Below, one piece after another: positions 1 to 64,000 of a DNA stretch of 64,000 bases. The stretch's first letter is position 1. Each line of letters starts with the position of its first letter. The position numbers and the translations under genes are program-made. The notes beneath the pieces are model-generated. The model was not told the origin of the DNA and did no database searches. It worked only from the letters and a program-made list of their open reading frames with translations. Source of the DNA: Yuukianura sp. NJ FZ-2021 (Eukaryota); NCBI GenBank assembly GCA_046563655.1, contig CM102285.1:5952001-6016000 (forward strand), in the 5' to 3' direction.

Positions 1-530
1 ACAGGAACCGATGAGATTTGATGCAGGAATTGGTGTAGTATAAGAACCGAGCTGATTCGATGTAGGAACTGATGTAGAACAGGAACTGAGCTGATTCGAT
101 GTAGGAATTGATGTAGAATAGGGACCGAGCTGATTCGATGCAGGAACTGATGTAGGACAGGAACTGAGTTGATTCGATGCAGGAACTGATGTAGAATAGG
201 GACCGAGCTGATTCGATGCAGGAACTGATGTAGGACATGAACTGTGTTGATTCGATGCACGAACTGATGTAGAACAGGAACCGATGAGATTCGGTGCAGG
301 AATTGAAGTAGTATATGAACCGAGCTGATTCGATGTAGGAACTGATGTAGAACAGGAACTGAGCTGATTCGATGTAGGAATTGATGTAGAATAGGAACCG
401 AGCTGATTCGATGCAGGAACTGATGTAGGACAGGAACTGAGTTGATTCGATGCAGGAACTGATATAGAACAGGAACCGGTGAGATTCGGTGCAGGAATTG
501 AAGTAGTATATGAACCGGGCTGATTTGATG
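1..530. repeat. 39-bp tandem repeat (about 13 units)
   Basis: Unit GAGCTGATTCGATGTAGGAACTGATGTAGAACAGGAACT with variants; a variant unit recurs near 1, 275 and 470. Confidence 0.9.
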
Positions 531-633
531 ATGAAAAACTGCAGATCGATGAATGAAATGGAGAAGAAACGGGAGAAGGAGGAATGGAAGTTGATTTCAT
601 TTTACTTCTATTTTTTGTTTTTCGCTGAGGCAT
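1..633 (-). CDS. Partial ORF running off the window edge, encoding a Ser/Thr/Pro-rich 13-aa tandem repeat; unknown product (host low-complexity exon or retroelement ORF1)
   Basis: Minus strand from ATG at 633 reads MPQRKTKNRSKMKSTSIPPSPVSSPF..., then repeats such as SSCSTSVPTSNQL. I saw no stop in the units I translated; the frame is also open upstream to about 825. Confidence 0.5.
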   Translation of the reverse strand, partial: MPQRKTKNRSKMKSTSIPPSPVSSPFHSSICSFSSSNQPGSYTTSIPAPNLTGSCSISVPASNQLSSCPTSVPASNQLGSYSTSIPTSNQLSSCSTSVPTSNQLGSYTTSIPAPNLIGSCSTSVRASNQHSSCPTSVPASNQLGPYSTSVPASNQLSSCPTSVPASNQLGPYSTSIPTSNQLSSCSTSVPTSNQLGSYTTPIPASNLIGSC

Positions 634-969
634 GACTGTTGGTATGGAGATGAGGTCAGGGGTCAATCGACTTGTTGAAAACTTTCGGAGTTGTTGGACC
701 AGAGAAGGTGACCGTGAGACCAAGTGACAAAACTGGTCCGTAGAGGAAGAATTGGCCACGTATCTCTGTGAAACTTGACACAAGTTGATCAGTGGACGAA
801 GGGCTTTGATGTAGTATAAGAAAAAGTTAGATATGTGACGAATAAAAGCTTAAAAAATTCTGAAAATGAGGAGCAAAATTTTCGTGTTTACACTTTTTCA
901 CTTTTACACTTTTTCATTTTAAACGACCGTACCTATAAGTATTCTATTTACCTTGAAGTATTCCTACTA

Positions 970-1245
970 AGAAATTGAAAAGGTTGAAAGTTTACAATGC
1001 ACAAATTCAAAAACTTGAAATTGTGCATGTCAAAACTGAACTGGTGTGAAATTATGCAGTCTGGCAACCAAAAAGTTAAGTGTGCAATTTGAAAACCCAT
1101 AAAGATGGTAGATGTGCAATGTAAAAACCCGAAACGTGGAATTTGTGCAATGTAAAAATCCGAAAAGTGGTATTTGTGCATCGTAAAAACACGAAATGTG
1201 GAATTTGTGCACTATGAAAACTAGAAGGTGGAAATTGTGCATTTT
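970..1245. repeat. Degenerate ~30-bp tandem repeat
   Basis: Repeated GTGGAATTTGTGCAATGTAAAAAYCCGAAA-like units. Confidence 0.75.
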
Positions 1246-1619
1246 AGGAAAACAATTTTGCTATAAGTACACACGGGTTGTGGGCCCAGCAATTTACATG
1301 AAGAGAAGGCGGAATGGGCCCAAAATCAACCAATTCCCGTAGGTGTCCTTTTGAGCGAAATTCAAATCAATCAATACAAATTTAAATTTACGAAATGATA
1401 TCAGAAAGCTTTACTTGCGCGATTATAGTTAATATATTATTCAAAACGTATTTAAAAACAATATACGCATAGTTTTTGAACTGTGTTTTTCACGTTTTTT
1501 AGTTGTTTGTAGTCAGTTAATTCAAATTCAGAGGGCAAAGCTCCACCCCTTTGGATTCATCCATTTCTTCCACTGGATATCCAGCCGTGGATGAAATGTC
1601 GGAAAAGTAGATATCCACC

Positions 1620-1995
1620 AACACTAATCATAGTATAGTCGACTATAGCTCAGAAATGGTAAAAACGCTAACGTTGACCTTTGACCTCGAGCGACGTCAC
1701 TCAAGGTCATACGCTATCACGCTATACACAAAGGTTGTTGATGCTATACACAAGCCTCGATAGATGAACGACTTTTGCAAATGTAACTTTTCATATTAGC
1801 GGGGGTTGACCTTGACCTTTAACTCGGAAGGAGTTAGTTGACCACTGGTATGATATTCAATTGTGAACATCTCCGGCACCCATGGTGTTGAATGGGGAAA
1901 ATAAATCCGTTTCCGAGATAATTGTGACTAACGGAACGGCCAGACAGGCAGACAGACATGGTAGCTACATAAAATAGCTTTTGCTACTTAATAAA
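1620..1995 (-). mobile_element. Degenerate Helentron/DINE-like non-autonomous element
   Basis: Reverse strand starts TTATTAAGTAGCAAAAGCTA, then a CTGT microsatellite and CAATTATCTCGG, matching the head of the elements at 37300 and 47668. The 3' boundary is uncertain. Confidence 0.45.
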
Positions 1996-2343
1996 ACTAG
2001 ATTTTCATTTTTAGAGCTATGATAATTAATTTGCTAGTAACACGGCAAATTGAGCTCCTTCTCTGAGTAGTTCCGGATTTCCCCAGAGATCATGTCCTGT
2101 TTCACTGATGTTGTACTCCTTCTTTGAGAGTGTAGTTTATTTTACTACTTTCTGCAATCAATTGGCTGTAAAAATATCCTGGAGCCAAATGGCTGCTACC
2201 CATTGTCCCTTGCAGCTCAATTGATTACAACCAAATCCTGAGGTTTGTATCAGAAAGCAAACAGAACTCAAATGAAACTAGTTTTTGCAAAGATACAAAA
2301 AAAACACCGAGGATTTTCTCAAGTTTGATGCTCAAGCGTTGCC

Positions 2344-3606
2344 CCAGGAGCCGAGAGCTGTGCCTGTATTAGCGAAATTTATTTCCGGATTAAGAAGAAA
2401 CGACGAGCACACCAAAACCGCTAATCTCTTTTTTCGGATTTTCGCTAAACTCGAGATAATCTTGTGTTAACACAAAAAAAAGTGGTTAGGGTGTGATCAC
2501 CCGGAACCACGATCACACTTCGAGCATTAAAATTTGAATTAGCGTAATCTAACCCTAACCAGAAGAAAAACATGGTTTCATTTGGAGATCACACTCCAAA
2601 AATTGGTTAGATTAAGATAACCTTTGGTTTAGCCCTTAACCTAGCCAGTTTTTCATCGTGACACGGGACGCGCGGGATTTGACAACTTACAATGTAAACA
2701 AACAGCAGCTGCTTACATACACAATCAAGTTCAAATCTCATCACATTAGTTCTACGGAATCACTGATCAATTTAATTGAGTACCAATACCACTCCTTGGC
2801 TTAATTGCGGTTGTGACTCAACTAGCACAATACTAGTTGGCCGTAACTCGCAGTGTAGCCATCGTTTCCATTGCTAATGCCTAAATCGGTGACCTTGTTA
2901 TTACATAATCAATCATCTCTCGTCATTACTGTTAGGAGTACACGGACGTAAGCAAAATGTTAGTCTGCCTTCTGAACAAAGATCAGTCAAGTTCATGTGA
3001 GTCACGGCCGTCTATTTAGACGAGTCAAGGCCACATGAATAGTTGTAGTGACGACATGAGGTGGCATGATACATTAAGTACCGAGTAGACAGCGAATGAA
3101 ATCGAATAGTGATGGATGATACATTAAGTACCGACTAGACTCCGAATGGAACCAAATAGTGATGACAAGAGTTGACATCGTACGTTAGTACTTCGGGGGT
3201 TCATAATGGAGACGGGCCAACAGCCCTTTTGGAGTATTAATGTAAACGTTACACGAAAATATGGAAAACGGCATCGGTCGTGACTCAAAAGAATGGTCGT
3301 GACTCGATGGAGATATGATGTAGTAAGAAGCTTCACCTTATTACCGAGATAAAACTGCTCCGGACTGGTTTTTACTTTGGAACTAAAATCTGGTTAGAAA
3401 AGTGAGGTGTGATCTCCAAACTTCTAAATCGGTAATAAGTTTGAGGGCGATCACCCCCTAACCAGAATTTTTGGGGTTATCTCAAGATTATCTCACGATT
3501 AAGGATAATCCGAAAAAAAACAGTTTAGCTGTTTTGGTGTGATCGTCCTTTTTTCCTAACCCGGCATTAAATTCCGCTAATGCTCCTGTGTGATCGTGGC
3601 TCCAGG
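2344..3606. mobile_element. Non-autonomous DNA transposon with long degenerate TIRs (~165 bp)
   Basis: 2344-2505 (CCAGGAGCC...CACACCAAAACCGCTAA...GTGGTTAGGGTGTGATCACCC) is the diverged reverse complement of 3445-3606. Internal ~50-bp tandem duplication at 3068-3165. Confidence 0.7.
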
Positions 3607-4871
3607 AGTTCAACTATTAAACATTTAAATTTGTAAAGAGTAGAGTAGTATATAAAAACACATAAAAAAAATCAAAATTCCCCAACGCTGTGTTGCATTT
3701 ATGTATGTGATCTCCTTGTGATCCGAAACTACTGTTCAGTATTCCCATAACTATAACAGTATCGTCGGTTTTAGTTTTTCAACAGTTCATGTGCATTATT
3801 ACAGTAAACATAAAAACTCAACCTCGCGGATAAATCTCAAAAGCAAGTAAAAAGTTGAAATGTAAAAGGAGTTTTTAGTATACAAGTAATTATGACGAAT
3901 TTAATGAAAAACTGGACAAATCGGCACAGGAAGTAACGCGCAGAACGATTTTAGTCAACTTTCGAATACAAATTCACCCGTTGAAATACGACAAAAATTC
4001 AGAAGCGGAACGGAAAATGACCTAAAAGTGTAATTAATGCAGATTTCAAAAGTAAGTATCATTTAAGATTTAAAGCATCTTTTTCGTTTGAAGGTAAGCC
4101 ACTCCTTTTTCAAGTCAGTCAGTAAGTTCTTAAAACCATTTCGGCAGACCACAGTCATAAGAATAGAATAAGGCTTTGAAATTTTAATAAATGCAGTAAA
4201 AAAAGCATCCCCATTGAAGCGACAGAGGACGGAGAAAAGTGTTAATGAGGACTTTCTCTGCCACTCGCTCCAAATCTCACCCGCTTCACAAGAAAACTCG
4301 TGTGATAAAGGAACTTCTCTGCAACTGCAGAGCAGGGTGGAAAGCGGTGTGATTTGGAGGATATATGTTGATAAACAGACTCGGACTCTGACGCTTTGAT
4401 TGGCTGTTGGATTCGGGTTCTGACAACCTGATCTAAACCTACTTATAAAAACACATCACGCTCTGGTACATTGGCTTGTCCCTTCTACCTGCCCCGGCAG
4501 TCCCATATCTCTTCTGTGTAATAAATGAAACCTTCCCAATTTCAAGGTTTTGCAGCAGTGACTTTTTTTTTTCAAGGAATTTCAATTGAGTTGAAGTTTT
4601 TCTTGCCATATGAACGTTTAGATTCTTAAAATGTACTTAATCATTTACTACTCGGCAAATGTTGTTGACATTTTTCACCGCAAATATTAAGTATACATTT
4701 AGAAGTAAAATATATTTTTGGCCATCTCGATTTTTCAAGAAGCGGTTCCATTTATGAAGAAAACCGACAGTCCAAGTTTTTCGAATTCTTCAGAATTCTT
4801 CGAAGCGGTTTCCAGTTTCGACATAAAAGGATTTCCTAGAGTCCCTCTTTTTGATTGCAAAATAAATAACA

Positions 4872-6107
4872 ATGTCTGCTTACACTGAATTGAATCAGTA
4901 TTTGAAATTTGGCCAATATTTTAACATTTGCCCCTACAATTTGGTCTGTACCAAATCAAAACAGTGGGCATTGGAACTTGTTCCACACAAGGTACTCAAA
5001 AAAGTAAATATAGCATGCCCATTACTACGAATCACTATGTACATCGCGGCTCAATCGTTGCTGTTACAAGCCATGGCAGAACGTAGTGAACCATTGAACC
5101 TTGCCGCTGAAGTTGCAATTGGCTCATGCATAAGCTTTCAAATCTACACTGAACTACTTTTGAATGCAGACTACAGGGGAACCATTACGTTTTTGAACAG
5201 ATTCCTCAAACTTGAGACCGACATACGTTAGTTTTTACTACAAACTATTTCAAATTAAAATATTTCCGTAGAATTGATTAACAAAAATAATTTCTTTGTT
5301 TAACAGGTAAAACGTTTGGTGAAAAAATTTGTCACAAACTGATTGACAGCGTGGTGTACTTTTATGTCCACCTTTTCAAACAGTCGTTTTCCCTGACTTT
5401 TCTTTTTGTACCAAATCGCTACTTTAGCGGCCATAACTGACCTGTTCATTATGGGATTAATTGTTCGTTTAATTTCCATATTAATTGGAAACCATATTAT
5501 CGCAGTATTTTTGGCTAGCGTTTTGGTTACTACATTAGAAATGTTCTTTTTATTTTGGGGTTTATTTAGCTTGCTTTGTATTCTTTTGATGATTACGTCC
5601 ATTCAGCAGTGGTTGAAAACATTGGCCACACTACAAGCATCTTGTACAAGCGGAATTCAAAAGAACGAATTTCGTCAGTTGTACAGAGCAATGCAAGTAT
5701 TTTGCGCAGTTTTCAATGACAAGCAGAAGTGTTGCATTCAAATTGCTTACTACGGAGACATACTTATTGTTATTTCATTTACATTTGCAATATTCAGGAG
5801 CAACTGGCAAGCAAACCCTGTCATACCAATCATTTTTACATTGGTGGATATCATGCTATTTGCCTATGGCTTTGTCGTTTGTCAATATGCTGTAAACCTT
5901 AGAGTATATTCAGAGCGTTACTACACTTTAAAAAACAGTAGAAATTTACCACGTACAAAGTATGAAAGCAGGTTTAGGAAATCGTGCCAGCCAATTGTGT
6001 TAAGTGTTGGCGGTTTTTTTACAATTTCGGAGAATAATTTCTGCCTCGAAATATTTGGAAATTTTGTTCTGAACACTACTGCCGATCTTTTGTTAACATT
6101 TCGCTGA
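4872..6107 (+). pseudogene. Gustatory-receptor-like multi-TM chemoreceptor, two exons, apparently frameshifted
   Basis: Exon 4872-5226, GT..AG intron 5227-5306, hydrophobic TM segments and a C-terminal RKSCQPIVLSVGGFFTI...NTTADLLLTF motif. The spliced frame stops at TGA near 5438 while the remaining coding sequence is in another frame (5406-6107). Confidence 0.65.
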
Positions 6108-6449
6108 GAGAGAATGCTATTGAACAAATTGTTCGTAGGATTCGTAAAGACATATTTGTTTACACTTTCTGTATAAGTCTATAAGTGTCTTGTTAGCAGT
6201 AAGCTGCCGAGTTGTTAATAACTATTTATTAATAACTATAGTAATTCAGTCTGCTGCCTCTTCAGTATGAGCATGATAATTCCGAATTTTATCAGGATCC
6301 CACATCCGAGTTACGACCCCGAGTGAAAGGTGTCTGAATTTGAAGAGAACTGACACTTCAGCTCCCAAAACAACTTATGAAAACTCCTTTTTGAGGTATT
6401 GTATTTGTATGTTGGCATTCGAATTTTAAATTTTTACTGTTTATTGAAA

Positions 6450-8170
6450 ATTTTTAATTCAAATGATATGCTGTATAAATAGATATACTATATTATAATA
6501 GCATAATAGTGTGTACTTGAAAATAGATTAATGTGTACATATCAGGAAAGAGTTGTTGTACTTATATTATACTTATAGGGTTATACATTTATATGATAAA
6601 TAGAAATGTAGCATATAATTAATACAATATACTACATCAATATTATTGTATGCATTATTAGTCGTTAATAATATTTTTATCGAATTACTTATGATATATT
6701 TTATTAGTTACATAATTTACAGTTATTTGTGTAGTTTGCGTTTTATGATATTATTTTATATAAACATATAACCTAACAATGTACCTAAATATATAACCTA
6801 TACTATCGGTCATATTTATATATATTATAGTATATATTTACCTATAAACATTTATGACATATCCCACAAATATATTGTTTAATACAAAAAGTCGCATTGT
6901 TGCCTATTACTAAATTTTAGTTATTTATTTATTGTCCTTTTATTATAATATACGGTCATATTATATTATTTTACGGTCATATACAACTAACGAGTTATAT
7001 CGTATTCTGATTTCGACTAGGGACGGGCGTGAGGCGCAGGACCAGTCTGCATTTGGAGCACTCTTTGCGTCGAGGCCGCAGAAAGTACGCATTATGCTCT
7101 CGTAATATGCAATACTTACAACCTAAAAATGTTGTTTACGGCATGAGCAGTTTGAAAATCATTATTTTTTGTCAAAAATGATGAAATATGTGCTGGAAGT
7201 ACAATTTTTCACCTTGAAAATATTTTATATAATTTATAATTTGGCCATAAAAATTCGAATTAGTACGTTGAAAAACTTTTTAAAGGTGTTTAAAAATTCT
7301 CGATTTTTTTAAGTCGGATCAAAACTGGGAAAAATCTGCGTAGCGCGAAAAATCGGCCGCTCTTTGGGTGCTTGATCGTTTCTTAGTTATACGCGCGTGT
7401 TTGAACCTTGGTACACTAGACCACCTCTTATTGCACCGTAAAACCTAAAACGGGTCCCCTCCAATAACTTTAAATTTTACAGTGTTGCAGCAAGAGAAAG
7501 CGATGGTGGAATAGGAGGTAGTTTACTGAATATGGCGTCGAAAAAAATGATCAATTCACCGACGTGTTACTATATATTACTTTATTACTTTATGTATTAC
7601 TATATAATGCTATATATTACTATATTACTATATATTGCTACATTATTATATATATATTACTTTATTACTACATATATCCTGCTGGTTTTGTTATATATTA
7701 CTATATATACTTAAGTCAGTATAACCAGTAAAATAGCAGTAGTTTCCATGTTTTATTTTAGTCGCTTATGTAATAATATTATATTATAATATATAGTATA
7801 ATTTATATACCTAGTCTGTTTATATTATATATGTATAACTATATATGTGCACTATATATATAGTTATATTAAATTATATAAATATATTATAATATTTTAT
7901 TACAATATATAATAATGCAATATAACCAACCAAGTATAAACGCCTATATACATGCATATGTTAAATATATATTAATATATAATTAATATATATTAAAACC
8001 TAATATATAACTAAATGGTGATTTGATTATTAATGATATATATTAAGTTATTTAGTGTTTTAATATGAGTTGTATATCATATATATAATATATTTGTATA
8101 ACATATGTATTATATACCTATATATTATATACCTATATAGTATTTATATATAACATATTTATGTATATAA
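6450..8170. repeat. AT-rich low-complexity tracts (about 6450-7000 and 7565-8170)
   Basis: TATA/ATTA-rich sequence flanking a GC-richer middle segment. Confidence 0.8.
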
Positions 8171-8380
8171 ATCGTCTAAAAACACAAAATAATTGAATTC
8201 GTAGATTTAGAGAGTTGACGAGAGCATCGACGAGCAAAACAGGGTTTTGTTCGTCGATTCTCTCGTCGCTACGGATCTACGAGAGGAGAAAGTCCTCTCG
8301 CGTTGTCTCTCCGGGGGTTCGGAACTCTCCCTCTCGTTGATTCTTCTCGTCGACGGCGATGCAGAACCTCCCTTTTATTA

Positions 8381-9539
8381 CTGTTCCGATCAAATAAGAA
8401 ACCGCAAAAACACCTGCAAGTTGTCATGTGTTTTTTTCCCATAAGAAAAAAGAAGCTACTCTTCCTTCCCTGAGAAAAGAGAGCAGCTTATTTTTTGACA
8501 GCGAAGAAGCGGAAAATTTGAAATTGCGCGGCATGCAAGTGTTACCGGCAATAAATGATTTTTTTTGCTATAGGAAAACCCCACCAAAAAAATATTGTTT
8601 CGGCGGTAACACCTGGATGCGGCGCAATTCAAGGAAAAATTTCACTATCGTGGGTAAGCGCCGATTTTTTTCAAATTTTTTCTGTAAACACTGCATGGAC
8701 CCCTGATCACGAAAACACAATTTTTTTGAGGGGTCTCAAAAAAAAATTTTTTTTTTCGAAATTTTGAAAAAGAAATTTCGAATTTTTTTTTGTGTCCGAT
8801 TTGGATCAAAATTGGTTTTTAGACTAATTCAAAGGTGCTAAACACGAATATCAAAGAATTTTTGGTGTAAAAGGTAAGACAAAAAAGTGACGGAATTTCC
8901 AAAGGAATCGTACTATGAGAAACGTCAGAGCAATTTATACCTAAAGTTTGCGTAAGGGCATCAAAGATGCCATAAAACTTGGAACTAAAATTAGTCATCA
9001 CTATTGCGAATCTAACCAAACCTAACACCGCGCCTTAGCGTAAATATGGCTGCAAGCTTGAACCTAAAACCTACCTCAGCCACCTAACCTATCTAACCTC
9101 GTAGAAGGAATCGATTTAAAAATGCGTAACTTTTTTGTCTTACTTTTTAGAACAAAAATTCTTTCAGATTCGTGTTTAGCATACTCGAATTAGTCTGAAA
9201 ACCAATTTTCGGCCAAATCGGAGCCAAAAAAAATTTCGAAATTTTTTTTTCCAAAATTTCGAAAAATATTTTTTTTTTGAGACCCCTCAAAAAAAATTGT
9301 GTTTTCGTGATCTGGGGTCCATAGAGTGTTTACAAAAAAAATTTGAAAAAAATCGGTGCTTGCCCACAATAATGTAATTATACCCAACTCAAATTCTCCG
9401 CTTCTTCGCTGTGAAAAAAGAAGCTTCCCTCTTTTGTCAGGGAAGGAAGAAAAGGAATGAGTAGCTTCTTTTTTCTTATGGGAAAAAAGCACATGACAAC
9501 TTGCAGGTGTTTTTGCGGTTTCTTATTTGATCGGAACAG
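8381..9539. mobile_element. Foldback-type Tc1/mariner-like non-autonomous element with 400-500 bp inverted arms and TA TSD
   Basis: TA|CTGTTCCGATCAAATAAGAAACCGC ... GCGGTTTCTTATTTGATCGGAACAG|TA. Arms about 8381-8880 and 9130-9539; the spacer contains degenerate CCTAA repeats. Confidence 0.9.
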
Positions 9540-9885
9540 TAATAGAAAACCTAGTCTGGGTATCTGAGGAATAGCCACTCCAACCAAATCATATCCCGGT
9601 CGAAATCATCTAATGTTTCATACAGAAAGGGAGAGGGACAAGGGGATATGGGAATCATTTTCACCTCCCCACTCCTACATAGAAAGGAACTGTTGTCGTG
9701 GCGCGGCGTGGAGGAAGAAACTGCCAACACACTTTATAAGTTCTTCTTCACTAGTACCTTGTTCATTTGCAAAGAAACTGTCAAAACGCTTTGACCCTGT
9801 GCTCCAGCTGTGGTTACCGGTAACTAACATCCGGATCTCCTCAATACTACTGAAAAGGAACACTGATTTCTGATTTATCTGGATT

Positions 9886-10843
<958 letters not shown>

Positions 10844-11263
10844 AAGGTTCTAAAAGGAAGCAAATTGTTCTGCTGGGCTTCCTTCAACTCGTGTTATCGA
10901 CAGTACACAAAATAAATGTCAACTAAATCCTGCTTTAAGGGTTCATTCTACGTGTCTCGCATATTTGTTAATAAAATATTGGAAAGTGTAATACATTCCA
11001 CCCCCAACCTCTTTTGCTTGAAGCAGTAGGAGTTGGCCTTGACAATTCTTCAAATAAAACCCTAATCAAAATCATATAGTAATGTGCGTTCTAAAACTGT
11101 CATGTTATTGAATCTTACAATTGACCATGCCAATGGGTAGTAGCATAGTACACAACTCCTGAGAAGAGCTAAAGGCAGCCGACAGTAAATTTGGGTGAAG
11201 GTAAGACTTAGAGTGGTTTTTTTTATCTCACGCTTCCGGTTTATTATACGATTAAACTATCTT

Positions 11264-13162
11264 TTAATTCGTAGCATCCAAAATTTGAACAGAACCGTCA
11301 GTAATTAAAAATTGTGACTCGGATTCACACTGTGACGAAGAAATAATAACTTCCACTGTAGGCGCTGGAGGAGGATGGAGAGTGACGTGCTGTCGCATAT
11401 GACAGTGGAGTGATTTCTCACTAACAAACGTGGCAGTACAACCTCCGTCTGCATCCTCACAATGGAATGTGGGTAACAGTGATTCTACCGGAATAAGCAA
11501 GCTTTGCCTCTTCTTCTTGGCGGGTCTATCGAATTCGGATAAAACTTCATCATAGTCCTGTGTTTTATGCTGCTTAATCATATGAAGTTTGAAAGATTCT
11601 AAAAAAAAATGAAAACGAGAAGTCAATACGAAAACGACATCCTCTTAAACACGTATTATAGAAAGACAATATTCGTTACTTGTTGTAGCAGTCTTAAACT
11701 TGCAAAACTTGCAAGCGAACGTAAATGGAAGTCCGGGGGTGTCCTGAACTTCTTGATCTTCGACTTGCTTCGTACTGCAATCAACCGCAGACTCAGTTTC
11801 CAGAGTTATAGTTCTAAACGTCAAAGTAGACGAAGGAAATCCATGTTTTCTTTTTATATGTACGTTCAAGTTGCATTTGAGAGACGTCTGGAAGCAACAT
11901 TCAGGACATTGAAATGGTTTTTCTGCTGTATGGATTCTGAAGTGACGCTGAAGATCAGTTTTTGTCTTGAAAGCTTTAGGACACTTTGTGCAATTATATG
12001 GGCTGTCACCTAGATTTTCACATAAAAGAACGTATCAGATGTGCGAAACTTGCATCAATAGAAACCTCCCGACGATAGTAAGAGTAAGTTCTCCTTTCTC
12101 TCGTCAAGCCTGAAACTTCGCCTATTATGCTGCTACCTGCTAAACAACCTTCTAGGTAAAAACACCATGCCAAGAATTTAATAGATTAGGTTACGTACCT
12201 GTATGGAATCGGATGTGTATGTTCATTTGGGTAGAGTCCTTCGCTTGATAAGGGCATATTTGACACCTGAAATACAAAGACACGTGTATTTCTGTACGGA
12301 TAGTTTATGCAATTATTTACTCAAGCTGATAGTTTTCAAATTCAAATTCTCTAAGAACACTATGTTCAACATGATGAATTTCATCAGTAATGCAGTATCT
12401 TTCCCTCATTTAAGACAGAAGACGATTTAAGTTTCTCACTTGTATGGTTTCAGCTCGCAATGTATTCTGGCTATATGTCTTCTAAGGGAACTTGAATCGA
12501 TACAGGAATAAGTACATCCAGTAAAGTCGCATTGAAATGATCGAACACCCTCGTGTACTTTGGTATGAGCCATGAGTTTGTCATATCGGCTGAACTGCCT
12601 ATTGCATAATTCACAACAGTAAGGCTTCTCACCTGCAGAATACAAGATCATATTAGATCATCCATTACAACATGTTCGACTTCGACATGAGCTCCGCGGG
12701 TGGATTGGGGCAAGTGTCAAGCAGTAAGAAAGACAAAGTCCGTACGCAGCCAGGAGAGATTCATATTCGCTCTAAAATGCGCGTGGACTTGGAGTTTTTT
12801 AAAAACCTAACCTTACAACATTATAGCTGTTTGACACTTGCCCCAATCTAGCCGAGCTCCGCAAAGTTCGCCGTCGCCTTACCAGTATGTTTGCGCCTAT
12901 GCCTGACCAAGTCCTTCTTGTATGGAGTTGTGTACGAACACCCCCCAACGGTGCACGGAAACCTCTTCAATTGTTGGTCTATAGAAAAGAAATTACGTTA
13001 CTTTAAAGAACCTCGTCGGTATTACCGATTCGGTAAGAACCAAATAAATCAGTTTGTACCCTTCTTATCTAGTTTTCTTGTTGCTTTCTTCATTGGCATG
13101 TTCTGTACTTTATCTTCATACAATTCTTCCTCCATGCATGATAGAACAGGCTCCGGCTCCAT
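11264..13162 (-). CDS. ZFP64: C2H2 zinc-finger protein, ZFP64-like (about 6 exons)
   Basis: Spliced fingers [76 protein letters not shown] follow the order and helix residues I recall for ZFP64. Start [13 protein letters not shown] at 13162. Confidence 0.8.
12698..12853. mobile_element. Intronic GG-ended MITE with 9-bp TSD
   Basis: GAGCTCCGC|GGGTGGATTGGGGCAAGTGTCAA ... TTGACACTTGCCCCAATCTAGCC|GAGCTCCGC; internal CCTAACCT. Confidence 0.85.
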
Positions 13163-13344
13163 TTTCCCGGTGTGCAATCGAACGTTCGCTCATAAGTTTT
13201 CACTGGTCAAGGTCAATTCGATCCGTAAGTTAAATTCAGTTCTTATTACACTTACCGCCATACACATTTCTATGAGAACCGGAAGTAACATAACAAATTA
13301 CAATTCACAATCCAAGAGAATCAACTCAACTACCGTGTATACCT

Positions 13345-13480
13345 AGTTAGTTTGCTATCGGGAATAACTAGGGTCTGACTATTCCCTTGACACGTGTTTT
13401 TCTCCTTTAACTAAATTTGACAAAACATGTGTCAGGGGAATAGTCATACCCTAAGTTATTATTTTCGTTAGCAAACTACT
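13345..13480. repeat. Inverted repeat/hairpin upstream of the ZFP64-like gene
   Basis: TAGTTTGCTA..TAGGGTCTGACTATTCCCTTGACACGTGTTTT pairs with AAAACATGTGTCAGGGGAATAGTCATACCCTA..TAGCAAACTA. Confidence 0.75.
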
Positions 13481-14351
13481 TACAGACACCTCTACACGGT
13501 ATGCAACTGATTTTGTATTTCAGACTCGAGACCTACCTGGCATGCGTTTTAGCTAGGATACTATTAATCCGCAGAGTGGCAGATACCTCAAACACTTCGG
13601 GTTCCAAAAACGTTTGACACATGAAAAACGCGAAAATAACGAGAAAGAAAATGTTCCGAAAATTTCTAGAAAACCACCAGTTAGTTTAGCCGATACGATA
13701 GAGGGTGGATGGATATTGAAACAAGCCGACCAGTTCTGAAGAAACATGAAGTTTATGAAGAAAGTGCATTCAAGACGCGTCGACGCAATGAATTTACACA
13801 ATGGATTGAATCCATTAGATTAGATCCTACGTTGAATATCAAAGCATCGAGGTGAGGTGAACGCAGTTAACAAATAAAGTCGTCAATGCTTCGAAGGTTT
13901 AAAGTTACTCACTTGATTGACGTGTGTTACAACAGTTATCTGCATTGAGTTCCATGTTACTTATTTACTTTCGCCCAGGGGCCCAGGGATTTTTCTGCAT
14001 GATTTATTAAATTCATAGTTCAAATATTACGATTAGGATGCAACTATCTGCGTTATGACAGCAATACAAACATTTCATTACTAATAGGATTAGCTGGGCA
14101 AATTAAAGATCGTTATATTTACAAGACTTGTGAGGGAAATCAAATTAATCTGAAATCTCCAAAGATCGTCAAACAAGCTAAAACCTCTCAAACACACATA
14201 CTACTACTGTCAAATTCTAAAGATCAGAACAAGTGAAGTGGAGGATGCCAACCCAGCGGATCAATGAACGAAGAGAAGAGGTTGATTGAACAATTGAAAT
14301 CATGGAATTGTTTTGAATTAATAATGTACAATTTAGGGGGAATTTATGAAA

Positions 14352-17300
14352 TTAATGTGGACGTGGAGTTGAAGATCCAGGGTTGAGTACTTGCTGTTGC
14401 TGTTGCGAGCGATTTCCAATACCAAGGAAAGCCATTTCCAGAAACTTCAATGTCCCCAAGAACGGACTTTCCGGATTCAAGGCAGCAAATTTTGAAACGC
14501 TGTTTTGGAAGACTGGGACGATTCTGCTTAGGCTTCGTAGCACTTTCTGATCCGTTAAATTCAACGTTCCAACGGCCGTTTGAAGGTACCTGAAATAGGT
14601 ATCATACGTGAATAAATGTTACATATGTAATATATGTAGTATTTGTCAAGTCTCCCAAGTAGCTACTACTCGCCTTTTCCACCTGAGCATTGTGATTGTG
14701 ATGGGGTTTATTTTAACGAATAAAGTACAAAATAGACAAAAAATTTCCCATGGTTGCAAAAATTTGAAAAGGGGTTGAGCTAAACCGGAATTAAATCCGT
14801 GTAACCACCACCGATATCAACCACGAAGCGGTATCGCTGTGGATATCTAAAAAGGTAGCCCACTGTATTGTAGTTAGTTTCAGGAAAGTGTTACTGTGAA
14901 AACCCCTTTTCATAATTTTCTAAATCATGGGAGATTACTTGTTTATTTTGTACTTCTCGCAAAATCAGCTCCATCACAGTCCGTCAGGTAAAAAATGAGA
15001 GTATATGCAACACCCTTCGTACGCCGTATTTCGCTTACATGATTTTGGTTTCAGTGTACGTTGTGATGTCTGCCGCCATTTGCTGAATAATTGACACATG
15101 GGAAACCGTGGGAAGATCACGAGTGAAAACCAAACTGGGAGATACTTTCATAGCCAACGACATTAAAATTTCGTGATCGGCCAGACTTGCCACCTAGAAT
15201 ATAAAGAATATATGTAAATAAAGACATATAAGAGCTAAATAATCAATAAATAAAGGCGTGAACTTGTCGACGTGTTCTGATTTCAAACTATCATCAATTC
15301 ACTACAATTCCCCTCACTGTTCAAGTGATTCACCATCGTGTATTATTTTGTTCTGGATTTACAACACTAATCGCTAAATGTTTACCTACCTTAGTAAATG
15401 CTCCTGTAATATCACCAGAATCGACTAAAGCACTTAGCTGTGCGAGTCTGACTGCCGGTTCGACGGGAGTGTGGCTGAGACCAATTGTGCCCTGGAGGTC
15501 TGACGGCGTAAGAGCTGGTGTGGCAGTACGGGGCATTAGAGTCGCTTCCAAGAATCTCTGCTGCTCAGCGAAGGCCTTCGACAGCTTCCGGGAGATATTC
15601 TCGTCCAATTGACTCAAAAGGCTCTCACGAATGGATGCACTGAACTGCCTAAGTTGGCATTCAACTTCGACTTGAAGAATGCTGCTCAAAGTGTCTGTCA
15701 TTTCTGAAAACTGGCGTTTGAGAGAGGCTTGAATTTCGTCGTTGTTGTTGCTACTAATGCGCACGGACGCCTCCACACCGGTCATATCTGTAGTAATTTA
15801 GCACAAAATTGGAACCAAAACTGCACGTCAGAAACTGGTACAATTTGTTTTTTCTGAAGACTTACACTCCTTTGTTCCCTTAAAAAACGTCTGGTTTACA
15901 GAATCGAAAAGAGCTTGCAGGGACTTTTCAAAATTTGGACACACTGATGTGCTGAAAACGTCACTCATTACGCCATCACATACAGATTTGACAGCTCCGG
16001 CTGTTTGTTCTGTTAACGCCGACTTGAAGTCCTACAAACATAGCAGAACAAACAGCAAAATCATAAATATGTGACAAGAATCCATCGTCACAAAAATTAT
16101 TTCAGCTTTGTTCAGTTGCAACTCACATTACTATTGAGAATTTGTCTAATATGCTGTTGAAGTTTGGACTCCCCGCTTTTAATCATACTGCTAATTTCGC
16201 TACTCAAATGTAGACCGACAGGCTCGAAAATTTTTAGCAGCTCTGAAACACAAAATGGGTTTTTGTATAACAAGGCTCTCTTTTCAAATTCAAAATATTG
16301 AATACTCACGCGGTAAAACAGTAGACTCAATTTCAGTCTTAATTGCATGAGCCAAATCCAAGGTTACGTTTTCAGTAAACCCTTTCGGTACACCACGAGT
16401 TTCCTGTATCCCAAGAACTTGAATTAAATTGACATCATTGAATGGTGCTGTAGAATTACATTTTGTTTTCAAAGCGCTTTACAAAATTCATGTCGTTTAC
16501 CAAAACTGTAGCATTGACGGCTTCTTCCGTTCGCCGCAATCGTGCCTCTATATTGCTCGTGTACTTGTCTAGGACCCTGTTTAACACGCTTTCATCCAAA
16601 GACTTTCCAGATCCCACCAACTGCACACCGTTTAGACGATTCACTTCTGTACGGAGTTCCTAAAAAAATTCAGAGATTAATTGTTAAAGGGTCTGTAAAT
16701 ACGAGTGAACGAAAAAAATCCGATTGATTATAGTCGTATAGCGTTCGTTATGTTGAGCGGAAGATACTGCTACTCTCCATCGCTTCTTTATGTTCTTACA
16801 CCAAAAAATTAAATAAGACTGGCGCATGACACTGTTCATACCTTTAATTCCTGAGCTTGGGCTTTCATCATGTCCATGATACTGTTGACTTGCTCTAGAA
16901 CATCAGGGATCTGGGACGGGCTAAGTCCAAGCTCTCCACCACCTAAAGACTTTGACTTTGCTGCCAATTTAAACGGAGGAGTTTTGGTTGGTTTGTCTTG
17001 TAGGTCAATGAGATTTCCCTCAGCATCTAACTGTATATTGTGGGATTCAGTTGTCACGAGCCCTTTGACTTCTGCCTCAACAGTTTGGAATCCAGAGACT
17101 TCCGGCTTGTGGACGACTAGAAGTAATAATTAGTAGATTCGAATTAGAAACAATGTCTAGTTAAACTAGTAAGTCGAATTTGCAAACTGGCTTACGTGAA
17201 TCGTTGTTTTTAGGACTCAGTATCTCTTCTACTTCTCTGCTTGGACTTGAAGAGGCATTGGATAAGTTTCCATTTGTGCTAGAGGTTCGGACACGTATTG

Positions 17301-20300
17301 GCAGCATACTATTGTCATTTCGCATCGTCTTCGTTGTGTTCCATAGTAGGAAAAAAAAGATCCACTATTACACAGTGTTTATCCCAGTTTCCCATTACTA
17401 AACAATACGGTGCGTGTCAAGGAAAATGAAATACAAATATGCATAAAAATCTTTGTAACGGTTACCAACGACTTTTATACTACGTAAACGTAAGGGATTC
17501 TAAGGCGCCACAAACTGGACAAAAACCCGAAGCAACGGTTTAAGGGAAGTAGAAAATTACATCCTTTAGAGGAAAAACGCATTAGGATTGGTTAATCTTA
17601 CGAAGTTTCGGTTTCGCTGACGCGCACCGTATACCATAACGTCATACATTAGCCCGGATAAACTTACCATTGTAGACATGAACGGATTTGAGCATGATGG
17701 TGAATTTTGACGTACACCGACGCCAATCAAAGAACTTAGTTGTTGTGTCAAGTGACTCACTGACGCTGGAGTTGCCTTAAGCTGATGAAGCGAGGCGTTC
17801 TGGCCGGATGAAACAGGCGTGGAAGACGTCTCCTGACGCTTAGTGAAAGAATCAGGAGACAAGGCGCTAGCAGGGGAATGCTGTGATGAAAATGGGAGAC
17901 AACTTTTTTCCGTAACGACGACGTCTGATTTCTCCTCACTTTCTTCGCCGGAATCTCTCCCTTCTCCATCTAACCAAAAACAAATCCGATTCCTTGTAAC
18001 TTTTCTATTCAGGTTAAAATATCAAAGTCGAAAGTATAAGGATGTGTGTGCTACCTTTGTATGATACCGTATCATCGAATGAGATCCTACTTTCCGTTCT
18101 GACGCCGTTGTCATTTTGATATGGCTCCACAGGGGGAAGAAAGGCAATGGTGGCTCCCATCAATGACTTTGGTTGGACAAACATTAGGTCAACCACACAG
18201 GCGTCTGCGTCACTTAAGTCGTCTGAAACTAAAGAAAATACAGAGAATTATATTCAACATCATTATTTGCAGATTCGTAATGTCGGTGTAAGAGATTGTG
18301 AAACAGTCAGTTAATCGTTTTTACTTTCACTAAGTCGAAAGTATTACACCTAAACCTGTTTATGCTGGAAACTGTCAGAATAAACGAAACGAATGGAAGT
18401 AGAGTCTATTTCCAATTCCACTGTCAGCAAGTCTACTTCCCAGATCAGCAATGATCAGGTGAAGGTTATCACTGGCAGTGTGGATCCTGGATTCCATGGA
18501 ATATGTTCGAAATAATCTATGTTGAGTGGTGGCCATTCTTTTCAGTCAAAGACGGAAAAGAACGACCACCATTCGCACCATAGAAAAATCGAAATCCACA
18601 AATTGAAGAATTGTGAAAAAAAAATTGAAATAGAAATGTGAAAAGGTCAGCAAGCAACAAAAGTAACTTATGCACTGCAAACATTACTGTTCACTGGTGA
18701 TTACAAATAGTACATATAGTACACACAAGAAACGTTGTACATAAGTTACTTCACGACGCAGCAGGTCGTAAAATTCGGTTTTATCGTCGCACTGTACTAT
18801 CGAAGGCCGGTAACAGCCGATAGGATTAAAAGACATAATATCAAACCAAAAAACTGGTACACAGTCTATCACCCTTGATTCGTTGATTCCTTACAGAAAT
18901 TCTCAAGTCCTCGTGTGTTGATTTCCCGTTTATTATAAAATTCTGCCCGGGAAACATTGAACCCAAGAATTGAGACTGGAATGGAAAATTCTGCTATCCA
19001 TTTCCAACGGGCAGAATTGTCATCATGTTCGATATGCAGCAAGTACAGGGCCTTAGAATAAAAAAAGGCAATCATTTAATAAGTAAACTTAACAGTATAG
19101 TATTAGAACTTAAAAGGTCGGGCACTGGCTTACTTTTCTTTGTGCATCTGAAAGAACGAAAAAGTTTGCTGTGACATCAATTCCCATTCGAAGCGAAGAG
19201 GGATCAGGCGAAGAGAAACGAAGGATCTGAATACATTCCCACTTCACACAATTCCACATCTTAAGCTCACTCATATTTGACCCCGCCGTAATTACAAACT
19301 TCCAGTACTGAGATCTGCAAGTAAAGCGTACAAATAGGAGGAGAGATCAATACTACTTGGTTAACAGCCACGAATTCATTATCTGCAATTGTGTTGGCTT
19401 TGGCCTTAACTATAGTGGATTAAGGAAAAGTGCTTAAGTCTTTTAGTGAAATCTCTAGAAAAATCTTACTCAGAGTCATTGTTCTCCAGGGTATGGTCAT
19501 CAAGGAAAAAGATCCTAGACACAGGTTCACCATCATGAGGAGACCAGGAGTACAGACAACGCGGGTCCCCACCCGACTCAGAGAGCAGGTAAATCTAGAT
19601 TTTGTGATTTAAAAAGCAGAAATATTATTGATGGAGGTTGAAAATGAAATTTTGAAAAACCATGCTTAGAAGCTATAGATTCCTTATGTTTTATGTATTG
19701 TGGACTCTTTCATGAAATCAACTCCATGAGATTCATGGCAGGCGTCAATTTCGAACGAGGAAACAAAGAGCGTCGGGTTGAAACCGAATAGCAGGGATGT
19801 TTCGTTTTTTAAGCACATTTTGTACGAACCATCCTAACTTGACGTGTAAGGTTAAATTAACTAGAATTTAGATGACGAGTCCAGTTACAAGTACCATTAG
19901 CAATACGGCTCCCGTCCCAGTGATACTGCAACTGATAGCCAGCATAGTGCTAAAGGGACTTGCGTTTGTGTTGCAAATGGCAAAAAGCTTAGTGATAGGT
20001 TTTCTCTCCAAACTCTTTGCCATTTCCGGTGGTAGTGCATCCCTACCCATCCATGAACAAAAACAAAACCTAATATTACCAAAATTACACGGAGGAAATT
20101 ATTCACTGCGAATTAGCGGATATTACCTGGAAGAATTTTACAGTGCCGTCGCGGCTGGCTGTAGCAATTGCAGTCCCATCCGGAGCGAAAGAGGCATCTA
20201 CAACGGCTTGCGTATGTTCTCTTATGACCAGATAGGTTCCCATTAAAGTCGAAAAATTGTGAACCCCTTCTCCATAGTTATCGATCACTGAACGCAGATT

Positions 20301-21389
20301 AGTTACATAGACCTGAAACAAGATATCACCGAATTAATTTGGATGTGGACACAGTTTTACGTAGTAATCGAATCTTACCAAATCGTCCTCAATAATCGCA
20401 AATTGATAGGCAGGCGAATTTCGCGTCACTGGGACTTCCGTATCAGCCGAATCAGAAATGCCATCTGGAACGTAGCGACACCAAATAAAACGGCGACAGT
20501 CCAGAGCATGCGTTGGTCCCTCAAGTTCCACTTGCAGGAGCAAAGTGGTTCTAGACAACAACAACAGTATTAATTCTTACTCATCCATCTCATGACGATA
20601 TAAAATAAAATTACTACTACTTAATTAAAAGTCTATCTATACATTCATAAAGTATTCGGAGCAGAGGAACGTATTCCCGGGAGGTAATAGGTAAATTCCA
20701 ATCGGATCTCCAATGGAAGGAAAAATTGTAGCGGCGAGTACAACTTACTCGCCGCGTAGTACAACGTATACAAGCATAGAAGTCTATTTACATTTTATTA
20801 TGTTCAAAATTTTAAAAATGGGCAAGGGAGCAGGGAGGTTAGTTTCGAATCCGGATATGATTCCTTTCCTGGAGATATTCACACTTTTATGAGCCCGAGA
20901 AATTTATAGGGCGTCAATGGCGTAAATCGTTAGTTTATCATAAACTCGCAGCATCGCTTCCATATATGTACTTAAGTAGATTAGCTTACTCGAGTGTTGG
21001 GTCCTGTTGAACGCGGTATACATAAGAGGTACCATATTCGTCGATGAAACCGAGAATCACTTCTTCTTTCTTGTGCATGAACTCAACGTCCCGAATAAGG
21101 CCTTTATTGGCACGCATTAGTGCTCGTTGCTGTGTTTCCAGATCCAGAATGCGAACTGCTCCATTCAGACCAAGCTTCACACAATAAGCGATATACTTTC
21201 GACTGTAGTGAATCGCTGTGAGTCGACCAACGCCATTTTGAGCGTCCCATGAATAGTCCACCACACTAGTAAGTTTCACTTTAGAGGAGTTCTCCACTTT
21301 CTGATTCGATCTGCTGGGGTAAACGGTGAGTGTATGAGTTTCTTCATTGATCACAAACGAATGTCGACCTTGGGCCTCGTTAAATTTTC
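14352..21389 (-). CDS. EDC4: Enhancer of mRNA-decapping protein 4 (Ge-1); multi-exon, first exon not located
   Basis: WD40 exons SSKVKLTSVVDYSWD..., CRRFIWCRYVP, VVDASFAPDGTAIATASRDGTVKFFQ|IYLLSESGGDPRCLYSWSPHDGEPVSRIFFLD, WKFVITAG, then a Ser-rich linker and a helical C-terminal domain ending at stop 14352. Confidence 0.92.
14672..14995. mobile_element. Degenerate foldback MITE in an EDC4 intron
   Basis: GTGATGGGG..AAGTACAAAATAGACAA..CCCATG..GAAAAGGGGTT is mirrored by AACCCCTTTTC..CATGGG..TTGTTTATTTTGTACTT..CTCCATCAC. Confidence 0.65.
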
Positions 21390-21925
21390 TGTTGAAAAAA
21401 AAAACACAAACAATACTCAATAATAATGATTAATGATTAATTCCGCGCTAGCTAAGACGAGTTGTCGAAGTCTTAGAAGAAAAGCACACAAAATTGTGCT
21501 TTGCTGGAATTCGCAGGCGTGAATGGAATGGAAACCGAAAAAGTGAAATAACTATGTTCGATTGTTAAAGATTCTGGTATAGAGGTGAACTATTCAGATC
21601 AAATATCTGGATTTCAAAGTGATTTGCTATCCCCTTCCAAACTAAACTAAACACTGCGGACCCCAGCCAGTAGCCACTGGATCGAATGTGACAAGTCAAA
21701 ATCCTCGTGCTACAAAACTGCAGGTACATTTGCAGTTTATCTTTGAGGTTGAATGGAAGCATCTTAAACAATCTACTCGAAACGAAACTGGCATCGAACG
21801 GACGGGGGGAACCGCAACCGATCGAGTTGCAGTTTCATTCTGTAGTTCCAAGTTCGAACTGCCAAGTTAGGTGTTGGAACTTCCAACACCCACCACCTAA
21901 CCTTAAAACAAGATTTAGGTTAACC

Positions 21926-22103
21926 GGTTGGAGAGTAGCAAAGGGGTCCGTTTTTCTTTTAGTGTGAGCTATGTTTATCAAATCAGGACACAGTGCACAG
22001 TCCCTGAGTTAGGTTAGGTTAGGTGTTGAAGGTGCACTGTGTCCTGATTTGATAACCTAACTCACACTAAAAGAAAAACGGACCCCATTGCTACTCTCCA
22101 ACC
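21926..22103 (+). mobile_element. Palindromic MITE, GGTTGGAGAGTAG family copy 1, (TTAGG)3 in loop, 8-bp TSD
   Basis: GGTTAACC|GGTTGGAGAGTAGC ... GCTACTCTCCAACC|GGTTAACC; ~70-bp arms; loop GTTAGGTTAGGTTAGG. Confidence 0.88.
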
Positions 22104-22882
22104 GGTTAACCTAATCCAGCATCCTCCATTCCCCACTGTTTTAGGTTGGGTGGTGGTCGTGGTAGTGGATTCGAACGGAAGAATGAAACTGCAACTTTGC
22201 CCCGAAACCGATTGACAGTAATGGACATTCTCAATATCTCAATGACTCTTTTATTTCTTACATTGTCTCGTCCATGGCTTCCTTCAATACCATCAGAACA
22301 GTGGTTGTTGAGCGATTGCCGGATATACCAGTTGCTTTTTGATGACCTAAACCCAAGTCTATTCACCTATACATGAAAAGGCAGAGGATCGAAAGGTTAC
22401 TGACACACGGCCACTATTTCAATTAATGATTTTGAGTAGGTTCGCCGGTATTATTAGAAAAGAAAGGATGGGTTTGGACTGGGAGCTTTGGTTGAAGTGA
22501 GACGAGAAGTAACTTCTGTACTCCTTGCCGACTAATTGCAATTCGTAATCCTTCAAGACGTTAAAATATGACGTGAATCTAATTTTTTAATCTAAACTGA
22601 GGATGAGGAAGTTTCTCAATTAGCACTATAATAAATAACCTATTTAAACCGCACTTTTTGGTCCTGACTCATTCATGACATAAGCATCACTGTGATGCCT
22701 ATAGAGGTGTTTGTTGTGTGTATACAATAATACAGCATTGGGTGTAATGTGCACTTATTTATAGGGACTGGGGCTTGACGAATTCCCAATTATGAGCGGA
22801 AACCAAGATGAGATGGAAGTGTAGGGAACGCGTGAGTGTACGCGATTGTTAGACGAACACAAAAATAGGGTAATTTGATTTA

Positions 22883-23106
22883 CAGAGGAACCCCTGAGTT
22901 AGCAAATCGCTCCTATTTGTTGGATTCAAAAAAGGGACCGCCTTGTTATCGTAAAGTTCCAGTGTGAGGTTATTCTTATCTTTACTCTTATCAGTTTGTC
23001 AACAAAAAATTTACAACGGCAACCTTTTCGCTCCTTTTTGAACGGTTACGGTACCCGCCACAAAAAAAGGGAGGGATTTCTTTTTGCTAACTCAGGGGTA
23101 ACTCTG
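22883..23106. mobile_element. Tc1/mariner-type MITE with TA TSD
   Basis: TA|CAGAGGAACCCCTGAGTTAGCAAA ... TTTGCTAACTCAGGGGTAACTCTG|TA. Confidence 0.8.
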
Positions 23107-23741
23107 TATATGTAATGTAATATAATGTAAAGAAGATCTGAGTCCTGGGTGTAGAAAAAAAGCCTCACAAAACATAACCATTGCACTAATCAGAACATCA
23201 GTGGAGCACATTTTTGTTGTAGATTATATATTTCCCAACACATTTACTCTAGCTGCGCAGCGCAACTACTTAGGTAAAACAGGAGTTGCGAGTGCGAGAG
23301 CCATGCTAGGATCGTCGACGTATCTGTTGCAAACAGGGAATTAAATAAAGTCGTCTTCGTTTTGGTGGTATAGAATCGTGGCTTTTACATTTTTCATTAT
23401 CTGCGGGAAGGTTGCATAAATAATTATTGAGTTTCTTTGAACTAACTGTCAAACAACCTATGGAATCATGTGAGTCAGTGGATTAGTTTACTCTGTTCTG
23501 GACAAATATTCGGAATCATCAGTCATCAGTCAGTGGATTAGGTTCCTCCATGGCTATGCTCCAGCATATGCCCGTATTACTAGCATAGGAAGTAATGTTG
23601 TTCTTTGTAGTTTTTTTTTTTAGTTTCTGTTTCTGATCTATGCATGGTTTTGATTTTTTCGTGGTTTCCTACAAAGATTTGTGTGTCATCAGTCCATTCC
23701 CATTCAGTGGACGATTATCAGAGTCAGTGGAATACACATTA

Positions 23742-25787
23742 ATGGGTTCAGAAGACGAAGAAACTGGGAATGCTGGGTTTTCCCGACATAGAGGCCATGA
23801 CACGTGCCCGGGGATTTGCATAGACATAACTAAATGGCTTCCAGTATTGTTCATAATTTCTGTGATTAGTTGGTCCTACTACGCCTTTGTCATTCAGCTA
23901 TGTCTACTTAGCATGCCGGATATCTGGTTGCAGATTGTGAGTTTGACATTGTACCACATTTTTCTCACTTTGTTTCTGTGGTCGTACTGGCAAACTATCT
24001 TCTCCAAGTCCGGACGTATCCCTCGAAAGTTTCGGATTTCTCCTGGTAAGTACCGTTCAGTTATTTCTCCCTTTCTTTTCTATTAACATTTTTTCGAGTG
24101 CCTTCTTATCAAGCCGTCGAAAGTGCTGAGGAGAAGGTGTGAAAATGCCGAGGAGAGTAAAATAATTAAAAAGTCAGCGTAGGATGTAGTACAAATGGAG
24201 ACATGATACCTGCGAAACGCTTACTTGCTCACTTTGCAATGACTTTCTTACTTTATCTCCTTCGTCATAGAGATTGACTAATAAGCAAACGCTTTATTTA
24301 ATATTAAAGGTGATCTGGATCGTGTCGAGTCCGCTCAGAGTGAAGCAGAAGTGAATCAAGTTCTAGATTCCATTGTTCGAGCCAATCAACTACCTGTTTT
24401 GACCCGAACGAATATCACTCAGATTCGGTACTGCGAGAAATGTTCAATTATTAAGCCGGACAGATGTCATCATTGCAGCGTATGCAGGCGCTGTGTACTC
24501 AAAATGGACCATCACTGCCCTTGGGTAAGATACAAGTTGTATCATTACAACCCAATGGACACTCGTAACTTTTAAGTCCAAGCACAGTAAAACGTTTCAT
24601 TTCTGAATTCGGAATTCGCTCGGATTGGTTGGTTGGCTCGAAATTTTTCTATGCTTACCTTTATGTTTGTTATGGCTTTCAATAAGCGGTATTGGATCAC
24701 AGAGAATTCCAACAGTTGATTCGTGTCTCTCTGAACGTGGGATTCTTTCACAAAGTTTTTAGTGCCACTGTGTAGGTATCGTGCAAACGAGCAAAGCGTG
24801 TTTCCGAATAAGACGTTTTACTGTACAACTAGGCATTATCGAATTACTGCAATAATGACCTTATATTTTGATGTATTTTTCTACAGGTGAATAACTGCGT
24901 GTGCTTCGACAACTACAAATTCTTTGTACTTTTCCTTTTTTATGCATTTTCCTATTGTTTCGTTATTTTCGTCTTCTCCCTTCCGTACTTTGTTCAGTTC
25001 TGGAGCCGAGAAAGAAACGAAATTGGAACTGCTGCTGATGGCGGGAAGTTTCACATCCTTTTTGTATTCTTTGTTGCAGTGATGTTTGCTTTGAGTCTTG
25101 TTTCTCTTTTTCTATACCACATTTACCTGATTACCAAGAATCGGTCCACACTCGAAGCCTTTCGATCACCAATCTTCATCGATGGCCCTGATAGGAAAGG
25201 ATTTAGTCTGGGAGCTTACTATAACTTCCTTGAAATTTTCGGAGAAAACAAGACAACCTGGTTTTTGCCAATTTTCACATCGCTTGGGGACGGAATCGCC
25301 TTCCCAACACGACAGAATAGGATTGGGGCTATGGGAAATTACAATTCAATTGACATCACAGATACCTCTAGGTAGGTAACCATCACTAGTATTTGGTAAT
25401 CTCTTGCGTAGAGGAGAGAGTAAGACGAACAAGCAGTGTTGCGGTGTTCCTGAATTTTACTGGAACTCTCGATTAGGCTTAGGACGTATGAATTTGGGCT
25501 TGGGGGGAACACTGGAGGAAATTCAGAAAAAAAATCGTTAGGCGAAATCAAAGTACCTTGACATGTTTTCTAAACAAATGTTTTTCGATTGCAGTACACC
25601 ACCGGAACATGAAAATGGGCAAGATATGGGCTTAGACCCAAAACCAGATTCGCAAAAGCCTAACCTCATGACTGAATTCCCCATGTCACGGCAAGTGAAT
25701 GGTCAAGGCAGAGTTAACGAAGCAAACGGAAACCCATCTTCAGTCAATACATCCAGTGAAACGACGCCACCTCTAGTGTCATTTTGA
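23742..25787 (+). CDS. DHHC palmitoyltransferase, ZDHHC2/15/20 subfamily (exons 23742-24045, 24310-24524, 24887-25371, 25595-25787)
   Basis: [80 protein letters not shown]; splice phases are consistent. Confidence 0.96.
24584..24824. mobile_element. Small intronic MITE
   Basis: Short TIR ACAGTAAAACGT ... ACGTTTTACTGT. Confidence 0.5.
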
Positions 25788-25925
25788 TGAAAACCAGAAA
25801 GAAGTCGCAAATAAAAGATGGACTGTAAAAGGGATCAACATAACTGCTAGGTTAGGCTAGATTCCTCTATGCTTACACCAACTATGTACGAAGAAAGTAG
25901 TAGGTGGAAGTATTTAGATAAAGTA

Positions 25926-27830
25926 TGTCTAAGTTCAAAGGACACATTTTGTTTTTTGTATATTTTATCGCACAACAATTGCAAATTGGGTCAGGCATCA
26001 CACTTCAATATTTTTTACGGTTCGCTAGACGACACAGAGCGCGTTGGTACCCCTTGTGACCGATTTCACGGAGAAAGGTGAAGGCAGGGGCCATGACTTT
26101 CTCCCCATGCACTTTCTCCACTTCCGCCGCCATATTGCACCAAATTCGCACAAATCCCCGGGCGTTTTTTGCTGGAGGCTATCGAGCAGAGTACTTTTTC
26201 TTTCCTAACATCCAAAACTTCTCAATTCCTCTGGCCTGCGGGACGTTATGGGGGTTCCGATCTTCCCGGAGAAAGTTGACATTTTCGGATCCCAAGTACT
26301 TAGTCGCAGATTTTGCGTATTGGCACGAAGCTAGGTCGGGCCAAAACAATACATCTTCTAAATTATGATGTTTTTTGATGAATGGGATGAGTTTTTCCTG
26401 CAAAAGTTGCAAATACACGTGCTGATGCATCCTGCCTTCGCAAAGAAACTGTTCCGAAGAAACAGCTTTCACTTTTTGAATGACCTTGTCGGTCATGACC
26501 TTTCGTTTTCGGGTGTTATTTGGCTTGTAGACACTTTCACCACTTGTATTGTATCTGTCTATGATACGGTAAATGGTTTTGGGTTGAATACCCTCACTTG
26601 CAAAATGTTTTACCGTGACCGATTTGACACCCGATTTGCAACATTTTTATGAAATGTTACAACACGATTCGCGAAAGATTGTCTTTCGGCTCTCGTCATT
26701 TTTGTAAAACTGATTCAAAAAATCTGAAAATTTGCAATTTTGAAGACAAGTGTGGTATGAACTTCGCGGGCAAAAGAGGGTGCCAGAAGTTATCCCCATC
26801 CCCAAAAACCTGAAGTTAGCCCCAACCCCAAAATCCTGAAGTTAGCCCCAACCCCAAAAACCTGAAGTTAGCCCCAAAAAAAAACTTTCCAGTCCCAAAA
26901 AGCTGCTCTAGCCCCAAAAAATTGTTCCATCCCCAAAAAATTGTTCTAGCCCCAAAAAACTGTTCTAGCCCCAAAAACCTGAAGTTAGCCCCAAAAAAAC
27001 TTTCCTGCCCCAAAAAATTGTTCTAGCCCCCAAAAACTGTTTAGCCCCAACAAACTGAAGTTAGCCCCAAAAAAACTTTCCAGCCCCAAAAAACTGTTTA
27101 GCCCCAACAAACTGAAGTTAGCCCCAAAAAAACTTTCCAGCCCCAAAAAGTTGTTCTAGCCCCTAAAAAATGTTCTAGCGCCAAAAAAGTGTTCTAGCCC
27201 AAAAAATGTTCTAGCCCCAAATAAATGTTCTAGCCCCCAAAAAACTTTCCAGCCCCCAAACTTAATGAAACTGAGTATTATTTCTACAACAGGGCTGGAA
27301 AGTTTTATGGGGGCTAGAACATTTATTTGGGGCTAGAACAGTTTTTTGGGGCTGCAAATTTTCTTTGGGGCTAACTTCAGGTTTTTGGGGCTAGAACAGT
27401 TTTTTGGGGCTAGAACAATTTTTTGGGGCTAGAACAGTTTTTTTGGGCTAGAACAACTTTCTGCCATTTTTGGGGATGGACGTTAGTTTCAGCCGTTTTT
27501 GGGGATGGACAGTACTTTCTGCCATTTTTGGGAATGGACGTTAGTTTCAGCCGTTTTTGGGGATGGACAGTAGTTTCTGCCATTTTTGGGGCTGGACATT
27601 AGTTTCAGCCGTTTTTGGGGATGGACAGTAGTTTCTGCCATTTTTGGGGATGGACATTAGTTTCAGCCGTTTTTGGGGTTGGGGCTAACTTCAGGTTTTT
27701 GGGGTTGGGGCTTACTTCAGGTTTTTGGGGTTGGGGATAACTTCTTGCTCCCGGCAAAAGAGCTAATTCCAAGGGCTCACTAAACCTAAGAACTGTATGA
27801 TCCAAAAAATGTGTCCTTTGAACTTAGACA
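25926..27830 (-). mobile_element. Decayed IS630-Tc1-mariner transposon of DD37E type
   Basis: 25-bp TIR TGTCTAAGTTCAAAGGACACATTTT at both ends (TA on the left). The broken transposase at about 26000-26700 has VLFWPDLASC...NPHNVPQARGIEKFW, with 37 residues between the D and the E. Confidence 0.88.
26778..27752. mobile_element. Foldback (Mutator/FB-like) element with subrepeat-built arms and 9-bp TSD, nested in the DD37E element
   Basis: GGCAAAAGA|GGGTGCCAGAAGTTATCCCC ... GGGGATAACTTCTTGCTCCC|GGCAAAAGA; arms made of GCCCCAAAAA-type subrepeats. Confidence 0.9.
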
Positions 27831-28761
27831 TTCTTTAGTAGTAGTATTCATATAACTTCCATATTTGTTCTCGCGGTGATATGAACTTCGTTGTTCTTTT
27901 GGATAAGGACAAATTATTTAAGAATATAATGCGACAGGCCTAATTATTGGTTTTATTTTGTTAGTAGTTATAATTATTATGCATTTGCAATTGCATGTGT
28001 GAGAATTGTGCTGGCAAGTGGAACGAGAAAAGAACAAGACAGAAAAGGGCCTTACCTTAACCACTTTCCGTTTCCTACATTGATTGCGTAATGTACTTAC
28101 TTTAGAATTAGTATGACTGTAAGGCACTAATCAATCACCTAATATCTTATATTGGTTCTCTTAACTCTAAAGAAATTAATAAACCTAGTTAAAACCAAAG
28201 TTTTTTGGATTTGATCATTGTAATTCTCTACTATGTCGTGGAGAATAACTTGATCCTGGTTTGGCGTATCTCTTTGGAATCGGAGTCACCATTAACGCTG
28301 TTTAATCAAGTGCATTAACTTCAAGAACTAATCTAGATGACATACTCAAAACCCAAAGCCATTTCAAACTGTCTTAAAGAAATTCCTTATGGAAAGGGAA
28401 TAGTACTTTGTAATAGTTACATAACGGATATAAATATTATTTATGTCATAGTAAGCATCTTATAATGTAATGTGTATCTTATGCACAGGTCTAAAAAATT
28501 TGGGTCGCTGAATGATAGTACTGTAACCGTTGACGTGAATGTAGTAGCAGGAAATCTGAAGGACTTTAAAAAATATGCTTTCACTAAAAAACAGTAGACT
28601 TCTTTTCTTTTGAGTTTCGCTAGAGGTTAGCATGATATCAATATCAGTATAATTTCCGATTAACTCGATATTGCGACGTAGTATTCGTTTAAAACTAACA
28701 CGGGAGATCAGATCTGAAGTATCAAGGAGGAGCAAATCCGTTTTATTGACTCATGCAAAAC

Positions 28762-29118
28762 CAGTCACCGAAACCTCAGTCGTGGGTAGAGGGGGTCTGC
28801 CCGGTCATTCCCCAGGGGGTAGTACCCCCAAAAAAAACTCGCTCACAAAAACGTGCGAAAAAAAATCACGTTTTTGTTCGCGAAAACGTAAGAAATGGAT
28901 ATCGCAAAGAAAAATTCGGTTGTAAAACGCAAAATTCAATGGAAAATAAACATTTGCGCCGAAGGCGCAAGAAATTTTCGAAGTTATCCTTCGAAAATGA
29001 ATCAAATTTACTATATTTTATGCCGCGCCCGCCTAGAGGGGGGAGGGGGTCTGCCTAGGCGCTTCGGGGCTAGAGGGGGTCTAAGACATATTAAGACCAT
29101 ACAGGGTTTCGGTGACTG
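28762..29118. mobile_element. hAT-like MITE
   Basis: TIR CAGTCACCGAAACC/GGTTTCGGTGACTG; 8-bp TSD TGCAAAAC/TGCAAAGC (one mismatch). Confidence 0.8.
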
Positions 29119-29638
29119 TGCAAAGCTGCTACTCCAATGGTACCACTAACCAACATGGTTTACGTCAATTTAGATGTCAACAATCTGTGTTGCGGGATGA
29201 ACGATCTTTGTTCGTAGAATCAAAATCTACTACACATGAGTTCTGCTCTGCTGAACCTATTCCACCGTACGAGGTACGCCGAAATTCGCATATTGGGATG
29301 CTTGACTTTGCGAAATTGTGATTTGGACGACTAAGTTTTCGAGCAGAGCAGCATGTGCTTGTTGCGTCGTTAGTTTTGGTAGCTTAAGCCTAAAGATTGG
29401 GTGTCATCCTCGTGATTCAGACAGATACATTTAACGTTTCATGTTTGTTTTTGCAAACATTAACTTATTTTATTAAGTCCAACGGTATGCAACGAATCAC
29501 CCACTTTAATGTAATTTATGAAATGAACTTTAATGTAACAACACCTTACAAATGAAGGTAATAGGTAGTTACAAGTTGGATACCAATGATTTTGGGCAAT
29601 CGACAGATACATAGAAAGAATACTTATTTAGTTAGCCT

Positions 29639-31659
29639 TTACTTGCCTCCTACTTCGACCGCTGGCTTAGCCTCTTCTTTAAGTACGTCTTTCTTGTCAT
29701 TCTTTTTTTCCAATTCCTTGCGTTCAGCATCTCGATTGGCCAATTTGTTATTGATGAGGTTATGGAGGGCTACAATTGAGCGGGAGAGCGCAGTAGCGTA
29801 GACAACCAGCATTTGGTCGTTGGTTTTTATGTAAAGGGATTTCACAAAGTCCGGGTTTGTCACATCTGGCAAGAGGTTGAAAATATCCTGCAGTTGGTAG
29901 ATGATCTGATGGTTCACAGGCAACTGGCCTTCCGCAACCTAAAGGAATGAGACATAACAGAACACGACCTTCAATGCAACGATACTAGTTGAGAGCTAAA
30001 TCATCAAAGACGTTCTACTACAATCAAGTAGAGCTGAGTTAAGATAAGTTACCTGTTTAAGATAGTTTCGGATCTCCGTCAGTTGCGAAGATAGCCCTCG
30101 TAATCCAGCTAGTTGATTGGTAACACGCTGAGAGAGACTGCCAATCGTCGTATCCTTGATATCCCTCAATAGATGTTCAACGCCGACTTCTTCGGCTTCT
30201 TCCGCTCCAATCTCGCTTGGAATATGCTCAAATGACCTTGTAGTTGGAGTCCCATCCTTCATAGAATATTTAATACTTTGTTGTTAATACCTATTTCCAC
30301 GTTCATGCGTGTATTATCAAGTATATCTATAATTTAATTTTGACTTACCTCGTGAACTTCCTCCACTGCACGATATGCCTCGGTTGGCAAGCCCAATTGC
30401 CGCGGTTTCGCATCAATTATTACCAAAACTGCGGAATGGCAATATCGTCGAATTAACTCGTTAATTTCTACATCATTGGGGTGTAGCTTAGGCCCGGTAT
30501 GATACCATCCAACAATTTTTTCTCGAGCTGGAATAGAAGAGTTACGATAGTTAAGAATAGTTTTATGGTGTGCATAGCGTGTTACCTTTGTTTAATAAAA
30601 TTTTAGTTTAATGTAGGTGTCAAGTTACCATTCACTTTTTTGAACATGTTGAACATTTGTTCCAAATAATCATGATCCAGAAACCAGACAGTCTTATCTC
30701 GGTCATCTTCATCAAATGGAACTAATTAAAGAAAAAAGAAGAAAAACAATGAGAAAAAAAGTTATTAGTAAGTTATGTTAAGTCAAATACAAAAATACAA
30801 TATATTTCTGTTGAACTTCAACATTCAGTACATCGAAATTGTTAGGAAGACGTAGTCTGAGTCTGACTCAGACTCAAACTGATAGTGAGTACTCAGACTG
30901 TTTGAGTACTCACTATAGGGATGCCGCCGTCCGTTTTTTGGTAAAAACGGAAACGAAACGAAACGGTAGGCCGCAAAACGGAAACGGTCATAAAAGAAAT
31001 AAACGAAAACGGAACGAGAAAAACGGTTTAAAACGGAAAAACGGTTGAATGTGAAAGAAGTGGATTTTCGGGCAAATCTTGAAATCTATGTTCTGCCCAT
31101 TGAAAATCCACTTCATATGATTCCAAATGTGGTCAAAATTGCCAGAGTGGACTATGATTCTAACGTTTAATTTTTAATTTCCCAAAATTTCGGTATAGGG
31201 GAAGCAAAAGTGGATATTTTCCCTGTTTTTTCTGGTTTCCGTTTTTGCCGTTTCCTGATTTTCGTTTTCGTTTCGTTTTTTTTTTTGCGAACACGGAAAC
31301 AAAACGAAAGGTACCGTTTCCAAAAATTCAAAAAACGAAAACGGAAAATCCGTTTCGTTTCCCGTTGTACACGGAAACGGCGGCACCCCTAACTCACTAT
31401 CAGTTTGTAATGCCACAATGGCATTGCCACTGGCCACTGGATGGAAAATTGTATGGTACTACTAGTTACCTGCAAAACTATTCGAGACGTCCAACACCCC
31501 TTTGCTGGACCATGACCCTAGGAGTACGCCTACGACACGTTTGTGACTTCCAATTTTGCCCATTCGATTGAAGTGATCGACAACACTCAACAATACTAGC
31601 GGATGTACAATCACACGTTCGACGACACCATCGTGGCCAATGGGACTTGTCGTTTCCAT
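29639..31659 (-). CDS. PSMD7: 26S proteasome non-ATPase regulatory subunit 7 (Rpn8/Mov34), 5 exons
   Basis: [51 protein letters not shown]..|[10 protein letters not shown]..|[20 protein letters not shown]..|[17 protein letters not shown]. Confidence 0.98.
30916..31391. mobile_element. hAT-type MITE with AAACGG subterminal repeats in PSMD7 intron 1
   Basis: ACTCACTA|TAGGGATGCCGCCGT ... ACGGCGGCACCCCTA|ACTCACTA (8-bp TSD). Confidence 0.9.
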
Positions 31660-32583
31660 GATGAGTTACACGACTAAGATTAATAAATACAAAGTAAAAT
31701 TAATCACCCAAGTAGTAGTAAATTAGTATTAATATTATGAGAGTATTTTTAACGTAACAATGTTTCACACGTTCTTTGTTTTTATCAAGAGCCGAATTAC
31801 TAACTGACTTGGTATAAAACAAAATCCAAGGTGCGTGGTAGGAGTAAGCTTTAACGACAGTGATCGTAACCGCAATTTGTAACTGCTCCCTCAGTCATGT
31901 CTGGCTATGATAGACGGCTACACCCTACACCTGATTGGTACCTTTTATAGCCGCTCTAGACTAAAGCAAACCCAGCCTAAAATAGGTACCACATAATACC
32001 TGCATATTGTAGGCACAAGCACAAAGTGGCTATACTTTACGGTTACAATTAGTGTCGCTAAAGCTTTCGCTAACCAATTAGACTTGCTGCACACACAGGA
32101 TTAGTAAGGTGCCTTTATAGCTTTGAAAACCGTCGAGTCACCCAATCTGTGGCATTCCTATTCCTCGGACAATTGAGATCAACGCGTCCAACTTCTATGA
32201 GCGTCAGGTGAAGTGCGATATGGATTCTGTCGTAACAAACCGGTGCATAACTTTAGTACTGTTGCGTTCACCATCCCCTTCCCCATGTCAAATTTTCCTT
32301 TTTTGGGGCCGTGTTGATCCGTTTTTTTTACAGAAACCCATTGGCCATACATAATACTATTCCGAATTACACCATAAAAGTTTTAAAAAAAAACGTTTAA
32401 ATTTATGACTAAACCTAAAAAAAATTCAATTTCATCTTGCAGCTTTGTCAATTCATGACAACTAAAGTAGGGTATGCGCTACAAATTTTGCTACGCTTCT
32501 ATGAAAAATGTTCTGAGATAGGGGAAACCATATTTTGATGGTCATGTATGAATTATGAAAATTTCATTTGAGATGTAGCTTTT

Positions 32584-32757
32584 AAGCCCAATTTATACTT
32601 TTCGTTTCCCTGGCGTTTCCCGGGCAAAAGTTTGTCGTAGGACACGATTTTAACGAAAACTTTATGACATTTGTATTTAAAATTCGGTTGTTATAGACGT
32701 CTACGACAAACTTTTGCCCGGGAAACGCCAGGGAAACGAAAAGTATAAATTGGGCTT
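32584..32757. mobile_element. Palindromic MITE with ~57-bp perfect arms
   Basis: AAGCCCAATTTATACTTTTCGTTTCCCTGGCGTTTCCCGGGCAAAAGTTTGTCGTAG and its exact reverse complement. Confidence 0.85.
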
Positions 32758-32822
32758 TAAATGTCGACATTTGAATTTTTCAAAATTGAGTTGAATTGTG
32801 ACTTTGAGAGGTATACATAAAT

Positions 32823-32984
32823 ACTAGACGGAACCCGTGATGTTTACACATCACGATGACATGAAGGAAGGATGATTTTGAACATTTTGTCAAAAATCCG
32901 CTAGCTTTTTCGTTTGACCCGAGGTATGACCTAGTGCTTAAAGGTAATTTCGTGATGTGTACACATCACGGGTTCCGTCTAGTT
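32823..32984. mobile_element. Small MITE with ~34-bp TIR
   Basis: ACTAGACGGAACCCGTGATGTTTACACATCACGA ... TCGTGATGTGTACACATCACGGGTTCCGTCTAGT. Confidence 0.8.
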
Positions 32985-33555
32985 GAATCGAAAATGTATT
33001 GTAAAGGCATTGCATTGTATTGCATTTGGTGCTCCAGCATCGGGGTAACTGCTTCAGCCCAAGGCTTTTGATCAATTTGCAAACTGTGTTTCTGTGAACT
33101 GTGAATCATTCCGGTTGCTCTGTGTAAGTCTTCCCGAATTCCATGTAAAAAGGCGGTTTTGATATTGAGCTTATGTCGTAGACACGCATCTCCAGAAGAC
33201 TGAAAGGATGAACTTTCAAAAAAACAAAACTAACTCAAGTGACCCTCGTCTCCAGGACACAGTGGGGCGATTCGTACAAACAACGACAAGTGTTTCCTGG
33301 GAAACAAATTAATTTTTGCAAAGAAACAAATTAATTTTTGCAAAATACACAATTATGGAGGCCAAAGAGTTGCTAAATTGTCGGCACAGCAACTGTAAAC
33401 ATTGAGCGCTTTCAATTTTTATGCGTAGTGACCTAAGGTTACCCCTCATAGACACAATTTTAGCCCAAATTCAAAAATCGGTTAAGTAAAGAAGGTCAAT
33501 GTCCTAGAAACATACGCGTGTTAGATATGAGCAGGACTAAATTTTTCCTCATTTT

Positions 33556-34914
33556 TTACCGTATGTTCAGTTGCGCAATATGTTGTAGCGCATTTTCCAA
33601 AGAATTAACCGGCAAGTCACAAGTACCGTAACTTCCGTACAGGCCCGCCGTGTCACTGATGACGTCATTCCCAATGTCGCTGTTGCCATGACAACAAAGA
33701 AATCCGTTGCAGTCGACTGAACTTCCAACTTTATAGTCAAGGTTCAAGTGAATGTCAGTGTCAGTCAATTGGAGGATTTTGATCTGTCGGCTCTAAAAAT
33801 GCCAAATTCTGAAACTTTAGTTAACTTTTTGCAAAAAACTTAAAACTCGAGTTATTGCCCAACCTGTTAAAAAAAGTATTTCTTTGTTTATCTACCTTGG
33901 TTTACCTTAACCAATTAATATCTTGCCATGTTCTTACAGTAAAGCCGTTATGGAAAACTGGCTTCCGGATTGGTTGTGTAAAGTGCCTAGGTCCTCCTCG
34001 GTCAAAGGTCACTTTTCGTTTATATCGGAACCTAACGCTTGACTTTTACTAACTTGAAAAAGCTATCCGAATGGCCCTAATCAAGTCAGTGGTATTGAAT
34101 ATGTTCAAATTTAACCAATTTATTTAACCAATTAAAACAAGTAATAATTATCAGGGAAAAACCAACTTCTCTCTTCTCGTCCTTCTTCTTGTCCACTCTA
34201 AAAATACCCAAAAAAGTAACTGTTCAAAATGCCAACTTTGAAAGAACCGCCAACATCTCAAATCAAACGAATAGTTACAGAGTTTTCAAAAACGCTCTTA
34301 GTCAAAAAATTAATAACATAACTTAAATAATTTTAACCTATTTTAACAGGTTGTGACCAGTTTTGAGCGGCAATTTCTGAAATGTTGATCCTCCAATTTG
34401 AAAATTCAGAAGGCGCCAAGCATCCTATAGATTCAAAAACTATTCCCCACGCCATGCTAGTTGTAATGTTATGCCTACTGGACAACATGTAGTATGTTGC
34501 GGGCATCATGTGCTGCACAAGTCCCTCACAAACTGAATCACTTTTCAGTTGTAAGAAGGAACAAATTTTGATGAGTTGTGCAGAAATTGAGTCAAGGTCA
34601 ACTCCTGACCTCACATAAATCATTTCATTGAAATCATACTTTGAAACAATTTTTGAAACTTTTCAAAATTTTGACCTTACCTGGTCTATGATGTAGCCCA
34701 TGCCAACTCGAAATGCGAGACAGGACACAGTAGGGCTGGATTGTGGTCCACCTTCTAGTAACTCCAGGAATGCCGAAGTATCCGGAAGTTCAAATCCTTC
34801 TGGAATGTTGAACGAAAATTCGTCGGACATGAACAGGGCAATGAATTCCGCAAATTTCGAAACTTCTGCGCTCAAATCCCCATCTGAGTCGTCGTTTTCC
34901 ACTCCAAAATGCAA
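33556..34914 (-). pseudogene. Truncated acid sphingomyelinase-like (SMPD1 family) gene: saposin-B region plus start of the metallophosphoesterase domain
   Basis: Exons read LIKICSFLQLKSDSVCEGLV.. and KILQLTDTDIHLNLDYKVGSSVDCNGFLCC..AGLYGSYGTCDLP. No further catalytic exons are visible before PSMD7. Confidence 0.75.
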
Positions 34915-37299
34915 ATTTGAAAAACCTGTTCAAATGTTCAAAAAATGTTATTGCTTGAACTATTTAAAACGTACAAAAAAAAATATTTCGAACAAAATAC
35001 TCACAAACTCCAAAAAATATTGACACAACCAATAACCCAAGTTTTGCGTAACTCCAGCGTATCATGCCGTTCATAAAATAAAAACAATAGTATAATTTTT
35101 TTAACAGGCAGAAAATGCACACAATCTTCAAATTTTGAAGTAATTTGTGAAATGTTTGTTACAAAAGTGAAAAAGTTGATGGATTTTGTGCGTAGTTCAC
35201 AAAACAAAGTTTTACGAGCATTAGTTATCTGCAGAATCTTGGGCCTACCATTGTAGGTGAGGGGTTTACAGACTCTGCAACCCAGCCTCAAGTCAACCAG
35301 AAGATCCTCTCGTCTCTCTCTCTTCGTCACAGTCAGACAGTCGTTTCCCTCCCCCGCTTCATTCAACATCTCTCTTCCTCCAGTCTCCTTTTCATTTCAA
35401 ATTAAACTTAAGGTATCAATTAAACTAAACTTAAAGTACGCTAAATAAACGGAGTATCACAACTCCTTTTCCGAGCATCATCATCAGTTGTTCCTGTCTT
35501 GTTTCTTGGGCTTACCCATTAGCCCGTCATAGGTCAAATCAAAACATGAAGGCTATCTCTGTTGTTTCTTGAAAATTTAAAAAAAAATTTTAATTGTTTT
35601 TTTTGAAAAACTGTACTGGGTTTTGGTGGGGCTGAGGAAAAGTTGCATTAAAAAGTTACTGACGTGAAATGTACAATGAATGACTCCAAGGGCTCACCCT
35701 CATCCGAAGTCGTTCGGCAAAAGTTCAAGGTCATTTGAACATAACTTATATCTGTATACAATGTACGAACTTATGACTCTGGGGCAATGTGAGATTTTGA
35801 AATGTCAATTCAGTCCAACAGAAGGTGAAATTTTGAAACTTCTTTGTTTTCAAAATAGACTTGAAAATATTGCGTTCAAATGTCAATCTTTCCACAATTT
35901 CTCGAAGTTTATATTTTTTTAAATCTTGTAGAATGATCATGTATGATTACTCGACACCCATGTAACTCCGCGGGCAAAATGTTGAACTGCTTTTTTACAG
36001 ATGAATTGCTTATTGCTTAAAATGATCTTTACTCAGAACAGATCGGAGTTTTAACATATGCTCCATCAATTACGTTAATACACACCAAGTTTAATGCAAA
36101 TCAAACCAATAATAAAGTGCGTGTTATCGTCACTGGTAAACTTGATTGAGGATTTTTGAACACTTTGTTCCTTTGGTTGAAACTTTAACTTTAAACAACA
36201 AACATTTTTGAGTCTGTCGCTATAGCAACTTGTTTTTTGTTAGATTTCGTGAGACGTACGTCTCACGAACATATCACGAACGTATCACTTATATGTTCGT
36301 GTTCGGACATTTTTCCGGCTCAGATACCTTAAACAGAAATTATATTCGGTGAAGGGAAGATTTAGAAATAGTAGAAAAGCAACCCTTTGAAGGCGGAGAA
36401 AATTTTCGCAGAAAACGTAGACACCGGAGTTATTGAGCAACCTGTTGTGGAATAAACAATCGAATTGTTTACCAACCTTGTTTTCCATAGTTTTCGTGGT
36501 TTACGTTATTTCATTATACATTTATGTTGTGAGAGCGTAAGTTTACAAAAATTTGAATTTTGAGGACATCCTCAGTTTTCGTTTTATATTTCGTGCGTGT
36601 TAATCTGTTTAGAAATTCAAACTTCAAAAAAATTGTACGTGAAAAAAAAAGGTGTGAAAGTACTACGAAGCTGTAGCTAACTCGTGGTTAAATTTTTATT
36701 GTTTCCAGCTTTGCATTGTCTCTGACCCGTCTCCTGTCACATGTATTTTAAAAATACCGCGGCATTTCACAACCTTGTAACAAACGAAAATTCAACACAC
36801 CTTGGATTTAATGTGAAGAAATGAATTGTCGATGCAAACAATATGCGAACGAGTGGCGGCAGTTGCCAGCATTGCATTTGACCTTCACTTTTAGAACCTA
36901 TTCAACAGAAGCTTTTGTTCCAGAATTTTAAAAATACGATTTCGTTGTAGTATCAAGTCAATAACGTGATAAAGAAGAAGGAAACGCTGCCCATATTTTT
37001 GTGGTAGAATCTCTGCACCTAAGGTTCCTATAGCAATTGAATAGCTATCTTTAAGAGGTTTGGCAATATGTCTTATTCTCCAAAAATGTTGCTGCAAATA
37101 TTTTTTTACACTGATTTTTTATGATAAACGTCTGTAACTCAAAAGTAACTGCAATCCAACAGGATACTTGAATAAATTTTGCATGCATCAGAAGGCTAAG
37201 GTGCTGTAAATCAAAAGCGTGATTACGTTTTTGATGCATCCTCTGAAGGAAGTTGTCAAGAGCAAGACCAAAAGTAACCTCAAACTGGTTCTCCACTAA

Positions 37300-38222
37300 T
37301 TATTAAGTAGCTTTAGCTACTTTATAAAAGCGTTTTCGTCCGTCATCGCGTTTTCTGTCCTAGACCCATAAGGAAAGCCTGTCCGTCATCGCGTTTTCCG
37401 TCCTAGCATAGGGATCACCATTGAAAAAGTAGTGAAAATGTGAGACAAATTATCTCGGGAACTACTGGATCGATTTTGCTCTAGTTTTTTCTAGTGACTA
37501 TCTCATGACCCGGACATGGTCACTATTGAATATTATCCCGGTGTGTCAACTCCTTCCGGGTCAAAATCAATTTCAAAGGTCACGTGAATTTATGCATGGA
37601 GGAAGTGTGGGTAAAAAAATCTCTGCTTGTGAGACTGGAAAGGCAATTGGCATGGGAGTTGGTTCTCTGCTTAGCAAAAAATCTATTACGCAGTTGACTA
37701 CATACTCATGCACTGTGTCCAGTGTCCATTCCTTCCATCCGTTTCTTCTGCTGTTGCGTCGTCCGTATCCCAACTCCACATCTGTCACTTGTCACACCTC
37801 ACTTGTCACCTGTCACACTTCATCTGTCACCTGTCACATGTCACGCGTCACCAGTCACGCGGAAAAGTGGGGGGAACACCCACCCCCTCTCCCCCGGGAC
37901 ACCCACCCCTCTCCCCCTGGGCACCCACCCCTCTCCCCCTGGGCACCCACCCCTCTCCCCCTGGGCACCCACCCCTCTCCCCCGGGGCACCCACCCCCGC
38001 GCTCCTGTGGTGCGGAGCGAAAAAGTGGGGGAACACTCCCACTCCCCCCGGAGGGGCGGGAAAGTGGCGTAACACACCCCCGCGCTCCCTGGGGTGCGGA
38101 GCGAAAAAGTGGGGGAACATACCCCCACTCCCCCTGGGGGCTGATTAAGTCCTGTTTGTTTAAAAAAAAAACACCTAAACGCTAAAGCTACTTTTTTATG
38201 TGCGGTTTACAACCGGTTTATT
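37300..38222 (+). mobile_element. Helentron/DINE-1-like non-autonomous element, copy A
   Basis: Subterminal IR AAGTAGCTTTAGC/GCTAAAGCTACTT, GTCCGTC motifs, central GC-rich ~21-bp minisatellite, 3' mini-hairpin CGGTT..AACCG, T-rich ends; near-identical to 47668-48703. Confidence 0.75.
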
Positions 38223-39219
38223 ATTATGTAGCATGTACTACTAGAAGTTCATGGCATCATTATTTCTGAACTTTTGATTAGCGCCTAAGTTTGGCCTTCA
38301 ACTTTTTCTTGTTATTAACGAAAGTAGGAAGTAGAGAGTAGTAGTTATTAAGTAAGTAGCAAAAGTAGATATACTTCTTAAACTATTTCAGTGTAAAATA
38401 GGTACTTTATGGTTGAGACCGTGTCGGTCTGTATCTTGCCTCTCGGTCGGTCCGCCCGACTCTCTCTCTCTTCATCTAGTATTGGCAATCACTCTGGAAC
38501 CACTACGATTTCCAACCTGTCTTCACCTGAAAACCTGATGGGATCCTCAATGTCTGAAGATGTGCAATGGTTTCCGGTTTGTCCGGAAGTAAACAACTTC
38601 CATCTAGTGCACTCCATTTTTATTTCGCTACTTATTTACGGCGTTTACAGAGGTTAATTAAATATTATATTAGCATATTGGTACCAAATGATAGGTCTGG
38701 GGTATGTGCTGAGGTTGCACTATTCCATACAGTGATAAGGGAGTGGTCATATCGTGGTGACAAATCTGCATATCTAACGAGCGCCATAACTACATACAGA
38801 CAAGTACCACTAAACTACTATTATTTCTTACATCGTGCACATTGTTCTCAAATCTATGTGTTTTGGTATCGCCAGTGGTTAGCTGCAACTGAACATGTAT
38901 TTTGTCAACTTTTAAGAACTCTGTAATTTCAAACCACGTATATTATTCGCTGGTTCAAACGAAAACTAATTTGTTTTTTCCATTTCTTTCCTATTTACTT
39001 TAATATGGTAACGGTAGCGTATATGCTGCCTTAACCTATTACCTCCCCTGTTACATTTTAGGGGAAAAAATGTAAACACAGCTTTCACTTATTACCTCCA
39101 ATGTCCAAATTCCGTACACTGAGCTAACAGAATTAAATTATATTGGTTTGGGTTAAATTCCTTAACCTAACTTAACATATTTAATTTAATTTACTTGTTA
39201 CCTATTCTAGAACTAACAG

Positions 39220-41327
39220 TTAATCCAACGCAACTTTACACTTGCGGTACATAATTTCAGCAACAAATGTGATGAGGCAGATGAGTGCAAGTACAGCGTG
39301 TACAATAAAAACTCCAAGCAGTAGACCACTGCCCCACGAGAGTCGCTCAAGTAAATTTCCCGGTAAATTTTGAATTGTGAGCAATTTTTCCACTTCTTTC
39401 TTGACTTTGAATTTGTACGTTTCCGGACCATACAAGATGTGCCGAAACAGTCCGCAATGTATGAGGGACTGGAACTGCCGCTGGATATGACCACCACGGT
39501 CAAAAGTCATTGACCCCATAACCCAATATGTATTGTAGGAAAAGTACTTTTCTTTCCCGTAGTACAACTTCTTAGAAGCCTTGGAATCGACTTGTACTAA
39601 ATCTAAAAATGTTTTTCTCAAACCGAATGTATCGTCTATGTAAATTTTGTTTTCACACTTGAGAATTTCTCGCAGAAGTTTTTTGTCTCTCTCCGAAAAT
39701 TCCACAAAAATTGGTGTAATGCTTTGTATCAATTTTGGAAACATTTCATTTAGAACAGTCGAGTTAGCTGGGTATAATGTGCCCAAGCCGGCGTGACGAT
39801 AGACTCCGTGGATGAAAGGATTTAAATCCATCGCCTTCATAACGCATTTCCAATTGTCCTCCATTCGCTTAGTATAGTTCCACATCTCAAGTTCCTCCAA
39901 GCAGGATTTGTCTCCGTGAACAATAGCTGAATGTATAATTGGAACTTTAAATTTTGCCGCGAAGGCGTCACTGACTGATTCCACCCTAGTAGTCGGTAGT
40001 GGCGCGGTTAAGTCAGCGGTTACTTCAGAACGATACAGATTTGACAAAATAACCAAAATTAAAGCGAGTGTAGCCAAGAAAAATTTTAGGCGATAGATTT
40101 TTTCAATTTACCAGGAAACGTAATGCTTTGTTCAAATAGCAATCGAATCACAAAAAAGACGTAATTGTCCGCACAACGCTTGTACCGAACTACAACAAAC
40201 ACAAAATATACAGTAACTATGAGTGAGGTCAAAACGCCAATCCAGGCGTCATGGTTAAACGGTTTTGTAAACCCTAATAGACTAATAAATTTTTCTACGC
40301 CGGCGCAAGTCATGAATTCAAAGTCGTGTGTGGTTTGGTGGTAAACCGAAGTGTATGGTAGCGTTTTTCTTTTGCCGCCAGACATGTCAATAGTTGGTGA
40401 TGCGTCCTGGAAAACATAAATCTGTTTTCGAAAGAAGTCCCTCGTAGTCCAATATTTGCGCTTAAATTTTATTACGTTCCGACCCAAATTTGATTTTGAT
40501 GCAGCTGAAGCTGATTGGTTGAGATACCGGGTTACGCTTTTTAAAATAATTTTGGAAACGGGGCCACGTACATCACGATCGTATACTTCCGTACTCCTCC
40601 CGATGAAAAAATCAGACCTATTGAATTCAGATTCAAGCATGAGCCATGTCATGGGACACGCATGAAGTAGGACTTTTGTCAGTTCAGTATCCAGTAGTGA
40701 CCGAAAAGGGACTACTGCAACATTTCTATCTATATTGCGTGTTCGTAGAGCGTATGTATTGCATGGTGGTGGGGAAACTGTTGTCACCTCGGTAATATTG
40801 CTTGAAATACGGTACAGGAATAGTGGCACGGACTGTTCACTCCATGTTTCGTCACACTTCTCAAGGTACCGGTCTTCTTTTTCCGCCATTTCGTGAGAGT
40901 GTAACCACACAAAGTAAATGTTTCGGCCGTAGCATGGTTGCAGTGTCATTGCATCGTAGGTATCGCACTCCACTAGCCAGTTGAATCGAGACGGTAGTCG
41001 ACATAGCTGCGCAGTAGTGAGTTCGTGAACAAAATTTAGAATTAGTGCGCATGCATGATTTTTTACGAATTTTCTAACTTGTAATGCAGTAAATGTAGAG
41101 TTAATTTGGGTTTCATTTTGTGGTAGCACGATTAGTTGAATAGGTTGACTTGAAAAATAATTCAATTGTAAACTTGAGGCAGCCTGCGCGACCACGACGA
41201 TTACATGGCAGTAGTCGTATCCGAGATTTTCAAATTTAGCTGCCTGTTCGAAATTGGTGGACATTATGGAGAAAATAGTTGCAAAATTTATGAAAAGTTT
41301 GAAAAGTTGGTGCACTGACTTCATCAT
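39220..41327 (-). pseudogene. Divergent ionotropic-receptor-like chemoreceptor, copy 1 (single frameshift)
   Basis: Two ORFs (40086-41339, 39220-40077) collinear with intact copy 3. One base is missing in a T-run near 40102 (GATTTTTTC versus GATTTTTCTC). Confidence 0.8.
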
Positions 41328-41871
41328 GTGTGCTAACAAACAACTGCCTTGGTTTCAATTTCTCACTTGAATTTCTGGTTTTAATGGAACATTTAGCTGT
41401 TCATGGGACTGTCTATTCTTGAATTGTGAGCTTAGAAGTTTCTGGCCTTCAACTTTTTCTTGTTAATCAAGATTGTACATATTAGCGTGCTGAGATATCA
41501 AATGATAGCTCCGGAGTTGTGTCGAGATGGTAATCTTCCAGGACATGACAATTTTCGTGCCGATAGTAAGCCATATTGCCAAATGAGTTGCTACCCAACG
41601 CATTTCATAAATTTCACCGATAGGAATTAGTTCGTAAGGTACTTTACTTCGAAAGTAAACTATTCCGACGCGAATTAATGCGAAAGCCGAATGTCTGCTT
41701 TCTGTCTGCTGCCTAACCTATTACCTCCCCTGCTACATTTTAGGAGAAAAATGTAAATACCGCTTTCACTTATTACCTCCAATGTCCAAATTCCGTACAC
41801 TAAGCTAACAGAATTAAATTATATTGGTTTGGGTTAAATTCCTTAACCTAACTTAACATATTTAATTTAAG

Positions 41872-43996
41872 TCACTTGTTACCTATTCTAGAAATAACAG
41901 TTAATCGAACTTTACACTTGCGGTACACAATTTCAGCAACAAATGCGATGATGCAGATGAGTGTGAGTACAGCGTGTAAAATAAAAACTCCAAGCAGTAA
42001 ACCACTGCATCACGAGAGTCGTTCAAGTAAATTTCCCGGTAAATTTTGAATTGCCAAAAATTTATCAACTTTTTTCTTAACCTTGAACTCGCTCGTTTCC
42101 GGACCTTCCAGGATGTACCGGAACAGTCCAGAATGTACCAAAGACTGGAACTGCCTGTGCACATGCCCAGAGCGATCAAAGGTGATTGAATCCATCATCC
42201 AATACGTATTGTAGGAAAAGTACTTTTCTTTCCCGTAGTACAACTTCTTAGACGCTTCAGAATCGAGTTGTACTAAATCCAAGAACGTTTTTGTTAAGCC
42301 CATTCCATTATCTATGTAAATTTTGTTGTCACACTGGATAATTTCTCGCAGAAGTTCGGTTGGTTCGTTTCTATTTTTAACAAAAATTATTGTAATACTT
42401 TCGATTAATTTTGGAAACACTTCATTCAGAACAGTGAAGTTAAATGAGTGGGATGTAGGGACGTGACGATAGACTCCATTGATAAAAGCAATTACGTGTC
42501 TTGCACGCTTAACCCACAACAAATTGTGCTCCGTTCGCTCAGTATAGTTCAACTGCTCAAATTCCCGCCAGTCGGGTGTGTCCCCACCCGGTTTTTGAAA
42601 GGGAACTGCAACTTTAAATTTTCCCGCCATAGCGTCACTGACTGATTCCAGCTTAGAAGTTGGTAGTGGGGCGGTTAAGTCGGCTGTTACCTCAGAGCGA
42701 TACAGATTTGACAATGAAACGAAGAATAAAGCTAGTGCAGCCAAGAGAAATTTGAGGAAATAAATTTTGTTCAACGTACCAAAAAAGTTAATGTTTTGTT
42801 CAAACAGCAACCGAATAACAAAAAAGACGTAGTTGGCTGCAGAACGCTTGTATCGAACTACTGCATACACGAATAAAATAACAGCTATTAGTGAGGTGAA
42901 AAGACTAATCCAGAGGTCAAGTTTAAAAGGTCGTGTTAACCATAATAGACTAAGAAATGTGTCTGCACCGGCGCAAGTAAGAAATTTAAACTCATGACTG
43001 TTTTGGTCGTAAATGTAACCATATAGTTGCATGAGTTGTGTTGTTGTACCAAATTCCTCAGCATTTTGTAGGAATGCCTCAGGGTACACAACCAACCACT
43101 TTAAATTCCAGTCGTTGCGTACAAATTTGATTACGTCCGGACCCAAATTTGATTTTGAACCTCTGGAAGCTGATTGGTTGAGATAACGGGTTACGCTTTT
43201 TACAATGTTTATGTGAGGGGTATAGGTTATTATGTGAGGTATATCAGGAGCGTCTTCTACATTCCCTCCGGTTGAAAGCAAAACATGTTTGCCATCAGAT
43301 GCATCGGATGCCCATACAATGGGACACGCGTGAAGTAGAATATTTCTCAGTTCAGTATCGAGTAGTGACCGAGATGGGATTTGCACAACATTTGTATCTA
43401 GCCTGCGTAGAGCATATGTATTGCATGGGTACGGTGTAATTGTTGTAATTTCGATCACATTGCTTGAGATGCGGTAGAAGAATTGCGGTATCGAAGGCTC
43501 CATCCACGGTTCATCACACTTGTCAAGGTACAGCTTGTCTTTTCCCACCATTTTGTGGGAGAGTAACCACACAAAATAAATGTTTCGACCGTTACACCAT
43601 GGCAATTTTGTTGCCTTGAAGTTACACTGCACTAGCCATTTAAATCGAGTCGGGAGTAAACACAGTTGCGCCGTAGAGAGATGATGCACCAAATTTAAAA
43701 TTAATGCGCAAGACTGATGTTTTACCAATTTACTGATTTCCAAAGATTTAATTGTAGAGTCAATTTGGGTTTCATTTTGTGGTAGAACGATTAGCTGAAT
43801 TGGTTGATTTGAAAAGTATTTCAATTCAAAGTTCGCTGTCGCCTGCGTCACGACAATTACATGGCAGTTTGTGCATGACAGTATTGGCACCAAATGATGG
43901 CTCCGAAGATGTGTCGAGATGGTAATCTTCCCGAACATGGACAATTTTCGTTTCGATAGTACGCCATTTTGCTGAATGAGTTACTACAAAGCGCAT
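41872..43996 (-). pseudogene. Divergent ionotropic-receptor-like chemoreceptor, copy 2 (premature TGA, probable 5' frameshift)
   Basis: 644-codon ORF with FLTCAG..RPFKLDLWISL and LSNLYRSEVTADLTAPLP. TGA at 42010-42012 where paralogues have Trp; the last TM continues in frame to 41872. Confidence 0.8.
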
Positions 43997-44757
43997 TTCA
44001 TGAACTTCACCGACACGAAATGACTAGTTTTTCTAAGCGATACGATAACATATAAATCGCTATTTTAGCACAAAATTTAATCGGCCGGTTTCTATTCTTC
44101 ACAAAAGTTGCTGTAACATTCTCAGTTTTGAAACTTTTCAATTACAGGTGTAAAATATAATAGGTAAAATGCACCAATACGACGGATCACTCCTTTGCAG
44201 TGTGCAATTGAATCGAAGAATTGAAAAAAAAACTTAGAAATTTCACTTAATTTCTATTGTCGGAAGCAATTTCAGTTTTTGAAAACGGAAACTTGACTCT
44301 TTTTTTTCTCCCGACCATTTGTGTGCCTCAGGTACACATTTATTTAGTATCATCCTACAAAATCTAAGAATTTAAATAGCTATTGTAATTCAACTGCACC
44401 TGAGGTACACAATTTCATTAATTAATAACTACAATGACGAAAATTAGAGTAAGTATACAGACAAGTACTACTAAAGTACTATTATATCTTCCATCGCCTC
44501 AAATTGTTTTAAATTCTATTTGTTTTGGTATCGCCAGTGGTTAGATGCAACTGAACGTGTATTTTGTCAACTTTTGAGAACTCTAACCTAAACCTAACCT
44601 ATTACCTCACACGTTACATTTTAGGAAAAAAATGTAAATACCGCTTTCACTTATTACCTACAATGTCCAAATGTCCACACTAACAGCATTAAATTATATT
44701 GCTATGGGTTCAATTGCTTAACCTAACTAAATACATTTAATTTAATTCACTTGTTAC

Positions 44758-46896
44758 CTAACCTATTCTAGAAATAGCAGTTAAGGCAACGCAACTACAC
44801 TTGAGGTTCATAATTTCAGCAACAAATGCGATGATGCAGATGAGTGTGAGTACAGCGTGTACAATAAAAACTCCAAGCAGTAAACCACTGCCCCACGAGA
44901 GTCGCTCAGGTAGATTTTCCGGTAAATTTTGAATTGCGAGCAATTTTTCCACTTTTTTCTTGACTTTGAATTTGAACGTTTTCGGACCATACAAGATATG
45001 CCGAAAAAGTCCGCAATGTATGAGGGACTGCAACTGCATTTGGATATGACCACCACGATCAAAGTCCATTGGCCCCATCATCCAATACGTATTGTAGGAA
45101 AAGTACTTTTCTTTGCCGTAGTACAACTTCTTGGACGCTGCAGAGTCGAGTTGTACTAAATCTAAAAATGTTTCTCTTAACCCGAATGTATCGTCTATGT
45201 AAATTTTGTTTTCACATTTCAGAATTTCTCGCAGAAGTTTTTTGTCTCTGTCCCAAAATTCCACAAAAATTGGTGTAATGCTTTGTATCAATTTTGGAAA
45301 CATTTCATTTAGAACAGTCGAGTTAGCTGGGTATAATGAGCCGTAGCCGTAGCCGGCGCGACGATAGACTCCTTGGATAAAAGGATTATTTCCATTCATT
45401 GCATTCATAACGCATTTCCAATTGTGCTCCATTCGCTCAGTGTAGTTCAACTGCTCAAGTTCCTCCCAGCAGGGTTTCCCTCCATACCATGAGTCTATAA
45501 TAATTGGAACTTTAAATTTTGCCGCAAAAGCGTCACTGACTGATTCCAGCCTAGTAGTTGGTAGTGGCGCGGTTAAGTCAGCGGTTGCCTCAGAACGATA
45601 CAGATTTGACAAAGTAACCAAAATTAAAGCGAGTGTAGCCAAGAAAAATTTTAGGCGATAGATTTTTCTCAATTTACCAGGAAACGTAATGCTTTGTTCA
45701 AACAGCAATCGAAGCACAAAAAAGAAGTAATTGTCCGTACAACGCTTGTATCGAACTACAACAAACACAAAATAAACAGAAACTATGAGTGAGGTCAACA
45801 GACCAATCCAGGTGTCAAGGTGAAAAGGATTTGTAAACCCTAATAGACTAATAAATGTTTCAACGCCGGCGCAAGTCATGAATTCAAAGTCGTGTGTGGT
45901 TTGGAGGTAAACCGATATGTATGGTAGCATCGTTTTTCTTTTGCTGCCATACATTTCAACAGTTGGTAATGCGTCCTCGTAAACATCAATCGGTTTTACA
46001 TAGAAGTCACTCATAGTCCAATATTTGCGCTCAAATTTTATTACGTTCGGACCCAAATTTGATTTTGATGCAGCTGAAGCTGATTTGTTGAAATATCGGG
46101 TTACGCTTTCTAAAATATTTATGGAAACGGGGTAATGTACATCAGGATTGTATAGTTCCTCATTCCTGCCGATTAAAAAATCATGAATTGTGGATCCAGG
46201 TTCAACCATGACCCATCTCATGGGACACGCATGAAGTAGGACTTTTGTCAGTTCAGTATCCAGTAGTGACCGAAAAGGGACTACTGCAACATTTCTATCT
46301 ATATTGCGTGTTCGTAGAGCGTATGTATTGCATGGTATTGGGGAAACTGTTGTCACCTCGGTAATATTGCTTGAAAGTCGGTACAAAAATAGTGGTACCA
46401 AATGCTGACTCCATGTTTCGTCACACTTCTCAAGGTACTGGTCTTCTTTTCCCACCATTTCGTGAGAGTGTAACCACACAAAGTAAATGTTTCGGCCGTA
46501 ACATGGTTGCAGTGTCATTGCATCGTAGGTATCGCACTCCACTAGCCAGTTGAATCGAGACGGTAGTCGACATAGCTGCGCAGTAGTGAGTTCGTGAACA
46601 AAATTTAGAATTAGTGCGCATGCATGATTTTTTACGAATTTTCTAACTTGTAATGCAGTAAATGTAGAGTTAATTTGGGTTTCATTTTGTGGTAGCACGA
46701 TTAGTTGAATAGGTTGACTTGAAAAATAATTCAATTGTAAACTTGAGGCAGCCTGCGCGACCACGACGATTACATGGCAGTAGTCGTATCCGAGATTTTC
46801 GAATTTAGCTGCCTGTTCGAAATTGGTGGACATTATGGAGAAAATAGTTGAAAAATTTATGAAAAGTTTGAAAAGTTGGTGCACTGACTTCATCAT
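44758..46896 (-). CDS. Divergent ionotropic-receptor-like chemoreceptor, copy 3 (intact, intronless)
   Basis: About 712 aa: N-terminal hydrophobic leader, FMTCAG..NPFHLDTWIGL (pre-M1/M1), LLFEQS pore region, LSNLYRSEATADLTAP (M2), LIHCGLF and a final TM helix. Confidence 0.82.
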   Translation of the reverse strand: MMKSVHQLFKLFINFSTIFSIMSTNFEQAAKFENLGYDYCHVIVVVAQAASSLQLNYFSSQPIQLIVLPQNETQINSTFTALQVRKFVKNHACALILNFVHELTTAQLCRLPSRFNWLVECDTYDAMTLQPCYGRNIYFVWLHSHEMVGKEDQYLEKCDETWSQHLVPLFLYRLSSNITEVTTVSPIPCNTYALRTRNIDRNVAVVPFRSLLDTELTKVLLHACPMRWVMVEPGSTIHDFLIGRNEELYNPDVHYPVSINILESVTRYFNKSASAASKSNLGPNVIKFERKYWTMSDFYVKPIDVYEDALPTVEMYGSKRKTMLPYISVYLQTTHDFEFMTCAGVETFISLLGFTNPFHLDTWIGLLTSLIVSVYFVFVVVRYKRCTDNYFFFVLRLLFEQSITFPGKLRKIYRLKFFLATLALILVTLSNLYRSEATADLTAPLPTTRLESVSDAFAAKFKVPIIIDSWYGGKPCWEELEQLNYTERMEHNWKCVMNAMNGNNPFIQGVYRRAGYGYGSLYPANSTVLNEMFPKLIQSITPIFVEFWDRDKKLLREILKCENKIYIDDTFGLRETFLDLVQLDSAASKKLYYGKEKYFSYNTYWMMGPMDFDRGGHIQMQLQSLIHCGLFRHILYGPKTFKFKVKKKVEKLLAIQNLPENLPERLSWGSGLLLGVFIVHAVLTLICIIAFVAEIMNLKCSCVALTAISRIG

Positions 46897-47667
46897 GTGT
46901 GCTAACAAAGAACTGCCTAGGTTTCAATTTCTCACTTGAATTTCTGGTTTTAATGGAACATTTAACTGTTCATGGGACTGTTTATTTTTGAATTCTGAGC
47001 TTAAAAGTTTCTGGCCTTCAACTTTTTCTTGTTAATCAAGATTGTATTAGCGTGTTGAGATATCAAATGATAGCTCTGTAGTTGTGTCGAGATGGTAATC
47101 TTCCAGAACATGACAATTTTCGTGCCGATTGTAAGCCATATTGCCAAATGAGTTGCTACAAAACGCATTTCACGAATTTCACCGAAACGAATTACTCCGT
47201 AAGGTACTTTACTTCGAAAGTAAACTATTCCTACGCGAATTACTGCGAAAGCCGAATGTCTGCTAAAGTTGAATTAGTTCGAAAAATAGTTTTTATAAGC
47301 GATAACCACATATAAATTATCATTTTAACGCAAAATTTAATCGGCCGGGTTGTAGCTTAAATTTCCTTACAGTACAACGTACTTAAATAGTCCACCGGGT
47401 CGGATACCCAAAAAATGAATTACTCCACCGTCCCTAATAGTACACCGGGTCTCCAATACTCCATCGGGTGTTTGGTAGTTATACCACAGGAGTATAAGAA
47501 CCGGAGAAGTTTTAGTTGAGCTAATAGTATAGCCAGTGTTGCTGGATGGATAAAATATTACTTCTACTCTCTTCTAAGGTGGTGGGTATATCTGGATTTA
47601 ATTGGTTTCTTTCGGACCAAACTCAATTTTGTCCATCACGAACGGGATTTTTTCCTGATAGATCCAT

Positions 47668-48703
47668 TTATTAAGTAGCTTTAGCTACTTTATAAAAGCG
47701 TTTTCGTCCGTCATCGCGTTTTCCGTCCTAGACCCATAAGGAAAGCCTGTCCGTCATCGCGTTTTCCGTCCTAGCATAGGGATCACCATTGAAAAAGTAG
47801 TGAAAATGTGAGACAAATTATCTCGGGAACTACTGGATCGATTTTGCTCCAGTTTTTTCTAGTGACTATCTCATGACCCGGACATGGTCACTATTGAATA
47901 TTATCCCGGTGTGTCAACTCCTTCCGGGTCAAAATCGATTTCAAAGGTCACGTGAATTTATGCATGGAGGAAGTGTGGGTAAAAAAATCTCTGCTTGTGA
48001 GACTGGAAAGGCAATTGGCATGGGAGTTGGTTCTCTGCTTAGCAAAAAATCTATTACGCAGTTGACTACATACTCATTACTCATGCACTGTGTCCAGTGT
48101 CCATTCCTTCCATCCGTTTCTTCTGCTGTTGCGTCGTCCGTATCCCACCTCCACATCTGTCACTTGTCACACCTCACTTGTCACCCGTCACACTTCATCT
48201 GTCACCTGTCACGCGTCACCCGTCACGCGGGAAAGTGGGGGGAACACCCACCCCCTCTCCCCCGGGACACCCACCCCTCTCCCCCGGGGCACCCACCCCC
48301 TCTCCCCCGGGGCACCCACCCCTCTCTCCCGGGGCACCCACCCGCTCTCCCCCGGGGCACCCACCCCTCTCCCCCGGGGCACCCACCCCCTCTCCCCCGG
48401 GGCACCCACCCCTCTCTCCCGGGGCACCCACCCGCTCTCCCCCGGGGCACCCACCCCCTCTCCCCCGGGGCACCCACCCCCGCGCTCCTGTGGTGCGGAG
48501 CGAAAAAGTGGGGGAACACTCCCACTCCCCCCGGAGGGGCGGGAAAGTGGCGTAACACACCCCCGCGCTCCCTGGGGTGCGGAGCGAAAAAGTGGGGGAA
48601 CATACCCCCACTCCCCCTGGGGGCTGATTAAGTCCTGTTTGTTTAAAAAAAACACCTAAACGCTAAAGCTACTTTTTTATGTGCGGTTTACAACCGGTTT
48701 ATT
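47668..48703 (+). mobile_element. Helentron/DINE-1-like non-autonomous element, copy B
   Basis: Same sequence as copy A with a longer CCCCGGGGCACCCACCCCTCT minisatellite. Confidence 0.75.
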
Positions 48704-49578
48704 TAGCAATGGGTACCTTCCATGATTATAATAATATAAAGTTATATTACATCTAATATAGTAATATTAAATAACAACTTAAGCATCCACTTTGTAGAAA
48801 TTCAAGTCCAAATTGTGGTTAAAAAGTTAATGCAAAATGGAATTCCCACTGAAAAAAAACAGTTTCTTGAAGGAAGGTTTTCATAAAGACAGTTTCAGAG
48901 AAAACTTTCCTTCTCAATCTCGATGTATTGATCCTTGACAGTGTACTTTCTCCAGAAAATCTGAAAAAAATTTATTGAAATGCCACAAACTTCAATTAGA
49001 ATTCGGAAATAGAAACACATAAATTCTTGTGAAATAAATGTCTAATATGCAATTAAAACAAGGTAGGGCGATGGTCAAAGGTTGATATTTGAATATGGCT
49101 CAATATTGTCAGTGCACATGTAGGGCTTTTTTTTTGTGTACAATTGCCCCAAAATGTTAAAAAACCGTTTGCATCAAAACGTTGTTCAACTTGAGCTGTG
49201 AACAGTATGCACCCTCTTCAATATTTTTTTGATGCACAATATTTTTTTCTTACATTCAAAAATACGGAGGTTATTTCGTAACCTTCTAACAAAAAGAAAA
49301 TAATTCAAAAGACCTTGCATTCAATTTGAAGAAATCAATTGCCGACGCAAACAAGATTGAACGAGCGACGTCGGTTGACCTCACTTTTAGTACCTATTAC
49401 CTGTTCAATAGAAGCTTTGTTTCAGAATTTCAAGAAAAACGTATTCCATAGACAGCCCGGTTCCGTGCTCATCAGTCAATTAAAAAAGATATCAAAGGTG
49501 GTAAATGCTACAGATATTTTTGTGAAATTGAATTTTACGTTATATTGTAGCTTTGACAGATTCACACAAATCAACAGA

Positions 49579-50397
49579 ATGAGTTGCATCGCCGTCGTTA
49601 CGACTCTGGGATTAATTGTAGCAGGAGAGGTTATGTGCGACGACTTATTTCTGCTGCAAGACTTCGTAGTTAAGGCGAACAAGTTCATAGTAAAAGTGGA
49701 TGATCCCGAAGTTGTTAGAGAAGCTGACGAATTCATTCGTATGGGGAAGAAAAGGAAGATTCCTATTGGTATAATCTGCAAAACGAAAGCTCCATACAAT
49801 CCCGACTGGAGTTACCATTTTGGTAAAACACTCCATTTTATTTTGTACAATATTTTTTGGTTTGATAGGAATTGCAATATGATGTGCAATGGGAATGTAT
49901 GACATGTATGACACCAACTTAATCACAGTAGCACTTTGGGTAAGCTGGAGTCGAAGAATACTTCCTCAAATTATCCTATTCAAAAGTCCTCCCTCCATCC
50001 CGTTTCCTCACTGAAACATCGAAAAACCTAAATTTTTGGAGGAAGGCAGGGAGTTTCCGTAAAAAGCGTATTCTAAAGTATATGCTTTGCTTTTTGCTGT
50101 AAATAGCTTTTTTTGCTGTCTTTGCTTTTTATGCTTTAAAACCAAGTAATTTGAGTAAATATTCGGTACACATTCTAGTCAACTTCTCAAAATGAAAACA
50201 TTCTTTTTTGAAAACTTCCAGATCCAAAAACTGTTCATTTCACTGACATGGCCGTGGAAGTGTGTGACGCGTCCATGGCTTACCTAGAGGAGCACTTCCT
50301 TGAAGCAGGAGGAGCCTTCCTTCCAGGAAACAAGTGGTGCCCATGGGGCGCACCTTTAGTGGGCCGAGTCAACGATACAACACTGAGCTCATATTAA
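49579..50397 (+). CDS. Small, probably secreted BP74/CaM-BP15-like protein of bacterial type (exons 49579-49822 and 50222-50397, 139 aa)
   Basis: Phase-1 GT..AG splice joins [24 protein letters not shown] to [43 protein letters not shown]; hydrophobic N-terminus [16 protein letters not shown]. Confidence 0.8.
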
Positions 50398-50582
50398 CAA
50401 TGCGTTCTCCCAGTCAAGTATGGAGTTAAGCATACTTGAGTTTGTTTTAACAGTGAGGTTAGGGAATCTACTGCTTGATGACATTAGAGAGTATATTTAT
50501 TCATAGGTGAAAACAAAAGAAAACTAAGGGTAAATTTCAGGAATTTCGTTGCATTTCCTGGGCTTACTACAGAATAAGTAGG

Positions 50583-52159
50583 TTATACGTTATTTAGACA
50601 ACGCTCTGATGCTTCCCGCACTGTATTCAAGGCGTCGACACGTCCATTCCCAAACACGTTATTAGGGAATTGATAGCCATTGATGACGCCGCAGTCCTGG
50701 TCATTTTCTGAAAAGGTCACGTTCTTTACGGCATTGGCCTCCAGCACATTTTTTATAAATTCAAAATCTGATGCGGGGCAAATTGATTTCAAAAGTACGA
50801 TTACTCCCGCGACATGTGGACATGCCATTGATGTACCAGATTGAAACTCGTAGTCCTCGTCATGTTGGATTCCGGCGGAAATGATATTGAGTCCAGGGGC
50901 AGAGATGTCTGGTTTTTGTTGACCTTCAAAGTAGGATGGCCCTCTGGAACTAAACCCTGCAATTCCATCTTCTGGAGTTGTGGCTGCAACCGAGATAACA
51001 CCAGCCAGAGAATCGGCAGGAGAGTAAATGGTTCCACATTGTGGCCCATCGTTCCCAGCTGCGAAAACGGGAATGATGTTCGCAGCATGCCACGCACGTA
51101 TCACTGCATCGTAAAACTTGTTTCCACCGACTCCTCCCCATGAGTTGCTGTAAAGATTATACAAGTTGAAAACTAGAGGCATATATTAAAAATTTTGCAA
51201 CCGCGAATATTGCATTTCAATGTGATTCGAACTAACCTCACGACATGTGGAGCCTTCCCGCAATCCTGTTGGCTTCCATCGTATTTATGTGGACAAAGCA
51301 TGAACTGAGCACATTCCAGTAGTGCGGACTCCAATGCACCAAATGGACCAAAACCCTTGCATGCAATCCACTTGGCACCCGGAGCAACTCCAATTCCAAA
51401 CCTAATCAAAATTAACTCAAATCGTTACATTTTCTTATATGCCAAGCGAAATGCTTTTGATTACCTGCCAGCGATTGTTCCTGTTACATGAGTCCCATGT
51501 CCCTCAGCATCATTTGGAATTTGACTTTTGAAATATGGGTCATACCAGGAATAAAAGTCACCACGGTAACTGTCGCTGATAGCTGCATGAGTTGACCTAG
51601 CACCGGTGTCAATTATTCCCACGGTGACCCCTTGCCCAGTTCCTGCAATGCCCCATGCCTCCTTGACCATGATTCTCTCAATACCTCAAACACTGTCGCC
51701 AATTTTCCAATCTTGAGAAACTGAAGTATGATTCGGATCGTCCAGTGGAATAGTAATTTCTTGATGGATTCTTTTCACTTGCTCAATTTTAGTAATCATA
51801 GTGATGAGAGGAGCATCGGCAGCCTCAATGTAGAGTTGGTTTGAAATCCAGAAAGATTTTACCTTGACCGAGTTCAACTTCTCGGATTTAAGAAGAGAGA
51901 GAACTGCTGCCTGTGACCTCGTGACATGTGAGGTCAGGATTTGGTATACCTCCATTGCGGCGACGTCGGGTTTCTTCTGTTGCCTTTTCTGTGCCAGACT
52001 AGAGAGGACTCCGTTCGTATTTTCAAAGGAAACCAAGACATCGACTCTGCCGTTGACCATCAGCGACTGCGTTATACCAGGATCTACTTTCCGCTCAAAA
52101 CCGAAAGTCAACGCTGAGTTCAAAACTATACCACAGATTAGATAGAAAAGTAATGTCAT
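50583..52159 (-). pseudogene. Subtilisin-family (S8) serine protease, bacillopeptidase-F-like, 3 exons, with one in-frame TGA
   Basis: Signal peptide, propeptide (SFWISNQLYI), IIDTG, GHGTHVTG, GVAPGAKWIACK, NSWGG, FAAGN, SGTSMACPHVAG. TGA at 51686-51688 in DSV*GIERI. Confidence 0.85.
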
Positions 52160-54110
52160 TCTGCCGATTTCTAGGTACGTTATTCAACTTTTGTTAAAGT
52201 GTGTAATTGTTCTAAAAAGTGTGAAAATCGTTTTTTTGACTTTGCTCGATGCTGTCAGGAATTATATAGGGGACAATTTGTAGGATTCATTATTTTCCCA
52301 GGGTCGAAGTTATGAAAAACGGGAAATTCGTAACAGCTATGGCTACATAATAAAAACATCAAAGTCAGAAAATTGTTGCAAAACAGAATAGCAAACGCCG
52401 TACAGAAAACTATTATAATCTTTTATTCCCTCTTTCACTCTTCACTACATAAATTAACCGCAGTTAGGTTTCTAGAATTGAAACATTTAAAAAATTTGTA
52501 AAAAATGTAAAAAAGTAGTATCATGCAAATTTGATATTTGTGACATGTTGCCACAGAACACTTTTGCATTGACTGTCACTATTAGAAAGGTCATTTGAAA
52601 GTTTAACAATTTTAGACAACGACTAACCTTCGCTTTAAACTTTTTTCCGTGGAATATTAGTCATTTATTGCGAAAATATTTCTTAAAAATTCGCTGTTGG
52701 ATGTCCGTGACACCATTTTCCAGATTTTGAAAGTCAAATTTTGAAACCGAATGTAATTATTTACAGATATTCCCTCTAATTGCAACTAAAACTTTGACCT
52801 TGTGTTCTCGCGTTGTCGGAATTCGAGTGGTACACGTAGACTTGGATTTATGTACCATAAATCATGTGAAGCACCGGAAATAAAGGAAGCTTAGCAAATT
52901 TCAACTCCCGCGCAATCGTTTAACCCCGAGTTTATTTTATTCGTAAAAGAAGAACTTTTTTTTTGTCAAATCAAATCAGTCTCAATGACATTTATGGAAA
53001 TATGTTTTCATGAGTTGTTCATTTCAACGGAAATGTTTCAAAATTGTCATGACAGTTTTACGAAACTTTTTAGATAATTTTCTAAGGTCTTAAGTGACGA
53101 CATGTCAAACTTAATTTGAATGTCTGTAAATGTTTAGTTGGTGAATGTAATACCCATCTCTGATGTAAAATTGTGTTAAAATGGCTTAGGGGAAATTGAG
53201 ATTGATGGTCAGTTTTTAGAATGGTGATGAATTGTTAGTTTCTGGATCTTTGTTTGTGGCAGCATCATTTGTCACTCTGAAACATAAATCCGCAGTCATC
53301 ACAAGTCTCGCATTTCATCACAAACGTCTTTGCATTTCAATTCAAAAGAGATTCGGAGTGTTACAAATAGTAAAACGGCATAGTGGTGCCAAGTGGTGGT
53401 CGGAATTGGTGCGTCATGGTGTCTAGCTTTTATTCCAATGTCTAGATTACCTGTGCGTTCTAGAGAATTTCGGAGATTTCGATCTTAGTAAATCCCGATT
53501 TGTGCATTCATTTTTAATGTAATTGCAAAAATTAACTTAACGTTTCCCCTAACAACCGTGGCGTGTTATTTTTGATTCTGCCCCACTGTGCAGGAGTAAG
53601 CGCATGCGTTCGTGTACAAACATTTCCTCTGGGTAATGAATTCTGCGTATTTCGAAGCTTTGATATATCCAGAAACTTCCCTTTGAACGAACAAAGCATC
53701 CTGTTAATGCCAGCGCTTGTCACCACTGCAGAAGTTAGCAAAAGAATAAATTTTTTCAGTACTTTTTATCTACAGTCTACATTACAGTCTACAGTATTTT
53801 TTGCGAGAAATGTATTTCAATTTATTTATTTGAATTCAATTTATTAAGTTTGAGAGAGTAGTTAGTAAGGGTTGTATTTTTTTTCAACACTAGGATATTG
53901 GTCCCGATTAAGCGACTCGACTTTAGTTTAAATGCGCAATGGTTTAAATATTGAACACTCGGAAGCAACGTAACAAGTTTTGCTATAGTAATCAACTTTA
54001 TAGCTAACAAAATAGCTAAGAATTTTAACAGACTGTTATTCTCTGACTGTTTTTCTTACATAAAGAAATGCATCAAAATTCGCCATGATCCTAATTCATA
54101 AATCTGCTTA

Positions 54111-55264
54111 TTACAACAAAATTTGAATTGTTCCAGTGTAAACTTCTTGGATATGGAACTTCAGGCCAGACAATAGTTCACACACGTGAATTGCAGAACG
54201 TGTATGCTCTGTCAGTGGGGCTAAGGTTGTAAATGAAGAATTCTTTGAAGGCTCTTGCAATTTGGCTAGACTCATATAGATTATCAACTGATCCTGCATG
54301 AAACTGTCCACCGAAACGTGCTCGTGGGAATTGATTGTGGTATTAACTTCTAACTCAACGGCTTTAATCGCCGCATCAACTTCATCCGCAGTTGGTTTGG
54401 GTGGTCTACCTTCTACTAGTTTGTAGAATCCAAATGAAGCATGTTCGTACTTGAGGAAATATTCAACGGATGCGTAGCTGACTCTTCTTGTTTCTACAGC
54501 TGTAGCCTTTACAGAATTCATCTGAGCTAATAAGCGCGCTTGATTATCCTTGAAAAGGGGCGGCGTGAGATTTAAGATTGCACTAACTTCCAACAGCCTT
54601 CCTCTTGTATTCATGTTAAGATGATGAAATTTGCCACCCCCGACAGTCGACAGAACAACAATACCTCCGCCTCTAGGGAAATAACCTGTAAAAATTTGAA
54701 CTTGAATTTGATCGGGAGTTGAAAAAATAGACGAGCAACAACAATAATAATATACCTGGACGAATTTGCTGGAGATTACAGTTGTACCCAATTGCTGTCA
54801 TAGAAGGAAAGAAGACGCGGTTCATGTAGTCAGTGTTTGGTGCCTTTAACACGTGCGTACCACCAATAATCGTTACTCTCCGCGAGACGGAAAGGGATAG
54901 CAGATATGGCAAAAGAGCTTGTACACAAAGCATAACGCTTCCGGCAGTCACCAGGTCTATGGTTTCCTCGAAATTGGAGCTACCACTTAGGTCTGTATTC
55001 TGCTCTTCGCTAGGATTTAAGTCAAAGGCGGTGGTTCCTTTCCTAATTTCAGAGGTCTTTGCTCCAGTGAAACGTTTCAAAGCTAGAATGCTGTAGAGAT
55101 GCTGTGAAGCAAGTCCGGGATTTGGTCGATTGGCTCTGATTTTAATCACGCGTATTTTCTTTCTTAGAATACTTGCGAGGGTGACAGCGTTCCGAATGAG
55201 TTGACCTCCTCCTTCTCCAAAAGACCCGTCTATCTCGACCCATTTGTTATCGTTGGAGTCTGCC
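54111..55264 (-). CDS. RTCA: RNA 3'-terminal phosphate cyclase (two main exons ~54756-55264 and ~54144-54686; termini uncertain)
   Basis: IDGSFGEGGGQLIR, IRANRPNPGLASQH, TAGSVML, GGTHV, GYFPRGGG, MQDQLIIYM, LTEHTRSAI. Confidence 0.9.
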
Positions 55265-55857
55265 TGTAACAAAACCAAAGCTTGCTTTATACAGTATAGG
55301 TATAGTGTTTCCTTTTTTCCCGTTTCCTTTTTTTCTGTTGAAAGCAGCTTTCGGTTCTGTTCATATACAAAAGTTGCCTAACCTAAACTATTTTTCTATT
55401 CTGTTCTTGAATTCATGCAAACTTGCAAATCATTTTTTCCGCGGTACAAAAATTGGCAAATTGCACGACGATTCTAGCGCCGATTTTCTACCTATGGCAC
55501 GAACATTCTGATTACCGATCCGCGGTGCATTAAAATATCTCATTATCCGTCTGTAAATTGTAAATGCCTTAAAAACTGCAATAAGATCTCTAATTTAGGT
55601 TGCATACAGGATTCCGGTCCCAGTTTTCAAAATTTTCTAAGTACAAAGTAGGTTTGGTGTGACCTGGTGCGGTCACAGGTCAATCCGAAGGTTTCTCCGC
55701 ACACTTTAGGTTGATCTGTGACCTCAGGGAAGGGTCACAGGGTCATACTTTATAGGACCAACAATGATTCCCTTATGACCCTGAACAAACCTCGTAGAGG
55801 TCATTTTTGGGGTTGTCTAAGGTCAGTTTTTGAAAAGTATACTACGAAAGGGCATGG

Positions 55858-56063
55858 GGCAGGAGTAAGGCAGAGCCCGCGTGGGTCAATAGTCCATATC
55901 CCCTCCGGTATCCCCTCCAATTATTGTTGTTGCATTGTTGCAAGTTAGGTTAGGTTAGGTCCGAGCGTAGCTAAATCGGGCAACATTGGAACGACAACAA
56001 TTGAAGGGTATACCGGAGGGGATATGGACGATTAACCCACGCGGGCTCTGCATTACTCCACCC
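55858..56063 (+). mobile_element. Palindromic MITE, GGAGTAAGGCAG family copy 2
   Basis: GGGCATGG|GGCAGGAGTAAGGCAG ... CTGCATTACTCCACCC|GGGCATGG; loop GTTAGGTTAGGTTAGG. Confidence 0.9.
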
Positions 56064-56559
56064 GGGCATGGGCTGGACTTAGAAAATTTCGAGTGCGTTA
56101 AAGTTGGTCCATTCCAACCCAACCTCTAATTAAACCTAAACAGGAAACTCATGACCTTATGTCCCTTTATTACAATTATTAATCGCTCTTACCGATGTCA
56201 ATCCACCCTCCATTTCTAGAAATCTCAACAATAAATAACAAAGCAACTGTCAAGTCCTTTAACTACCAAACCAATTTAGCACTGTAAGAAGTAAGATGTT
56301 GCAAAAGTGTCGGCTGTCTAATCCTCTGTCAACGCCGGAAAATGCATTCTAAGAATTTCCGTACGTTTCGCGAGCTTCATTTGCTCTTTGTTCTAATACA
56401 TTTGGCCCACTTTTAGTAAACGAGTCTTATCAATCTAACCAAAACCTATTTACTAGTTCATATAACCCACTTAAGCATTGTCTTGAATTAATACAGCGAG
56501 TGGAGAAGGAGATCACTTTCGCAGTCAGTCGTTTTTTGACATGGTCATGCTCTATGATA

Positions 56560-57000
56560 ACCGCTAAAATGACCGACACAAAAGTTGTTGCTCTTGAGAA
56601 GAGAAGCAGAAGCAACTTTTTGCAACGATGTCGCTGTGAGCGAATATTCTTGAACATAATGCGTCCAACGCGGAGTATATTGAGTATGTTTTTAAGGCAG
56701 TCACAATAAATAAAATGGCAGCTACGCTACACGAACGCCTTGCGATGTCGCTGTGAGCGAATTTCTTGAATGCAATCAATCCAGCGCGGGGGACCCCAAT
56801 GTTAAAGTTACGAAGGTTTTGGAGTATGTTTTTGTCACGCCGTCATGATCCATAAAATGACTGTAACGCTACAAGAACGCTTACGATGTCGCTTTGAGCG
56901 AATATTCTTGAACGTAATGAGTCCAACGCGGGCTCTATTGAGTATGTTTTTAAGGCCGTCATGATAAATAAAGTGACAGCTAAGCTATACGATGTCAGAA
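56560..57000. repeat. Three degenerate direct repeats of about 120-140 bp
   Basis: GATGTCGCTGTGAGCGAATATTCTTGAA...TCCAACGCGG...GAGTATGTTTTT recurs near 56627, 56744 and 56885. Confidence 0.8.
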
Positions 57001-57232
57001 ATACTTCGGCAACATTTTTGGAGCATTTTTGGGTCAATATTTCGAAATTTTTGTTTGTCGATGGTGATTTGTTTATTATAATTATAGCTGCAAAACATAT
57101 GTGCTAAAAACCAGTGAAATATTTATTTAATATTTACTATCAAAACCCGAAAATATTTATCTAAATATTTACTAAAATGGGCAGTATTTATTGGGGAAAA
57201 GGTTATTTTGCATTAAAAAGTCGGAAATTTAC

Positions 57233-57712
57233 CGTGTTCGGACACCCCCGTCCCCACTGGGGATGGGGGATGGGGATTTGGGGGCCAATCCCCGGGGACA
57301 TTATACTCGAATTGGGGGTGGGGATTTAAAATTAAATTCGGCTAAAATCGGACGGCCGACGACACTCCAAAACTCTTTTGGCGCGAACCGTTTGAATCAA
57401 ATCTCTAAACAACTAGTGAAAAAACATTCCGCACAACATTTTACTACAAAATTTCGAATTTTTCAAAATTTCATTGATTCTTACATACAAAACCACATAA
57501 ATCATCAGTCATCTTAGAATAATTCACTCAACCAAACTAAACACCGAACTTACATTACCTAAGGACATCGATAATCAGCAGTTGAGTGTGAATTGACGTA
57601 TCAATTCGTATATAACGCAATTTAATTTATGTATTTACGAATTATTATGTAATTACGAGTTAAGCGAAATTAATTAATCTTGTTAAATTAATTAATTAGC
57701 TTGTATGAAATA

Positions 57713-57789
<77 letters not shown>

Positions 57790-58534
57790 TATTGGGGGGA
57801 GCAGTCACCCATATTTAGGTGACTAACTCACGCTGAGCATTCGCTTATATGGAATATTTCAACATCAACCCCTTTAGAAACAGCGTTATTTTTTGTCATT
57901 TCTGAGCAAACACACATTATGATAATCTGAATGTCATCACCATACGGAGGTGGTCCGTATTCTGATAGGCAATCAGATTGAATGAGTATTAATGGACTGG
58001 TTCAAGGAGTAGTAATCGGAACCCCCCGCAAACTGCGAAGCTCTTACCTGCTGCTCCAAAGGATTACAGACCTCTGACTCAAGGTCAGCTTGGTACTGTA
58101 ACACAGCAGGCAGTTCTTGCAGAAGCGGTTGCCCCAACACACACTCCTTTATATTGGGGCGTCCACAGAGCAGCCCGCGGAAAGGAGAGAAGTCCAGCAC
58201 TTGCCTCCCTGCTTCGGGACAGGGAGGACCCACGGCCTCGAATTCTTTTTTCCTTCCCCACGGGCTGGTTGCGAACCCACGTCGGCCAGTGGAAAAGCAT
58301 TGACGGCTTAACCACTGAGCCAACTCGCCCCTTATGAAATAGGATGACAAAATAGCGTCTTTTTGAGAAACAGAATGAGAGGCAAAGATAACAGCCATAA
58401 ATGGTGTGCAGAATAAATTAGGTTTCAAATTTCCTGCGGCTGTGCGCGCATGCGCAATGCTATTCTTCTGCTAAACCCCCAATTCCCCAAATCCCCGGGG
58501 ACATCATCTAATCCCCGGGGATGTCTGAACACTG
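57233..58534. mobile_element. hAT-like non-autonomous element with 8-bp TSD
   Basis: AAATTTAC|CGTGTTCGGACACCCCCG ... GGGGATGTCTGAACACTG|AAATTTAC; subterminal ATCCCCGGGGA motifs. Confidence 0.75.
57717..58332 (-). mobile_element. tRNA-derived SINE with (TA)n tail and 13-bp TSD
   Basis: Head GGGGCGAGTTGGCTCAGTGGTTAAG (A box) ... GGGTTCGCAACC (B-box-like); 3' hairpin, AATAAA, then (AT)n; TSD TATGAAATAGGAT at 57704-57716 and 58333-58345. Confidence 0.85.
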
Positions 58535-60727
58535 AAATTTACATGAATTTCGGTATTAACTGACATACATCGGAGGCCTTACTTTCTGTTATGAAGAAAC
58601 ACCTTAACAAGAGATTTCACGCCAAGGAAAAACATGACTCTTTTTCGAAGGAAACATTTTTGCCGAGATATCATATAAACCAGTGGATTGCCGAGTTTTC
58701 TTTACAAAAATCGGCGAAATATCATGTTAAAAACTTGATATTTTCAAAAATCGCCATAAATGTTGTGAAATATTGAGAATTTTTGTAAATATTTTAAATT
58801 TTCTTTTTTGCCCAAATATTTTTTTTAAATATTCAAATATTTTATATTTAAAAGTATATGGTTTGCAGTGTTTATGTACGTTTTCCGTCCTGGCATAGGG
58901 TGTTCGAAACGGATACCGAGAGATCACAGAAGTGCTGGTCGCCGCCGAGTGGTAAAATATTTGTTCCTGTTGCCTGTCCCAACTGCCTCAAAAATTCGTA
59001 AAAATCTGTCAATAAAAGAGCAAAAATTAAGCATAATTACGAAGACCCAAGACAACTACATGGTGGTAACAAGAAATCTGTGACGACGTATTCGACATAG
59101 AGATTAAAGCGAAACTCAAATTTTCTGTTGCGATTTTGCGGCGACATGGTTTTATAATCGTCTCAACTCAACATTATTTTCAATATGAACATTTTACTTT
59201 ATATACCGTATTTCCTTGACTACAAGCCGCGGCATATCTAAGAAATTTCGGAAAATTTTGAAAAAAAAAAATTCCTCTTTTCCTGAAAACTAGAGATTTT
59301 TTTTAATCAAGAGCAGGAATTGTGTGAAAACGTACTAGACTCTACGTTAAACTGTTCTAATCTAGTGTCAATTCAGCAAATCCATCAAATTTCAACGATC
59401 AAATTTCAAACTTCATGATGCTCTTGGGTGTCTGAGTCTGACTCTTCCTCCGACTCATCAGAATATGCTGGAAAATTACGATTGTTTCTGAAACGACAAC
59501 TTTTTTCAGCAACGGCATATATTTTTGTAACTACAGAGGCTTTTAAAATGACTGCCTATTGTCAGAAGAAATTTGAGCGTGACGCTTCTGGGTTTTATGA
59601 AACTCTACGACTCTCCCGCGAGTTTTGCGCAAAAACAAGGAACAACAAAACGGAGAAACATTAAAATTTTAACTAAACAGTTTTATTTTTCTGTAAAAAC
59701 TTTACTTTTAGAAATTTTTGAATTTAGATTGATTTTTTAAAACTTTGTTTTACTGACCAAGTTTAGGATCTGTCATTGTTTAGCAAAAGACCGCGCAATT
59801 TCTGGAGGGAAAAGAGGAGTTGAGTTTTCTCCCAAAAGGTGGCTACCTACGATGAGCGCTATCACTATGACCTTGGGACAGTCATTTTAAAAGCCTCTGT
59901 ATATAATCGATGACTTCATTCTAGACCATAAAATGCATTTTCTGTTGCTGGAAAAAGTCAACAGGAAATTTTTCCCCTCTAGACTTTGTACTCTTTATGA
60001 TGCAGTGATGTACTGTCTTCCGGAAGATTCTTCCCAAGGTTGCTATAGCAACCAATCGTATTGCTACAAGAGGTTAGTCAATACCTCCGAGGTTTATAAA
60101 AATTGCTTCATCCTTCCGACATCGGGAAGTTTTGAAGACGGAAGCCTAAAAGACAAAATATTCTTTGGAAGCCGGAGGCCGGAAGCTTGGAAGACAAAAC
60201 ATTCTCTGGAAGTCGGAGGTCGAAAGAATGGAAGCCGGATCAGCTGTTTCCTTTCGGAAGACTGGAAGGCGGAAGAAATTACAAGGGTGGTGTGATGTCC
60301 GCCAATGAAGGACAAACCGTACGTAAAATGCCGGACGCATCGGACAATAGCAATGTGTTGCTGGCTATCCATTTTTTCGACATTTTATCCACGGCTGCGT
60401 ATCTATGCATGCGCATGGAAGGATCTTGGTGGCAAAATTGTTTTAACTTTTCGCTCGTTAAAAAACGTTTCGCGAATTAAAAACGACACTTTTCGCCATT
60501 TAAAGTAACGAGCGAAAACATTTTTAATTGGTGAAACATTTATTGCAGTAAAAGTCAATTGCAGGAAAGAATCAATTGCAGTAACTAAGGAAAAATGTTT
60601 TCTTGTAATTGATTTTTCCTGCAATTAAGTTTTGATTTTCTGCAATAATTGCAATTATCTGCAATTGATTTTTTGTTTGATCAAGCAAAAGTAGCAAAAG
60701 TGGTGAATTAAATTATTTGGCTGTGTG

Positions 60728-61082
60728 TGCGCATGTTAAAAATAGAAAAATTTCGAGAAAATGGTCAATGACATCTCCTGGCAACCCAAAAAATCACCTC
60801 TACGAAAGTTGTGCTTGATAAGGGGATCATTTTTTTGTCCTATTACCTATGACCCTATCTCCCTGAGGTCATCGGTCAATTTGAAGGTCTAACCCAACCT
60901 AACCTATCCTAACTTTCAAATTGACCTATGACCTCAACGGAAGGTCACAGGGTCATAAGTCAGAGAACAAAAAATGATCACCTTATCTTATCAAGCCGAA
61001 CCACTTTTGTAGAGGTCATTTTTGGGGTTGTCAGGAGAAGTCATTGACCCTTTTCTCGAAATTTTTGTTTTTAACATGCGCC
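60728..61082. mobile_element. Foldback MITE with degenerate CCTAA repeats in the loop
   Basis: GCGCATGTTAAAAA..AAATTTCGAGAAAA..GGTCAATTTGAAG / CTTTCAAATTGACC..TTTTCTCGAAATTT..TTTTTAACATGCGC; loop CTAACCCAACCTAACCTATCCTAAC. A related fragment lies at about 55710-55830. Confidence 0.82.
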
Positions 61083-62056
61083 CGTATAGGTATAATCCAA
61101 CCGTCCTCCGCCTACTGTCCACCGTCCACTCGACATCGTCCAGTAGGATAGGACCCTCCTATATCCTTGTGGAAGAGTTGATTAAGCCATTGGACATTTA
61201 ACCATGAACAAAGGGAATCGAGTTGGAATTTGGAGATGGATTTTAATTTGATGTGCTAACAAGTAAACTAAAAAATGCGACCTCTCTAATCCAGAGATAA
61301 CGCAGACTATCATTCAGTTACAAAATTCACAATTCTGTTGAGATAAACGAGCGCTGCATCCACTGTAAACACACCCACTGTTTGGCTCTCATTTCAAATT
61401 TTTAAAATAACTACCCACAAGTTTACCCAAATAAACCAGAATGTAACCCTCTTTCTATACAAGCAATAAAAAAAGTGAGCCTCAGCGATTAAAAGAATTT
61501 TTTTAACTCTTCTTCCTTGGGAGCCCCAACCCTTATTTTTAACCTTCTTGTGTTGTTTACACGTCTCCAATCTTCGTCCTTACTTCAACCAAGAATTACA
61601 AAAAAGTCACAGTGTTACTCACTCATCTCTTTCAGAAACAAGTGTAGGGTTCGGATCAAGGATTAAGGAGGAGATACTATTTGACATTCTGTACGGTAAT
61701 TCTAATTAAGATGTGAATTATGACTGAACAATTGACAGTGAGTTTATTCCGGTATTTTTGTTTCAGTGTATTTGAAAGGAGTGCTTATTTTACTCATCAT
61801 CAACCACAACCCCACAATACCAGGATCCGGGAACATTGTTGAATTCTAATAACAGTTGTGTGGTCAGCTCACCGTATAGTGAATGTTTTACGGTAGTGAC
61901 GGCATACGGTATACATAGTTTTTTTTTCGTGAGACAATGATTTTTTAGCTAAATTGCAGTTATTCTGCAGTTGGAAACCACCACCCTGACGTAAGACATA
62001 ACTAAATTTAACATGTGTTTGTGTTATGTCTTAATATCTTATTTATAAGAGTTAGG

Positions 62057-62234
62057 GGTTGGAGAGTAGATCCACAGTCTGTTTTTCTTTTAGTTCTTTT
62101 AGTTATAGGTTATCAAATCAGGACACAGTGCACGACACATTCACCTTCCACACCGTGCACTGCACTGTGTCCTGATTTGATAACCTAACTAAAAGAACTA
62201 AAAGAAAAACAGACTGCGGATCTACTCTCCAACC
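62057..62234. mobile_element. Palindromic MITE, GGTTGGAGAGTAG family copy 2
   Basis: Shares termini and TTATCAAATCAGGACACAGTGCA with 21926-22103; arms self-complementary; no TTAGG in the loop and no clear TSD. Confidence 0.85.
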
Positions 62235-62410
62235 ACAAACTGTTCAGTTTGGGTGCCACAATAGCAACAGCGTATGGAATTAGCAGATCTTATAAAAGCC
62301 CAACCCCCGCCACCATTAAATTAAAGTATCATTTTGTAATATGATGCATAAACCCGGTTAATTGCAGTTTCATTCTTGGATGGGCGGTGGCTTTGGTAAT
62401 TGCTTAACCT

Positions 62411-62623
62411 GGCAGGAGTAAGGCAGATGTAGAGTGAGTTATTCATCCATATCCCCTCCGGTATGCACTCCAATGGATCCGTCATTGATGTTGCCGATTG
62501 TTAATGTTAGGTTAGGTTAGGTAACGTCTGACTATAGTGGCAACATCAAGGTTAGGTTCACTGGAGTGCATGCCGGAGGGGATATGGGAAAATAACGTAT
62601 TCCACATCTGCCTTACTTCACCC
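62411..62623 (+). mobile_element. Palindromic MITE, GGAGTAAGGCAG family copy 3
   Basis: CTTAACCT|GGCAGGAGTAAGGCAG ... CTGCCTTACTTCACCC|CTTAACCC; loop GTTAGGTTAGGTTAGG. Confidence 0.88.
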
Positions 62624-62724
62624 CTTAACCCAGTTTTTAAAGTTAAACGATATCAAGAGAGGAAGAGACTTCGGGACGTTCATTAAAAATGGAACGAAAA
62701 CGGTTTATGACTGTGGCACTTACG

Positions 62725-64000
62725 CAGCCAGGCGCGACCGAGTCGCAAATCGAAAAGTCGCTCCCAGGAGCGACTAGTCGCAGCCAGGTTAGGAAAAGTC
62801 GCAAGTGGAAGTGACTTTGCAGTTTTTCGTGTTTAGGAGGTATTTTCCACCAGTGAAAGATTGAGTTTTTTAGTTTAATCGAAAGAAAATTACTTTTTTT
62901 TTAAATTTTCACCGTGGGGTTTCTTGCCCTTCGGACGGGTTAAAAGTTAATCAAAAAACCGTTTTCAAATTCCGAATTTTTGCTGTTTGCGGCGTTTATT
63001 TTTCATAAGCAGGGTACCACGATTTAAGAAATTTTGTCTAGTTTTTTAGTCAGTAATTTAGTTTTCGATAGCTTAAGCAATTTCCGAGATATTCTCAAAA
63101 AAGTGAAGGGAAGTCGAGCAGGTCCCAGCTAGAGTAGGCCGGGTCGCTGCCTAATGCGACCAAAGAATTAAAACCAGGGAACAGATCGGCAACGTTGTAA
63201 TGCGTTAATTTCACATCATAACATGAATTAATCCAATGTTCAAATAAGTGAAATAATTCATACGAAACAAATTCCTAAAACACATTAGTGTAAGTTTAAC
63301 TGAAATATATTTTATATCAACCAATTATTAACACGACATGTTACCCTTACTATATTTGGTACGTTGAAGCAGTGCACGTAGTCTGTATCATTCGTATAAT
63401 ACGTGGTATAATACCCGTATTTTTTATGGTGCCTGAATGCTAAATATATTCAGGATGTATAATACGTATTATGCAGTTATACGTATAATACGGTATAATA
63501 CAGTATATATCCGAAAAATACGGTATTTTACGTCCCGTGTGTTAAAGTATTAGTTAAATCTCAAAATCTCACAAGTTAAAAATTTTAATATAAAGGATGT
63601 CCACTCAGGGTTCATATGTTTTGAACCAATTGGTTTACACCATGTTTTAAATCATGGCTTATACCAAGTGGAGTAATATTTAAATTAACGGTCGAATTCA
63701 TCATTCCGTGAAGAAGATGAACACATCTTAGTCGAGCACGGCACATGTCCACTAAAATTTATGTTATCATAAATTATTCTTGTTATAAAAATCCGTTTAC
63801 AATTGTATATACCAAAAATGAAAAACGTGATTTTAATCAGTATAAAAGTATAAAATGGGGTTTGAATGTAAAACTGCACAGTAAATATGGGCAACAGCGC
63901 TTTTCAAGGAAATTTGCGACCGGTCGCTTCCAGTAGCGACTTTCCGTGCTTTGGTAACAAATTCAACAGATGGCTCTCGCAAGCGGTCGCTCCTGGAGGC
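62725..64000. mobile_element. Probable DNA-transposon remnant with GCGAC/GTCGC subterminal repeats, reaching the window edge
   Basis: CCAGGCGCGACC..AAAGTCGCTCCCAGGAGCGAC at the left is mirrored by GTCGCTTCCAGTAGCGACTTT..GGTCGCTCCTGG at the right. Confidence 0.55.

What the first reader, a model, noticed from the sequence alone, without database searches (positions are those of the whole stretch)
49579..50397. Hidden two-exon gene for a bacterial-type BP74/CaM-BP15-like protein in an animal genome
Seen: the ORF track gives only an uninformative 187-aa frame, but splicing 49822 to 50222 (GT..AG, phase 1) yields a clean 139-aa protein with a hydrophobic leader and the motif [51 protein letters not shown]. 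Recalled, not searched: this motif characterises small actinobacterial proteins annotated calmodulin-binding protein and the Dictyostelium CaM-BP15/BP74 N-terminal domain; I do not know it from typical animals. Inference: a horizontally acquired gene of unknown function that has gained an intron, which argues against contamination.
Basis: partly seen in the sequence, partly recalled or inferred. Interest (0 to 1): 0.82.

Follow-up and report, generated by a model that had tools for sequence, protein, structure and literature searches.

The report
Microbial-type BP74 gene in a springtail-like genome
A small two-exon gene, sitting among ordinary arthropod genes, encodes a probably secreted protein of a family otherwise seen almost only in bacteria and slime moulds, so it is most likely a foreign gene that the animal acquired and kept.

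Summary
Joining 49579-49822 to 50222-50397 (GT..AG, phase 1) gives a 420-nt, 139-codon frame. Each exon alone passes Pfam's cut-off for BP74_N (PF23621), on adjoining profile positions 7-61 and 63-111. The split codon supplies the family's conserved Asp.

The best full-length match is a dictyostelid "CaM-BP15" (41%), and the best local match is a Nocardiopsis "calmodulin-binding protein" (53%).

The host is a eukaryote. Its RtcA is most like those of two springtails. The window has no N, and host genes lie on both sides.

Exon composition matches the host genes. Contigs from two studies carry the gene with its intron. 21 of 25 metagenome relatives are uninterrupted at this point.

Still open:
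- **Donor.** The gene sits beside the dictyostelid with support 87/90, but a placement with an actinomycete is not rejected (p-AU 0.276).
- **Expression.** No RNA run was found.
- **Other animals.** Their absence from the family was tested only on partial listings.
- **Function.** It is unknown biochemically. Domain fusions and a convergent secreted subtilase gene suggest an extracellular module linked to hydrolases.

Verdict: a new member of a known kind, of moderate interest.

The parts
49579..49822 (+). Exon 1: start codon, hydrophobic leader (about residues 1-20) and the N-terminal half of the BP74_N domain. It ends with the first base of the split Asp codon.
   Evidence: Pfam BP74_N E 2e-11, profile 7-61. 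All 6 listed read variants in this exon are silent third-position changes.
49823..50221 (+). Intron, 399 nt, GT..AG, phase 1, GC 0.34. It holds a very high-copy repeat at about 50052-50145.
   Evidence: Contig depth rises to 24,917 in 50099-50145, against roughly 60-880 in most other bins of run X1. DNA contigs of two studies run across both intron borders (records 5, 6, 26).
50222..50397 (+). Exon 2: C-terminal half of the BP74_N domain, with the conserved EVCD, GGAFLPG and WCPW motifs, an 8-residue tail and the stop codon TAA.
   Evidence: Pfam BP74_N E 8.9e-17, profile 63-111. phmmer gives 286 cluster representatives at E <= 1e-3.
50583..52160 (-). Neighbouring convergent gene for a secreted subtilisin-type (S8A) protease. 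It has about four exons (50583-51185, about 51173-51424, 51461-51685, 51686-about 52160). Its stop codon lies 186 nt from the BP74 stop. It is a possible functional partner, which is an inference only.
   Evidence: Pfam Peptidase_S8 E 4.3e-29. The nearest solved chains are prokaryote-type subtilisin-like proteases and site-1 protease. A diverged contig joins 50351-50418 to 50564-50700 in three runs, so the gene pair exists in a second copy or allele (table 5).

Best explanation
This is an intact host gene of foreign (microbial or amoebozoan-type) origin, in an arthropod genome closest to springtails. It encodes a 139-residue precursor made of a hydrophobic leader and a single BP74_N domain. 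Shown: the exon structure at DNA level, family membership, physical linkage to host genes, host-like base composition, and an intron that relatives lack. Inferred: the gene was acquired by horizontal transfer long enough ago to take on host composition, gain a spliceosomal intron (which now holds a host repeat) and diverge strongly. Inferred mechanism, at about 30% odds: the protein is secreted and acts outside the cell as a small non-catalytic binding or regulatory module that works with secreted hydrolases, most plausibly the subtilase encoded tail-to-tail beside it. The grounds are that BP74_N domains in microbes are fused to secreted peptidases, peptidase-inhibitor modules and other hydrolases, and that the dictyostelid relative CmbC is found in secretomes and extracellular matrix. 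The name 'calmodulin-binding' rests on a putative assignment in Dictyostelium that has been copied to other records. It is not evidence of function here.
For: - Gene model and family.
- Conserved positions: all 7 invariant columns of the 54-sequence alignment A1 (N, E, C, L, P, C, W) are kept. 20 of 26 columns that are at least 90% conserved among 67 other rows are kept.
- Constraint: of 15 codons touched by the 18 listed read variants, 10 are silent.
- Host linkage: no N in the 64 kb. Ge1/EDC4, DHHC, C2H2 and RTC genes lie in the window. The best named RtcA matches are Orchesella dallaii 56% and Folsomia candida 54%, and the next named eukaryote is Ceratitis at 40%.
- Composition: exon GC 0.46 and GC3 0.48, against host exons at GC 0.38-0.48 and GC3 0.32-0.45; intron GC 0.34.
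- Independent DNA support: five holders in two studies. One contig of the second study spans 49312-50284, including the whole intron.
- Family range: of the 120 listed from 964 profile hits, 33 carry an organism name. 32 are bacteria, 1 is a diatom and none is an animal. 459 of 601 pattern matches in prokaryote species genomes encode relatives. The large Atlas clusters are bacterial.
- No close relative: the highest identity to exon 2 among 1.84 billion representatives is 69%.
- Intron absent elsewhere: 21 of 25 metagenome loci are uninterrupted.
- Extracellular hydrolase link, among the 50 longer members scanned (49 carried BP74_N): S8 (P0097), C25 (P0133), Kazal (P0022, P0103), PepSY (P0022), serralysin C-terminal domain plus RTX (P0120), VanY (P0144), GH25 (P0049), S1/P1 nuclease (P0135), hemopexin (P0056, P0190), CBM5/12 (P0134).
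- CmbC in Dictyostelium secretome and slime-sheath matrix: passages read in PMC7079120.
Against: - No RNA evidence for transcription or for the 49822/50222 junction.
- The window's protein differs at two strongly conserved positions by radical changes (R>D, E>R) and sits on a very long branch. This could mean relaxed constraint.
- The diverged second copy changes a family-invariant Tyr.
- The variant table was partial (103 rows not shown), so the excess of silent changes is only indicative.
- The window's S8 is just 31% identical to the S8 part of the one S8-BP74_N fusion, so there is no special kinship.
- No recurrent neighbour was found around 80 bacterial BP74 genes.
- Some bacterial members lack a leader, so the family is not purely extracellular.
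- No structural relative gives a functional clue.
- 844 of the 964 profile hits were not listed, so animal members could exist unseen.
Confidence: 0.72

Rival explanations
1. The donor was a eukaryote of the dictyostelid/amoebozoan kind, or both lineages drew on the same unsampled microbe, rather than an actinobacterium. On this reading the gene is a eukaryote-to-eukaryote transfer into a soil arthropod that eats such organisms.
For: The window's protein is sister to Heterostelium CaM-BP15 in the FastTree, quick and careful trees (SH-like 90; SH-aLRT 88; UFBoot 87 / SH-aLRT 90). The only full-length alignment that includes the leader is to that protein (residues 2-130 against 3-127).
Against: Support is below the tool's star threshold. 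The window branch is 1.92 long, so long-branch effects are likely. The AU test does not reject a pairing with Nocardiopsis (p 0.276). Local identity is higher to actinomycetes (53%, 49-51%) than to the dictyostelid (41%). Only one dictyostelid and one diatom were available as eukaryote rows.
Confidence: 0.25
2. The gene is an old eukaryotic gene inherited vertically and lost in most lineages. No transfer took place.
For: Members occur in three distant eukaryote groups: a dictyostelid, a diatom and this arthropod. The gene has host composition and an intron.
Against: No animal name appears among the 33 named rows of 120 listed, nor among the 28 cluster look-ups, 26 of them family members. No representative is more than 69% identical to exon 2 in 1.84 billion. 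The diatom copies lie in a different, starred clade from the window gene. Bacterial phyla are mixed throughout the tree, as expected of a mobile bacterial family.
Confidence: 0.07
3. The locus is a decaying or silent relic, an untranscribed foreign insert, and not a working gene.
For: No RNA holder was available to show otherwise. There are radical changes at two conserved positions and a very long branch. A diverged copy carries an in-frame 100-102-nt gap in exon 1 and a changed invariant Tyr.
Against: The frame is open over 139 codons across a correctly phased GT..AG intron. All seven invariant family positions are kept. All 6 listed variants in exon 1 are silent, and 10 of 15 touched codons overall are silent. 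Base composition is fully host-like.
Confidence: 0.1
4. Contamination or chimeric assembly: a microbial fragment wrongly joined to animal DNA.
For: The family is overwhelmingly microbial.
Against: There is no N in the window and host genes lie on both sides. Exon GC is 0.46, whereas most metagenome loci have GC 0.47-0.71. A 399-nt AT-rich intron interrupts the domain exactly at a codon and holds a high-copy host repeat. The gene, with its intron, is in contigs from two studies.
Confidence: 0.02

Closest known systems
[quoted passage not shown]
   Same: Single BP74_N domain behind a hydrophobic leader, and a similar length (130 against 139 aa). It aligns end to end at 41% and is the nearest row in every tree. 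CmbC is reported in secretomes and slime-sheath matrix (passages of PMC7079120), which fits a secreted role.
   Different: The window protein is much more diverged (branch 1.92 against 0.34). It has R>D and E>R at conserved positions. Its gene carries a phase-1 intron inside the domain. Calmodulin binding of CmbC itself is called putative in the papers read.
Bacterial 'BP74-related protein' / 'calmodulin-binding protein' (for example Nocardiopsis gilva P0221, Streptomyces WP_365625481.1 = P0017)
   Same: Same Pfam domain with the same conserved motifs (YNP..W, EVCD, GGAFLPG, WCPW). This group gives the highest local identity, 53% over 98 residues.
   Different: The bacterial genes are intronless and mostly high-GC. 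Some lack a leader. The window gene has host composition.
Multidomain microbial BP74_N proteins (for example P0097 S8+BP74_N, P0022 Kazal+BP74_N+PepSY)
   Same: The same domain, here covalently linked to secreted peptidases, inhibitor modules and other hydrolases. The window places a stand-alone BP74_N gene next to a secreted S8 gene.
   Different: In the window the two are separate, convergent genes. The S8 parts are only 31% identical. A functional link is inference.
Foreign genes already described in springtail genomes
   Same: A microbial-type gene in a springtail-like genome. One listed abstract describes microbial-type terpene synthase genes in 26 springtail genomes (PMC13638087, search listing only). 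The Folsomia candida genome paper was opened only to search two supplement files. That it describes acquired genes is my recollection.
   Different: No paper in the library mentions PF23621, BP74_N or BP74-related proteins. 'calmodulin', 'BP74' and 'CaM-BP15' do not occur in the 2 held supplement files of the Folsomia genome paper.

Membership tests
Pfam BP74_N (PF23621) | Score above the curated gathering cut-off (27 bits) over the whole domain | tested here: met
   Exon 1 scores 44.2 bits on profile 7-61. Exon 2 scores 61.4 bits on profile 63-111 of 114. Each half passes alone and they are colinear.
Pfam BP74_N (PF23621) | Conserved core residues (N of YNP, E-x-C-D, L-P of GGAFLPG, W-C-P-W) | tested here: met
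   7 of 7 invariant columns of A1 are kept. 24 of 33 columns invariant in 12 of the 13 A2 rows, and 20 of 26 columns at least 90% conserved among 67 rows, are kept.
Pfam BP74_N (PF23621) | The family fold | not tested
   Only the homologue P0012 was modelled (pLDDT 93, pTM 0.81). The window's joined protein could not be handed to the structure tool.
Calmodulin-binding proteins | Demonstrated Ca2+-dependent or independent binding to calmodulin | not testable with these tools
   The name is 'putative' in the Dictyostelium papers read and is propagated to bacterial records.
Horizontally acquired gene in an animal genome | Physical linkage to bona fide host genes on uninterrupted sequence | tested here: met
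   No N in 64 kb. Ge1/EDC4, DHHC, C2H2 and RTC genes flank it. RtcA is nearest to springtail RtcA. Contigs of two studies hold it.
Horizontally acquired gene in an animal genome | Phylogeny nests the gene inside a donor clade with support | tested here: inconclusive
   Sister to a dictyostelid at 87/90 on a long branch. Pairing with an actinomycete is not rejected, p-AU 0.276.
Horizontally acquired gene in an animal genome | Absence from other animals | tested here: inconclusive
   0 animals among 33 named rows of 120 listed. 844 of 964 hits were not shown. No representative is above 69% identity. No animal genome could be searched directly.
Horizontally acquired gene in an animal genome | Domestication: spliceosomal intron, host composition, expression | tested here: inconclusive
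   The intron and composition criteria are met at DNA level. Expression could not be tested.

The most novel reading that the evidence does not exclude
A springtail-like lineage took up a BP74_N gene from soil microbes or amoebae, gave it an intron, and keeps it as one half of a duplicated tail-to-tail pair with a secreted prokaryote-type subtilase. On this reading the pair is a two-gene secreted module in which the BP74_N protein binds or tunes the protease, for digestion of or defence against microbes. That would give the first functional handle on a domain family with no known function and no solved structure, found in at least 459 prokaryote species genomes.
Probability: 0.15. Interest if true: 0.7.

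Novelty: new member of a known kind. Interest (0 to 1): 0.5.

Why it matters
Springtails are already noted for foreign genes, so one more acquired gene is not a surprise in kind. The case is clean, though: it was missed by ORF listing, has host-like composition, carries an intron that relatives lack, and is present in two studies.

It also concerns a widespread domain family with no solved structure and no literature in the library. An animal that has kept such a gene, next to a secreted protease, offers an experimental route into what BP74_N domains do. The fusion partners listed here give a testable direction, namely extracellular hydrolase biology.

Tried and rejected
- **RNA evidence.** No RNA holder was listed among five runs. 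The laid contigs showed no 49822/50222 joint, and all behaved as DNA. This says nothing about expression.
- **Own genome.** None is held.
- **Word-index search with exon 2, longer proteins.** 1 hit among 15 candidates.
- **Atlas search with exon 2.** No usable hit.
- **Structure.**
  - The PDB search by sequence profile gave 0 hits at E <= 1.
  - Foldseek against the PDB gave 0 of 228 rows at E <= 0.001.
  - VIA-align wide gave a best Z of 3.9, with OB-like small barrels (single-strand binding proteins, sugar-binding subunits of AB5 toxins, SilF). That is below the level at which a shared fold can be claimed.
  - The Atlas structure search gave weak cyclophilin-like rows at TM 0.39-0.47.
- **Bacterial gene neighbourhood.** In 80 loci no recurrent neighbour with a family was found. 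The largest non-self group covered 9 loci and had no Pfam match. My ORF picking in high-GC DNA was crude.
- **Kinship of the window's S8 to the S8 of the S8-BP74_N fusion.** Only 31% identical, so rejected.
- **Close relatives in metagenomes.** 25 loci, with a maximum identity of 66% and none with the intron.
- **Exact look-up of the two exon-level frames in the protein collection.** Not present.
- **Cluster look-ups.** Of 28 look-ups (26 of them family members), only P0012, P0017 and P0153 carried organism names.
- **Literature.**
  - 'BP74': 203 papers, and the 15 listed were unrelated.
  - 'BP74' plus Dictyostelium: 1 unrelated paper.
  - PF23621: 0 papers.
  - BP74-related / BP74 N-terminal / BP74_N: 0 papers.
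  - springtail + horizontal gene transfer + calmodulin-binding: 0 papers.
  - Folsomia genome paper: 0 occurrences in the 2 supplement files held. Other supplements, PDFs and bioRxiv supplements were not visible and may list such genes.
- **My first guess that the tandem 650-720-aa ORFs at 39-47 kb are glutamate-receptor-like.** Not supported; they have no Pfam match.
- **First profile scan of genome contigs.** It failed for lack of a conserved stretch and was repeated with the smaller alignment A2.

Full report
**1. What is in the sequence**

The frame 49330-49902 holds its first ATG at 49579. After residue 81 of the protein the family-like sequence stops at 49822, where GTAAAA follows. It resumes in another frame after TTCTTTTTTGAAAACTTCCAG, at 50222, and runs to TAA at 50395-50397.

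Joined by coordinates in a script, the two parts give 420 nt, 139 codons plus stop, with the intron in phase 1.

Pfam's BP74_N model (PF23621, cut-off 27 bits) matches each exon on its own:
- Exon 1: 44.2 bits, E 2e-11, profile positions 7-61.
- Exon 2: 61.4 bits, E 8.9e-17, profile positions 63-111.

The single position between the two matches is the split codon G|AT, an Asp that is invariant in alignment A2. BLASTP of the joined protein crosses the junction without a break in family members. The window holds no second copy: other tblastn hits have E of 0.84 or worse.

**2. Family and relatives**

phmmer with exon 2 against 1.84 billion cluster representatives found 286 at E <= 1e-3 and 47 at E <= 1e-10. 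None reached 1e-30, and none was more than 69% identical.

A profile of 54 small members (A1) found 964 proteins at E <= 1e-5, of which 120 were listed. 33 of those carry an organism name: 32 bacteria and one diatom with a tandem pair of domains. The bacteria are mostly actinomycetes, plus Blastocatellia, Nannocystis, Hahella and Thalassoglobus. No animal is among them.

[quoted passage not shown] They named a Streptomyces match as 'calmodulin-binding protein / BP74-related protein'.

The large Atlas clusters are bacterial, from Cyanobacteriota, Actinomycetota, Bacteroidota and Verrucomicrobiota.

The window's protein is a diverged member:
- Its best matches are 53% over 98 residues (Nocardiopsis gilva) and 41% over 129 residues (Heterostelium).
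- It keeps 7 of 7 invariant columns of A1.
- It keeps 20 of 26 columns that are at least 90% conserved.
- Two of the six departures are radical, R>D and E>R.

**3. Host and authenticity**

No whole genome is held for the window. The window has no N. It carries genes with Ge1/EDC4 WD40, DHHC, C2H2 zinc-finger and RNA 3'-phosphate cyclase domains.

The cyclase exon is most like unnamed metagenome or transcript proteins (55-61%). Among named records it is most like Orchesella dallaii (56%) and Folsomia candida (54%). Archaeal records follow at 40-45%, and the insect Ceratitis is at 40%. I read the host as an arthropod nearest to springtails, though not close to those two genera. This is an inference from one gene.

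Exon GC is 0.46 and GC3 is 0.48, like neighbouring exons (GC 0.38-0.48, GC3 0.32-0.45). Intron GC is 0.34.

Five runs in two studies, under two coded organism labels, hold the stretch. When laid, their contigs cross both intron borders. One contig of the second study spans 49312-50284 with 13 changed letters and 21 gap letters. The intron carries a repeat at about 50052-50145 whose summed contig depth reaches 24,917, against roughly 60-880 in most other bins of run X1.

Contamination or a chimeric join is therefore very unlikely.

**4. Constraint**

The read table lists 18 variant bases inside the coding sequence, touching 15 codons. Ten codons change silently, including all six in exon 1.

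The five changed codons lie in exon 2. They belong mainly to a diverged copy (12 differences in 131 nt). In that copy the family-invariant Tyr is changed, and Phe becomes the family-consensus Leu.

The table was cut (103 rows not shown), so this is indicative only. The same runs show a copy with a 100-102-nt in-frame gap in exon 1. They also show a contig that joins the 3' end of the BP74 gene to the 3' end of the neighbouring protease gene through different spacer sequence (table 5). The gene pair therefore exists in a second allele or paralogue.

**5. The intron is new**

Of 25 metagenome loci encoding relatives of exon 2 (41-66% identity):
- 21 have the N-terminal half of the domain directly upstream in the same frame.
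- Two identical-looking loci (L091, L092) do not, in that frame.
- One lies at a contig end.
- One has stops.

The 80 prokaryote loci match as single stretches. The intron is thus a feature of this gene and not of the family as sampled.

**6. Where the gene came from**

Three trees were built: FastTree on 333 domain rows, and quick and careful IQ-TREE runs on 68 rows by 112 columns. The 68 rows were chosen by me: all named rows, the best matches to the window, and the fusion proteins. The remaining 265 rows were left out.

All three trees put the window gene beside the Heterostelium protein (SH-like 90; SH-aLRT 88; UFBoot 87 / SH-aLRT 90). The window gene sits on a branch of 1.92, against a median of 0.30. 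The bootstrap had not fully settled.

An AU test does not reject the best tree that pairs the window gene with Nocardiopsis (log-likelihood 16.8 lower, p-AU 0.276). Bacterial phyla are interleaved across the tree, and the diatom copies sit in a separate starred clade.

Foreign origin is the best reading, but the donor is unresolved. It could be bacterial, amoebozoan, or a common unsampled source.

**7. What the protein may do**

The N-terminus is a hydrophobic leader, like that of the dictyostelid and many actinomycete members. Other bacterial members start directly at the domain.

In passages of a review I read, Dictyostelium CmbC is called a putative calmodulin-binding protein. It is listed among proteins found in conditioned buffer and in slime-sheath matrix (PMC7079120). 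The gene name cmbC for CaM-BP15 comes from a table in PMC2920877.

A model of the dictyostelid homologue built with A1 is confident (pLDDT 93, pTM 0.81) and shows a mixed beta/alpha domain. It has no clear solved relative:
- No PDB sequence match.
- No Foldseek row at E <= 0.001.
- Best VIA-align Z of 3.9.

Of the 50 longer family members I scanned (of 73 that are at least 240 aa long), 49 carry BP74_N. Many combine it with extracellular modules:
- Peptidases: Peptidase_S8, Peptidase_C25, serralysin C-terminal domain with RTX repeats, VanY.
- Peptidase-inhibitor or propeptide modules: Kazal (two proteins), PepSY.
- Other hydrolases: GH25 lysozyme, S1/P1 nuclease, DUF4434.
- Binding and other extracellular modules: hemopexin (two), CBM5/12, Big_2, carboxypeptidase-regulatory-like domains, and others.

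The conserved polar residues (Asn, Glu-x-Cys-Asp, His, a second Cys) could form a disulfide plus a binding site, or a metal or thiol centre. I could not inspect the model's coordinates.

In the window, the next gene lies tail to tail, 186 nt away. It encodes a leader-bearing subtilisin-type S8 protease in about four exons. Its nearest solved and curated matches are prokaryote-type subtilases and site-1 protease.

My preferred mechanism, at about 30%, is a secreted non-catalytic module that binds or modulates secreted hydrolases, first of all this protease. The remaining probability is spread over an unknown small enzyme or metal-binding protein, a matrix or cuticle component, and true calmodulin binding.

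Evidence against a specific pairing:
- The window's S8 is only 31% identical to the S8 part of the one S8-BP74_N fusion.
- Bacterial BP74 genes show no recurrent neighbour.

**8. Comparison with what is known, and novelty**

The gene is a member of Pfam BP74_N by every feature I could test. It is not shown to be a calmodulin-binding protein.

Acquired microbial genes are a described feature of springtail genomes. One listed abstract reports microbial-type terpene synthases in 26 springtail genomes (PMC13638087, listing only).

I found no paper that mentions this family under its Pfam accession or name. I also found no mention of calmodulin or BP74 in the two held supplement files of the Folsomia genome paper. 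Supplements that I could not see may list it.

I rate it a new member of a known kind. It is a well-supported acquired gene that routine ORF or gene calling would miss, in a domain family whose function is open.

**9. Verdict**

- Observation: confirmed.
- Interpretation: partly supported. Family, host type, intron and authenticity hold. A bacterial donor, absence from other animals, and expression are not shown.
- Interest: 0.5.

Noticed in passing
window 50583-52160 (-): A four-exon gene for a leader-bearing subtilisin-type (S8A) protease lies convergent with the BP74 gene. Its nearest solved and curated matches are prokaryote-type subtilases (Tk-SP-like, dentilisin PrtP far below cut-off, mycosin) and site-1 protease, not furin-type convertases. 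It may itself be of foreign origin. A diverged contig keeps the 3' ends of both genes together.
   Followed up: partly
window 50052-50145: A stretch inside the intron has summed contig depth of up to 24,917, against roughly 60-880 in most other bins of the same run. Many contigs break there. This points to a very high-copy dispersed repeat of the host. It has no second copy in the window.
   Followed up: partly
window 39220-41354, 42010-43980, 44758-46923 (-): A tandem array of three paralogous, apparently intronless ORFs (656-721 aa; the first is split into 295 and 422 aa by a frame break). They have hydrophobic segments and no Pfam match at E <= 0.001. This looks like a lineage-specific membrane protein family.
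   Followed up: partly
window 37436-38206 and 47804-48662: Two copies of one element flank the tandem array. Each has a G+C-rich internal tandem repeat that is open in all six frames, with Pro/Gly-rich translations. This raises GC to 0.44 in 48-50 kb.
   Followed up: no
window 54111-55377 (-): This is the RNA 3'-terminal phosphate cyclase gene. After springtail records (54-56%), the next named matches are DPANN and other archaeal cyclases (40-45%), ahead of an insect (Ceratitis, 40%). This may only reflect the search's word sampling.
   Followed up: no
window 1-849 (-): A Ser/Pro-rich tandem repeat is open in three frames at the window's start and runs off its end.
   Followed up: no
window 26179-26646 (-): An ORF has a weak winged-helix HTH_29 match (E 6.5e-4, below cut-off). 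It reads to me like the remains of a Tc1/mariner-type transposase; that reading is unchecked.
   Followed up: no
loci L096 and L099 (metagenome contigs): These are two intronless BP74_N genes on low-GC contigs (0.36 and 0.39). One has Pro-Thr linker repeats. They are unlike the high-GC majority, and their organisms are unknown.
   Followed up: no
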